From Octopus vulgaris (lineage: Eukaryota), in NCBI GenBank assembly GCA_951406725.2, contig OX597838.1:43772001-43836000 (forward strand): a stretch of DNA of 64,000 nt, in the 5' to 3' direction. Of the stretch, positions 1 through 64,000 are shown one piece after another. The notes below the pieces were generated by a model. It was not told where the DNA came from. It saw nothing but the letters and a program-made list of their open reading frames with translations, and ran no database searches. Position 1 is the stretch's first letter. The number at the start of each line of letters is the position of its first letter. A program made the position numbers and the translations under genes.

Positions 1-95
1 GGTCTTGTGGGCCAACCCACCTCTAGTTATCCCAAGTTCTTTCTTTGTTATCATCAAATTTATATGAAATTACTAATATAATTTTTCATTTGTAG

Positions 96-218
96 ATCTT
101 ATGGATTTTGCGGGAAGAAATAATACCGCTCGATATCATGACTGTAGTTGGTACTGGGAGAATAATTCCGGTGAACAAGACTCGATCACAGGAAGAATAC
201 TTCTACTGATGAAACTAG
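96..218 (+). CDS. Candidate internal host exon (123 nt, symmetric phase 1-1), product unknown
   Basis: Acceptor ttttcatttgtAG at 95 and donor AG|GTAAGA at 219. Only one open frame (LMDFAGRNNTARYHDCSWYWENNSGEQDSITGRILLLMKL). Non-repetitive context. No homology recognised and no partner exons found. Confidence 0.35.
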
Positions 219-697
219 GTAAGAGTCAGGCCTCCCCTGAGGAAAAGGCAAATACGTCATTTTCTTTTATAAGTTCTCAGATAACTGAACTTTGATTCCA
301 TGTGAACTGGTTCAATCTCGTTAAACGTGGACTCATTAATATTGGTGAGTGAGTAGGTGGGAAAAAACAACGCATCTATTTCACAATCTCTTCAAAGATA
401 GGTTCTTAACAACAGTTTATATAGATTAGATATGAAATTCGTCACCCAACCAATAAAAAGGAAGCAATTCATTAGTTTATAATTCTATTAGTCTCCTCAA
501 CACTATGCTGCGCATGAAAAACCAAAATGGCTACTTAAACAACTAAATGTATATAAACTGTTTGTAAGACGATCCGTTTGTTTGGTTTGAATATATTTTC
601 CGAAATATTATATGACTATGTATCAGACGAAGTCACTATTTAAATATTAAATTCTGTGGAGTCCACTCTCTTCTATCAAGTAATTCATATTATAGCG

Positions 698-966
<269 letters not shown>

Positions 967-1272
967 CCAGAGACAAGTCAAAAATAATGGTCATTACATA
1001 TTTATTAGACCAAAGTTCGCTTACAGATGTTTCCGGTAGTCATTATAGCTACATTACTGGTAGGTTTACTCAACTGGTCTGTTGATCAATTGAGGTAATT
1101 TGAACGGCCTAAGAAAATTAATGATACTTTCTTCAGACAGAGTCATAGCTAAAAATCCTTTATTTCTAACGTGTCTCTTTTATATCCCTCTGAAGTCAAT
1201 GCACGGATTTACAAAATAGAATTGGGATGAACCATAACTTGGGACTCTATCAAAAGATTACTTGAAGATTTT

Positions 1273-1691
1273 TGATCTTTTCGGTTTGAACGGCAGTTTT
1301 TTCTAGCGGTGTCATATGAAATTGTCATCCATAATTATGACCTTAGTATTCGATCTATTGCATTTCAATCTGTTTTAGGGTTAGGGTTAGGGGTGGGGGG
1401 AAGGGCATCTTTTTTTCTTCATAAATGTAAATAAATCCAATCTGTTTCTTAAACGAGGGACATATTCATACGGCACAGAATGTTTTCACCTCAATAGACG
1501 TCATTGATTGGTTGAAATTGCAGAAATTGAAGAAAAAACAACAACAAATATCCTACACACTATAGAATTTTCTCAATAAAGCCAAGAGAAAAAGATGTTT
1601 TATAAACACATTCTACCAGTATACAAAGTTTAAAAGTGTTTAGTTACGTGGAAATTATTTTAAAAAACTGCCGTTCAAACCGAAAAGATCC
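1273..1691. mobile_element. Non-autonomous DNA transposon (MITE, ~420 bp) with internal TTAGGG/G-rich tract, copy 1
   Basis: TIRs gatcttttcggtttgaacggcagtttttt ... aaaaaactgccgttcaaaccgaaaagatcc. Degenerate 8-bp TSD aagatttt/aagttctt. Near-identical second copy at 6395-6820. Confidence 0.85.
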
Positions 1692-1787
1692 AAGTTCTTC
1701 TCTAATCTGAGTAATATTGTCAGCCTGGTGTACCAACAGAGAGCTTATGAAGTATTTTACCCGGATTGATAATCCCTCACTATTTGT

Positions 1788-1834
<47 letters not shown>

Positions 1835-1844
1835 CAGTTTCAAA

Positions 1845-2040
1845 TTTTAGCAGTTTCGAGGCCAGCAATTTAGAGGGAAGGAGTAAGTCGATTACATTAA
1901 CCCCAGAGATCAACAGGTGCTCGTATTTGTTTCTATTTTTCGAATCTAAAAGAAGTCGACGTCGGTGAAATTTGAACTCTGAACGTAAAGATAGACGAAA
2001 TGCTACTTAGCATTTTGTCCGGCACGATAAGAGTTCTGAA
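1845..2040 (-). mobile_element. tRNA-derived SINE family A (degenerate)
   Basis: Matches the reverse complement of the family A body seen at 14451-14681 (aagtcgac..cggtgaaatttgaactctgaacgt). Confidence 0.7.
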
Positions 2041-2272
2041 CAAAACACATTTAGAAGCGGCTTTTTTCTCTTCTTTCATTTGTCATTTTGTCCTTTCTAC
2101 AAATCCATCGTCTGCTTCGATAAACTTCGAACAAACAAATAAATAAAAGATTATCATTAACTTTTGCATGAATAATTTTAAATCGTGTAATATTTTTTAA
2201 CTGCAGATTATTCCAGCAGCAACGACAAAAGTGGGCGGCAACATCAACAATAACAGCGTCAACTACATTTCC

Positions 2273-2305
<33 letters not shown>

Positions 2306-2609
2306 AACATGAACAGCTATGCAAACAAGCTACATCACCAACTGAAACAATACTAAAATGGTGTACATACTAACTTACTGCACATTAATCAAATTCGAAC
2401 GCTTAGTTTTGACGTAGAAGGAATTATTTCGGACATGTTGAAACAAATCGACTGAGAAAGAAAAGGAGAGCTTATCTCTAATGTGATGAGTCGGAATCGT
2501 CTTGGAAAAGAAAGAGAACGAAAAGAAACAAGGTAATCTCGTTTGTTTTAAAATAACTAATGTTATGTGCACACACACAAACACACACACACACACATAT
2601 ATGTATATG

Positions 2610-3185
2610 AGGCGCAGGCGTGACTGGGTGGTAAGAAACATGCTTCCACACCACATGGTTCTGGGTTCAGTCCCACTGCATGGCATTTTGGGTAAGTGTC
2701 TCGGGCTGACAAATGGCTTGTGAGCGGATTTGGTAGAAGCCTGTTGTATGTATGTATGTATGTATGTATGTATGTATGTATAGTTGAAATTTACACAAAA
2801 ACAAAAGACGAAGACAGGTGTATAAACAACAAGCAGATGTATTAGTTTGACGCTCGGGAAGGTGAGAAAGTCTTTTACGTTTCGAGCCTACGCTCTTCAA
2901 CAGAAAGGAATAAGAGAAAATAAACAGAAAGAGAATAAGAAAAACTTGTGGAGTTAGTGGTCAGGTCAATATATATATGTATATGTATGTGTGTGAGTCT
3001 TTGTATCTGCATTTGTCCCCCATCACTGCTTGACAACCAGTGTTGCTGTGTTTACGCCCCGGTAACTTAGCGGTTCTGCAAAAGTGCTAGCCTTACAAAG
3101 AATAAATTCTGGAGTCGATTTGTTCGACTAAAACCCTCAAGGCGGTGCTGTAGCATGGCCACAGTCAAATGACTGAAACAAGTAA
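2610..3185 (+). mobile_element. tRNA-derived SINE family B, split by an insertion in its internal microsatellite
   Basis: Head ggcgcaggcgtgactgggtggtaag...ggttcagtccc at 2610-2745 and tail ...ggccacagtcaaatgactgaaacaagt at 2990-3185. Compare the full copy at 39999-40410. Confidence 0.8.
2872..2907 (-). ncRNA. Minimal hammerhead-like motif (core CUGUUGA, A6 variant) in a small element (~2780-2965)
   Basis: Minus strand reads CTTT CTGTTGA A GAGC gtag GCTC GAAACGTA AAAG. Stems I and II are perfect. Related to the 18753 and 29362 copies. Confidence 0.55.
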
Positions 3186-3192
3186 TAGAGAA

Positions 3193-3228
<36 letters not shown>

Positions 3229-3230
3229 GC

Positions 3231-3288
<58 letters not shown>

Positions 3289-3694
3289 ATATGTATATAT
3301 ACACATACATATAGACATTATATTTATATATAGATATATATATACACAGACACGCACAAATATATACATAAATGTGTGTGCATAATACATATGTGTATAG
3401 ACTGTTTGCTAAAACAGCTATATACATTGATTCATATATATATATGTGTATGTATTATGTATGCATATGTATGTATATGTATGTATGTATGTTTGTATGT
3501 GTATGCCTTTACATACATTCATATGTGTGTATATATATAGACACACACGCAAGGGTGATGGGTAAAAAGAGTAAACGCATACATATACATGTATGTATGT
3601 TTGAGTGTACATACGTATTCATGTATTTGTACATATATATGCATATATACGAATATATGTGTATGCGTGGACATGTGTGTATGTGTGGATGTAT

Positions 3695-4003
3695 GTCACG
3701 TGATCACGTGACTGACCAGGCTATCAGCTGTTGCTACACATCGCTGGTCACAATGCGCTTTGCATTGTTTTAGCCTTCAAATGACGCCACGCCGCTGGCT
3801 AAGCGAGCAGGCCAACAGAAGACAGAGTGAAAGAAAGTTGTGGCGAAAGAGTACAGTAGGGATCGCGACAACCACCTGCCGGAGCCCCGTGGAGCTTCAA
3901 GCGTTTTCGCTCAATAAGCACTCACAACGCCCTGTCTGAGAATCGAAACCGCGATCTTATGACCGCGAGTCCGCTGCCATAAGCACTGGGCCATTGCACC
4001 TCC
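3695..4003 (-). mobile_element. tRNA-derived SINE family C (resembles octopus OR-type SINEs)
   Basis: Minus strand ggaggtgcaatggcccagtg..cggactcgcggtc..ggtttcgattc shows A/B boxes. Tail tcacgtgatcacgtga. Second copy at 62920-63231. Confidence 0.8.
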
Positions 4004-4589
4004 ACGTGGATGTGTATATGTGTGCGTATATGCTTGTTTCTCTGTGTATATATATATCGACGTATGGAAAGATACGTATGTGTGTATATGTATACGTGCG
4101 TACAAATTTTCATAACTTTATTAATACCTTATAAACGAAGTTTCCATTCTTTTATTAACTTACCTTTTATAAACTTACCTTATTTAATTTTTAAATTTCC
4201 TCTATCATCTCTATTTAATTTATTCATTTGTTGTTCTAATTCTATTTACCAACTCTGTCTTATTTCCAACAGACCTGTTAACCCCTCGCCCGCACATTTA
4301 ACAGTACAAATCATACCCCGTATCATTCAGTCTGCTACAATGAATCCATAAACACATATAAAACATCTAAGTAGATATTTTTCTCTCTCTGAAGTTGTGC
4401 TCAGGTCATATAAATATGAATTTAATATTTACTTAATATTTTGTATTGATTGAAACAGCTGTAAGGAAGATGATTAATTTGCTGTTAATAATAAACAGTT
4501 ATTAACTTCCCAATTACCATTTTCTTTTTCTTCTTTTATATATATTGGATGTTCCGGGAACTCTTTCAAGCAACATCTCCATGCTCCCA

Positions 4590-4795
4590 GTTTGCTGGAC
4601 ATTGTTGTAGAGCTATTTCTACTGTTCTCCTCTGGAAGCCATCTGCTCGCGATACCAGAGGTCGCACACTCTCCTACCTTGATGTAATCTCCGTAATGCT
4701 ATGATGGACCGTGAAGTCTGGCGTAACATAGTAAGCTCCATTGTCTCGACCACGGTCGAACCCTAACCCACGGTCAAATGATGATAATGATGATT
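4590..4795 (+). mobile_element. 3' end of an RTE-like LINE with (ATG)n tail
   Basis: Translates to FAGHCCRA..LLWKP..RGRTLSY..AMMDREVWRNIV, typical of the RTE ORF C-terminus, then ATGATGATAATGATGAT. Confidence 0.55.
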
Positions 4796-5179
4796 TGATA
4801 TGATCAGTTCCTTCTATAGTTTGTGTCTTTCGGACCAAGTACCCATATTCTATCTTCTCAGTGAAGTGGTTCATTTCTTTTTATTTTGTTCCCTTGATAT
4901 ATGAAATTTAACACTACCTCCTCATCAACTCTTGTTTTATATCTCTCCTCAAGTTCATTAGCTACACTAATCAGTTTGTTGATTTCATGGCCACAAATGT
5001 GGGCACGATAGTTACTGGTATCTTATCCCTGCTGCAGATGTTGCGTCAGTGTCACAATACGTGCTTCATACGACATGAATAAAGATTCGAGGCCAAGACC
5101 ACCAGCCTTCGGTGAGCCTACATCTTTATTGACGTTTACGTTTACTGAAACACTGAGCAGCTGTCCAGTTCGCAGTTTA

Positions 5180-5328
5180 CATGCCGGTCTTCTATCAGTG
5201 TTCGTCTGCCAAATCCACTCACAAGGCCCAAGGCTACAGTAGAAGAAACTTGCCCAAAGTACCACGTAGTGGGACTGAACCCGGGTTCATGTGGTTGGGA
5301 AGCAAGCATTTTACCACACAGCCACGCT
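5180..5328 (-). mobile_element. SINE family B head
   Basis: Reverse complement of the family B tRNA-like head (gggactgaacccgg..accacacagccac). Confidence 0.75.
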
Positions 5329-5723
5329 GGATAGTGTTGTTGTTTATGACAAGCCAGAGTTGAGAGTTACACGACATCAATGCGAGAAAGTTATGGTCGC
5401 ATTATACTAATACACCGTTGTAGACTGTAGCAGCCAAAAACAATTTGTCAATACACAAAAATTATATATATATATATATACACGCGCGCCCAGAAATACA
5501 CAGAAATACACACACACACATACACGCACACATACGCGCACACATTTGTGTGTGTATGTATGCGTTATTGTTTATGTATTTCACGAGTCACAGATTACCG
5601 TTATTAACAAAAAAACTACAAGAGAATATCTATAATTTAAATTTATGTTCCATATGAAATAACTGTATAATATACAGCGTAATATAATATATGATATAAA
5701 ATATATATACTATGTCTCTCCAC

Positions 5724-5803
<80 letters not shown>

Positions 5804-5843
5804 TATCTATCTATCTATATATATATATATATATATATATCTT

Positions 5844-5895
<52 letters not shown>

Positions 5896-6277
5896 CATAT
5901 ATATGTATATATATATATATATGTTTGTGTGTATAGATATATTATATACGTACTTCTGCCTTTCGGTTGTATATATGTGTGTGTGTAGATGCCTGTGAGT
6001 GTGCGTGTATGTTTATGTTTATATGTACATCTATATATGTTTGTATACAGTAGATAAATCTCAATGAACAACTATGGAACACGTCCCTTCTCTTCCATTC
6101 TACACAAATCATTATTATCTGTTTTCAACATTCCAGCATCTTTTGAATGTCTTACATCACGCTGAATATTAACAAATTCCTTCTTATTTTCTTCCCGTAT
6201 TGTTCGCAGTAGCGGAAATTAGAAGAAAATTTTTGCTCCATTATTTACACACACGCACACGTTCACGCACACGCACG

Positions 6278-6343
<66 letters not shown>

Positions 6344-6394
6344 TACATACACATATATATACGCACACATGCAAGCACACAGATACCGATATTT

Positions 6395-6820
6395 GGATCT
6401 TTTCGTTTTGAACAGCAGTTTTTTCTAGCGGTGTCATATGAAATTGTCACCCATAATTATGACCCTAGTATCGATCTATTGCATTTCAATCTGTTTTAGA
6501 GTTAAAGTTAGAGTTAGGGTTAGGGGTGGGGGGAAGGGTATCTTTTTTCTTCAGAAATGTAAATAAACCCAATCTGCTTCTTAAACGAGGACATATTCAT
6601 ACGGCACTGAATGTTTTCACCTCAATAGACGTCATTGATTAGTTGAAATTGCAGAAAATGAAGAAAAAACCCCCAAATATCTTACAGACTATAGAATTTT
6701 CTCAATAACGCCAAGAGAAAAAGATATTTTATAAGCACATTCTACCAGTATACGAAGTTTAAAAGTGTTTAGTTACGTGGAAATTATTTTTAAAAACTGC
6801 CGGTCAAACCGAAAAGATAC
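6395..6820. mobile_element. MITE with internal TTAGGG tract, copy 2
   Basis: Termini GGATCTTTTCG...CGAAAAGATAC. Perfect 8-bp TSD cgatattt at 6387-6394 and 6821-6828. Confidence 0.9.
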
Positions 6821-7109
6821 CGATATTTCTCTCTCTCATCTCTCAATCCCTTAACTCTCCCTTTATATGTTGTAGTTCGTGAGTGTGTGCATGTGTGTAT
6901 GTATGTGTGTGTGTGTGTGTATGCACACATATATATCTTTGTCTTTCACTAGTCTCAGCTAGAGAACGGCAGCCATGTGGAGGCACCGCCTTGAAAAATG
7001 TTAGTCGATCGAATCGATCTCAGTACTTCTGTTTTGAAAGCCAGGTACTTATTTTATCTTATTTTTTGCCGAACCGCTAAGTTACGGGGGACATAAACAA
7101 AACAATACC

Positions 7110-7284
7110 CAGTTCTATATTTAAGAGATGAGGAATTATGTACGTTATTTACATTTGACGGATATTTGTCCTCACCTTGTTTGTTGTTAACACAATGTTT
7201 CGGCTGATATACCCTCCAGCCTTCATCAGGTGCCTTGGGGAAATTTCGAACCTGGGTTCTCATCCCTAAGGTATTTTTCGATGA

Positions 7285-7315
<31 letters not shown>

Positions 7316-7690
7316 GTTGTTCAGGTCACTGCTTGGAATCGTGAGGTTAGTAGCCGCGCTCTTAACCACTACGCCATATACCCGTGGGCAATTATGGAGG
7401 GAATTTTAAGGCTTATAAATCTAATATTTTTCTATCCTTCCCTAATACCGGTTCCCATATGCCACTAATATCTGCACTCTGCTTAAGTTGTTGTGTCCTA
7501 GCATGTGTTCTGCTTATTTTAGTTTTTGTATTTTCCAGTGGTCTTCTCTGTCTATTATTTTAACTTTATCCCACAGGGAGAGGTGCTCTCCATTTTCCAT
7601 ACATGATCAGCTGTATCCGATTTATCATTATCTCCTCGTGTCACAGCTTTGCGATGTTTGTCTACCCTTATTTTGAGGGGGTTTTTGAGG
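7110..7690 (-). mobile_element. Small non-coding element with tRNA-like segment, (AAT)n and hammerhead motif
   Basis: Minus strand order: tggcgtagtggttaagagcgcgg (A-box-like, ~7355-7377), (AAT)n, hammerhead at 7189-7234. The 3' end abuts a SINE B tail (6940-7110). The 5' boundary is uncertain. Confidence 0.55.
7189..7234 (-). ncRNA. Minimal type I hammerhead ribozyme motif (slightly decayed)
   Basis: GGCAC CTGATGA A GGCTG gagggtatat CAGCC GAAACATT GTGTT. Canonical core, 5-bp stem II. Stem III is probably GAAACGTT with one substitution. Confidence 0.7.
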
Positions 7691-7827
7691 GACAGTTTTT
7701 GCTAGAATAGAACCGATATGTCAATTCTATCCAGACTAGTATAAACGCTACACCTTTAAAAATGGACTTGTTTGATTGGTCCTTTACAAATAACGGTCAA
7801 TTTTTGAGCGATAAACAAAAATGAGCT

Positions 7828-7873
<46 letters not shown>

Positions 7874-8079
7874 TATAAAATTCGAGGAAAAAACCTACAT
7901 CGAATCTTTGGTTAAAATGCATATTGTCATTAATAAAGGTAATTATATTTCCTTTATTAATGACAATATGTATTTTAACCAAAGATTCGATGTAAGGTTT
8001 TTTCCTCGAATTTTATAATTTTTTTCATATATATATATATATATATATTTTTTTTTGAGCTCATTTTTGTTTATCGCTC

Positions 8080-8110
<31 letters not shown>

Positions 8111-8208
8111 GTAAAGGACCAATCAAACAAGTCCATTTTTAAAGGTGTAGCGTTTATACTAGTCTGGATAGAATTGACATATCGGTTCTATTCTAGCAAA
8201 AACTGTCC
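7690..8208. repeat. Large nested inverted repeat (~520 bp)
   Basis: Arms 7690-7794/8103-8208, 7806-7830/8055-8079 and 7870-7939/7951-8020 are near-perfect reverse complements. Confidence 0.95.
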
Positions 8209-8240
8209 GACGAACGGCAACGTGAAACTCAGAGTAACAG
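8203..8240 (+). ncRNA. Minimal hammerhead motif, U4C core variant
   Basis: CTGT CCGACGA ACG gcaa CGT GAAACTC a GAGTA ACAG. Perfect stem I, GNRA-capped stem II, palindromic stem III, GUA site. AATAAA follows about 27 nt downstream. Confidence 0.7.
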
Positions 8241-8359
8241 GTTTTGTTGAATTTTCTGCTGCTTTAAATAAAAGCATATTACTCTACCACTGGTATTTGA
8301 GTACTCTTTTTTCCACCTTGTTTCACATTTATGTGTTTACTCCGGTATATATATATATG

Positions 8360-8680
8360 TGTCACCTTGGGCAAGTGTCTTCTGCTATAGCCTCGGGTCG
8401 ACCAAAGCCTTGTGAGTGGATTTGGTAGACGGAAACTGAAAGAAGCCCGTCGTATATATGTATATGTATATATATGTGTGTGTGTTTGTGTGTCTGTCTA
8501 TGTTCCCCACCCCCAATATCGCTTGACAACAGATGCTGGTGTGTTTACGTCCCCGTAACTTAGCGGCTCGGCAAACAGAGACCGATAGAATAAATACTAG
8601 GCTTACAAAGAATAAGTCATGGGGTCGATTTCCTCGACCAAAGGCGGTGCTACAGCATGGCCGCAGTCAAACAAGTAAAG
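8360..8680 (+). mobile_element. SINE family B (5'-truncated)
   Basis: caccttgggcaagtgtcttctgctatagcc...gcatggccgcagtcaaa. Confidence 0.8.
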
Positions 8681-10624
8681 AGTATATATGTATGTGTGTG
8701 TGCGTGTGTGTGTGTGTGTGTTTGGTTTTATGTTTAGTTATAATAAAAGAACCTAGACATAGACTCACACACACTTATATGGCTCTGTTGTCAAGCGATG
8801 TTTATGATTCTCAGGCAGCGTTTCCCTTCCATTTGCTTGTTGTCTGTGAATCGTTTACATCTTGGGCTTTCGCTGTTCTTCGTTGGCCTTCATTCTCGAA
8901 AGGCTGATTTGGCTCAGGTAGGGTGAAGCTAATCACCGATTGTCAGAACTCAAATGGTTTTTTAAATATTTATGAGCCTCAGAAGCAGTATTAATCTCGA
9001 GACCTAATATCCATCCCCGCTTAAACGTGGATGGTCTGTTAAAGCATAGTGTACTCACCGTCCTCACCGTCAGGCAGTGGCAGTTTCTCTCATCATATCT
9101 ACCGCAATACAGTTTGTGCTAACAGAACATCAACGTTTAAGTTGGTATAAATATATCGTTTGGAATAAAACGTTGGGTGAGAACTGAAAATACTGTTTAT
9201 CATTGAACTCGGTGACCCCGTGCTGTCAAAAATGACGGCTAATTGTCGTACTTTATATATAAATGAGGTACAAAACCAAGATTTTAGTTTAATAATCTTT
9301 TTATTACCATTTTTTTTTTCTTTTGTGTGAAAAATCTCTCTGCAACTAACGTCCCTTGACTGCTTGTTTCCTTCAAAAGAATTTTAAAGTTTTCCTTCCT
9401 TGTACAACATAAAGTTGGCCGTGACTGAATACGGGATAGGATATGGATGGTAAATCAAATTAATACACTTGTCAATGTTATCGAGTGGTTGTCTTTTGAG
9501 ATGTTACATCGATCATCGTTTGTTACTGAAAGAACGCTGGTTCACGCATACGAACATTCACATATTCCCCTTGTACACGCACACGCATACACACATATAC
9601 TCACACAGAGTTGAAACGCTGTTTGATCTTTCTTTTCAGCGTTGAATGTTCACCATTTTACTTCCATTGCACACACACACACACACACACACGCAATCAT
9701 TCACATACCTTCCTTTTAATTACACACACACACACGCAATCATTCACATACCTTCCTTTTAATTACACACACACACACATACACAGAGTTGAAACGCTGC
9801 TTGATTTTTTCACCATAGAATTTCCATCATCCCACTACCAGTTCCTTCCTTCCTACCATCACCCCTTCCTTCCTTCCTTCTTTCCTTCCTTATTCATCTA
9901 TCACCCCTTCCTTTCTCATTCATATGTTGTGATGAAGAAAAAATCCCCAGAAGATTATCATTATAGTAGATATGAAGTGACCAAGAATTACGTAATCATA
10001 TTTATGACATTATTGTTGTTTCTGCCATAATAAGCTGAGTGCGTGTACAACACCTTATAGCAGAAACAGCTGTAAGACAATGAAGTCAATTTCGTAATTC
10101 CTGTCCTCTTGTCATTCAGTAATTAATATAACCTTTTCTAAAAGTGTGAGAGTCACTGATTCAGATTTTATTCACTGAAGCAAAAGTGGTTTGAACCTAT
10201 CAGTGGCGCTGCTCACGGTGTATAATAATAAATCTCTATTTATTCTTTGTTTTGTCCATAAAGCTGTAAATAGATACTAAAGAAAGAGTGTGGTGGTTGT
10301 GAAGTTTGAGTGATTTCTGAAACAACTGATGGCATGCATTAGAGCAACACGGGAAGTGCAGAATCGATCGGATCGGATGCATTAAAAGAACGACGCCTAT
10401 TTTATCAATTTCAAAGGAGCGATAAGGAAAGTTGGCACCAGAGAAATTGAGAAGAGAAAGAGCTGGAGGGGAGAGAGCGAAGAGGAGTGAGAAACAGTGT
10501 GTGTATAAGGGAGGGAGAGGGCACAGTGTATGAGAGAGAGAGAGGGGAAAACAAGAGTTCGAGAGAAAGACAGATGATGAGGGAGACAGAGTAAGATGTT
10601 GAGAGAGACGAACATCTTCGAATA

Positions 10625-10835
10625 TTGGTTTCAAATTTCGGCACAGGGCCAGCAATTTCGAGGTAAAGTGATAAGTCGATTACATCGACCCCAGTGCTCA
10701 GCTGGTGCTTATTATTTTATCGAACACCGAAACGATGAAAGGCAAAGTCGACGGCGGTGAAATTTGAACTCAGAACGTAAGGACGAACGATATGTCGCTA
10801 AGCATTGTTACCGATTCTGCCATCTCGCACCCTTA
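10625..10835 (-). mobile_element. SINE family A
   Basis: Homology to 14451-14681 by eye. Confidence 0.75.
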
Positions 10836-11334
10836 ACATCTTTAATTATTGTAATCCTTTTAAGCTCCTCTGATTACGTATCTCTAATGCTTGTAAATGG
10901 TTTATTATTAACTTGTAATAATTAACTAGCTGTCGTGTTAGATTCAAATGTTCTTTTTGTTAACGGTCGACGTGAATGTATCCTTTATTTACTGTATGAA
11001 AATGAACTACCTGTGAGGTTAACAAGTATGATATGCAACCATGTGGTTCTGGGTTCGGTCTCATTACACGGTACTGTTCACAAATATCTTCTTCTTTGAA
11101 TTGACTAATGCCTAATGAGTGAGATTTTGCAGATGAAAATTCATAGAATATATCCTTTGTTTTATTCTTTTAACTGGTTTTATTTGAACTGCGGTCATGC
11201 TGCAGCATCACCTATTTATTTCGTGTTTACCTAAACGTGTGTGTGTGTGTGTGTGTGTGTGTATTTTCATGCGCAGGCGCAAATAGCTGTGTGCACCCTG
11301 CCGTATTTATGCCTGTAGGAAAAGATCTGCTATC

Positions 11335-11995
11335 TTTTACTTGTTTCAGTCATTTGACTGCGACCATGCTGGGGCACTGCCTTGAAGGGTTATTGTAGAA
11401 ACAATTCGACATCAGGACTTACTTTTTTGTAAGCAGAGTACTAATTCTATCGGTTATTTTTTTGTCGAAACGCTAAGTTACGGGGACGTAAACACACCAA
11501 TACCTGTTGTCAAGCGATGGTGGAGGACAAACTCAGACACAAAGACTCACAACGCACACACACACACATACACACACACACACACACACACATGACGGGC
11601 TTTTGCCAGTTTCAGTCTACCGAATCGACACACAAGACTTTGGTTGACCCAATGCTGTAGTAGAAAACACTTGCCCAAGTTGCCTCGCAGTGGGAATGAA
11701 CCCGAACTATGTAGGTGGGAAACGAAGCGCACGGCTGTTAACACTTACCACTCGATAGACTATATATTTCTTTATTGCCCTCAAGGGGCTAAACACAGAG
11801 GGGACAAACAAGGACAGACAAAGGGATTAATTCGATTACATCGATCCTAGTGCGTAACTGGTACTTATTTAATCGATCCCGAAAAGATGAAAGGCAAAGT
11901 CGACCTCGGCGGAATTTGAACTCAGAACGTAACGGCAGACGAAATACCGCTAAGTATTTCGCCCGGCGTGCTAACGATTCTGCCAGCGCGCCACT
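11335..11995 (-). mobile_element. Adjacent SINE family B (11335-11730) and family A (11765-11995) copies
   Basis: Homology to the full copies at 39999-40410 and 14451-14681. Confidence 0.8.
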
Positions 11996-12018
11996 TTAGA
12001 ATATACTTCGATAGAATA

Positions 12019-13031
12019 TCATATCTATAAAAGGGAGGATGAGTGATTGTAATTTATGCACGTCCACAAATTAGCACGCATGTCGCTCAAATTTTAGAAC
12101 ATTCGTCAATACCCTACCTGGGTTTTCTCAACTTATTTTTTCCCCCGAGGCACCCACGGATAGGGTAAAAATCTATTTTCAACCATTTTCAACCAAAGCT
12201 TTTAACCATAACAAATATCAGCCATTGCTTTTTGATGGCGTCTAACAAAAAAAAAGATAAAGAAAAGTGGAAGAAGAAGGCAGAGAGTTTCACGGGAAAG
12301 ACAAAGTGCGAGAGGGAGAGAGAGAGAGAGAGGGAGAGTAAGTTATGATGTTCATAAAAAATAAAATGTAAAATGTTTTGTCTTTTGTTTTTGAAAGACA
12401 CTATATTTTATTATCATAGTATATATACTTTCTCACACAACAATTACAATATATTTATTTTAAATCGTTCATCTTTCTCCCCCCTCTCTCTCACACACGT
12501 TACTTTCGGTGCGAAAGTGTTTTGTTTTTATTTTACGCCGAGTAAAAAGGTGTTTTGTTGACAATCCATTTATTTAACAACAAAGAAACAAAGAGGTGAG
12601 TAACAATTTGTCAGTGAATCACACACTATAAATGGGTACAATTTGCGAGGCTTCCACCACACCCCACTCCGTTTCACGGACCACAAAAAGGGTTTTGAGG
12701 CCAGAGTAGTTGATTCCACGCAAAAAAAAAACCGATTTCTTTTCTTATGTCTGTATGTGTGTTCGTGTCTGTTGCCCATATATATTTATATTATATTATA
12801 TATATATATATAATATATACTCTTTTACTTGTTTCAGTCAATTGACTGTGGCCATGCTGGAGCACCGCCTTTAGAAGTTAGTTTACATATATATATATAT
12901 ATAATATAACTAATTTCAACGGATTTCGCCCAAATTTGACGTCTATATTACATAGCTTGGTTTGAAATAAAGAACTTGATTAGCTTAATAATCGCAACTT
13001 AATCCCGGGCAAGACCGGGTTATACTGCTAG
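12019..13031 (+). mobile_element. Non-autonomous Helitron-like element
   Basis: A|TCATATCTATAAAAG 5' start. 3' hairpin cccgggcaagaccggg followed by CTAG|T. Same 3' signature as 45527-45911. Confidence 0.55.
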
Positions 13032-14019
13032 TACTTCAATAGAATGAGTACCCTGTAGACGGACCTCCATCGTGGCCGCGGCCCAATAAGTGAAATAATC
13101 GAAATAGTATGGAGAGTTGAAGCGTTTCTCTACTAAACATTGTCTTATTGATCCAATTTCTCGATCCACAAGGATGTTTCTTCAAATACGAACTAATAAC
13201 CTAGTTTTGATTCCTAGTTCAAACCAATCTTTACTGGTACGTCTCTATCTCTTCCTTTATCTCTCCCTTCCACTCAATCTCCTCCTCTCTCTCTTTCTCT
13301 TGAATTTTGATGATACCAATCAACAGATTGTAACATGCGTACCATATTTAAAATTCTACATCTGTATCCTAATTAGCAAAGAGAAGCGCTTCTAATTCTA
13401 CTTCGGCTAGTTGAGCATTTGTGCATATTAACTTACAATCTCTAAAGCTGATTTATCAGCTAAGTGTGAGAAAAGATTGCTAAATTCAATTACGGTTATA
13501 TGAAGAGCAACAGCCTATAAGTGGCTTAGTTAATTATCGAAAATATGCCATTAATAATAAGTTTAACAGCAACACCTGGACCTTGGGTTACGTTTAGAAG
13601 AGTGCATTCCCCTACGAGCATAACTCCTTCTTACATGCCTGGAGGATCTTCGAAAGGGGTCATGGCTTAGGTATTTGGTCGTCTTATATATCAGCTGATA
13701 AAAACATTAAAGGAAAATTATATTTGTTGATGAGAGTCGAAAGAAAGAATGAGAAAAATACTGACGTTTTATTTATTCCTATAATATATGGATCTATTTA
13801 GAAGTTTGGAGAATAATCGAAAGCTTCTTAGCATCGTTATGCCCGAAGATTGAAAGTTCGTCATTTTAATATTTGAATGCCAAAAGTTTGGGCAAGCTCA
13901 GTGAGTGCTGCCGTAAAACAGGCGAGGCGAAAGGAAGTCAGGGCTTCTGTAAGTTGTACTGAGAAGTCCTTTATGTGTCGAGAAAAATATCTTTGATTTA
14001 TCGAGATTACACTCCTATC

Positions 14020-14240
14020 AGTAAAGGTGTTTAGGGTATTGCACTCGTAAGATTGTGGTTTCGATTCCCAGATCGGGTTGTGCATTCTGTTCTTAAACAA
14101 GATACTTCCATTTCACGTTGCTCCAGGTCAGTCAGCTGTCAATGAGTAACCCACCGACAGACTAGAATCCCGTTCTAGAAAAATGTTGTGACCCCGGTCA
14201 TTTATACGATCTTGAAACGGGTAACCCGTCCTATGAATCC
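14020..14240 (+). mobile_element. SINE family D (tRNA head plus CORE-like central segment), degenerate
   Basis: gtaagattgtggtttcgattcccagatcggg..tttcacgttgctccag..tcagctg. Confidence 0.65.
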
Positions 14241-14450
14241 AAGCCAGTAATGCCCGGTGGTTCATAATGATGATACTCCAACCAAGGAGAGGTACACATT
14301 GTGAAATAAAGTAAGGGTGTGGTCGGGCAATTCAGTATAAGAAAATGAAAAGGTAGAACTTTTCATTTAATAAATTGATGCACCAAGGAACATCTTCATT
14401 AAATCGTTATAGAAATGATTCCTCTGAACTCCAGTTTAGTTGCATGGTAA

Positions 14451-14681
14451 GACGGTGAGCTGGCAGCAACGTTAGCACGCCGGGCGAAATGCGTAGCCAT
14501 ATTTCGTCTGCCGTTACGTTCTGAGTTCAAATTCCGCCGAGGTCAACTTTGCCTTTCATCCTTTCGGGGTCGATAAATTAAGTACCAGTTACGCACTGGG
14601 ATTGATGTAATCAACTTAATCCGTTTGTCTGTACTTGTTTGTCCCCTCTGTGTTTAGCCCCTTGTGGGTAGTAAAGAAATA
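14451..14681 (+). mobile_element. SINE family A, near full length (resembles an octopus tRNA-SINE family). A degenerate second copy follows to ~14875.
   Basis: A-box-like gagctggcagcaacgttag and B-box gagttcaaattcc. More than 10 homologous copies in the window. Confidence 0.85.
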
Positions 14682-15666
14682 AAAAAACCTTATCATGCAG
14701 GGCAAAATACTCTGGCATTTCACCCGTCTTTATGCTCCGGGTTCAAATGACGTCGAGGTTGACTTTGCTTTTCATCCTTTAGGGGTCGATGAACTAAGTA
14801 CCAGTTGAACACTGGTATAGATTTAATCGACTTAGTCCCTCCCACGAATTTGCTGGCCTTGTTCGAAAATTTAAAGATCGATTTAGTTGCACGGGGAAAA
14901 TTATTTAAAGCTTACACCTCAACTTTATCTTTAATCTTTTATTTGTTTCAATCACTGAGATGTGACCGCGGTGGGGCTCCGCGTTGAAACGTTTAGTCGA
15001 ACAGATAAGCCTTGTTCTACATCCGTGATCAATACACTTAACTATCAACTTACCTGGGTGCATTTTATCTGAGCGTTGTTACTCTACTGCAACACCAACG
15101 AATCACCATGCTGCGTCTGCTGTTCTTGTTATTCAAACTCAGATCAGAGTTGGCTTATCATCAAAGAACATCCGTCTCTAGTTTCAGTCTATTCTATACA
15201 AGCACAGTGTATTTAGAACTACATTATTCTATGTTATGGCATAGGATGGTTGCTTCACAATTTTTTGAGAATTTTTTATATTTATGCATTGTTCCAGAAA
15301 CTTTTTCTTCGGGGGTTTATTGAAGTTTGTGTAATTCATCAAAATATCCCCCTTTACACTTTTTCATTTTTTTCAATTTTTTCATTTTCCTACCTTTTTT
15401 TGTTTTATTTCTTACCCTTCTCTTACCTTGTTCTTAAGTTCTTTTAACTTCTCTTAACTTAATCCTCCTAACTTCCTAATCTCTCCTAACGGCTTTACTC
15501 TGATATCTTTTTGTCTATACGGTACCATAAGCATATTACTTGAGATACTCCAGCATATTATCGTATGTGTTAATCAGTTTAAAAAACCTTCATATACATC
15601 ACAGAATCCGGGAAACTGGCCTTAAGAACCTATGTCGCGGGAAGGACATTTGATCCTCTTTCATTG

Positions 15667-15744
<78 letters not shown>

Positions 15745-15748
<4 letters not shown>

Positions 15749-15977
15749 TTCTTTACTACCCACAAGGGGCTAAACACAGAGAGGACAAACAAGGACAGAC
15801 AAACGGATTAAGTCGATTTTTACCGACCCCAGTGAATAACTGGTACTTATTTAATCGACCCAGAAAGGATGAAAGGCAAAGTCGACCTCGGCGGAATTTG
15901 AACTAAGAACGTAACGGCAGACGAAATACGGCTACGCATTTCGCCCGGGGTGCTAACGTTTATGCCAGCTCGCCGCC

Positions 15978-16058
<81 letters not shown>

Positions 16059-16380
16059 GATCTATCTATTTATTTGGCAGGTTGTCTGTTTGTCGGTCTA
16101 TCTGCATATCTCGTGGATTTTCGCATTATAGTCGTCTTCAGTATCTTATTTGAAATATTCAAGCGGCGAAATGGCGGAATCGTTAGCGCGTCGGGTGAAA
16201 TGCTTAACGGCATTTCGTCCGTCTTTACATTTTGAGGTTCAAATTCTGCCGAAGTTGATTTTGCATTTCATCCTTCCGGGGTCGATAAAATAAGTGCCAG
16301 TTGAGCATTGGGGTTGGTGTTATCGATTTACACCCTCCTCTGAAATTTCAGGCCTTGTGCCTAGAGTAGAAAGGAATATT
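15745..16380. mobile_element. Two family A SINEs in opposite orientation (15745-15978 minus; 16161-16380 plus) around (TATC)n
   Basis: Homology to 14451-14681. Confidence 0.8.
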
Positions 16381-17592
16381 CCATTCAAAATGTATTGGCC
16401 AACACGCGGCGATATTAGAAGACCGTTGTCCAAGTCCCCAGACAGCGAGATTGAACCGAGAATCATAGTCTTTCAAAGTGAACTGCTTAACTACAAATGC
16501 ATAATTTAAGTGGTCGTAAACTTTCGCTCAACTTTACTCTACCTTCATACCATAATACCAGCGTGACATTTTTTGTAGCAAAATATCAACTCTTTACTGT
16601 TTTAAGGAATCTCTCGGACAACAGCTCAATGCAGAATCCATTTCTCCGTACTAGAGAATTAGGAAAATATGCAGAATTATTATATATTTAAGATTCCCAC
16701 GAGAAGCATAAATACACGCAAAAATATAGAGTCGATATTAATATTAAAATACACAGCAAGCATCAAAATGCAAACAGCAACATTTCAGGAAAATAAACGA
16801 TATTCTTCTGGCGCACGAATGGAAATCTGCCAATAAACAGATTACTTTAATTAGGAAAAAAACTTAGCACGAAATGTAAAGCACTGGTCTTAATATAATC
16901 ACGAATCCATCTACCAACATTGTGGTGATAAGTATCACATGATTATAGCATTTCAAATATTGGAAACTTGAAAATAAAATGGAAAATAAATTAATAAATA
17001 TACACTGGTAGATATAATCGTGTGGTAGAGAAGGGAATTTCTAAACTGCATTGTCTCAGGTTCAACCTCAAGGTGACATTGAAAAAAGTTTTCTATTCTA
17101 GTCTCGCGTTGATCAATTTCTCGTGACAAATGGAAATAATTAGAATGAAATTGTACGTAATTCGGTAATATATTAGCTGACGATGAGACCACCAGACCGT
17201 ACGGTTTCGAGTTATTTGTGCTCACCCTCATAGCAGGATACCCGTCCGATGGAGGTGGCAGTATTCTGTTCCAGCTCGCAATATATAGAAAAATAAGTGA
17301 CAATCAATGACTGATCTGACAACAGGCAAAGCAGCGAGTTAGAAAATATCTACAAGAGAGGAAAGTATTTTATCGCTTCTTCAATATGGCTGTTCCGATA
17401 ACCAGCAGGGGGAAGCTCCTCCCGGGGTTAAAAATGGTAGTTACGTCGGTTCCATAAAACGTTTACTTCTCAACCAGATCATTCCGAGTTCAGTCCCGCT
17501 GCATGGAAACTTGGGCAAGTGTCTCCTACTATAGCCTTGGGCCGACCAGAGGCTTGTGAGTAAATTTGGTAGGCAGAAACAGAAAGAAGTCG

Positions 17593-17638
<46 letters not shown>

Positions 17639-18607
17639 GAGTTAAACGCAGGTGTTATTCAAATTCTTTTACCTCCGACACATGCTTCAAAGATATCGTT
17701 GGTATTATTCCAAAGGAATAAAATGGTGTAAAGTAATGTAATATTCTCTTCAGGGAAATGAAGAAATAAAACAAACTCGTCAATAAGACATTTTAACAGA
17801 ATATGATGGATGTGTATAATGTTGAACGGAATGCTATTAAGTTTAAAAAAAAACGTTAGAGGACATAACGTCAAAGATAGCCAATAGAAAGAGGAGGGGG
17901 TAAAGGAAAGAAAAAGCAGAAACCAAAATAAATGAGAAATATAGAACGCTTTGTGAATTAAATAAAAGCCTAAAGTCTTGAAAAATATATATCTAGTGGG
18001 AGTGAAATGTAAGAAGAAAACCAATGTTCAAATTATATATAATGGTAGATATCACTTATGTGAACTGAAGATATATTTCTGCCAATGTTTTCATCGGTAA
18101 GCACTCTCTTTAACCGTGTTTACAAGGGGATTTTTAGAAAAAAGAATTTAAAAAATAGCTCACAATTACAGAGACGACAACATTCCTTGCCTTTATCATA
18201 TGGGAACGAAATAGAGAGAATCAACCAATCTAAATTAAATTGTTTATTATGGTCAAATTTATTTACTAAGCCCTGTACTGTTACGTTTATTACTATCCCT
18301 ATTAGTAGAGTAATGATTTGAAATTATTTTAGATAACTCAGAAGAAGAACAGTCTATATAAAAAAAGACATCGGTACCTGAAGTTACACTGGTGTATAGA
18401 GTTTCTAATCTTAGAATTACTAGACATAAACTTATATCTGTTAGAATTGACTTCAGAGACAATAACCTTGTTATTAATAATTCTAGGGGGATGATTGGTA
18501 TTAGCTAAATTGATGTTAGTATTAGTAAATTGATTCTTATTTAACAGACAGATATTATGTGAGGAAATAATTTGTAAGAGATTATTTGTGTTGAAAAAAA
18601 CCAATCC

Positions 18608-18658
<51 letters not shown>

Positions 18659-18659
18659 G

Positions 18660-18839
18660 TTAATCCAAACAAGAAAACAAAAAAACAACAACACAAGGAC
18701 GTGGAACAAATAAAGTATTATTGGACGCTCAGGAAAGAAGGGAAGAAGGAGGGTTTAACGTTTCGAGCGGAGCTCTTCGTCGGAAACATAGGAGAAGGAA
18801 AGATCCCGAGAAGGGAAGACAGAGGAAAAAAATCGCCAG

Positions 18840-18840
<1 letters not shown>
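18660..18840 (-). mobile_element. Small hammerhead-bearing element between microsatellites (second copy at 29260-29480)
   Basis: Two close copies begin gttaatccaaacaagaaa and are flanked by (TA)n or (CA)n. Confidence 0.75.
18753..18787 (-). ncRNA. Minimal hammerhead motif, U4C variant
   Basis: GTTT CCGACGA A GAGC tcc GCTC GAAACGTT AAAC. Confidence 0.6.
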
Positions 18841-18892
<52 letters not shown>

Positions 18893-19266
18893 CGTATGTA
18901 TGTATGCATGTATGTATGTATGTATGTATGTATGTATGTATGTATGTATGTATGTATGCATGCATGTATGTATATATCTATGTATGTATATATGCGTGTA
19001 TGTATGTATGTGTTTTGTGTCCCCGACCGCTGCTGGACAACCGCTATTGATATGCCTACGTTCCCATACGTTAGCGGTTCCGTAATACAGAGCGATAAAA
19101 GAAGTGCTAGACGTAAAAGAGAAGCGGTGGGGTCGATTCATTTGTGAAGGTTTCTTCACTGCGGTGCCACAGTAATATCACAGTCTAATGTTTGAAACAG
19201 GTAAAACATAATATATATATATATGATAATTATTATTATTTAAATGTCACAATACATGTATTGAGT

Positions 19267-19317
19267 GCTGCTACTAGTTTCATATGTTGAGAAAGCTCAA
19301 GCATCATCTTCAGGCGC
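19267..19317 (-). ncRNA. Degenerate hammerhead motif
   Basis: GCGC CTGAAGA tgatgcttgag cttt ctcaacatat GAAACTAGTA GCAGC. Canonical core and palindromic stem III, but the base of stem II is mismatched. Confidence 0.5.
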
Positions 19318-19403
19318 AAAACACGTATAATAACGAACTAAAAAATTGAATGAATAGAATAAATGCGATGAAGCTGAGAAAGCAGCATATAGAAAACGCA
19401 GAC

Positions 19404-19465
<62 letters not shown>

Positions 19466-19619
19466 ATTTACCTTGGTCAAATAGACAGCACACCACCAAG
19501 CTGAAGACTCGAACACAAGATACTGAGGTCGTGAGCTCAGCTCTCTAACTACTAGGTCTCACACCTTCGTAACATTAAAATCACGACACACCGATAATTT
19601 ATATAATCTTTTCAATTAT

Positions 19620-20008
19620 AGGCACAAGGCCTGAAGTTTTGGGGAAGAGATTAAGTCGATTACATCGACCCCAGTGCATAACTGGTACTTAATTTATCGA
19701 CCCCGAAAGGATGAAAGGCAAAGTCGACCTCGGCGGAATTTGAACTCAGAACGTAACGGCAGATGAAATACCTATTTCTTTACTACAGACAAGGGGCTAA
19801 ACACAGAGGACAAACAAGGACAGACAGACAGACGGATTAAGTCGATTATATCGACCCCAGTGCGTAACTGGTACTTAATTTATCGACTCCGAAAGGATGA
19901 AAGGCAAAGTCGATCTCGACGGAATTTGAACCCAGAACGTTACGGCAGACGAAATACGGCTACGTATTTCGCCCGGCGTGCTAACGTTTCCGCCAGCTCG
20001 CCGCCTTA
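19620..20008 (-). mobile_element. SINE family A tandem dimer
   Basis: Two consecutive copies of ...gaaaggatgaaaggcaaagtcga..ggaatttgaac.cagaacgt... Confidence 0.8.
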
Positions 20009-20424
20009 ACCGATAATTTAAATAATACCAACGAATAAACACCAAATGAGACTCTCAACATTCTTTGCCCTCATTGTTACTTTAAAAAGTGTTTTCGATT
20101 CAACCCAATTGCTTCTTGTCTAGTTATCCACCTCACTCATCTCACTCATCTCACTCATCTCACTCATCTGTCTTATCTGTCTCTTCTGTCAATATTGATT
20201 GACAATTGAAAGCCGAAAGTCAGAGAAGGCAACTATATTCAGTCGCATAACACGAAGCTTTCCCGAAACTGTTTTATATTGGCCATCTGAGATTTCGTGT
20301 CTATCAATAACTAAATAATTATTAATAGATTTCACTGCTTTGAACGAATCGACACAGACTCTCACTTTGTCTGAATCGCACTGTCTTATACACACGAGCC
20401 ATTTACACAATAATAATGATAATG

Positions 20425-20467
<43 letters not shown>

Positions 20468-20468
20468 A

Positions 20469-20502
<34 letters not shown>

Positions 20503-20505
20503 CAC

Positions 20506-20556
<51 letters not shown>

Positions 20557-20608
20557 ATAATAATAATGATAATAATAATAATAATAATGATAATAATAAT
20601 AATAATGA

Positions 20609-23324
20609 TAGGTGTGAATAAAAGCCTCTGCATGGCAAATATGTGGCCCGTAACAAACAAACTGATGTAGACAAGAAGCTTCTTGTCTACATCTTACGAG
20701 AAACGCCAGCGCTTCTTTGAACAAAACAAAAAGTTCAACTCCAACCCCAAAAAGTTCTACCAAGAACTTGGCAAAAATAAAATAGAAGTCACTGCAGCAC
20801 CAACGGCAGAAGAATTGGAAGAATTCTGGAGAGAAATATGGTCGGCGAACGAACAACCAAAAAAAGGAGTATCAAAATAACAAACTCGGCATCTGAACAA
20901 CTTTGGATCCCCATAACAACTGAAGAGGTCACCCAGGCACTGCAAAGACTAAGCAACTGGAAGGCACCTGGGCATGACAAAATCCCCAACTTCTGGTTGA
21001 AATATCTAACAGGAATGCACAAAAAGCTGGCTGAAAACTTTAACAACATACTAGCAGAGCCAGAGACAATGCTTGAATGGCTCACGAAGGGGAAAACTAT
21101 CTTAATTCCCAAATCAAATGAGACAGCAAAACCAGAAAACTACAGACCAATAACCTGTCTCCCTACAATGTACAAGGCATTTACTGCAGTGATATCGCAA
21201 AGGTTGAACAAGCACCTGGACGAAAACAACCTGTTTCCAGAAGAGCAGAAAGGATGTCGCAAAGGCTCATATGGCTGTAAAGATCAACTAATGATTAATA
21301 AAGTCATAACTGAAGACAGCCACAGAAAGAAGAAAGGCCTCAGTATGGCCTGGATTGACTACAAAAAGGCGTTTGATAGCATCCCCCACACATGGATCCT
21401 CGAAACACTAGCCATTAACAAAGTAGCACCAACAATCATAAAATTCATAGAGCACTCTATGAATAAATGGCAAACAGTCCTACACCTCCAAACAAAAGAA
21501 GGACTCATGAAAACTAAAGACATCCCCATTAGAAGAGGAATATTCCAGGGAGACACGCTCTCTCCACACCTTTTCTGCTTGGCACTGTCACCTCTATCTG
21601 ATATACTAAATAGAACTGGATGCGGATATAAATGTTACGGCAAAACGATCAGACACCTTTTATATATGGATGACCTAAAACTATACGCTGCAAATGACAA
21701 ACAGCTGGAAACACTATTAAAGACAGTTCGTGGATTTACCAAAGAAATAGATATGAAATTTGGATTAGAAAAATGCGCCAAAGTAACCATGAAAAGAGGA
21801 AAACTAGTTAAGAGTAGCAACACCACACTATATAAAACCAATGAAATAAAAGAATTAGACCAAAGCCAAACTTACAAATACTTAGGAATCCATGAACTAG
21901 ATAAGACACAACACACACAAATGAAAGAGAAAATAAAAAAAGAATATTATAGACGAGTTAGATCAATACTAAAAACAGAGCTCAATGCTAAAAACAAGAT
22001 AATAGGTATTAACACTTTAGCTGTCCCAGTTATAAGTTACAGCTACAATATCCTTAACTGGACACGAAATGAACTGACCAAAATAGATAGGAAAACAAGA
22101 AAAATAATGACAGGATCTAGGATGCATCACCCAAAATCTGACATAGAAAGACTATATATACAACGTATAGAAGGTGGTAGAGGCCTTATACAGCTGGAAA
22201 ACTACTATAAAATAACCACCATAGGACTGCAAAAATATCTACTTCAGAAGGAAGGAAAACTGATACAAATAGCGGCAAAACACGAGCAAAACAAAAAACT
22301 GTTCTCAGTATTTAAGGAAGCTGACAAATACAAACAAGAAATCATACCACCTAATAAATATGAAGAAGAAGAAGAAGAAGAAGAAGATGAAGAAACAACA
22401 AAAGCTATAAAACAAATGAAATCCAAACTAAAAATAGAACAGCAACGAACCATGATAAAACGATGGCAAGAAAAGCCCCTTCATGGTAAATACTGGACTA
22501 AACTAAACGCAAAAGAAATAGACAAAGAAAAATCTCAGCAATGGTTGAGAAGCCCAGGACTCAAAGCAGAAACAGAGGGATTTTTAATTGCAGCACAAGA
22601 CCAAAGCCTCCCCACCAGAAATTACCAAAAACATGTAATGAAAAGAAATATTACAAGTAACTGCGGAATATGTGGAGATGGACAAGAAACAATAAATCAT
22701 ATTATCTCTAGCTGCCCAGTCCTGGCTAAGAAGGAATATATTCACAGACATGACAGAGTTGGAACCTACATACATTGGAAGCTATGCCAACATTATGGAA
22801 TAACAACAGAAAAAAGATGGTATAGGCACACACCAGAAAAGGTCACAGAAAACGAGAAAGCAACCATACTCTGGGATATGCCGATACACACAGATAGAGA
22901 AATTAAGGCTAACAGACCAGATATAGTTGTCAGAGATCATGAAGAAAAAAATGCTTTCTAATTGATGTATCAATACCGGCAGATGACAACGTGTCTCTAA
23001 AAAAAATGGAGAAACTCTCAAAATACAAAGACCTGGAAATAGAGGTAACTAGAATGTGGAATCTGAAAACAGAAACAATTCCTATCATAGTAGGTGCATT
23101 AGGCATGATAAAAAAATATTCAGACAAATACATAACAAAAACACCAGGACTTACAAACACATATAACATACAGAAAATTGCACTACTAAGCACTGCACAC
23201 ATCCTACGCAGAACACTTTCCATACAATAACCATCAGAGCATCACAACAAATCACAGCACATACCCAAGGCACACAGAGCTGTGCTCGGTAGTGAAGTGA
23301 AAGCACGCTATAAAAATAAAACTA

Positions 23325-23327
<3 letters not shown>
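20609..23327 (+). mobile_element. 5'-truncated R4/Dong-clade non-LTR retrotransposon (RT + CCHC + restriction-like endonuclease) in a (TAA)n tract
   Basis: Both flanks are (AAT)n. ORF motifs are listed in the next entry. About 100 bp of 3' UTR. Confidence 0.9.
20838..23230 (+). pseudogene. Reverse transcriptase-RLE polyprotein, nearly intact (frame break near 20880; -1 frameshift in an A-run near 22950)
   Basis: Motifs WKAPGHD, NYRPITCL, WIDYKKAFDS, GIFQGDTLSP, YMDDLKLYA, YKYLG, CGICGDGQETINHIISSC, RHD, RPDIV, then (shifted frame) LIDVSIP..KLSKYKDL. Confidence 0.92.
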
Positions 23328-23362
<35 letters not shown>

Positions 23363-23385
23363 TAATAATAATAATAATAATAATG

Positions 23386-23450
<65 letters not shown>

Positions 23451-23695
23451 CCTTTCTTCTATACGCACAAGGCTTGAAATTTTGGGGGAGGGGTTTAAGT
23501 CGATGACATCGACCTCAGTGTTTCACTGGTACCTAATTTATCCACCCTGAAAGGATAAAAGGCAAAGTCGACCTCGGCGGAATTTGAACTTAGAATATAA
23601 CCACGGACGAAATGCAGCCAAGCTCGACGTCCTGACGATTCTGCCAACTCACTGCACTAATAATGATAATAACAACAACAACAACAGTAATGACG

Positions 23696-23741
<46 letters not shown>

Positions 23742-25053
23742 CAACAATAATAATAATAATAATAATAATGATAAAAAGACACTTTAAGGATCATACGAGC
23801 AGCAGAGTTCATTGTGTGTTTCTTAGTCCTATTCTACAGGCTGTCCCGTCCCAAATACTTAAGTCAACTCACCAATTAGATTTCTATTCATTTGTCCGAG
23901 ACAAAATTTATTAATCAATAATAACTTGTTGCCGACAGTTAATTTTTAATGATGCTAAAGCTATGATTACTCGCACAGGCTAGATGACAGCGAATCGATC
24001 GCTTCAAAAATAGCAATTAAAATAGCTGTCAAATCTAATAAGCTATTCTGTCCAAATTCCATTCCATCAGACCAGGTGACATTAAAATAGAAACAATGAA
24101 CGGCTTCGTAATCAAATCCAGAAGATGATTTTGAAATTGCAGCTGTAATGTTTGATAGAGTTTAGAATCTATGAAATGAAAGCGAGGAACCAGATTTTCG
24201 ACAGTTCGTATCCTCAGACTGACCGGCACTGCACTGTTTCTATGATCAATAGATGTAATTGAAAATATTAATTCTCTTTTTGCTGCTTTATGGGAGGGTA
24301 ATTATGCCAATGATAAACGCACGCGCTGCTTATATTTCATTTCTTTATCATTTATTTATGAATTAGTTAACAATTTAACCACTTAACTAATCGATGATTC
24401 GATTAATCATATATATATTCAATCAGTCATTTCGTCGCCATTCATGACTTCTTCAAAGATATGTCCTCTCTATACCATGTATATATTTGCATATATTATA
24501 TAATTTTTAAATTCATGTCACACATGGAACTGCAGCCGTGCAAAAGTTGAATCGAACATCAAAAATATATTCGGCATTTCCTGGAGGAGAAAACACTTCG
24601 TGATTGGCTTAATTAAATTAGAATTATGGTTTCAAGCATATTGCTCATATCCTTTTTGACAACGTTACATTTTTCCCTCTTAAAATTTATTTCTGCTTCA
24701 AGAATTCATTATAAAAGTAACGGCAATACATATACATACTTAATTACATATATACATACACACATATGTATATGCATATGCACGCGCAAACACACACAGA
24801 CACACGAATGCATGCATACACACACATATACACACACATGCCGTTTATGCTAATCTAACGGAAGCCTCAAAAGACATTTTAAGATCCCCCCAAATCAGAA
24901 CTTAACTGCAGCTCTTGGTGGTCCAAAGCAAATACGCAATCTATGTGGGAGCGTCTTTTCAATACATTGTCTGGTTTAAAAAGCCACGCCAGACGCCAAG
25001 ATAAATCTAAGGTGTAGGCACACGAGATACCCTGCATAAGGAGTAGACAAATT

Positions 25054-25124
<71 letters not shown>

Positions 25125-25169
25125 CATACATGTTGCGCCTCCACTATATATATCAACAAAAAAAATAAA

Positions 25170-25398
25170 CGTTTCCTTCTCGAGCCATGCCAGGCTTATG
25201 AGGGCCAGTTCCCCGTTTTCAATTGGGTATATATTCCCCACCTGAAGGGGACGACGCATTTTTAGCAGCTGAATGGATTGGAACAACACGAAATGAAGTG
25301 TTTTGCTCAAGAACACATCGTGTAGCCCGGCCCAGGAATCGAAACCACAATCTTACGATCATGTGTCCAACACCCTAACAACTAACTCACACGCCTCC
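25170..25398 (-). mobile_element. SINE family D
   Basis: Homology to 44480-44705. Confidence 0.75.
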
Positions 25399-25537
25399 AC
25401 AAACACAAACGCACTCACACATACATACACACATGAACACACATACATGCACACATATATTTACATACAAGCGTACATACATACATACCTACATACATAT
25501 ATATATATATAGATACATGCATACATACATACATACA

Positions 25538-25571
<34 letters not shown>

Positions 25572-26390
25572 CATACATACATGTATATATGTGCATACAC
25601 ACATTCATACACACAGACGCACACATATAATTAAAAAGAAATTTTCCCTAGAATGATAGGAAATGTAAATGTTAGGCAGATATTTGGCGTTCATAATGCG
25701 CAGCTCTGCGTTGTATTGTTCAATTGACATTGTATATACTTGAAAGATATATCGTTTAATAAAAGTGCAGGCGTGGGTAAGTTTAATAGTGCCATACCGT
25801 AACCACGGGTTACCGGGTTCATTAGCGTTAACACCATCATTATAAACATTTACTTAAGATATAAAGCTAGAATTGTTGGAAATAAATCCTTTTTAGTGCT
25901 TCTTTGTGTTCACGACCGCATTAAAGTGAAACTATAGACCTTGTGTAAACTCGATGGTTTCCGGATTAAAAAAAAATATGATGGGACTGTTTTCCTCAAA
26001 ATGAATATTATTAAGGGATAAAAGTAAAATAGTTAACTCAAAGAGAAACGGTTAAATATTATAAAGCATGCATTGCAATTAATGAAGATGGTTTCATCAA
26101 ATATAATGATAAAATTCCTTATTTCTCTATGGCGGTTCCATGGTCTAGTGATTATCTCATCTGTTTAACACGCAGAGGAAAGCAAAATAAAAAACTCGGG
26201 AAAATCAGAAGCGACATTTTTTAAGGTGCTGTGTGACTGTGTAGTTGGAAAGCTTGCAACGTCACTACATAGACTTAGGTTCAGTCAAAGACCAGATGGG
26301 TTGCTCCTTGGCCAAATATCTTCTACTGTAACACCGGACACCAAAGATTTGCCAATGGATTTGGTAGACGGAAACTTAAAAGAATCCCGC

Positions 26391-26468
<78 letters not shown>

Positions 26469-26519
26469 GGTATCCATAAAGTCTCTTTACAATTTAAAAA
26501 AATTATTACAAAGACTATG

Positions 26520-26842
26520 CCAATAGTCTTGGAGACAAAAAGTTTGACTGGTAAAGCTAGCGGTGAGCCTGTATTCATTCCTAGAATTCCACTTATTCCC
26601 TCGGATATGCCTTTCCAGTACAAACGCCTGCATTTCTCTTGAAACTGAGCTTTGCAAAGAGCATTAACAAGGCCTAGGGGCAGTCTTTGAACTTAGTAGG
26701 TCTGAACCTTGTGGAACCAGGTTTCTCCCATGGCCAACTTTATGTGAGATGCTCAAGAGTCAGCAATCCTAACCATTTGTTTATTTATTCCCCACAAGGA
26801 AAGTCTAAAAATGCTGTTTTTCAAGAAGCTCTGCACACTTAA
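26520..26842 (+). pseudogene. Helitron PIF1-family helicase C-terminal fragment (two in-frame stops)
   Basis: VFIPRIPLIPSDMPFQYKRLHFS*KLSFAKSINKA*GQSL..VGLNL..FSHGQLYV.CSRV matches helicase motifs V-VI of Helitron Rep-Hel. Confidence 0.85.
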
Positions 26843-27994
26843 TAAGATTCACCAAATCATCGGTTATTTATTATTTAACTGTACATGCAAATTTAATTGT
26901 ATGTCGACTGTAAAACTAAATGTCAGTCTGTTTCTACATTCATTGTAAATCTATTTCAACACTCTGCGTCCCTAGAGATAATATTCTCTGGGAACGCACA
27001 AAAGCCTTTTTTTAGAGTTATTTATTTTGAATTGTGAATATCTCACATCGGATTAGCCTGTTATTACGTAACATGCTTCACAATTTTTGTATGCGTACAT
27101 TATTGGTATTTCCTTTTAAGTTCTATATACTCTGGGAACACATTAAAGCCCTTTTGGGGGCTACTTTATTTGAATTCTTACTATCGGATAACTAATTTCA
27201 TGTTATTACGTAACTGACTTCACAATTTGGGTATTCATAACTTATTCGGAATTCCAAAAAACAAGATCCTATGTAAGACAGTTCGGTAGTCTCTGTAAAT
27301 GCACAAAAACCGTTTTAAGTGCTCAGTTAGTCTTTATTTTATTGACTCCGGAAGTGAAGAAAGGTAATGTCGACCTCGGCGGAATCTGAACATAAAGATG
27401 AGTTTAAGGATGAATTTAAGGATGGACGAAATATTGACAAGCATCTTCGTCCACCAAGCTAAAGATTCTGCCATAAGCACATCTTATCTATGACAAAACT
27501 ACGATGAATTGACTATTGAGGTTTTGAGGGTACTGGCTCAAAGTAAGAGGCTTATATGGCCATAATTGTGATTGGATAGTTCATATGATCATCCATATTG
27601 CTTACCTCAATAATGAATAATGACAATAAATGTTTGCAGTTGGAACAGCTTTGATGAAATGAAGCAAACGCTCACCTAAAGAAAGAAGAAAAACATGCAA
27701 GTGCGAGATAACGATTAAGAAGAGGCTGTGGCGACATTGATAATGCGTTTTCTACATTCAGACTAACAAGACAAAACAATAAAGACATCGAAGACAAATA
27801 GTGTCAACAGCAGCAATCGGTAAAAAATGCAGGAAATGTTAATTTCTGTATTCACAACCAGCTTCTACAGAAAATTCTATCCTTGTTGCTAAGGTAGACA
27901 TCGATGCCGTTTTTACAAGCCAAATATTACTAGATTAGGAAAAAAAAGAGCAGATGTTTCATACAAGTAAACTTATTTGGTTTCGAAGAAAAAG

Positions 27995-28056
<62 letters not shown>

Positions 28057-28227
28057 GAGAGAGAGTTAGTGAGAGTGATAGAGTGTGAGAGAGAGGGAGA
28101 GAGAGAGAGAAACAGCGAGACAGTTTTCAGTATTTTTGTTTCATCTTGCTTTTTTTCTTGTCAGTAGATAGGAACGAAGAGTTGTGGAGAATTGTAAGGC
28201 AGCGGTGTGTATATGTATGTGTATAGT

Positions 28228-28285
<58 letters not shown>

Positions 28286-28376
28286 CATACATATATATAT
28301 ATATGTGTGTGCATGTGTGCGTATGTGCATGTGTGCACGCTTAAATATGTATATACACTTGTGTGTACAAATACGC

Positions 28377-28421
<45 letters not shown>

Positions 28422-28947
28422 TATACCACCTGCCTTCGCATTTTGTTTGTTTGTGAATTCTCCCTATATATATATGCATATATATATATATATATATATA
28501 TATGCGCACATAGGCACACATTACTACTTACCTACCTACCTACCTACCTACCTACCTACCTACCTACCTACCTACCTACATACATACATACAAACATACA
28601 TACATACTACATAGTACAAACATACATACATACATACATACATACATACATACATACGTACATACATACAAGTTACTCCACTAAGTAAATTTCATTACAT
28701 GAATTTACAGCTTTTGTAAATATCCGGTGAATGGTTTGCATACATATGTTTTGTTAAACAATCCTGAAGGAACTCACATGAAAATTGGTTTTAGAGACAT
28801 AGACAATTATGTGTAGAAATGCATAACTGCATACACATTTACACATGCAATCTCATATATAAACCATGTATATATATATATATATATATATTACGGAGAT
28901 GTACCTGCATAGCAAGTGATTTGATCTGAGATCGTGTGCTGAATCGA

Positions 28948-29237
28948 AAACAATTGCAGCGTGGAATATGTTTGTAAGCCATTTAAGAAACACACAAAAG
29001 CCGTTCGATTCACTTCAACATTTAAGTTTAATTTGTCAAAATATTTTCGTCACTTTAAGATCGCGACCTGTTCACTGACAAAAATCAGATGCAGCACGGA
29101 TTTTTGTCAGTGAACAGGTCGCGGTCTTAAAGCGACGAAAATATTTTGACAAATTAAACTTAAATGTTGAAGTGAATCGAACGGCTTTTGTGTGTTTCTT
29201 AAATGGCTTACAAACACCTTCCACGCTGCAGTTGTTT
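28948..29237. repeat. Fold-back inverted repeat (~140-bp arms, ~12-nt spacer) of a hammerhead-bearing element between (TA)n tracts
   Basis: 28948-29086 and 29099-29237 are reverse complements with a few substitutions. Confidence 0.95.
29103..29153 (+). ncRNA. Minimal hammerhead with G3-C8 compensatory core (mirror copy 29032-29082, minus)
   Basis: TTTGTCA GTGAACA g GTCGC ggtcttaaa GCGAC GAAA ATAT TT TGACAAA. 7-bp stem I, 5-bp stem II, palindromic stem III loop. Confidence 0.75.
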
Positions 29238-29361
29238 ATATATATATATATATATATAGTTAATCCAAACAAGAAAGCACAAAAAAAAAACACAACAGCG
29301 CGAGGATGTGGAACAAATATAGTATTATTGGACGCTCAGGAAAGAAGGAAAGAAGGAGGGA

Positions 29362-29395
29362 TATTACGTTTCGAGCGGAGCTCTTCGTCGGAAAC
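29362..29395 (-). ncRNA. Hammerhead motif, second copy of the 18753 family
   Basis: tgttt CCGACGA A GAGC tcc GCTC GAAACGTA atat. Confidence 0.55.
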
Positions 29396-29477
29396 ATTGG
29401 AGAAGGAAAGATCCAGAGAAGGGATGACAGAGGAAAAAAGTCGCCAACGGTACACACGAGGTCACATTTTGAAAGAC

Positions 29478-29526
<49 letters not shown>

Positions 29527-29747
29527 TTGTATATATGTATATGTATGGATATGCATAATGACTACGTATACTTACAAATATCTCTATGTATAATAAATTT
29601 ATTCAACGGAAGACTTGGTAGTAATATGTGTATAGTGGCGGCAATTACCTAAAACATATCTAAGCAACACACTCACACACAGAGACATACACATATATAT
29701 ATTCTCTCTCTCTCTATATGTATATATATATATATATATATAAATAA

Positions 29748-29817
<70 letters not shown>

Positions 29818-29819
29818 TT

Positions 29820-30800
29820 ACCCCACTAAAAACCCCAACCATAGACACTGAACTCTGGCTAGAAATTGTGAATAATAAAACCCAAATCCTTCATTCATAC
29901 TATGCCAAACCTATGGCCTCAAAATACTTGATCCACCGGAACTCAGCCATTGCGGACAATGCCAAATTCAATATTTTGATGGCAGACCTCGTCAGAATAA
30001 TGAGAAATGTGTCACGCATGTGCGAGCCTACAGAGTTAAAGAGACACATACAATATTTCATTCACCGCATTCAGTTCTCAGGTTACAGCCATAAAGAAAG
30101 GATCAGAGTATACAAAGGAGCCATGAGGAAATTTGATAATATATTATGTAATGATAGGAATGGGATTTGCCCACTCTATAGGAACAAGTCATGGAACACT
30201 ATAGAAAGGACAAAAAAGAAAATAGGGTAGGCCAACTCTTGGTATGATAGCCATAAATACCAGAGTGTCATGTTCGTTGACACCACCCCTGAAGGTGAAC
30301 TGGCGTACCACTTTAGAAGGACCCTAGACAAACTTAAGCTAAGGATTAAGGTTGTTGAAAAGCCAGACAACCCTATCAAATCTATAATTGGTAGAACCTA
30401 TCCTTTTAGTAGAACTCCCTGTACGGATAAGTACTGTACTGTATGTAGATTTAGCCCACAAACAAACTGTAAAGCCAGAAATGTAGTCTATAGTATAAGA
30501 TGTATAGAGGGACGATGCAGTAACAAGACAACGACATACGTAGGGGAAACGGCAAGAAGCATAGGAGAGAGGGTAAATGGGCATTGGAGACAACTCAAGG
30601 AAGGTAAAAGCTCATCGATTCTGACCAACACGCCGAACAGGAAACGGGGGATCTATCAACAACATAGAAATTAAAATATTGTCCACACATAGATCAGATG
30701 CAGCAATTAGACAAATTACAGAAGCTATACACATAATAGAAAATAAACCTAGCCTGAATAGAAAACTAGAATGGAACACTAGCACACACCACAACATATG
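29820..30800 (+). pseudogene. Penelope-like element fragment: RT thumb + Cys-rich linker + GIY-YIG endonuclease (Neptune-like)
   Basis: YYAKPMAS..HRNSA..K, then PCTDKYCTVC..CKARNVVYSIRC..YVGETARSIGERVNGH. One stop at 30228 and one frameshift near 30625. Confidence 0.85.
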
Positions 30801-31229
30801 ACGGCAGAGGATCCCGAAAACATAATAAATACACAGACAAATAAACAAATAGAAATAAATAACTATATATTTTTTTATATATATTTTTTCAATTTATTAT
30901 TATTATTACTAGTATTATTGTTATACATACATACATACATACATACATACATACATACATACATACAAGCATATGTAATGATAATAATAAGTGGATGTAA
31001 ACACATGAACAAAATAAGAATAAACAAAAACAACAACAACAAAAACAAATTACATGAACGAATATAAACAGAAGATACAAATATTACAGGCATCCCCCCA
31101 CACACACACTAAATAAACATAGATGCACATAGAGATATAAGCATGCGCAAATGAAGACATACAATAGAAATACAAAATGGCTGACGGTTAGTAAGGAGAG
31201 ACAGAAATAAGAAAGAAGAAAACAAAGGA

Positions 31230-31269
31230 CCACTGATGCGGTCACAGGAGTGTGACGAAAGAACTCTGG
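31230..31269 (+). ncRNA. Hammerhead motif downstream of the Penelope ORF (A9C substitution)
   Basis: CCA CTGATGC g GTCAC aggagt GTGAC GAAA gaac TC TGG. Confidence 0.65.
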
Positions 31270-31446
31270 CCGAAATAAGATTAAGATTAATGTAAAAAAT
31301 AAATAACACTGAAGCAAAATAACACCAAGTATATAGTGCGTGTGTTTTTATTGGCTAAACTGGCAATATGACCATTCCGAAATATAACAATATCTGTTTC
31401 AACACGCGACTTCACATAAAAAATCTTGCACAACAAATATATAAAC

Positions 31447-31484
<38 letters not shown>

Positions 31485-31722
31485 CTTTCTTATGCACTTA
31501 CACGTATATTCTCATATAGTTATTCTTTTATTTATTTCAGTCACTTGGCTACGGCCATGCTGGAGCACCGCCTTAGTCAAACTAATCGACTCCAGGACTT
31601 ATCCTTTGCAAGCCTACTACTTATTCTATCCGTTGCTTTTTACCGAACAGCTAACTTACAGGGACATAAGCACCAACATCGGTTGTCAAACGATTGTGGA
31701 GGGACAAACACACACAGACAAA

Positions 31723-31834
<112 letters not shown>

Positions 31835-31840
31835 TATATA

Positions 31841-33131
31841 CGAGGGGCGTTCAATAAGTAATGCCCCTGACCCACTTGCAGTTGTTTGATCTAGCTGTTG
31901 TTTGATGTGCAATTATTTATATATCTATAGAGTAGGTGGCAAATTACAGCTCTGAACTAATTGAGGTTTCTGATTTACAGGTGTTTGAACTGAGTCAAGT
32001 GTGAAATGGAGCCTGTTGAGTGTCGAGCAGTGATCTGGTTTTTGTATTTGAAAGGACGCACACCACGGGAGACATTTGATGAAATGAAAGTAACTTATGG
32101 TAATGATGCCCCATCATATGACATTGTAAAACGCTGGCATCGTGAATTCAAACATGGTCGGAACTCGGTGGAAACAGCTCCCAGATCTGGTCGCCCCCCT
32201 TCTGCAATTGATGAGGCATTTGTCCGTCAAGTTGAGGCTGCCATTTTGGAAGATCGATGCATAACTATTCGCCAAATAGCCCACGAGGTCAAGATTAGTA
32301 CCGGGTCTGTGGAAACTATCATTCATGACCATTTGCATATGCAAAAGGTGTCTGCCAGATGGATTCCCAGGTTGCTCACACCTTTCCAGAAGCAAGAACG
32401 CGTCGAGTGCTCGAGGATGAATTTGGAGATGTGCCAAGAAGATGAGTCAAAATTTTTCAAAAGACTGATTACACAGGATGAAACCTGGGTCCATCACTAT
32501 GATCCAGAGACCAAAGCCCAGTCAATGCAGTGGAAGCACCGTGACTCACCTCCTCCAAAGAAGGCAAGGGTGCAGCCCTCCGCTGGCAAGGTCATGCTCA
32601 CAGTCTTCTGGGACCAGGACGGAGTATTGATAACATATTTCCTGGCAAAGGGTACCACAATTACAGGAGTCTATTATGCTTCACTTTTGAGGAAATTAAG
32701 AGAAACTATCAAAATCAAGAGGCGGGGCAAGATCAGCAAAGACATCCTCCTCTTGCATGACAACGCTCCAGTCCACAACTCGCTTGTCGCTAGATCAGAA
32801 GCACAGGCGTGCGGCTATGAACTTCTCCCCCATCCCCCCTACTCTCCTGACCTTGCACCCTCTGATTTTCACCTCTTCCCAGCCATGAAGTTGTATTTGA
32901 AAGGAAAACGTTTCCCAGATAATGCAGCCTTGATTTATGAAGTCACGTCGTGGTTGGAGGACCAAGCTGGGTCTTCTAAACAAAACGGTCTCCAGAGCAG
33001 TATAAAACGATGGGAGAAATGCGTAACTCTGGGTGTTTCCTATGTAGAGAAAGACTAATAACTGTGCAAAGTTTCGTTGCTCTACTGCTATGGGAAGTGG
33101 GTCAGGGGCATTACTTATTGAACGCCCCTCG
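31841..33131 (+). mobile_element. Full-length mariner DNA transposon
   Basis: Perfect 37-bp TIRs cgaggggcgttcaataagtaatgcccctgacccactt. TA on both sides within (TA)n. 1291 bp. Confidence 0.97.
32006..33058 (+). CDS. Mariner transposase (DD34D), uninterrupted 350 aa
   Basis: N-terminal HTH and RSGRP, WIPRLL, ITQDETWVHHY, LHDNAPVH, HPPYSPDLAPSDFHLF. Counted 34 residues between the second and third Asp. Confidence 0.97.
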   Translation: MEPVECRAVIWFLYLKGRTPRETFDEMKVTYGNDAPSYDIVKRWHREFKHGRNSVETAPRSGRPPSAIDEAFVRQVEAAILEDRCITIRQIAHEVKISTGSVETIIHDHLHMQKVSARWIPRLLTPFQKQERVECSRMNLEMCQEDESKFFKRLITQDETWVHHYDPETKAQSMQWKHRDSPPPKKARVQPSAGKVMLTVFWDQDGVLITYFLAKGTTITGVYYASLLRKLRETIKIKRRGKISKDILLLHDNAPVHNSLVARSEAQACGYELLPHPPYSPDLAPSDFHLFPAMKLYLKGKRFPDNAALIYEVTSWLEDQAGSSKQNGLQSSIKRWEKCVTLGVSYVEKD

Positions 33132-33197
<66 letters not shown>

Positions 33198-33204
<7 letters not shown>

Positions 33205-33583
33205 GAAAGAATGGAGTTGAACGACGAATTAACAAAATTCCTCCGTGTGGGCAGTCATCTAAAAGTTTTTGTGCATCTTGATGCAGACATAAGTTCCTTG
33301 TTTTTCCTGATGAGAAGGCGGCATAATGCACCCCTAATTCCTTCGAAATTAGGAATATGCAGCCTTCGAAACATATGTCGAAAATAAAGGAATTTTGTTA
33401 ATTCGTCGTTCAACTCCATTCTTTCATTTATTTGTATTTAAAAAAACACACAAATTTCCACACGAAAGCACGTGCTCTCTACCCTAGGCATGTAGCTTCA
33501 ACCGTGTTTTTCTGACGTGAATTTGCTACCCAGGTATCGGTTAACCGAATTATCCATAATAAGATAATTCATTCAACTACTCT

Positions 33584-33586
<3 letters not shown>
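33198..33586 (+). mobile_element. Hammerhead-bearing small element with an inverted 5' duplication (33198-33242 vs 33388-33432), embedded in (TA)n
   Basis: ~45-bp perfect inverted repeat. AATAAA lies directly after the ribozyme. Confidence 0.8.
33302..33384 (+). ncRNA. Canonical minimal type I hammerhead ribozyme with extended stem II
   Basis: TTTTC CTGATGA GAAGGC.GCATA...TATGC.GCCTTC GAAAC ATAT GTC GAAAA. Predicted cut after C33379. Confidence 0.88.
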
Positions 33587-33662
<76 letters not shown>

Positions 33663-33995
33663 ACGTATATACGACGGACTTCTTTCAGTTTCCGTCCACC
33701 AAATCCACTGACAACTCTTTGGTTGGTCCGAGGTTATAGTAGAAGACACTTGCCCAAGCTGGCATATTTATATATGTCTGTATATATTCATAAACATACA
33801 CGTATATACATATATATACATATATATGTATTACATATAAGTGTGTGTGTGTGTGTTCTTTATTCCATACCTGAAACGATGTAAAGGGCATTGTCACGAG
33901 CGAAGTATAGCAACATGTGATGGCGTGATACACACACGCAAGCGTGCACACACATACACACACAGAGGTATATATACGTGTTTTGGTTTGTCTGT

Positions 33996-34030
<35 letters not shown>

Positions 34031-34033
<3 letters not shown>

Positions 34034-34222
34034 TAAAAATGAGGACTGCTGGCATATGAGACCACCCCGGGTTTCCCGTCCATAAAGTGTTTAGCTTTAT
34101 GGCGTATCCTGAGACCCTACAACCTGTTGGTTTTGTAGTCTGACGATACATCATAAAGCTAAAACATTTACGGACGGAAACCCGGAGTGATCCCATAAAC
34201 CGGCCTTGGTCCTTTTTAATAT
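34031..34222. mobile_element. Imperfect hairpin, MITE-like element (~190 bp)
   Basis: ccgggtttcccgtccataaagtgtttagctttatggcgtatc pairs with gatacatcataaagctaaaacatttacggacggaaacccgg. TA at both ends. Confidence 0.55.
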
Positions 34223-34296
34223 ACACTGCTCTACATCTTAGCGCTTCGTCTTCGGATTTATGCTGTCTACAAACTATATATATATATATATATAGA

Positions 34297-34668
34297 TTAT
34301 AACAGCTTTTTTCAAGTTGATGGTGAAGCTAAAATCATCAGAAGCTGAGTCAAATGCAGATACAAGAAATTGCAGGCCTGTTTCAGAATGAATGACTAGA
34401 CCGCAATCGTCAGCGTATAAGAGGTCCCTAATGATTGAATTAAAGACCTTCGTTTTGAATTTCAGTCTGGTCAAGTTAAAAAACATTCTCTGTTGTTCGA
34501 TGTTTTTTTTAAATACCCTCCTCAGAGTTTTGAAAAGGGTGTGACAACACAACAGTACAGTATATTGCAAAGAGTGTAGGTGCATCAAGGTCTCCTTGCT
34601 TTACTCCATTTTCTATGGCAAAAGATTCGGAGAGCCTACCACAAAAATTAACTCTAGCTTTCATATCT
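34297..34668 (-). pseudogene. RTE-clade LINE RT fragment (subdomains 4-6)
   Basis: AIENGVKQGDLDAPTLFAIY and IRDLLYADDCGLV..FTINLKK. Confidence 0.85.
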
Positions 34669-34689
34669 TTCAGAAAAACAAAACTTAGG

Positions 34690-35690
34690 CAATACACTTC
34701 TTTCTTAGTCTTTGAACCCCAAATCAAACGAAGCTTACAGAAAGCTGAAAGAGAAAGCTGAAAGGAAAAGTGCAGACTGCTTCAAGGCAAATTAAACAGG
34801 AATGGTGGAATGATAGAGCAAATGGGGCTCAAGAAGCAGCTGATAGAAAAGATGCCGAGGGTTGTACTCTTCTGTTAAGGAGGTATATAGCCCCAAATCT
34901 TCAATAGCTCCAGCGAGGACGGCATCTGGACGTTTGCTTCTGACTGACACCGCTTTTATTCATAAACGCTGGGTAGAACATTTTTCTGCACTTTTCAATA
35001 GACCATTACCCGCTGACATGAAGATGATAGAAAAAATCGAACACCTTCCAGTTATAGAGAAGATGGCATTTGAATCAACACCAAATGACATTTATCTAGC
35101 TGTGAATATGATGAATAACAATAATTGTCCAGGCTCTGATGGAATCTGTGCAGAGGTTTTGAAATATGGGGGTAACAAAATGTTTGAATTCTTAAATATA
35201 TTTATTTGTCCCTGTTGGAGAACTGTGAAAGTGTCTTATGACTGGATTGATGTCATTTTTATCTCCTTGTATAAGTCGGTGCAAAAGGATCTGTGTGGTA
35301 ATTTTCGTGGAATTTCGCTTTTGTTTGTGGTTGGAAAGGTACTTGCCCGCATTCTGCTAGAATGTTTAAATACCTTCATAATTCCAAACATCTCAGTGTG
35401 GTTTTCGTTCCTCCAGGGGCGCAGCTGATTGCCTCTTTACTATCAGAAAATTACAAGAAAAGTGCATTATACAGAATCTTGCTCTGTATACCATTGCTTT
35501 GATGATTTGAGCAAAACATTCGATACTGGTGATCAAAATGCTCTGTGGCTAATTCTAAGGAAAATAGGTTGCCAAGAAAAATTTGTAAATATGATCAGGA
35601 ATTTGCATCAAGATATGAAAGCTGGAGTTAATTTTGGTGGTAGGTTCTCTGAATCTTTTGCCGTGGAAAATGAGTATAAGGTGGAAAAAT
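34690..35690 (+). pseudogene. RTE-clade LINE fragment (linker and RT subdomains 0-3), inverted relative to 34297-34668
   Basis: RWVEHFSALFN, CPGSDGICAEVLK, NFRGISLL..GKVLARIL, FDDLSKTFD, LRKIGCQEKFV. Confidence 0.85.
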
Positions 35691-35928
35691 AGTACTCGAT
35701 TAACTGAGGTAGAGTAATATGCTTTATTATTAAAGCTGCAAAAACATCAAAAAATATCACAAAAACTGACAAAAACTGTTTTTGTGATATTTTGTGATAT
35801 TTTTGCAGCGATAATAATGAAGTGTATACACACACACAGACATACTCACACAGACATACTCACACAGACACACACACAGAGACATACTCACACAGACACA
35901 GACACACACACATATATATGTGTATCTA

Positions 35929-36028
<100 letters not shown>

Positions 36029-36168
36029 GTATGAAGATATATATATATATAGAGAGGTTAGCATATAATTCTCCCGAATTATTTGCTCCTTATTGAAATT
36101 ATATATACATATACATACATAGATACATAGATACATACATACATACATATATGTATGTATGTGTGTGC

Positions 36169-36237
<69 letters not shown>

Positions 36238-36317
36238 ATAATAAATATTAGGGAATAAATCCAAATTTACAGGGAAAAAATCAGATTTAGGATTAAATCC
36301 AATTTTATAGTAAAATA

Positions 36318-36661
36318 TTATATAATATTAATTCGAGACAAAACCACTATTTTGCAAAACAAACAAAGAAAGACTTAATCAATACATAAAAATTTTTAAT
36401 ATAAAGAAATAAACCGCCACTACAATCGTTTCATGTCTTCAATGACATTCGTCAGGTGGATTTTCGATATCCTAATCTGTTTTAATTTAATTATTATTAA
36501 AACAGATTAGGAGATCGAAAATCCACCTGACGAATGTCATTGAAGACATGAAACGATTGTAGTGGCGGTTTATTTCTTTATATTAAAAATTTTTATGTAT
36601 TGATTAAGTCTTTCCTTGTTTGTTTTGCAAAATAGTGGTTTTGTCTCGAATTAATATTATA
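36318..36661. repeat. Fold-back inverted repeat (~170-bp arms) of a hammerhead-bearing element between (TA)n tracts
   Basis: 36318-36486 and 36495-36661 differ at only about two positions by eye. Confidence 0.95.
36523..36565 (+). ncRNA. Canonical minimal hammerhead (mirror copy 36417-36459, minus)
   Basis: CCAC CTGACGA ATGTC attgaa GACAT GAAAC gatt GTA GTGG. Confidence 0.85.
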
Positions 36662-36767
36662 TATGTATATATATATATATATATATATAATTCAAACATA
36701 TAAGAGATGGCCATAATAGGACATCTGACTCACTGAGCTGGTAGCTGAGAATTTTTCTTGAATTTTT

Positions 36768-36822
36768 TTGCTACCCTAAAATTTATTAATATATATATAT
36801 ATATTAATAAATTTTAGGGTAG

Positions 36823-36826
<4 letters not shown>
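36768..36826. repeat. Perfect palindrome centred on (TA)n
   Basis: ttgctaccctaaaatttattaa(ta)n ttaataaattttagggtagcaa. Confidence 0.9.
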
Positions 36827-36878
<52 letters not shown>

Positions 36879-37104
36879 ACCAACAATCATTTGACGACAG
36901 ATCTTGGTATATATATACCACCAACAATCATTTGACAACAGATGTTGGTGTCTTTATGTACCCCGGTTCGGCAAAAGATACCGATAGATTAAGTACTAGG
37001 CTTACAAAGAATAAGACCTGGGATTTATTTGTTCGAATAGTGCTGGTGCTCCATCATGGACGCAGTCAAATGACTGAAACAAGTGAAAGAATAAAAGAAA
37101 ATGA

Positions 37105-37415
37105 TATATTGAAAGAAAGAAAATGGAGGAATATGGATTCATAAATAATTTATTTGTATGATATGAAGATGCTGAGGTTTTTTTTGTAATTTTTTTTGTA
37201 ATTTAATAACAAATAAATTATAAGTTGTTCAGCTCTAATAGAAATGTCAGAAACCTACATGTGGGTTTTGAGCACGTGCCATTTGTTTAAGAGCTGAACA
37301 ACTTATAATTTATTTGTATTGTTATTAAATAAAAAAACACCCCTCAGCATCTTCAAATCATACAAATAAATCATTTGTACATCCATAATTCTGCATTTTC
37401 TTTCTTCCAATATTA
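37105..37415. repeat. Older, diverged inverted repeat (~130-bp arms)
   Basis: aaataaattataagttgttcagctct / agagctgaacaacttataatttattt and gaagatgctgagg / cctcagcatcttc. Confidence 0.8.
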
Positions 37416-37617
37416 ATAATATGCATTACTATAATAATTCTTAACACATCGTCGAGACTTCTTTCTCCTTATATTAGAGTGATTAACCAGCGGAATGTTT
37501 TGGATTATTTAATCCCTAATGTGGATCTAAAATCCTCGAAGTGACTCACTCTCTCTCTGTCTGTCTCTGTATCTGTCACTTTCTCTCTGTCTGCCTGTCT
37601 GTCTGTCTCTGTCTGTT

Positions 37618-37654
<37 letters not shown>

Positions 37655-37783
37655 GTCTGTCTCTGCATCTGTCACTTTCTCTCTGTCTGTCTGTCTGTCT
37701 GTCTGTCTCTGTCTCTTTCTCTCTGTCTGTCTGTCTGTCTGTCTCTGTCTCTGTCTCTTTCTGTCTGTCTGTCTGTCTGTCTG

Positions 37784-37905
<122 letters not shown>

Positions 37906-38056
37906 CTTTTCATCTTTGTATCTTTTCATTTGTCTTGCTCGCTTACGTTCTGGCGTTTGCTAATTTTTCTTGAGAACATTCGTTTCTTAGTGGTAAGACC
38001 ATAGGGGATCTTCTTCTAGCATAATGGATGTCCACTTACAGGTCATCCCTCTTATA

Positions 38057-38105
<49 letters not shown>

Positions 38106-38163
38106 AGAGAGAGAAAGAGAGAGAGAAATAGATAGATAGATAAATAGATAGACAGATAGATAA

Positions 38164-38206
<43 letters not shown>

Positions 38207-39915
38207 CAATGAAGAAACAAGTGATATAGATAACCACTTTATACAAATCAACCGAGTAGCACTCTGATAGAGCTTCAGGAATATGATTTTAGGGATAGGA
38301 GGAAACAAATTCAAAGGCCGATGTGTATATCCATTGAATCCATATTAACGAAGTTCTCCATGGTATACAAAGTGCATACATAGATGCATTCAGCTATGTA
38401 TTCATATATGTCCGAAGAGAATGGTCAGATCAAACATTCGATTTTTAAAATTATTTAACCCACCATTTCTTTTAAAATTTTTACCTTCTGATTCTATCAA
38501 CTCTGATGTGAGGAATATGGAATATTGCTATGACTGGAGTTAGCTCTCCCATAGCAACCCAAGATGCCGCTCAGTGTAACTGAATCCGATACCACGGATT
38601 TTGCAAACTATAATTTTCCTTATCATAAAACAGAGAGCTTATTATCTCAAAGGGGAAATTGTGGTCATTCACAGTAAATATACGTTTGAATTTTCCGGCC
38701 AGGTACGTTTCTATTAGGCTTCACACTCGGCAATTATGATTAGTGTAAGAGTTCCTTACACAAAAAGATTGTATAGTCCCCTACACGATACCTAGAACTG
38801 CCAGAAATATTAATTAAATCTCTCTTAAATAATACCCTCCTAGATTAAGAAAATGGCATGATACATTGGCTAATTATTTCATAGTCTAAGAGATACAATG
38901 AGAGGAACAAAACGCGGAACGGTTGGAGTGAAACGTAGCTTAATAAAAGCAAAGACTTTTCAAATTCATTGCTAATGACGTTAGACAAGACATGGATACT
39001 CTAGAATTATATTTTCCCCTCGTTTTTCTTATGGAATTGTTGTGTTCTATGTTTAGGCAAATAATAGAAAAAATCCCCCAAAGCAAACAAAACCGAAAGA
39101 ATACATTCAATAGCGATTCAATTACAGAAGTTATAACGTCTGCTTATTATTTTTATATTTTATTTATTACTGTTTTATTAAAATAAAGCTATCGTAAAAA
39201 ACACCAATACGACAGACTGAGATTTATATTACTATATTTTATCTATCTATTTATTTTATTTTTAAAAAATAACTCTGAAGTAAATTTAATAAAAAATTAA
39301 AACAAAATAGATTGATACTATAATTTCTTTCTCTCGTATTCATTCGTTTGATAAGAACATTATTTCTGATGTCAAAGTGTCATCATTTGTATTCTATGGA
39401 GCCATTTCGTCACGGTAATAGTCAACAGAATAAACACGACCGCCAAGAAACATTTCATAAACATAAACTAACCATACTAAATTACATAAAATTTAAATGG
39501 AATTATAATGTAGTTTCATTTTTACAAATAATTTTTGTTGCTGTTATTGGTGTTGCGGTTGTTGTTGAGGTTGTTGCTGTTGCTGTTTTAAATTACCCTC
39601 TTTTCTGCAATGAAAATAAAAGAAAATTTAAATTAACCATTTTAATAGAATTTTTCAGAAAGAAAATCGTTGAATTGGTAGAAACACTAGAATGTCAAAC
39701 GAAATGGTCTGCAAACGAAGATTTTCGTTTTGCTGCTCTGTGTTTAAAATCACAGCCAAATGTTTTAGTTTGCCATTTCATGTTTCAGAGATCGATAAGA
39801 ATGTAACAGGTATGCACCGAGATAGTTTCGTTCGAAGAGAGTAATTCCATAAAGTTCGTTGGGTTTGCGAAATACACACACACACACACACACACACATA
39901 CATACACACACATAC

Positions 39916-39997
<82 letters not shown>

Positions 39998-39998
39998 T

Positions 39999-40176
39999 AC
40001 ACGCAGGAGTGGCTGTGTGATAAGTAGCTTGCTTACAAACCACATGGTTCCGGGTTCAGTCCCACTCCGTAGCACCTTGGGCAAGTGTCTTCTACTATAG
40101 CTTCGGGCCGACCAAAGCCTTGTGAGTGGATTTGGTAAACGGAAACTGAAAGATGCCCGTCGTATATATATATATA

Positions 40177-40227
<51 letters not shown>

Positions 40228-40410
40228 ATGTGTGTGTGTGCGTGTATGTATATGCTGGTGTGTTTACTTTCCCGTCACTTAGCGGTTCGGCAAGAAAAAC
40301 CGATATAATAAGTACTAGGCTTACAAATAATAAGTCCTGGGGTCGATTTTCTCGACTAAAGGCGGTGCTCCAGCATGGCCACAGTCAAATGACTGAAACA
40401 AATAAAAGAA
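39999..40410 (+). mobile_element. SINE family B, full length, with internal (TA)/(TG) microsatellite
   Basis: A box tggctgtgtgataag, B box gggttcagtccc, CORE-like gcaccttgggcaagtgtctt, tail gactgaaacaaataaaag. Confidence 0.85.
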
Positions 40411-40489
40411 AAAAAGAAAAAGAAAGAAAAACATTGTGTGTATATATATATATAATATGTACATACATACATACATACATACATCTGGC

Positions 40490-40795
40490 ACTTCGTTACT
40501 TACGTCGACGAGGGTTCGAGTTGAACAGATCAACAGAATAGCTTGCTTGTGAAATTAACATGCAGATGGCTGAGTACTCCACAGATACATGTACCCTTAA
40601 CGTAGTTCTCGGGGAGATTCAGCATGACACAGAGTGTGACAAGGCCGGCCCTTTGAAATACAGGCACAACTCATTTTCGTCTGCTGGATCGATTGGATCA
40701 ACGTGAAACGAAGTGACTTGCTCGAGAACCCAACGCGCCATCGGGAATCGAACTCATGACATTACGATCGTCGGCCGAATATCCCTGACCACTAC
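40490..40795 (-). mobile_element. SINE family D variant with a different tail
   Basis: tRNA-like head on the minus strand (gtagtggtcaggg..gagttcgattcccg) and a D-like middle segment. Confidence 0.6.
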
Positions 40796-41055
40796 ATCCA
40801 TCCATCCATCAATCCATCCATCCATACATACTTTGTTGCATCATTCTGCCAATAATAAGCACTCGTACTGGTTCAGTATTAATTCTTTATTATTCGTGAA
40901 TTGATTAACTACTTAACCACCTGACTAATTAGCTGTTTGCGTAATCGTTCGATTATCCAATTAATCACTTCGATTGATAGAGTTCTTTCTTCACTATATG
41001 CAACTTCTTCAATAATATATCCTCTCTACTTCAACTCTATCTGCCTGTCTTTCTG

Positions 41056-41160
<105 letters not shown>

Positions 41161-41329
41161 TTATCTGTCTGTCTGACTGTCTGTATGTCTATCTGTCTAT
41201 CATATATATTATGTATATGTGTGTGTGTGCGTGTGTACGTGCGTGAGTGTGTACGTCTGTGTGTATGTATCTCTCTCTCCCTCTCTTCCTCTCTCTCTCT
41301 CTACTATCTCTCTCTCTCTCCCTCTCTCC

Positions 41330-41447
<118 letters not shown>

Positions 41448-42079
41448 CGCTTAGGCATTGCGAGCCTAATAACCCGGTGTAGAAGTCAATTTACGTATGT
41501 TTCAGGACGAAGTGTTTACTGAGGATGGAGCGGTTATAAGAGCGATGACAAAGGAATGGATGATTATCTTTTCAACTTCAATTAGCTTACAGCTGTTTCT
41601 CCTATAAGAAGCAGTGGACTCATTGTTGAGTGCATCACCCACCACACACCTCCTTACTCGAGAACCTTGAGAAAGCATTGCTACTGATGGTCAACGTATA
41701 AAATTTGCAGCACATGCATCCGCATTCCAGAAAGAACTCTCCGCCCAGATACCAGACAGAAGAAAATCCGGGAAATTACAAGTACTTTCAGACAAAACGG
41801 GAAATCTTTTACATCTGGATTTACCTACTTATAAGCAATTCATGCTTAAGGAACGAGTGAAATAAATATGGAGAAACGACTAAAAAAGACCTGAGGAAAA
41901 TAAACAAAACAGAATTCTTTCGCTCAAAACTCCCCTGGTTCAATCTTGAAGACCACAATCCAAATTTCTACGAAAGCTTGACCCCTCAGACGCTAGCCTT
42001 AATACCAACTCTAATAACACTACTCACTCTTCCCAAAAAATTAACATTAGCCGAAAAAAAAAAAAAAGAAAAACGAAGC

Positions 42080-42880
42080 CGGAGAATTACCTGGTATAAT
42101 CTTCCTTTCAATCTCCAAGTAAACATCGCATCTTCCTAACATTTTTCTCTGATTAAAAGGAATTTGCACCGCGCCACGGATATTACCAAATATTCAACAA
42201 ATTCACAAACTTTCTTACTTCATAACTCCCTATTTCGCTGACACTGTCTCTGGCACTAAGAACTTTAAGCTTAAGAAAGCAAAGACCCTTCATACAGAAC
42301 CTGACACACAACATAGGATTCCTTCTGGTCATAACTACTTTACAGTGACCGAATGACCAGCATTCGACGCTCACCGGTAATTCTAACTGCTTTTATCCCC
42401 CATCGCCTCACTCAACCCTTCGACAAGAATCTCTGGGCTTACATCTAACACCAACAGTTCCATCCCCACTACAGGTGGGGGCTACAATGACCAACACTTG
42501 TAGCTGTAGGAAAATGCATGGTTGCTCCTTTAATGGAATATGTTTCGCCAAAAGCATCATCTGCAAGTGTAAGGTTATTACTGCTGCGACAACTAAGTAT
42601 TACATAGGGGCTACGGCCAATACTTTCAAAAAACGATATTACACACACACACACACATTTAAAATCCCACGATTGGTACTAATGACATCACTCGCGGAGT
42701 ACATATAGAAGTTAAAAAACAAAAACAACTACTCACTCCATTGGAGCATGGTGAAACACGCTTCCCCTTACAATGGAGAAAGCAAACCTTGCCGATTGTG
42801 CACCCAAGAGGCAACACAGATCTTACTTTACGGCACACAACTTCAGAACAAAAGAAAATTTTCAAAACATTCAAATTATA
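42080..42880 (+). pseudogene. Decayed Penelope-like element (Naiad-like) linker + GIY-YIG fragment
   Basis: ITWYNLPF, CSCRKMHGCSFNGIC, YYIGATANTFKKRY..H..F, TSLAEYI*KLK, W..PYNGESKPCRLCTQE..NKR. Confidence 0.75.
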
Positions 42881-43001
42881 TTACAAACAGAACTCGGTAA
42901 CGACTCAAGCACTCTTCTATCAATTTCTAATCCCATAAACTCTTAATATTATCTTACTCATTTCTAGCCTTAAATATTATCCCCCCGGCTGCACACACAC
43001 G

Positions 43002-43062
<61 letters not shown>

Positions 43063-43184
43063 ACACAGACACACACACAGACACACACAGACACACACAC
43101 AGACACACACACAGACACACACACACAGACACACACACAGACACACACAGACACACACACAGACACACACACACACACATACTA

Positions 43185-43215
<31 letters not shown>

Positions 43216-43534
43216 CAAACGCCTTTTTCCCGATATCAAAGTAAGCTCTACATGTTTCTTTTTTTCACATATGGATTAACCCTAACCCTAACCGCTACTC
43301 CGCTCATTACGGACGTACTCCCCCGTTTCTTTATCTATAGGCACACATATATGCTTGTATACCCCAACACATAATAATGCCTTAATTAGCCGTACAACAT
43401 GCTTTCGTCTAACAGTTTCATTTATCTACATGTTCACTTTTCCATGTAGATTCGATGTTTCTACGCGAGCAAATGCAGAGACCCCTGATTCCCCTACATT
43501 TTATTCATGTATTTATTACTCTATATTTTCTTTA

Positions 43535-43629
<95 letters not shown>

Positions 43630-43755
43630 GTGTGTGTTTGTGTGTGTGTGCGTGCGTGCGTGTGTGTGCGTATGTGTGTGATATATATGTGCATGTGCTT
43701 TTTGTGTTTGGGTATGTATGTGGGTATATGTATGTGTATATATGTATACTTGTGC

Positions 43756-43789
<34 letters not shown>

Positions 43790-44479
43790 GGGGAGAGGTG
43801 GGAAAAGGGAGAGAGATAAGCATATATGTGTATGTATGTATATATATGTCTGTGTGTATATATATATATATATATATCGCTTGTAGGCCCCTGATGATGG
43901 TGTGAGGTAGGAAGTTATTCTCAGATCGGAGACATGTCCTAAACAATACAACATGCCGTCCCTTAAAAAGCATGAAAGAATCAGGCGTTGGTCTATTAAT
44001 TCAATCGTAAAGGGACAAGGGACATTTAGGCGCCATTTTGAGACGAAAACGGGCGAACCCCCTTTAAGTGTACAACATGTTCCTCGTCAAAAGTGCTACC
44101 CTTGCGTGACATCCGCCACCCAACCAGAAACCACTTCAATAGGCAGGCTAAACCAAGTGAGGGTAGTCAACAGGCATATAGCTGTTGGTGAGTTAGGCCT
44201 TACCTACCTTTGCATATGAAGACTGGTTCTGACTCTGCGGAAGAAACCACCATCATTGGAGGAAGAGAATTTTCTCTGTAGTCAAGTATTTTAGAGGGAA
44301 GAGGGTCAGGTGAGGCAAGTAACACATCCTGGTCATCTGCTTCATGTATTTCCATCCTCTTGACCTGGTCTTGCCACTGAATCGAAAATGGTCAAGAACG
44401 AGAGCGTGAGTTTCACGGTGCACAAATCTACTTAAAACAAAGTAAATGTGTTAAATCATTTTCTTCTCTGCGCCCTTTT

Positions 44480-44950
44480 TAAAGCCCAGCCAGGCTCATG
44501 GGCCCGGTTTCCCGGTTTCAATGGCGTATGTGTGTTCCCCAGCCAGTCCATCGCGGCGTTACTCATTTTTGCCAGTTGAGTGGACTGGAGCAACGTGAAA
44601 TGAAGTGTTTTGCTCAAGAACACAACGCGTCGCCCGGTCCAGGAATCGAAACTACAATCTTACGATCATGATGCTGATACCCGAACCACTAAGTCACGCG
44701 CCTCCACTGTTAAATCATCAGTCATTGCTTATTGGATTTTAAGGCGGCGAGCTGGCAGAATCGTTAACACACCGGACGAAATGCTTAGCGGAATTTCGTC
44801 CGTCCTTAATTTCTGAGTTCAAATTCCGCCGAGGTCGTCTTTGTCTTTCATCTTTTCGGCGTCGATAATATAAGTACCAGTTGTGTACTGGTGTCGATAC
44901 TATCGACTTGCTCCTCCTCTGAACTTGCTAGCCCTGTGACAAAATTTGAA
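44480..44950. mobile_element. SINE family D (44480-44705 minus) and family A (44743-44950 plus), head to head
   Basis: A/B boxes and homology to other copies in the window. Confidence 0.8.
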
Positions 44951-45496
44951 ATCCTGAAGTATAGCATAGTTAAACGAACATAACTCATATCTATTTTGGA
45001 AAGAAGAATACTTCTTTGGAAAGAAGAATTCTTTTAGACTACGTAACAAAGACTGCAATTATGAAGTGTCAACGACGTCACCTATACAACTGTACTTGTC
45101 GCTCTGCGGCGTGTCATAAATATTTAAATACCATTTAAATATAAAATCCAGTGATGTTTTTCAAATATGCTGCCTTTTGTACAGCAAGGTGGTGTTTAAT
45201 GAAATGAATTACAAACAGAAGTTGCTTTTCGGTTTTTATGTTTCATAACCTCGCAGAGGCATTTCTTTTACACAATAGCTGAATGAATAAAACATGATAT
45301 TCAATCAATAAATTGACATTCACTTATGTATCTCATTTAATTATTTCGATTCTATATCTATACATACATACATACAAACATACATACATACATACATACA
45401 TACATACATACATACATACATACATACATACATACATACATACATACATACATACATACATACATACATACATACATACATACATACATACATTCA

Positions 45497-45526
<30 letters not shown>

Positions 45527-45527
<1 letters not shown>

Positions 45528-45911
45528 CTCTCTCTATATAAACGGCAGTTTGTCTGTGCGTGTTTCTGTGTGTCTGTTTGCTTGTACCCTCACCCTGACC
45601 ACGGCTTTCAACCGATTCTGATGAAACTTGACACACACATAGCCCAATGTCATAATTCAAAACTAACGCAGCGAAAATTTTGAAAAGTTCCCCCAGTTCT
45701 GAAAAAAATCGATACATTCGACATGGGGTCGAGAATCAGGAATACGAACCACAAACTGTCTAGGGGACGCAACTCTACCTTTTTTAAATCTCAAAAAAAA
45801 ATTTACCATCATTTTTTTCCATTTTTTTGCTATTTTTTGGCTATAACTCTCTAAAAATGCTTTATAGTTATTTCCCTTACAAACCTGAGCAACGCCGGGC
45901 GATACTGCTAG
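45527..45911 (+). mobile_element. Non-autonomous Helitron (~385 bp)
   Basis: A|TCTCTCTCTATATAAA 5' end, GTCT-like subterminal repeats, 3' hairpin cctgagcaacgccggg then CTAG|T. No TSD. Confidence 0.75.
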
Positions 45912-45912
45912 T

Positions 45913-45979
<67 letters not shown>

Positions 45980-47436
45980 CGGTTGTGTATCCATTTACGT
46001 CACAGTGGTTTGATGATGTAAATAGATTTAATTCAATTTCATTACCATTTTCTTTTGAAATAGCGTTGCCCATTGGACCGTGGTTAGTTCTTCCATTGGC
46101 ATCTATAGCGTACCTCTTTCCCACCCCTCCGCACACCCTGGGTGATTTGAAATCAACAAACGAACAATTATGAGTCATTAGCGAGATATTTGCATCTTCT
46201 CGTGACGCACGAGATCGGAGAAATGCACAACGTGGCTAAACCAATTTCCATACCCGCAGCCATTTTTAAACACTCGCGCATTCTACAATCCGCTGTTCCA
46301 TAAGTTTTTCGTCTTTTATCTTTTATTTGTTTCAGTCATTAGATTGGGGTCATGCTGGGGCACCACCTTCAAGAACGTGTGGTCGAATAAATCGGCTGAA
46401 CCCGGAACCACGTGCTTGGGAAGAACACTTCTTATCACACAGCAACGCCTACATACATACATACATACATACATACATACATACATACATACATACACAC
46501 ATAATACACACACACATACATACATACATACACACATACATACATACATACATACATACATACATACATACATACATACATACATACATACATACATACA
46601 TACATACATACATACATACACAGACGCATACATACATACATACATACATACATACATACATACATACATACATACATACACACATACATACATACATACA
46701 TACATACATACATACATACATACATACATACATACACACATACACACATACATATTTCAAATCAAAGATGAGAAAGCAGACCAGTTCAACAATTCAACAA
46801 CATTACAATATAAACCGAGCCAAAAAGAGTAATTATAATATATTTAATGCATTTCTCATTGAAAAGTTCAATACCGAAATAATACTAAAATTATTCAATA
46901 TTGAAACGATACTAAAAATTTCAAAATTAAACACCAAAATTATTAAAAATATAATGGACATATATGTTCGATAAATTATGAAAATGTATGAGAACAGCAA
47001 TACTATGAGTTCCATAATGACCAACACCATCAAAAACACAACAAACTTTAACAAGAATGTCACAACAGCAACAACCATCCACGCAGCAGCGGAATTTGGT
47101 GCTAGTGAGAAGGGCCAATGAGAAGCTGGTGGCTCTCAAAGCACAAAATGAGAACATTGAAACAGGGTGGGGGGGGGGGGGTGATCTGCAGCCCCAACAC
47201 TTTTAGAGTATCGGAGATCCTAATGATGGTGCGAATGACATTAGGGACTTTACGAGCATTAAGCGAAGGTACCCGTATGACATTGGATCTCCTTGTGTAA
47301 CGGTCAACAAATGGCTTTTAAAGGAGCTTCCAGAGGAATTCAACAAAACAGAATGGGTTGGAGAACCACTCGACCACAACCAGCACCAGAAGGGTAAGTG
47401 GCATTCCCTTTTCCCTTTCTTTACTTCCTGGCTAAC

Positions 47437-50175
47437 ATGGAGGTTCTTAAAGTAGGTTCTATAAATGTACGTAGGCTGGGGTCGTCGTGGAAGCAAGGAC
47501 GCTTGCGTAACTACCTCAGGTGGCTAAGTATTGATGTAACAGCTATCAGTGTAATTAGGATTGCGGACATACGGGCCTTGGCATCTATTTTCGATGACTG
47601 AGTATTCGCATCTCTTAGTTGACGAGGTATGGGGGTGGTGGTAGTGTTGTTCAGAAGAGGCTTGGATCTCGAGATATGTCGGTCCTCCTGGACCCGGAAA
47701 GGTAAGTCGGTGGTCTTGGACGGGAACAATAACGAAGACAGTGCTTTTAGACTGGTCGCAGTGTACGCACCGACTGGAGCGGGGTAGCCAGACTTCTTCA
47801 GACGTCTGGAGGCCTCTCTAGGGACGTCTTACCCTTTAGTGTTAGCGGGCAATTGGAACGCCATTTTGGATGCATGTGGATTGGGTGGCGCTAGTGGATA
47901 GGAAAGTGGGGTGTGCAAGCCTGGCAAATCTTTTCTGTCGTCCACAGCTGGCGGACAGGTTCAGACAGGATTTCCCGAATACTCCAGTGTGGACATGGGC
48001 AAACAGTGTCGGGTCATCCAGATCTTACCTAGACAGGGTATTTTGTAGGCCAGCAGATAGGAATAGCATAGGTTGTTCGCAATTTGGATTCGTCAACTAC
48101 ACAGACCACAAATTTGTTATCTGTACAGTTGACCTAGATAGGCTCCATAGGCAGGTCCCCGGGGACTGAAAGCTGAACGCATCCTTCCCGGCGCGTCAAG
48201 CTTTCAGCGACCGGCTTAGCAAGTTAGTCCATCGAAAGTTGGTGGGTGCAGTCGTCAACAACCGATGGCGGCGGGCCCTAAAACGGGCGATTAGAGTAGA
48301 AGCTGTAGAATTTAGTAGAAGACTAGCGATAGAAAAAAACTAGAGTAGAGGGAGACCTAGTTAGGAAATTAGAAGAGGCACTCAGTAGAGGCTTACCGAC
48401 CGATGTGCTGGCAGTGAGATTGGTTCTGAACCAATTCTTCAACACCAAGCATGAAGGTTGCATTGTCAGAGTTAGGGTAAGATTCTAGGGCACGAGGCAA
48501 TTAAAGCCGTTCGATGGGCTCGGGCAGCCGAGACGCAACGTGTCAATAAAACCACAATTCGTCCTTTGATGAGTCGGGATGTGCGCATGCTACGCGAGTC
48601 CGAACAGAGTTGTACGGAATTTCAAGGACACTTTCCTGAACTGTACGAGGCGCACGGTGGACGAAGGTGAACTTTACCTCCTACCTCGATGGACTGCCGC
48701 AGTTTTCAGCCAGGGATATGGAGTTCTGCGAAATGCCGATAACAGCGGAAGATATACGTGATGCACTGGACAGTTGCACGAGGGAGAAGTCTCGGGGATT
48801 GGATGGTATGCCCTTCGAACTTTATATTCATATGCTTGACTTGTTCCGTGAGAGATTTCGGTAGATGTCTACTGCAACTGGCAGCTGAACGGGAGAATCC
48901 CCAGTCAGTGAACCGAGGTGTGGTGACGCTACTGAGATAACTTGAGGCTTGTAGCTCTGCTAAATGCAGATTTTAAAAAAATTTGGCCGAGGTGTAAGCA
49001 AAACAGTTGCCGCTTGTCGTGGCCAGACTGGTGGGTGATACACAGACTTTCTCTACCCCTAACAGATCTATCCACGACAACCTCTACCTCACGCGATACA
49101 TCATAGAGAGGGTTGGCAAAGAATCTGGCATGGGTGGGGCCCTGATCAATTTCGATCAGTCGAAAGCCTTCGATAGGGTCGACCATCGGTACTTGGAAGC
49201 TGTCCTTATATCGGCCGGTTTCGGTCCCGTTTTCAGAGGATGGCTCGCTGCAATGTACAGCGACATCTGTTCGGTGGCCAAAGTAAATGGCCAGCTCTCA
49301 GAATCGTTTAGCATCGCCCGTTCGGTCCGTAAAAGAAGGTCGCTCTAACCCCTTCTCTACATACTGGCACACCTGCCATTACTGCGGAAGGTGGATGTTT
49401 TGGGGGGCATCCCGCGTGAGCTAGGATGCGGAAGAGTTGTGTCAGCGTATGCAGACGATGTCACCGTGATAGTGTCGGTTGTCTCTGAAATAGAGATGAT
49501 CGACACTGCCCTAAAGGAAATACGAAGCGGTGACAAGAGGTAATGTTTAACCAGGAGAAATGAGTAGGCCTGCAGCTCGACAGCTGGAGAGGCATGTCCA
49601 TGCCGACCGACAGCCTTGTGGGGCGCTGGACGGAAGAACTGGTTAAGTTGCTGGGGGTCTGGTTCGGTTCGGATATCCAAGTGGACAAGAAGTGGGGCGA
49701 TGTGACAGATAGGGTGGCCAGTTTTACCCAGAAATGGGCCGAGAGGAAGCTGTCTCTGAAAGGTCGGGCGGAAGTGGCGAATGTGTACATCGCATCCGTC
49801 ATATACTACCGCCTGACTGTCGTCCCTTATCCCGTTTCGCGGCTGAGCCGGCTAGTGCATTTGATTTTCTGCTTCCTGTGGAGGAAACAGGTACCGCTTT
49901 TCAGACGGTCCATTTTCTGTCCGCAGCCGTTGCTAGGAGGGCTGGGAATGCCGTGGCTGAGGATGCGCAGACATGCGCTGAGTTTGCAACATCTCCAGCG
50001 ATACTTTAACAGTATACAGATGTGGTTGCCGTTTGCTGCACGCGCTTTTCCGCTGCTCGACTCCTTGACGGACCTACAGTGCTTGATCAGGCATAGACTG
50101 AGACAGGGTACTTGGCACCTAGAGTGTTTCCAAGCGCTCACAGCCTTCGGCCAGTCGGGCAATGCGATCGATGGA
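47437..50175 (+). pseudogene. Decayed Tx1/L1-group LINE ORF2 (APE endonuclease + RT)
   Basis: GSINVRRL, LVAVYAP, LAGNWNA, SYLDRVF, YTDHKFV, SRGLDGMPFELY, LLNADFK, FDQSKAFDRVDH, SAYADDV, LLGVWF, LSLKGRAEVAN, GGLGMP. Many stops and frameshifts. Confidence 0.9.
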
Positions 50176-50333
50176 AGTTCCAATTCCTGTCAACATATAG
50201 CTACGATGCTTCCCCACTACTTCTGCTCGTGATCAGAGATGTACATATTGTCAGCCACTAAGGGATATGCTCAAGTGGTTAAGGTCAAACAACTGACAAG
50301 CAAATATGTGGTATTATTATTATTATTATTATT

Positions 50334-51980
50334 CTATGTTTGACTTTTGCTTTACATTCTCACAAGCTGGCTCCAAGTCTAACCCAGAGATCTCAAGAGA
50401 CAACAAGTTAGAAGTTCATGCTGGTGTTATGCCTAGTATGCCATATATTTGGTTTTGTACTTAGTGTTGTACTAATGAATGTCTAAAAAACTATACGAAA
50501 ATTATGTTTGTTTTAAAGCTTGAGATTACATAGAAAGTATTTTGCGTAGGATATGAGCAGTTCCCACGGGCACTATCTTTTGAATTTCTGCCATTTTGGG
50601 GTTTCTTGGTATCTGAGTTAGGTAGCAATTAGCCCCCTTTACTATCATTCCCAGGGCACCTATGACAACTGGTATTGTTTTAGTCTTCAGGTTCCACATT
50701 TTGCTGATTTCTATTTCAAGATCTTTATATTTGCTCAGTTTTTGATAGGTCTTGACAGATACGATTATATCGATTGGGACAGTCATATCAATGAGGAGGC
50801 ATGTTTTCTGATTGAAGTCTTTCAATATGATGTCTGGCCTATTTGCATCAATCTTTCTTCCAGTTTGAATGGTGAAGTTCCAGAGGGGTGAGATGTGATC
50901 ATTTTCAAGCACTAGAGTTGGTTTGTATTCCCACCAGTTTTTATCATGGGGCAAGTCCAGGCTTTTGCAAATTATCCAGTGAATATATAGTGCAGCTCTA
51001 TCATGCCTGTTGAGATACTCTGTAGGCGCAAGAAGACTGCATTTGGAGACAACATGGTCAATGGTTTCATTTTGTTGTTGACATACACGACATGTTGGGC
51101 TACTGCATTTCTTTAATATGTAGGCCTGGTAGTTCCTTGTAGGTAGGCTATGATAAACCCTTCTGTTTCAGATTTTAAGCCAGAGGCCATTAGCCATTGA
51201 TGGGTCAGGGCTTTGTCAACATCTGCATTATTCGCTCTCTTTGGGTATTTGCCATTGAGAGGTTTTCCTTGCCATTTATCAATCAGAATATCTAAGGCCG
51301 CAGTTTTAGCACGGGTTTTCATGCGCTTAGCTTTTTCTGTGTTTGTTTCTTGTATGTCTAATTCCGAAATTTGTTGTATTCGGAATTCACTTAGATATTC
51401 CTTTGCCTGTTTTGTTACTGAGTATGATGCTTTCTTGTTTTCATGTTTTGAGACAAGTTTTAACATCCAGTCCTCAGACTTTTTCAGGTAGGTGTCTAAG
51501 CCAATTGTAGCAATCTTCATTGTTATTGCCAGTTGTAAAAGTCCACGGCCTCCCTCTTTTCTTGGCAGGTAAAGTCGTTCTATATCTGCCTTAGGGTGGT
51601 GCATTCTATGCATTGTCAACAGGTTTCGTATTTTTCTGTTAAGATTACATATTTCAGTAATTGACCAGTTAACGATATTGAAACTGTAAGTCACGACTGG
51701 TATGGCTAAAACATTCATCGCTTCGATCCTGCTTCTCGCATTCAGCTCTGTCTTGAGTATTGCTCTTACTCTGCGATAACATTCTCTCCTGATCTTTTCC
51801 TTCATCATTGAATGCCTTACTCCGTCCCCTTCAATTACCCCTAGGTTTGTAGCTCTCCGCTGGGTCTAACTCTTTTATGACATTCTGCTGGTCAAGGTTA
51901 ACGTTAGATGTTTCTGTCATCTTTCCTTTGACAAAGGTGGCTTTTGCACATTTATCGAGGCCAAATTGCATTCTGATATT
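50334..51980 (-). mobile_element. Second R4/Dong-clade family, 5'-truncated, with 3' end in (TAA)n
   Basis: MQFGLDKCAK, YRRVRAILKTELNA, MHHPKADIERLY..GGRGL, RPDIIL..LIDMTVP..KLSKYKDLEIEI. Flanked by (ATT)n at 50312-50333 and (ATC)n at 51980-52023. Confidence 0.9.
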
Positions 51981-52024
<44 letters not shown>

Positions 52025-52696
52025 TTCAGTTTGCCAAGAATCGGAGAAAGATCAGAGGGAAAAATGAATGCGTTTGGTTGATGTATAATCAAATGAAAAA
52101 CACAGATACTGGTAACATCCAATGGCAGCTTCAAATGAGAATGTTCGACGGTAATTCATAGTGAGAAGTGGTGTATGATTGTACGTATGTATTCTCCACC
52201 ACTGCTTGATAACCGGCGATGTTCTGTTTACGTCCTCATAACCTGGTGGTTCGGAAAAGAAGTAACTACTGGGTCGATTTCTTCGACCGAAATACGAAAG
52301 TCGGCGTCCCGTCATGGTTGCGGCCCAGTGACTGAAAGAAGTGACATATAAAATATATATTGCATTTCCCTTTCAAGTAAAGTTTTTTTTTCTTGGCAAT
52401 ATTCCTAGCAGACTTTACCATATGACATCGATGTAATTTATTGTTTTGTTGCCCTTTGCCAGCTTCCGGTCGGTTTGTCGTGCGGTAAAAAGAAAAAAAA
52501 AACATTTACCAGTTTTACATTATTTACTTCTGGGTGGCTTCTGCTTAAGTTCATATCCCTCAAGGGGGTCGGTCAACTTTGCCTTTGAATTTGTTATCGT
52601 AATCATCATCATCATTATCGTCATCATCATCACTATCATCATTATTATTATTTTCCTATACACACAACAGATTAGACTGTTGGAAAAAAAATTCTA

Positions 52697-53150
52697 ACAC
52701 CGGGCTACAAAAAGTAACCTTAGATGGCAAAACCCCTCCTAAGTATCCTAACTGTCCCAAATAACATTATATCGGAAGCTGTACTGAACTGGGTTTTATA
52801 CCCATTTCTTCCATCCATCTATTCGAACCTTTAGGGATAGTTCCCTATGCACCTATGAATACAGAGATACACTTTACTCGCACATTCCATACTCTCTGTA
52901 ACTCAATGGTTAGGTCCTGGTACTTTGCTATTTTTTCCATACTCCTCATATTGATTTTTCATCTTTTGGGACTGTAAAGTCAGCTATCTGGGACTTTCTA
53001 TTCTCTACCCTGCATTTGCCTTCCTTAATACTAAACTGAGGGGTTTCAAGCATAAGACAAATATTAAAGAGGATAACGAGTCTCCTTGAAAAATTCCTCT
53101 TTCGATATTTATCTTCCCGAAGACTGTCACTTGAGTAGAGATCTGTCTGT
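52697..53150 (-). pseudogene. Internally deleted R4/Dong-like relic (RT domain 4 fused to the RLE end)
   Basis: Minus strand QGDSLSSLIFVLC is followed within ~150 nt by KIAKYQDLTIELQRVWNVRVKCISVFIGA.GTIP. Confidence 0.6.
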
Positions 53151-53269
53151 CTTCACTTTCGGGATCAACTTTGCCCTTCATCCTTTCGATATCGATAAAT
53201 CAAGTACCAGTGAAACACTGGAATCGATGTAATAGACAAGTTTCCTCCTCACAAAAATTAGTAGAAACG

Positions 53270-53420
53270 ATTATTCTTATTAGTCAATAGTTTTATTTTC
53301 TTCACCTGCTTTCACAGCATTACCGAGCGCAGCTCTTTGGGACTTGGGTATGTGGCGTCGTTGGTTTTGCTGTTATCATTTCTTAGTGTATTGAATGTGC
53401 TTTACGTAGGATGTGTACAC
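53270..53420 (-). mobile_element. Short 3'-end copy related to the 20609-23327 R4/Dong family
   Basis: cacatcctacg..cacatacccaag..agagctgcgctcggta..gtgaaagca..aaaataaaacta matches 23195-23327. Confidence 0.7.
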
Positions 53421-53570
53421 TGTAATAGTGTACACATTATAAACACTGTAATAGTGTACACATTATAAACACTGTAATAGTGTACACATTATAAACAGTA
53501 ATAATAACAATAATAACAAACCCAAAAAGCAGTGCTTTTTTGGTTTGTTATTATTGTTATTATTACTGTT
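53417..53570. repeat. 3 x 26-bp tandem repeat followed by a ~38-bp-arm hairpin
   Basis: Unit acactgtaatagtgtacacattataa at 53417, 53443 and 53469. Then aaacagtaataataacaataataacaaacc / ggtttgttattattgttattattactgttt. Confidence 0.9.
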
Positions 53571-53748
53571 TGTAAGTTACCGAAGTTTAGTTCTGGCGGG
53601 TATTTTGTAATTTTACATTCTTTTCCCTTTTATTCTCTCTCATATATTTCGGAAGTATCAGTTTCTTAAATTTCTTGTTAGGTTTCTAGTTAACATTGTC
53701 AATTTCATCAAGTGTTGATACATAATTTCTTTTAAATTCTATATATCC

Positions 53749-53786
<38 letters not shown>

Positions 53787-53793
53787 CACGAGC

Positions 53794-53849
<56 letters not shown>

Positions 53850-53952
53850 ATGCACACACACATGTATACATGTTGTGAGTATAGGTTTGTGTGTGTTTGC
53901 AAGTGTATGTGCATCTTTGTATGTGTGTGTATGTGTGTGTTTGTGTGTGCGA

Positions 53953-53984
<32 letters not shown>

Positions 53985-54104
53985 TTAGACCCAGCATGGC
54001 CACAGCTCGTGAGCTGAAACTAGATAAAATAAAATAAAATAAAAATATGTATATATATATGTATATGTATATATATGTATATATGTATATGTATATATAT
54101 GTAG

Positions 54105-54181
<77 letters not shown>

Positions 54182-54287
54182 ATATATGCATATATGTATA
54201 TATATATATGTATGTATATGTATATATATATATTATATATATATGTAAATATATATATATGTATATATGTATATATGTATATATATG

Positions 54288-54320
<33 letters not shown>

Positions 54321-54329
54321 GTATATATG

Positions 54330-54386
<57 letters not shown>

Positions 54387-55503
54387 AAATATATAGCATT
54401 ATAGCTGACAAAAAAAAGTACGTTGTCGGCGCACATACGTCGAAACCGACGGGAGAGTCCATGGTATATATATATATGTTTAACTTGTACCTTGTTCACT
54501 TGTATAGCTTTTCCGAAATAGGAGATTGTAAGCAAGTTCCTCATTTCCTTTCCTGTCTTCGGCAGCTGCTATATATAGATTAGTTGAAAATTGACTCGTA
54601 ATATTTATACTCGCCCCATCTGTTTTCAATTCCATTAATATATACCCGTTCACATTTTTGTATTATGAATGCTGTTACTCTACCAGCAAATATTACCTTG
54701 GGTTAGTTTAGGGTCGTTGGATTTCGGTAGATATATAACACTGGGGAATAGGGTTTTTGTTGTCTGATATTGGAGAAATATTTCTTACTAATTCTGGGGT
54801 GCTGATTTCAAAGATGAAATCCATTTTGCTCTATCACGTCAAGATTTTTCACAAACACAGACGTCCATTTTTCAACATTTCTGGTATTGTCACCATTTCT
54901 AAGGATAGATTTAATTTCATCAAACGCTAACCCAAATTTGGCATAACTTTGGAAACATAGTTTTTCAATATCATTTAAAGTAAATACAACTGCGAAAGTG
55001 AAAACAAAAGCCATGGTTTAAGTGTCTTCAGTAAATAAAATGTATCAAACTTGAGCAACTTTCACTATTTTCAACTTACCCAGCTTCAAATATCATGACG
55101 ATGGTAGAAATGTCCTTTTTACAATTAGATGTTAAGAAACAACATATTTCTGTGGTCCTTGACACTATACATGTCTCATATTTGCGAAATTTGTTTGCAG
55201 ATACGCCCACGCTCTGCTATCATTGCAAACTAGATGAGACATGTTTTCATAAACTTTTGTTTCTTGTGAAAATTCTTATTTTGAATGTGCCCTTAATGTC
55301 TTAATTGTGGAGTCTCATGGGTCAAGGTCACTTTTCGTCAAGCATGGTCAAAGAACTGTAAAAAGAACTTCATGGTGTGTGTATACTCTTCATGGAACTT
55401 TGCCATCACAAATCTGCATTTGCTTACTTTATAACTGTTGACTATTCTGAGAATGCTTTTCCCTGGTGACAACTGGCTTGAACATGTTTTATAGTTCTGA
55501 AAT

Positions 55504-56130
55504 ATGGCCAGTTGTGAGAGAAGTGAATGTAAAAACAGCCCTGATGTCTCTGCTTATTTCTGGATTAGGCAGGGGAAAAAAATCACAGATTTTGTGACAA
55601 AAGCTTACCTTACTTCCTTAATTTAGCAAGAAACTGGGTGACAAGACAACAAAGCCTGCGCATCCCATATCGTATATAAAAAAATGTGTTGAGACATTGA
55701 GATAGGGACTACTTCAAATACTTAAGCAGAAAATTTCCAGTTTTGTTTTGTGATAAGATCAAGTTTGGTGTGTTTGATGGGCCACTTATTAAGTGCCTAT
55801 TGCAGGATGAGCTGTTTTTGACATTGAAAAAGAAGCATGGAAAGCTTTTGCGGCTGCTGTGTCTGATTTCTTAGGAAATAAGAAGCCATTAGATTAGATT
55901 GTGCAGCCTCTGTTAACCAGTTTTCGAGCGCTGAGCTGCAACATGAGTGTAAATGTGCATTTCGTGCACAGACACCTGGACTACTTGCTTGAAAATCATA
56001 AGGCAATAATTGATGAGCAAGGAGATAGATTCAACCAAGATATCGAAAGCATGGGGACAGGGTATGAAGGCCGATGGAACACCAACGGCATGTTGTCTAT
56101 TGCTGGTCACTGCAAAGAGATTGCTTTGAT
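55504..56130 (+). pseudogene. Internally deleted DNA transposase relic, Chapaev3-like
   Basis: CKNSPDV, LGD..HIV.KKCVETLR, KIKFGVFDGPLIK, VHFVHRHLDYLLEN..DEQGDRFNQDI..YEGRW. Family assignment is from recalled motifs. Confidence 0.6.
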
Positions 56131-56564
56131 GCAATTTATTCTCATAAAGCTGCAAAGAAACAGTTCATTCCTTGTGAAGCTGACAGATATTTGTCAGACA
56201 TATCTATTTTAATTAGTGTAATTAAACATTTTGTGTAATGTATCTGTTAAACATTAAAACTTACTATTTAGTTGGTGTTAGCTTCTCATTTCAGTATTGC
56301 ATTTAATGGCAAAATCGACGTTTTTTGGGAGTAAAAAAATGAATTCCTGTTTAAGAAAAGACTTGAGATAATAGAAAATTTTACATTCTTTTTCCTTTTA
56401 TTCTCTCTCATATATTTCGGAAGTATTAGTTTCTTAAATTTCTTGTAAGATTTCTTGTTCCCATTGTCAATTTCATCAAGTGTTGAGGGCATTTCTGAAC
56501 CCGGCCCCATCAAATTAGGTAGGACTAATTGCAAAAAGAAAGACAACTAAGATTTTTTTCAAAA

Positions 56565-57320
<756 letters not shown>

Positions 57321-57414
57321 TTGATAATTGAGGACTTCTTTATTTTAATTATGTAACCCTTTTCATGGTTGAATTAGGTTAGATACATATTTTCCGTTGT
57401 TTTCCCTTTAGTTT

Positions 57415-59215
57415 TATACTTGTTTCAGCCATTGGACTGCGTTCATGCTGAGACACCGTCTTGAAGTGTTTAGTCGAGGAAATATCGGCCCCTGTACTAG
57501 TGTTATTTTCTTCTAAGACTAATACGTTTCTTTCATCCCTTCTGCCTAACAACTGAGTTGCGCGGACAAAACAAAATGACATCGGCTGTCAAGCGTTGGT
57601 GGGATCAGAAACATGAGTACAAAGATACATATTCAGATACACATAGAGATATACAATAAGCTTTCACAGAGTTTCCCCTCTACCGAATTCATTCACCAGT
57701 CATTGGTCGGCCTTGGGTTGTAATAGAAAACATTTGCTCAATGTACCACGTGATGGGACTGAACCCCAAACCAAATTGTTAGTCAAAAGCATTTAATCTA
57801 TCTTAATCATAGAACAATACTTAGACATGATTCTTATTCAGAAGTTTCAGCTTTAGAACTTTCTCTTGCTGGGACTCTTCGATACTGTAGATATGATTCG
57901 GCGTCTGTTAGTAAATATTTATTTCAAATTTTGGCACAAAGCCAGCAATTCCGGGAGAAGGGGAAGTCGAATAGATCGACCCCAGTGTTCAAACGATACT
58001 TATCAATGAAAAGCAAAGTCGACCTCCGCGGAATTTGAACTCAGAACGAAATGACGGACGAAATACTGCGAAGGAACTTTCTTCTTGGTGTGCTAACGAT
58101 TCTGTCAGCTCGCCGCCTTGCCTTCATTAGTAAATATAAAATTGGTAAACTTCATATTCAACCTGGTATCTTAAGCCCCAAGAATATACTTCGATGACAA
58201 CGTTAATCCATTGCATGTTAGGTTCCCAGATGATCCGGAATCACAGACAACAAACCAGCGATGCCGACTCGAACTTTCTTATAATCTGCCTGAAATAACA
58301 GCCAAATGTTCCTCAAGCGTCATTATACGATTTCCTGTTATGTATATAAATATGAACAAACAGTGTGTCTGATTTGATAGATAGCTAGGTTTGATAGAAA
58401 TGGGAATAAAATCTCCCTCAAATCACATCCTACAACCCTAGGAATATATATTTGAGCGTTTCTAATCCTTGTAGAAGTTACAGTTGCCTCCTTCAAGTCG
58501 CATCTTCCTTCAGTGTATGTCTGCATGTATGAGTCAACGGGGGGAGAGCTGTTCTCACCAACTTCTGTTCCTATACCTCCCAATTATATAATGTTCCTAG
58601 CATCTATGAGCTGGGCATCATTATAACAATTGCAAAGCACAACAAAAACCCAATATTAATCTAATTTTCTGTCCGTCACCCATTAGCCTAAAACTTCTAG
58701 AAAATCTTAACTCACACATCTCCCATGTTGTGTAAGATACACAACACGGACCAATACCACTATACTCAATAATGCAACAATAATGGCTTCAAAGTTTGGT
58801 ATAAAGCAATTTTAAGCGCAGGACTCAAGTCAACTGTATCGACTCCAGTACGCAACTGGTATTTATTTTCCGACCCCAAAAGAACGAAAGGCAAAGTGGG
58901 CTACAGAGAAATTTGAACTCATAAAGTAAAGACCCGGAAGAAATGCCACTAAACAATTCTTCCAAAAATCATATGATTCTGCCAGCTATCCACCTTGATA
59001 ACCCTTTCTACTATGGCACAAGGCCTGAAACTTGGGGAAGGGGATAGTCAATTACATTGACTCCAGTACACAACTGGTATTTATTTCATCGACTCTGAAC
59101 GGGTGAAAGGCAAAGTCGACCCCGGTGGAATTTGAATGCAGAACGTCCTTAAGACGGACGAAATACTGCTAAGCATTTTCTCGGCGTGCTAATGATTCTG
59201 TTAGGTCACCGCCTT
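57415..59215 (-). mobile_element. Cluster of degenerate SINEs: B 57415-57775, A 57920-58118, A dimer 58785-59215
   Basis: Homology to other copies in the window. Confidence 0.7.
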
Positions 59216-59603
59216 AAAGCTCGCCAACTTAATAATGGTTTCAAACTTTGGGATCTAGTAAATTACATTGAATCAGTACTTTACGGTAAAACTCCGGACA
59301 TGTTCTAATCACAAAATAAAAGATAAATACAAACTGTTTTTACTTCAAATTCCAAATTTGTATTAATATTTGATACGATGAATTTCATAAGCGAAACCGG
59401 TAATAATTTATATTTTCTCTCTCTCTCTATATATATATATAACCATTTTTTAATCGTTTTATTAATTTCTTTCTAAATTAAAGTGTCTTAAATTTACTTC
59501 CATCTTACATATATGAAAAGTTTATTTGTATAGATCTCTAATATTTTTCAACTATACATACATGCATGGAAACATGCATACATATATATGTATATATATA
59601 TAA

Positions 59604-59662
<59 letters not shown>

Positions 59663-60267
59663 CATATATGTGTGTGTGTGTGTGTGTGTGTGACGGGCTT
59701 CCAGATAGTTTCCATATGCCAAATTCACTCGCTGATATACTGAGAAGTACAGTAGAAGGCAACTGCTCAAGGTCCTGAGTAATGGGACTGAAGCCCAAAC
59801 CACGTGGGTGCAATGAGCTCTTCTAAACCACACAGCTTCGCCTAAAGCACAGATTTATGAAAAAAAAACTCTATTTATATAGAACTAAAGTACACCTTTA
59901 TATAAAAATATTTTCCGTAGAGAAACTAAATTAGCTTTATAGGAAATTGCCAAATCAATAACAATTTTGATTGAAGAGATTAGTATTTTGAATAATCTTC
60001 TGTTTCTATGAAACATATTTATTGCTTTTATTTTGAAGTATGTTTTTTTTTTGTTTTCTTTCGAAAACAATTTCGTTCTGAATTAGTTAAATATAATATT
60101 TCGAAAATAAAATGAAAATATTACTTATCTTCTCTCGGTCAACTGTAATGATTCTGCGGAGACAGCGAGTTCTCTATGAGGTTCTCCTATACATATAAAT
60201 ACACACAGATACAAACAAATACGTTCATGCACGCGCACATATTTAATGTACACAAAATGTTAAAAAG

Positions 60268-60356
60268 GGGTTACTGATAGTTTCATGCCACGGAGACACG
60301 GTAATTCGGCAGATTTATATAACATGCTTTGTGTCGCCAAAGCATTTTTCAGGCCC
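60268..60356 (-). ncRNA. Decayed hammerhead motif downstream of a Penelope-like fragment
   Basis: GGGC CTGAAAA ATGC...GCAT GAAACT atc AGTA ACCC, with G8A and one stem I mismatch. Confidence 0.45.
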
Positions 60357-60519
60357 AGTGCAATGGTTTATCCTATTTGAAAAGCAGGACGCCGATACAG
60401 GAGAAAACACAAGAATAAAACGAGAAGAAGATTGAAGGAAAAGTAGAACGAGAAGACAGAGTGAACCAAAACGTAGAAAGGAAAAAATCTCGAGTTGTTT
60501 ACTCTTTGTCTGTGGAAAT

Positions 60520-61097
60520 TATATTTAATCAAGCTGGTGTAGAATAATTCAAAGGTAATGAGGTCAATATCTGCGAGGTAGTGTCTGCCCGTTTGACAAA
60601 AATAAATTTGTCCATGTAATTGCATTTGCTGAAAATTTCGTGTCTGGCATTAAATAGTATGCCGGAATTTCTGTGTCTAAAACGAATGTGCGATCTTTTA
60701 ACTACGTTTATCTTGCATCTGCTTGATGCATTTACATATTGTATTGATTTCTTCACGATTCTTCAAATGGTGATACTTCGTCCTCATAAGCGACAGAGTT
60801 TATGAAGCATGCTCGATGGAGTGGGCAAGCTTCAGAATCTTGATAGTTTCATCTTGGAGTGAGCTCCTGTTCTGGTTTGCAACTGATAATGTCCTTCAAA
60901 GTGGGGCAGCAGCTATATGACCTTTTAACTGAGAACCAAATAAAAATCTTTATGTATTTATGGTTTACTGGGAAATGCTTATTTAATAACGTGAGGAATT
61001 TCTTGCGTACGTTAGTCGTAAAATTAAAGATGAACCATATTGTTTTCCTAGGTCTATTTTTAGGTTTCATATTTTTAATTGAAGGAGTGTAAGACAA
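60520..61097 (-). pseudogene. Decayed Penelope-like (Naiad-like) fragment
   Basis: KNRPRKTIWF..TNVRKKFLTLLNKHFPVNHKYIKIF..VKRSYSCCPTLKDIIS, then *NYQDSEACPLHRACFINSVAY. Confidence 0.75.
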
Positions 61098-61884
61098 CTC
61101 TTAATCAGCTTTCAGCTAGGGTATTGCTAAAGAAGGGAAGGAAAAATTATATTTCCTATTACTGTTATTGGATTTCATGTTTTTCAACACAAAGGGCGTG
61201 ACAGGGGTGTTTATGCATATATATATATCAAATATAAATTAGTAATCGATGTGTCATACTTAATGCAGATATATCAAAGAAAGCCTGAGTAACTGCAGTA
61301 ATCGGCTTGAGATAGTATCTTTGATATTTGACTTTTATTAAAAAACACAAAAAATCTCAAAAATACATCAGTAACAGAGGAAAATCGTCCAGCAGCTGTA
61401 GTAGCAAATTATGCATTCCTGCCAGTTTGGGCCCTGACAGTAGGAAGTATCAACTAGAAACTGCACGCAACAACCAAATTCGTGGTTAATGATATAGTAA
61501 AAGAGAGATACAAGAACCATTGATGATGCGATTAGCTGGTCGGCTGAATAAATATTCTTTATGTGCAACCGAAGTTATGTTATATCTCTACTTATGTATT
61601 GAGTACTTGTAACTATTGCTTGCAATTCTAAACGCATATTTAACGTAGACTATTAATTCCTGTTTCTCGAGGTCTTTTAGGAAACAGAGAACCCAGAACT
61701 GCAATGGAAATTGCGGCCAGCAAATTGCACTACCAAAAATATAAAAATACCATTTAAAAAATCCTGAATATCAAAGTTCTTATACCAAAGACGAAAGATT
61801 TTATGAAATGAACTGGAAACAAGGCACTTTTCTTCAGGAAGCGGAAATGCACTGCCTATATACATATATATATATATATATATA

Positions 61885-62592
61885 TAATAGAAATATTAAA
61901 ATTACTAAGTCTCTCTAAAAGAGATTACGGCAGCGTTACTGGAAATTAATAGTTATCGCCATATTAATATGGCAGTCTTATAAATATAAGACTAAAGATG
62001 TCGCTGATTAGCTCCATGAGGCCATCGCCTTAAGCTAGCTATTTGACACACAAACTGCGTCCATTATAACCGTCGAACAAGGGAGGTCAGCCGCTTCATC
62101 CTGCCAGTCAGACAGCTACAGACGACGTTTCAGGGTTGTTGCCCCTTATCAATGCAGCGTAGACAGACTTGCAGGTGTCGCTACTGATCGTCTCAGTTCG
62201 AAGGCTTTATTTACCTAGTTTGGGTGGAATACATCCACTTGTTTTCAATAATAGAAATATTAAAATTACTAAGTCTCTCTAAAAGAGATTACGGCAGCGT
62301 TACTGGAAATTAATAGTTATCGCCATATTAATATGGCAGTCTTATAAATATAAGACTAAAGCTGTCGCTCATTAGCTCCATGAGTAGCGACACCTGCAAG
62401 TCTGACTACGCTGCATTGATAAGGGGCAACAACCCTGAAACGTCGTCTGTGGCTGTCTGACTGGCAGGATGAAGCGGCTGACCTCCCTTGTTCGAAGGTT
62501 ATAATGGACGCAGTTTGTGTGTCAAATAGCTAGCTTAAGGCGATGGCCTCATGGAGCTAATCAGCGACAGCTTTAGTCTTATATTTATAAGA
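61885..62592 (-). mobile_element. Retrozyme-like element: 364-nt unit in partial tandem (~1.4 copies) plus an inverted 5' copy
   Basis: Direct repeat with period 364 (aaatattaaa at 61891 and 62255). 62383-62592 is the reverse complement of ~61975-62185. Each orientation contains a hammerhead. Confidence 0.85.
62115..62158 (-). ncRNA. Minimal hammerhead with U3-A8 compensatory core (mirror copy 62410-62453, plus)
   Basis: GCTGCA TTGATAA GGGG caacaa CCCT GAAAC gtc GTC TGTAGC. Confidence 0.75.
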
Positions 62593-62634
62593 AAAAACAG
62601 ACACACAAGCACACACACACACACATATATATAT

Positions 62635-62804
62635 ATACGACGGGCTTCTTTCAGTTTACGTCTACCAAATCCACTCACAAGGCTTTGGTCGGCCCGAGGC
62701 TATAGTAGAAGACACTTGCCCAAGGTGCCACGCAGTGGGACTGAACCTGAACCCGGAACTGTGTGGTTGGTAAGCAAGCTACTTACCACACAGCCACTCC
62801 TGCG

Positions 62805-62849
<45 letters not shown>

Positions 62850-62877
62850 AATATATGCATACATATATGTACCTACC

Positions 62878-62926
<49 letters not shown>

Positions 62927-63231
62927 ATCACGTGACCGACCAGTCCATCAGATGTAGTTACACATCGCTGGTCACAATGCGTTCGCATTGTTTTAGCCTT
63001 CGAATGACGCCACCCCGCTGGCTAAGCGAGCAGGCCAACAGAAGAAAGAGTGAGAGAAAGAGTGGTGAAAGAGTACAGCAGGGATCACCACCCCCAGCCG
63101 GAGCGTCGTGGAGCTTTTAGGTGTTTTCGCTCAATAAACACACACAACGCCCGGTCTGGGAATCGAAACAGCGATCCTATGACCGCGAGTCCGCTGCCCT
63201 AACCACTGGGCCATTGGGCCATTGCGCCTCC
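62635..63231 (-). mobile_element. SINE family B head (62635-62806) and family C copy (62920-63231)
   Basis: Homology to 39999-40160 and 3695-4003. Confidence 0.85.
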
Positions 63232-63369
63232 ACACACACACACACACACACAGACATATATATATATATATATAATATATGCATATATATAAATATATGC
63301 ATATATACATGCATATATGTACATACCTACACACACACACGCACGCACACACACACACACATACACACG

Positions 63370-63400
<31 letters not shown>

Positions 63401-63677
63401 GAGTGCACATATTTATATATGCACTTATATATATATATATATATACGTATACATACATGCCTATATATACATATACATAAACATACAGGCACATACACAC
63501 ACACAACGCTCGCGCACGCACACACACACGCACGCACACACACGTACGCACATACACGCACACACATATAATTCTAGGGTCTCCGCTTCGTGCAGCTCTG
63601 ATCTGTTTTCAGTTAATTCTAGCGGAGTGAAAATTAACGCGCACCAGCACTATTTGGTGTTTTTGCAAATAATAGTG

Positions 63678-63875
63678 AAGGCACATGGCTCAGTGGTTAG
63701 AATGTAGGACACATAATCATGAGGTAGTGAGATCAATTCCTGGACCTGACTATGTGTTGTGTTCTTGAGCAAGACACTTTATTTCACGTTGCTCTAGTCC
63801 ACTCAGCTGTAGAAAAGAGTTGCCACGTCACTGGAGCAACGAGAAATAAAGTGTCTTGCTCAAGAACACAACACA
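63678..63875 (+). mobile_element. SINE family D head ending in a fold-back copy of its own central segment
   Basis: tggctcagtggttag A box. tgtgttgtgttcttgagcaagacactttatttcacgttgctc pairs with gagcaacgagaaataaagtgtcttgctcaagaacacaacaca. Confidence 0.75.
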
Positions 63876-64000
63876 CAGCCCATATATATGCATATTTGCA
63901 TGCATATTTATGTATATATATGTATATATGCATGTATATGTATGTATGTATGTATATGTATGTATGTATGTATATATATATATATATATACATATGTACG

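Follow-up and report, generated by a model that had tools for sequence, protein, structure and literature searches.

We identified a new family of non-LTR retrozymes in the genome of Octopus vulgaris, as judged by sequence-level criteria: a dispersed, non-coding unit of 364 nt that carries a predicted hammerhead and occurs in tandem. The family is likely pasted into (TA)n microsatellites by the RT/endonuclease of a Neptune-type PLE.

Anatomy of the locus and its predicted hammerheads

All positions refer to the window, that is the whole 64-kb stretch of DNA analysed, and the unit coordinates q1–364 follow the minus strand from 62248 to 61885. The studied locus comprises one full unit (q1–364, 61885–62248, minus strand, 42% GC), the 3' end of which adjoins a (TA)n microsatellite target (61857–61884), and a partial upstream copy, q229–364 (62249–62384, minus strand), joined to it head to tail at q364|q1. 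The direct repeat (61884–62020 versus 62248–62384) covers 137 nt at a period of 364 with 2 differences, which corresponds to 1.37 units. A second arm, q61/64–273 (62380–62592, plus strand), is inverted; the inverted arms, 61976–62188 and 62380–62592, match over 213 nt with 5 differences. An ORF check revealed no frame of at least 90 aa inside the unit. The original prediction of a non-coding 364-nt unit, repeated about 1.4 times and followed by some 210 nt in inverted orientation, was accurate on each of these points.

The main arm ends in a 'tail' of ~60 nt, q305–364 (61885–61944, minus strand), located between the two fixed 3' ends of the unit, both of which are preceded by CTATTA. By analogy with PLE insertions (PMC11167929, PMC8557442), we infer that the two ends are RT start sites. 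The tail is absent from the second arm, which stops at q273, ~30 nt short of the q304 end usual in the family, and was probably trimmed later. Next to this shortened arm lies a common interspersed repeat (62593–62800) that was also found in the flanks of two other family loci (L149 and L173).

Each arm matches a type I hammerhead descriptor consisting of the TTGATAA core, stem II GGGG-CAACAA-CCCT, GAAA, helix III ACG-T-CGT, C17 and a 6-bp stem I. The U3-A8 matches lie at 62152 (minus strand) and 62416 (plus strand), each with a GUC site. Hammerhead 1 with its extended stem I spans 62099–62174 (minus strand), has its core from U3 to A9 at 62152–62146 and is predicted to cut after C17 at 62121; hammerhead 2 spans 62394–62469 (plus strand) with its core at 62416–62422 and a predicted cut after 62447 (z −3.1). 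The core and the near-palindromic stem III had been read from the letters by eye, as had the U-A versus U-G difference in stem I between the arms; all of this was recovered, the 3' strands of stem I reading TGTAGC (U-A) and TGTGGC (U-G). Also at the motif level, U3-A8 was rightly called a third solution to the 3-8 pair, since the only four other descriptor matches in the window are C3-G8 (36527, plus strand; 36455, minus strand) and G3-C8 (29110, plus strand; 29075, minus strand). The former lie in an inverted two-armed repeat with one C3-G8 motif per arm and TA-rich flanks (36250–36660), which represents a different family. The latter are hammerhead-like motifs within a large inverted repeat (28890–29240), the palindrome of which could itself yield stem I.

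Rfam models detected no hammerhead at the studied locus. The 10.1–11.1 pair of this copy is G-U instead of G-C and its helix III, ACGTCGT, is an imperfect palindrome, both of which count against its predicted ribozyme. Hammerhead 1 carries a private change, at 62163, by which its distal stem I is weakened.

Among subfamilies, all four bases occur at position 7, U3 and A8 are constant, and a base other than U at position 3 was found in only 21 genomic copies, all of which keep A8. Helix III occurs as ACGCGT, ACATGT, ACGT or, as in the studied copy, the imperfect ACGTCGT; its palindromic nature fits the dimer fold described in PMC4209133. In a cross-subfamily alignment of 36 rows (A2), five pairs showed changes of both partners, and none of 500 shuffles attained the score, a result inflated by related rows in this partly hand-picked alignment, three rows of which (L164, L171 and L172) contain flank on the 5' side. 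One stem I pair and the 10.1–11.1 pair each appear as G-C, G-U and A-U, without a mismatch in 35 rows. Covariation among 59 closer copies (A1, truncated rows L041 and L057 omitted) was not above that of shuffles (65 of 500). In the consensus fold of 26 units the hammerhead caps a predicted rod of ~140 nt, which corresponds to q42–181 (62068–62207, minus strand; circular fold z −5.3) at the studied locus, and four units folded as rings gave z values of −5.2 to −9.4 (opposite strand, −4.0 to −8.5). The U3-A8 variant itself is not new: it is a published natural covariation, reported to be active in vitro (PMC3088659), it occurs in the Schistosoma Cercyon PLE (PMC4209133), and ~1,300 matches are reported for S. 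mansoni (PMC3088659, PMC4209133).

Copy number and insertion pattern

A unit search of the 2.8-Gb genome yielded 2,360 first-look candidates, 40 of which were scored. A loose U3-A8 core pattern matched 2,545 times genome-wide versus 59 times for the reversed-pattern control, and the motif is therefore not due to chance; 2,545 is a lower bound, because the pattern misses the helix III variant of the studied copy. Among the matches listed, 93 of 100 belong to the 364-nt family. The exact head-to-tail junction q364|q1 was found 1,542 times (control, 0). The unit period is 360–365 nt throughout, and the longest arrays comprise 3.8–5.5 units with 0–3 differences between units. That is, the family is multi-copy and non-coding with true arrays, and the retrozyme-like tandem organisation as well as the constant period anticipated by the original prediction were borne out. 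Li et al. call loci with at least two consecutive complete hammerheads 'active' (10.64898/2026.07.22.740005); such arrangements are present at L192–L194, whereas the studied locus, with a single hammerhead on each strand, has no tandem pair.

For the insertion pattern we analysed 103 distinct sites with 168 arms. These sites were picked by best score, hammerhead presence or junction, and the distributions of 5' ends and lengths are therefore biased. Of the 168 arms, 141 terminate at either of two fixed 3' positions, which lie 60 nt from each other (85 at q355 or beyond, 56 at q295–313; 27 end elsewhere). Both orientations occur at 53 of the 103 sites, with one end of each class at 36 of these. 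TA-rich flanks adjoin 62 of 83 arms ending at q358–364 and 38 of 56 arms of the q295–313 class. Target-site duplications, expected to exceed 4 bp in retrozymes when present, are masked by (TA)n targets. With the 3' ends in two fixed classes, the permutation point is fixed and only the 5' truncations vary, which contradicts the variable 5' permutation points that had been proposed.

The 5' ends are scattered, apart from a cluster at q164–173 (17 of 168) just inside the rod that likely reflects a stall. The predicted cut site is crossed by 118 of the 168 arms, by 16 of them at least twice, and only 2 of 168 5' ends coincide with it; a linear monomer released by cleavage was therefore rejected as the principal template. 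All segments of a given locus fall into one subfamily, and their median difference is 2% versus 9–10% for typical other loci (73 of 73), but in just 19 of 73 comparisons are they closer to each other than to any other locus. Read from the sequence, the combination of partial tandem, inverted copy and one-sided tail clearly corresponds to a PLE insertion footprint; in vitro, this tail and inverted-copy pattern reflects two internal RT start sites (PMC11167929). Reverse transcription around a circle and partial-tandem insertion by a PLE had originally been offered as alternatives. The PLE-type footprint held, the exclusive choice did not, and a circular template is plausible alongside it.

Related copies were also detected in independent sequence runs labelled as four organisms. 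Contigs X1, X3 and X5, from runs only guessed to be RNA, cover the unit, with a nearly blank flank in X1 and X3; they were rejected as expression evidence because DNA carry-over from thousands of copies would look alike. In the literature, as far as the sources cited here reach, we found no description of the 364-nt family or of retrozyme tails or fusions; supplementary family lists could include the family.

Neptune-type PLEs and a candidate promoter

A GIY-YIG search revealed a young PLE with open frames of 781 aa in 16 of 148 rows. Its 781-aa product comprises RT and GIY-YIG domains and the CX4CxxC linker that marks the Neptune/Nematis clades. Intact copies (L195–L199) possess overlapping ORF1 and 781-aa ORF2, a U3-A8 hammerhead of their own and a 38-nt tail; like the unit, the element has two ends and (TA)n targets. 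Of 30 GIY-YIG loci of the Neptune-type PLE, 18 contain, downstream of the frames, a U3-A8 core whose helix III reads ACRYGT, and 5 of 15 Neptune 3' ends showed the 38-nt tail, all with TA-rich flanks. In the 3' region of two loci of a Neptune-type lineage (L147 and L153), TTGATAA is followed by GCAACCGGT in place of GAAACRYGT, which could be a further core variant or decay. The window itself contains a fragment of a young and abundant PLE family at 29748–30674 (GIY-YIG; 5,770 candidates; frames >1,200 aa elsewhere).

Neptune-type ORF sequence is fused in sense orientation to the 5' side of the unit at 2 of 103 sites, L040 and L093, with different join points (q58 and q252). The arm at L040 ends normally in (TA)n, without a continuation into the endonuclease, and at L186 a Neptune fragment lies at the outer end of an arm. 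Such fusions may be template switches or, equally, target deletions. We considered L040 as an autonomous partner and rejected it: 1 of 30 copies of its family joins the unit, and 10 longer stretches lacked homology. BLAST found no unit-homologous PLE among the sampled loci (four sets of 25–30 plus longer stretches, of thousands of candidates), and no sense homology to the unit in 30 GIY-YIG loci, 25 Poseidon-like loci and 30 loci of a third PLE family. The sampled PLEs and the unit have the ribozyme core alone in common. One opposite-strand unit neighbour was seen among the PLE loci (L150), and a weak match at L200/L201 was discarded as AT-rich and antisense.

The unit may bring its own promoter. 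The element AGTGGATGTA at q10–19 (62230–62239, minus strand) is identical or near-identical to a motif ~57 nt upstream of 7 of 20 U2 snRNA loci, where it is the best match. This post hoc resemblance is suggestive of a candidate promoter element. The site q62–72 (62177–62187, minus strand), a candidate transcription start, is uninterrupted at the studied locus and holds a Tx1-like LINE with a zinc-knuckle ORF1 of 455 aa in other copies (L040, L314, L050 and L121), the unit resuming at q62 in L314; among the 103 sites, 3 show such an element. At two further loci (L294 and L301), a similar Tx1-like element lies directly against the first U2 base. Other long frames of the window lie at 20781–23230, 50526–51865 and 31994–33058; by eye, we take them to encode LINE RTs (726 aa and others) and a mariner-like transposase of 354 aa.

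Relation to known systems and mode of mobilisation

Metazoan non-LTR retrozymes are described as non-coding tandem units of 150–450 bp with one type I hammerhead each and a GC content below 50% (PMC7229834), and mussel units measure 350–390 bp, PLEs being the proposed mobilisers (PMC7229834; 10.64898/2026.07.22.740005). The octopus family resembles these elements in unit size, hammerhead, short palindromic helix III, GC below 50% and a highly paired predicted ring. It differs from them, as described in those sources, in the U3-A8 core, the predominance of dispersed 1–2-unit insertions, the two fixed 3' ends and the inverted arms; moreover, it has no pLTR homologue among the sampled PLE loci. 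Insertions of EN+ PLEs (Neptune/Naiad; PMC8557442, PMC11167929) share with it the partial tandem plus inverted 5'-truncated copy, the tail at one end, the two internal RT starts and the (TA)n or AT-rich targets, whereas the octopus unit lacks an ORF, has a tail of ~60 instead of 30–40 nt and measures 364 nt as a whole. Multicopy head-to-tail insertions are likewise known from Chlamys elements such as MRC1, a non-autonomous PLE with pLTRs. But non-autonomous Chlamys elements as a rule match an autonomous family in their 3' sequence, a homology not found for the octopus unit in sampled PLE loci, and most lack canonical hammerheads, while a hammerhead is predicted here (PMC8557442). The compensatory 3-8 pair is common to the octopus unit and the published U3-A8 hammerheads (PMC3088659, PMC4209133). 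Schistosoma-type PLE motifs, however, are minimal and mostly single, with a long helix II, an extra base at 9/10.1 and a short helix I (PMC4209133); the octopus hammerhead has a helix II of 4 bp, no extra base and a long stem I (6 bp plus extension) with an internal loop, and lies in tandem units.

In animal retrozymes, pasting by PLEs from RNA rings is assumed, and the literature consulted calls the mechanism unresolved. For the octopus family, mobilisation is very probably of the PLE type and there is a reasonably good case that the PLE belongs to the Neptune clade; that the template is a ring rather than an uncleaved multimer we favour only slightly. In our main reading, tandem copies would be transcribed, an snRNA-type promoter near q62 being a possible source. 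Two hammerheads would pair via their palindromic helix III and cut at q128, and the cleaved monomer would be ligated to a ring. The PLE enzyme would then nick both target strands and start two cDNAs, at q364 and at q304; each would continue past the junction and the cut site up to a stall, leaving the partial tandem and inverted arm of the studied locus. The tail length speaks against this reading (60 versus a published 30–40 nt), as does the failure of 8 of 9 predicted Xenopus retrozymes to cleave (10.64898/2026.07.22.740005). More tentatively, and at somewhat under even chances, we propose that the ring is copied by a Neptune-type PLE that primes on both strands of the target, at two fixed sites of the one circular template, that the U3-A8 core common to the two identifies the partner lineage and that the Neptune/unit fusions are template switches.

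A serious, if somewhat less probable, competitor keeps the family and the PLE machinery but replaces the ring by an uncleaved linear multimer, or by template jumping, with a weak or dispensable hammerhead. For the PLE called PAc, RNA that had not been cleaved served as the main substrate in vitro and hammerhead mutants inserted normally (PMC11167929); most octopus arms are shorter than 1.5 units, and read-through RNA would explain arms that cross the cut site equally well. Yet compensatory change across subfamilies keeps the hammerhead fold, the 5' ends of multi-unit arms do not accumulate at q62, the candidate start, and several young arrays are internally identical yet distinct from every locus among the 103 sampled sites (L193, 0 versus 3.4%; L181, 0 versus 2.0%). 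As to the enzyme, a Naiad or Poseidon-type PLE or the Tx1-like LINE is an unlikely substitute. Further abundant PLE families do exist in the genome and Naiads, too, target (TA)n and make tails (PMC8557442), but both the U3-A8 core and the fusions favour Neptune-type elements, and the Tx1-like LINE (3 of 103 sites) lies inside the unit, which resumes after it, and thus treats the unit as an insertion target.

That the unit is the pseudo-LTR of an autonomous PLE and its dispersed copies are 5'-truncated remnants would agree with the PLE-type architecture, with the sense joins at two loci and with pLTR homology in 24 of 57 Xenopus families (Li et al., 10.64898/2026.07.22.740005). We regard it as improbable, since the unit does not regularly flank an RT plus GIY-YIG ORF, the two fusions differ in join point, unit-to-unit junctions are exact at 1,542 places with arrays of at least five units, and all but one of the 30 L040-family Neptune copies continue into their own endonuclease and 3' UTR. 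The original prediction had named copies invariably attached to a PLE ORF, and a single-copy sequence, as grounds for its rejection; the joins at 2 of 103 sites dispose of the former, the junctions and thousands of dispersed copies of the latter. Local duplication, satellite expansion or misassembly is barely conceivable and, for the studied locus, refuted: unequal exchange could have lengthened arrays later and the flanks are microsatellites, but thousands of copies with common ends are dispersed over many contigs and the family recurs in independent runs.

The 364-nt family extends retrozymes to an octopus genome. It offers, within a single genome, insertion ends and targets together with a candidate intact enzyme and fusion products, and the PLE assay published for in vitro use could thus put the retrozyme–PLE step to a direct test. 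If a Neptune-type PLE does copy the ring, an intact enzyme and its substrate would reside in the same genome, and the insertions described here would constitute direct genomic evidence for the proposed retrozyme–PLE rolling-circle step.
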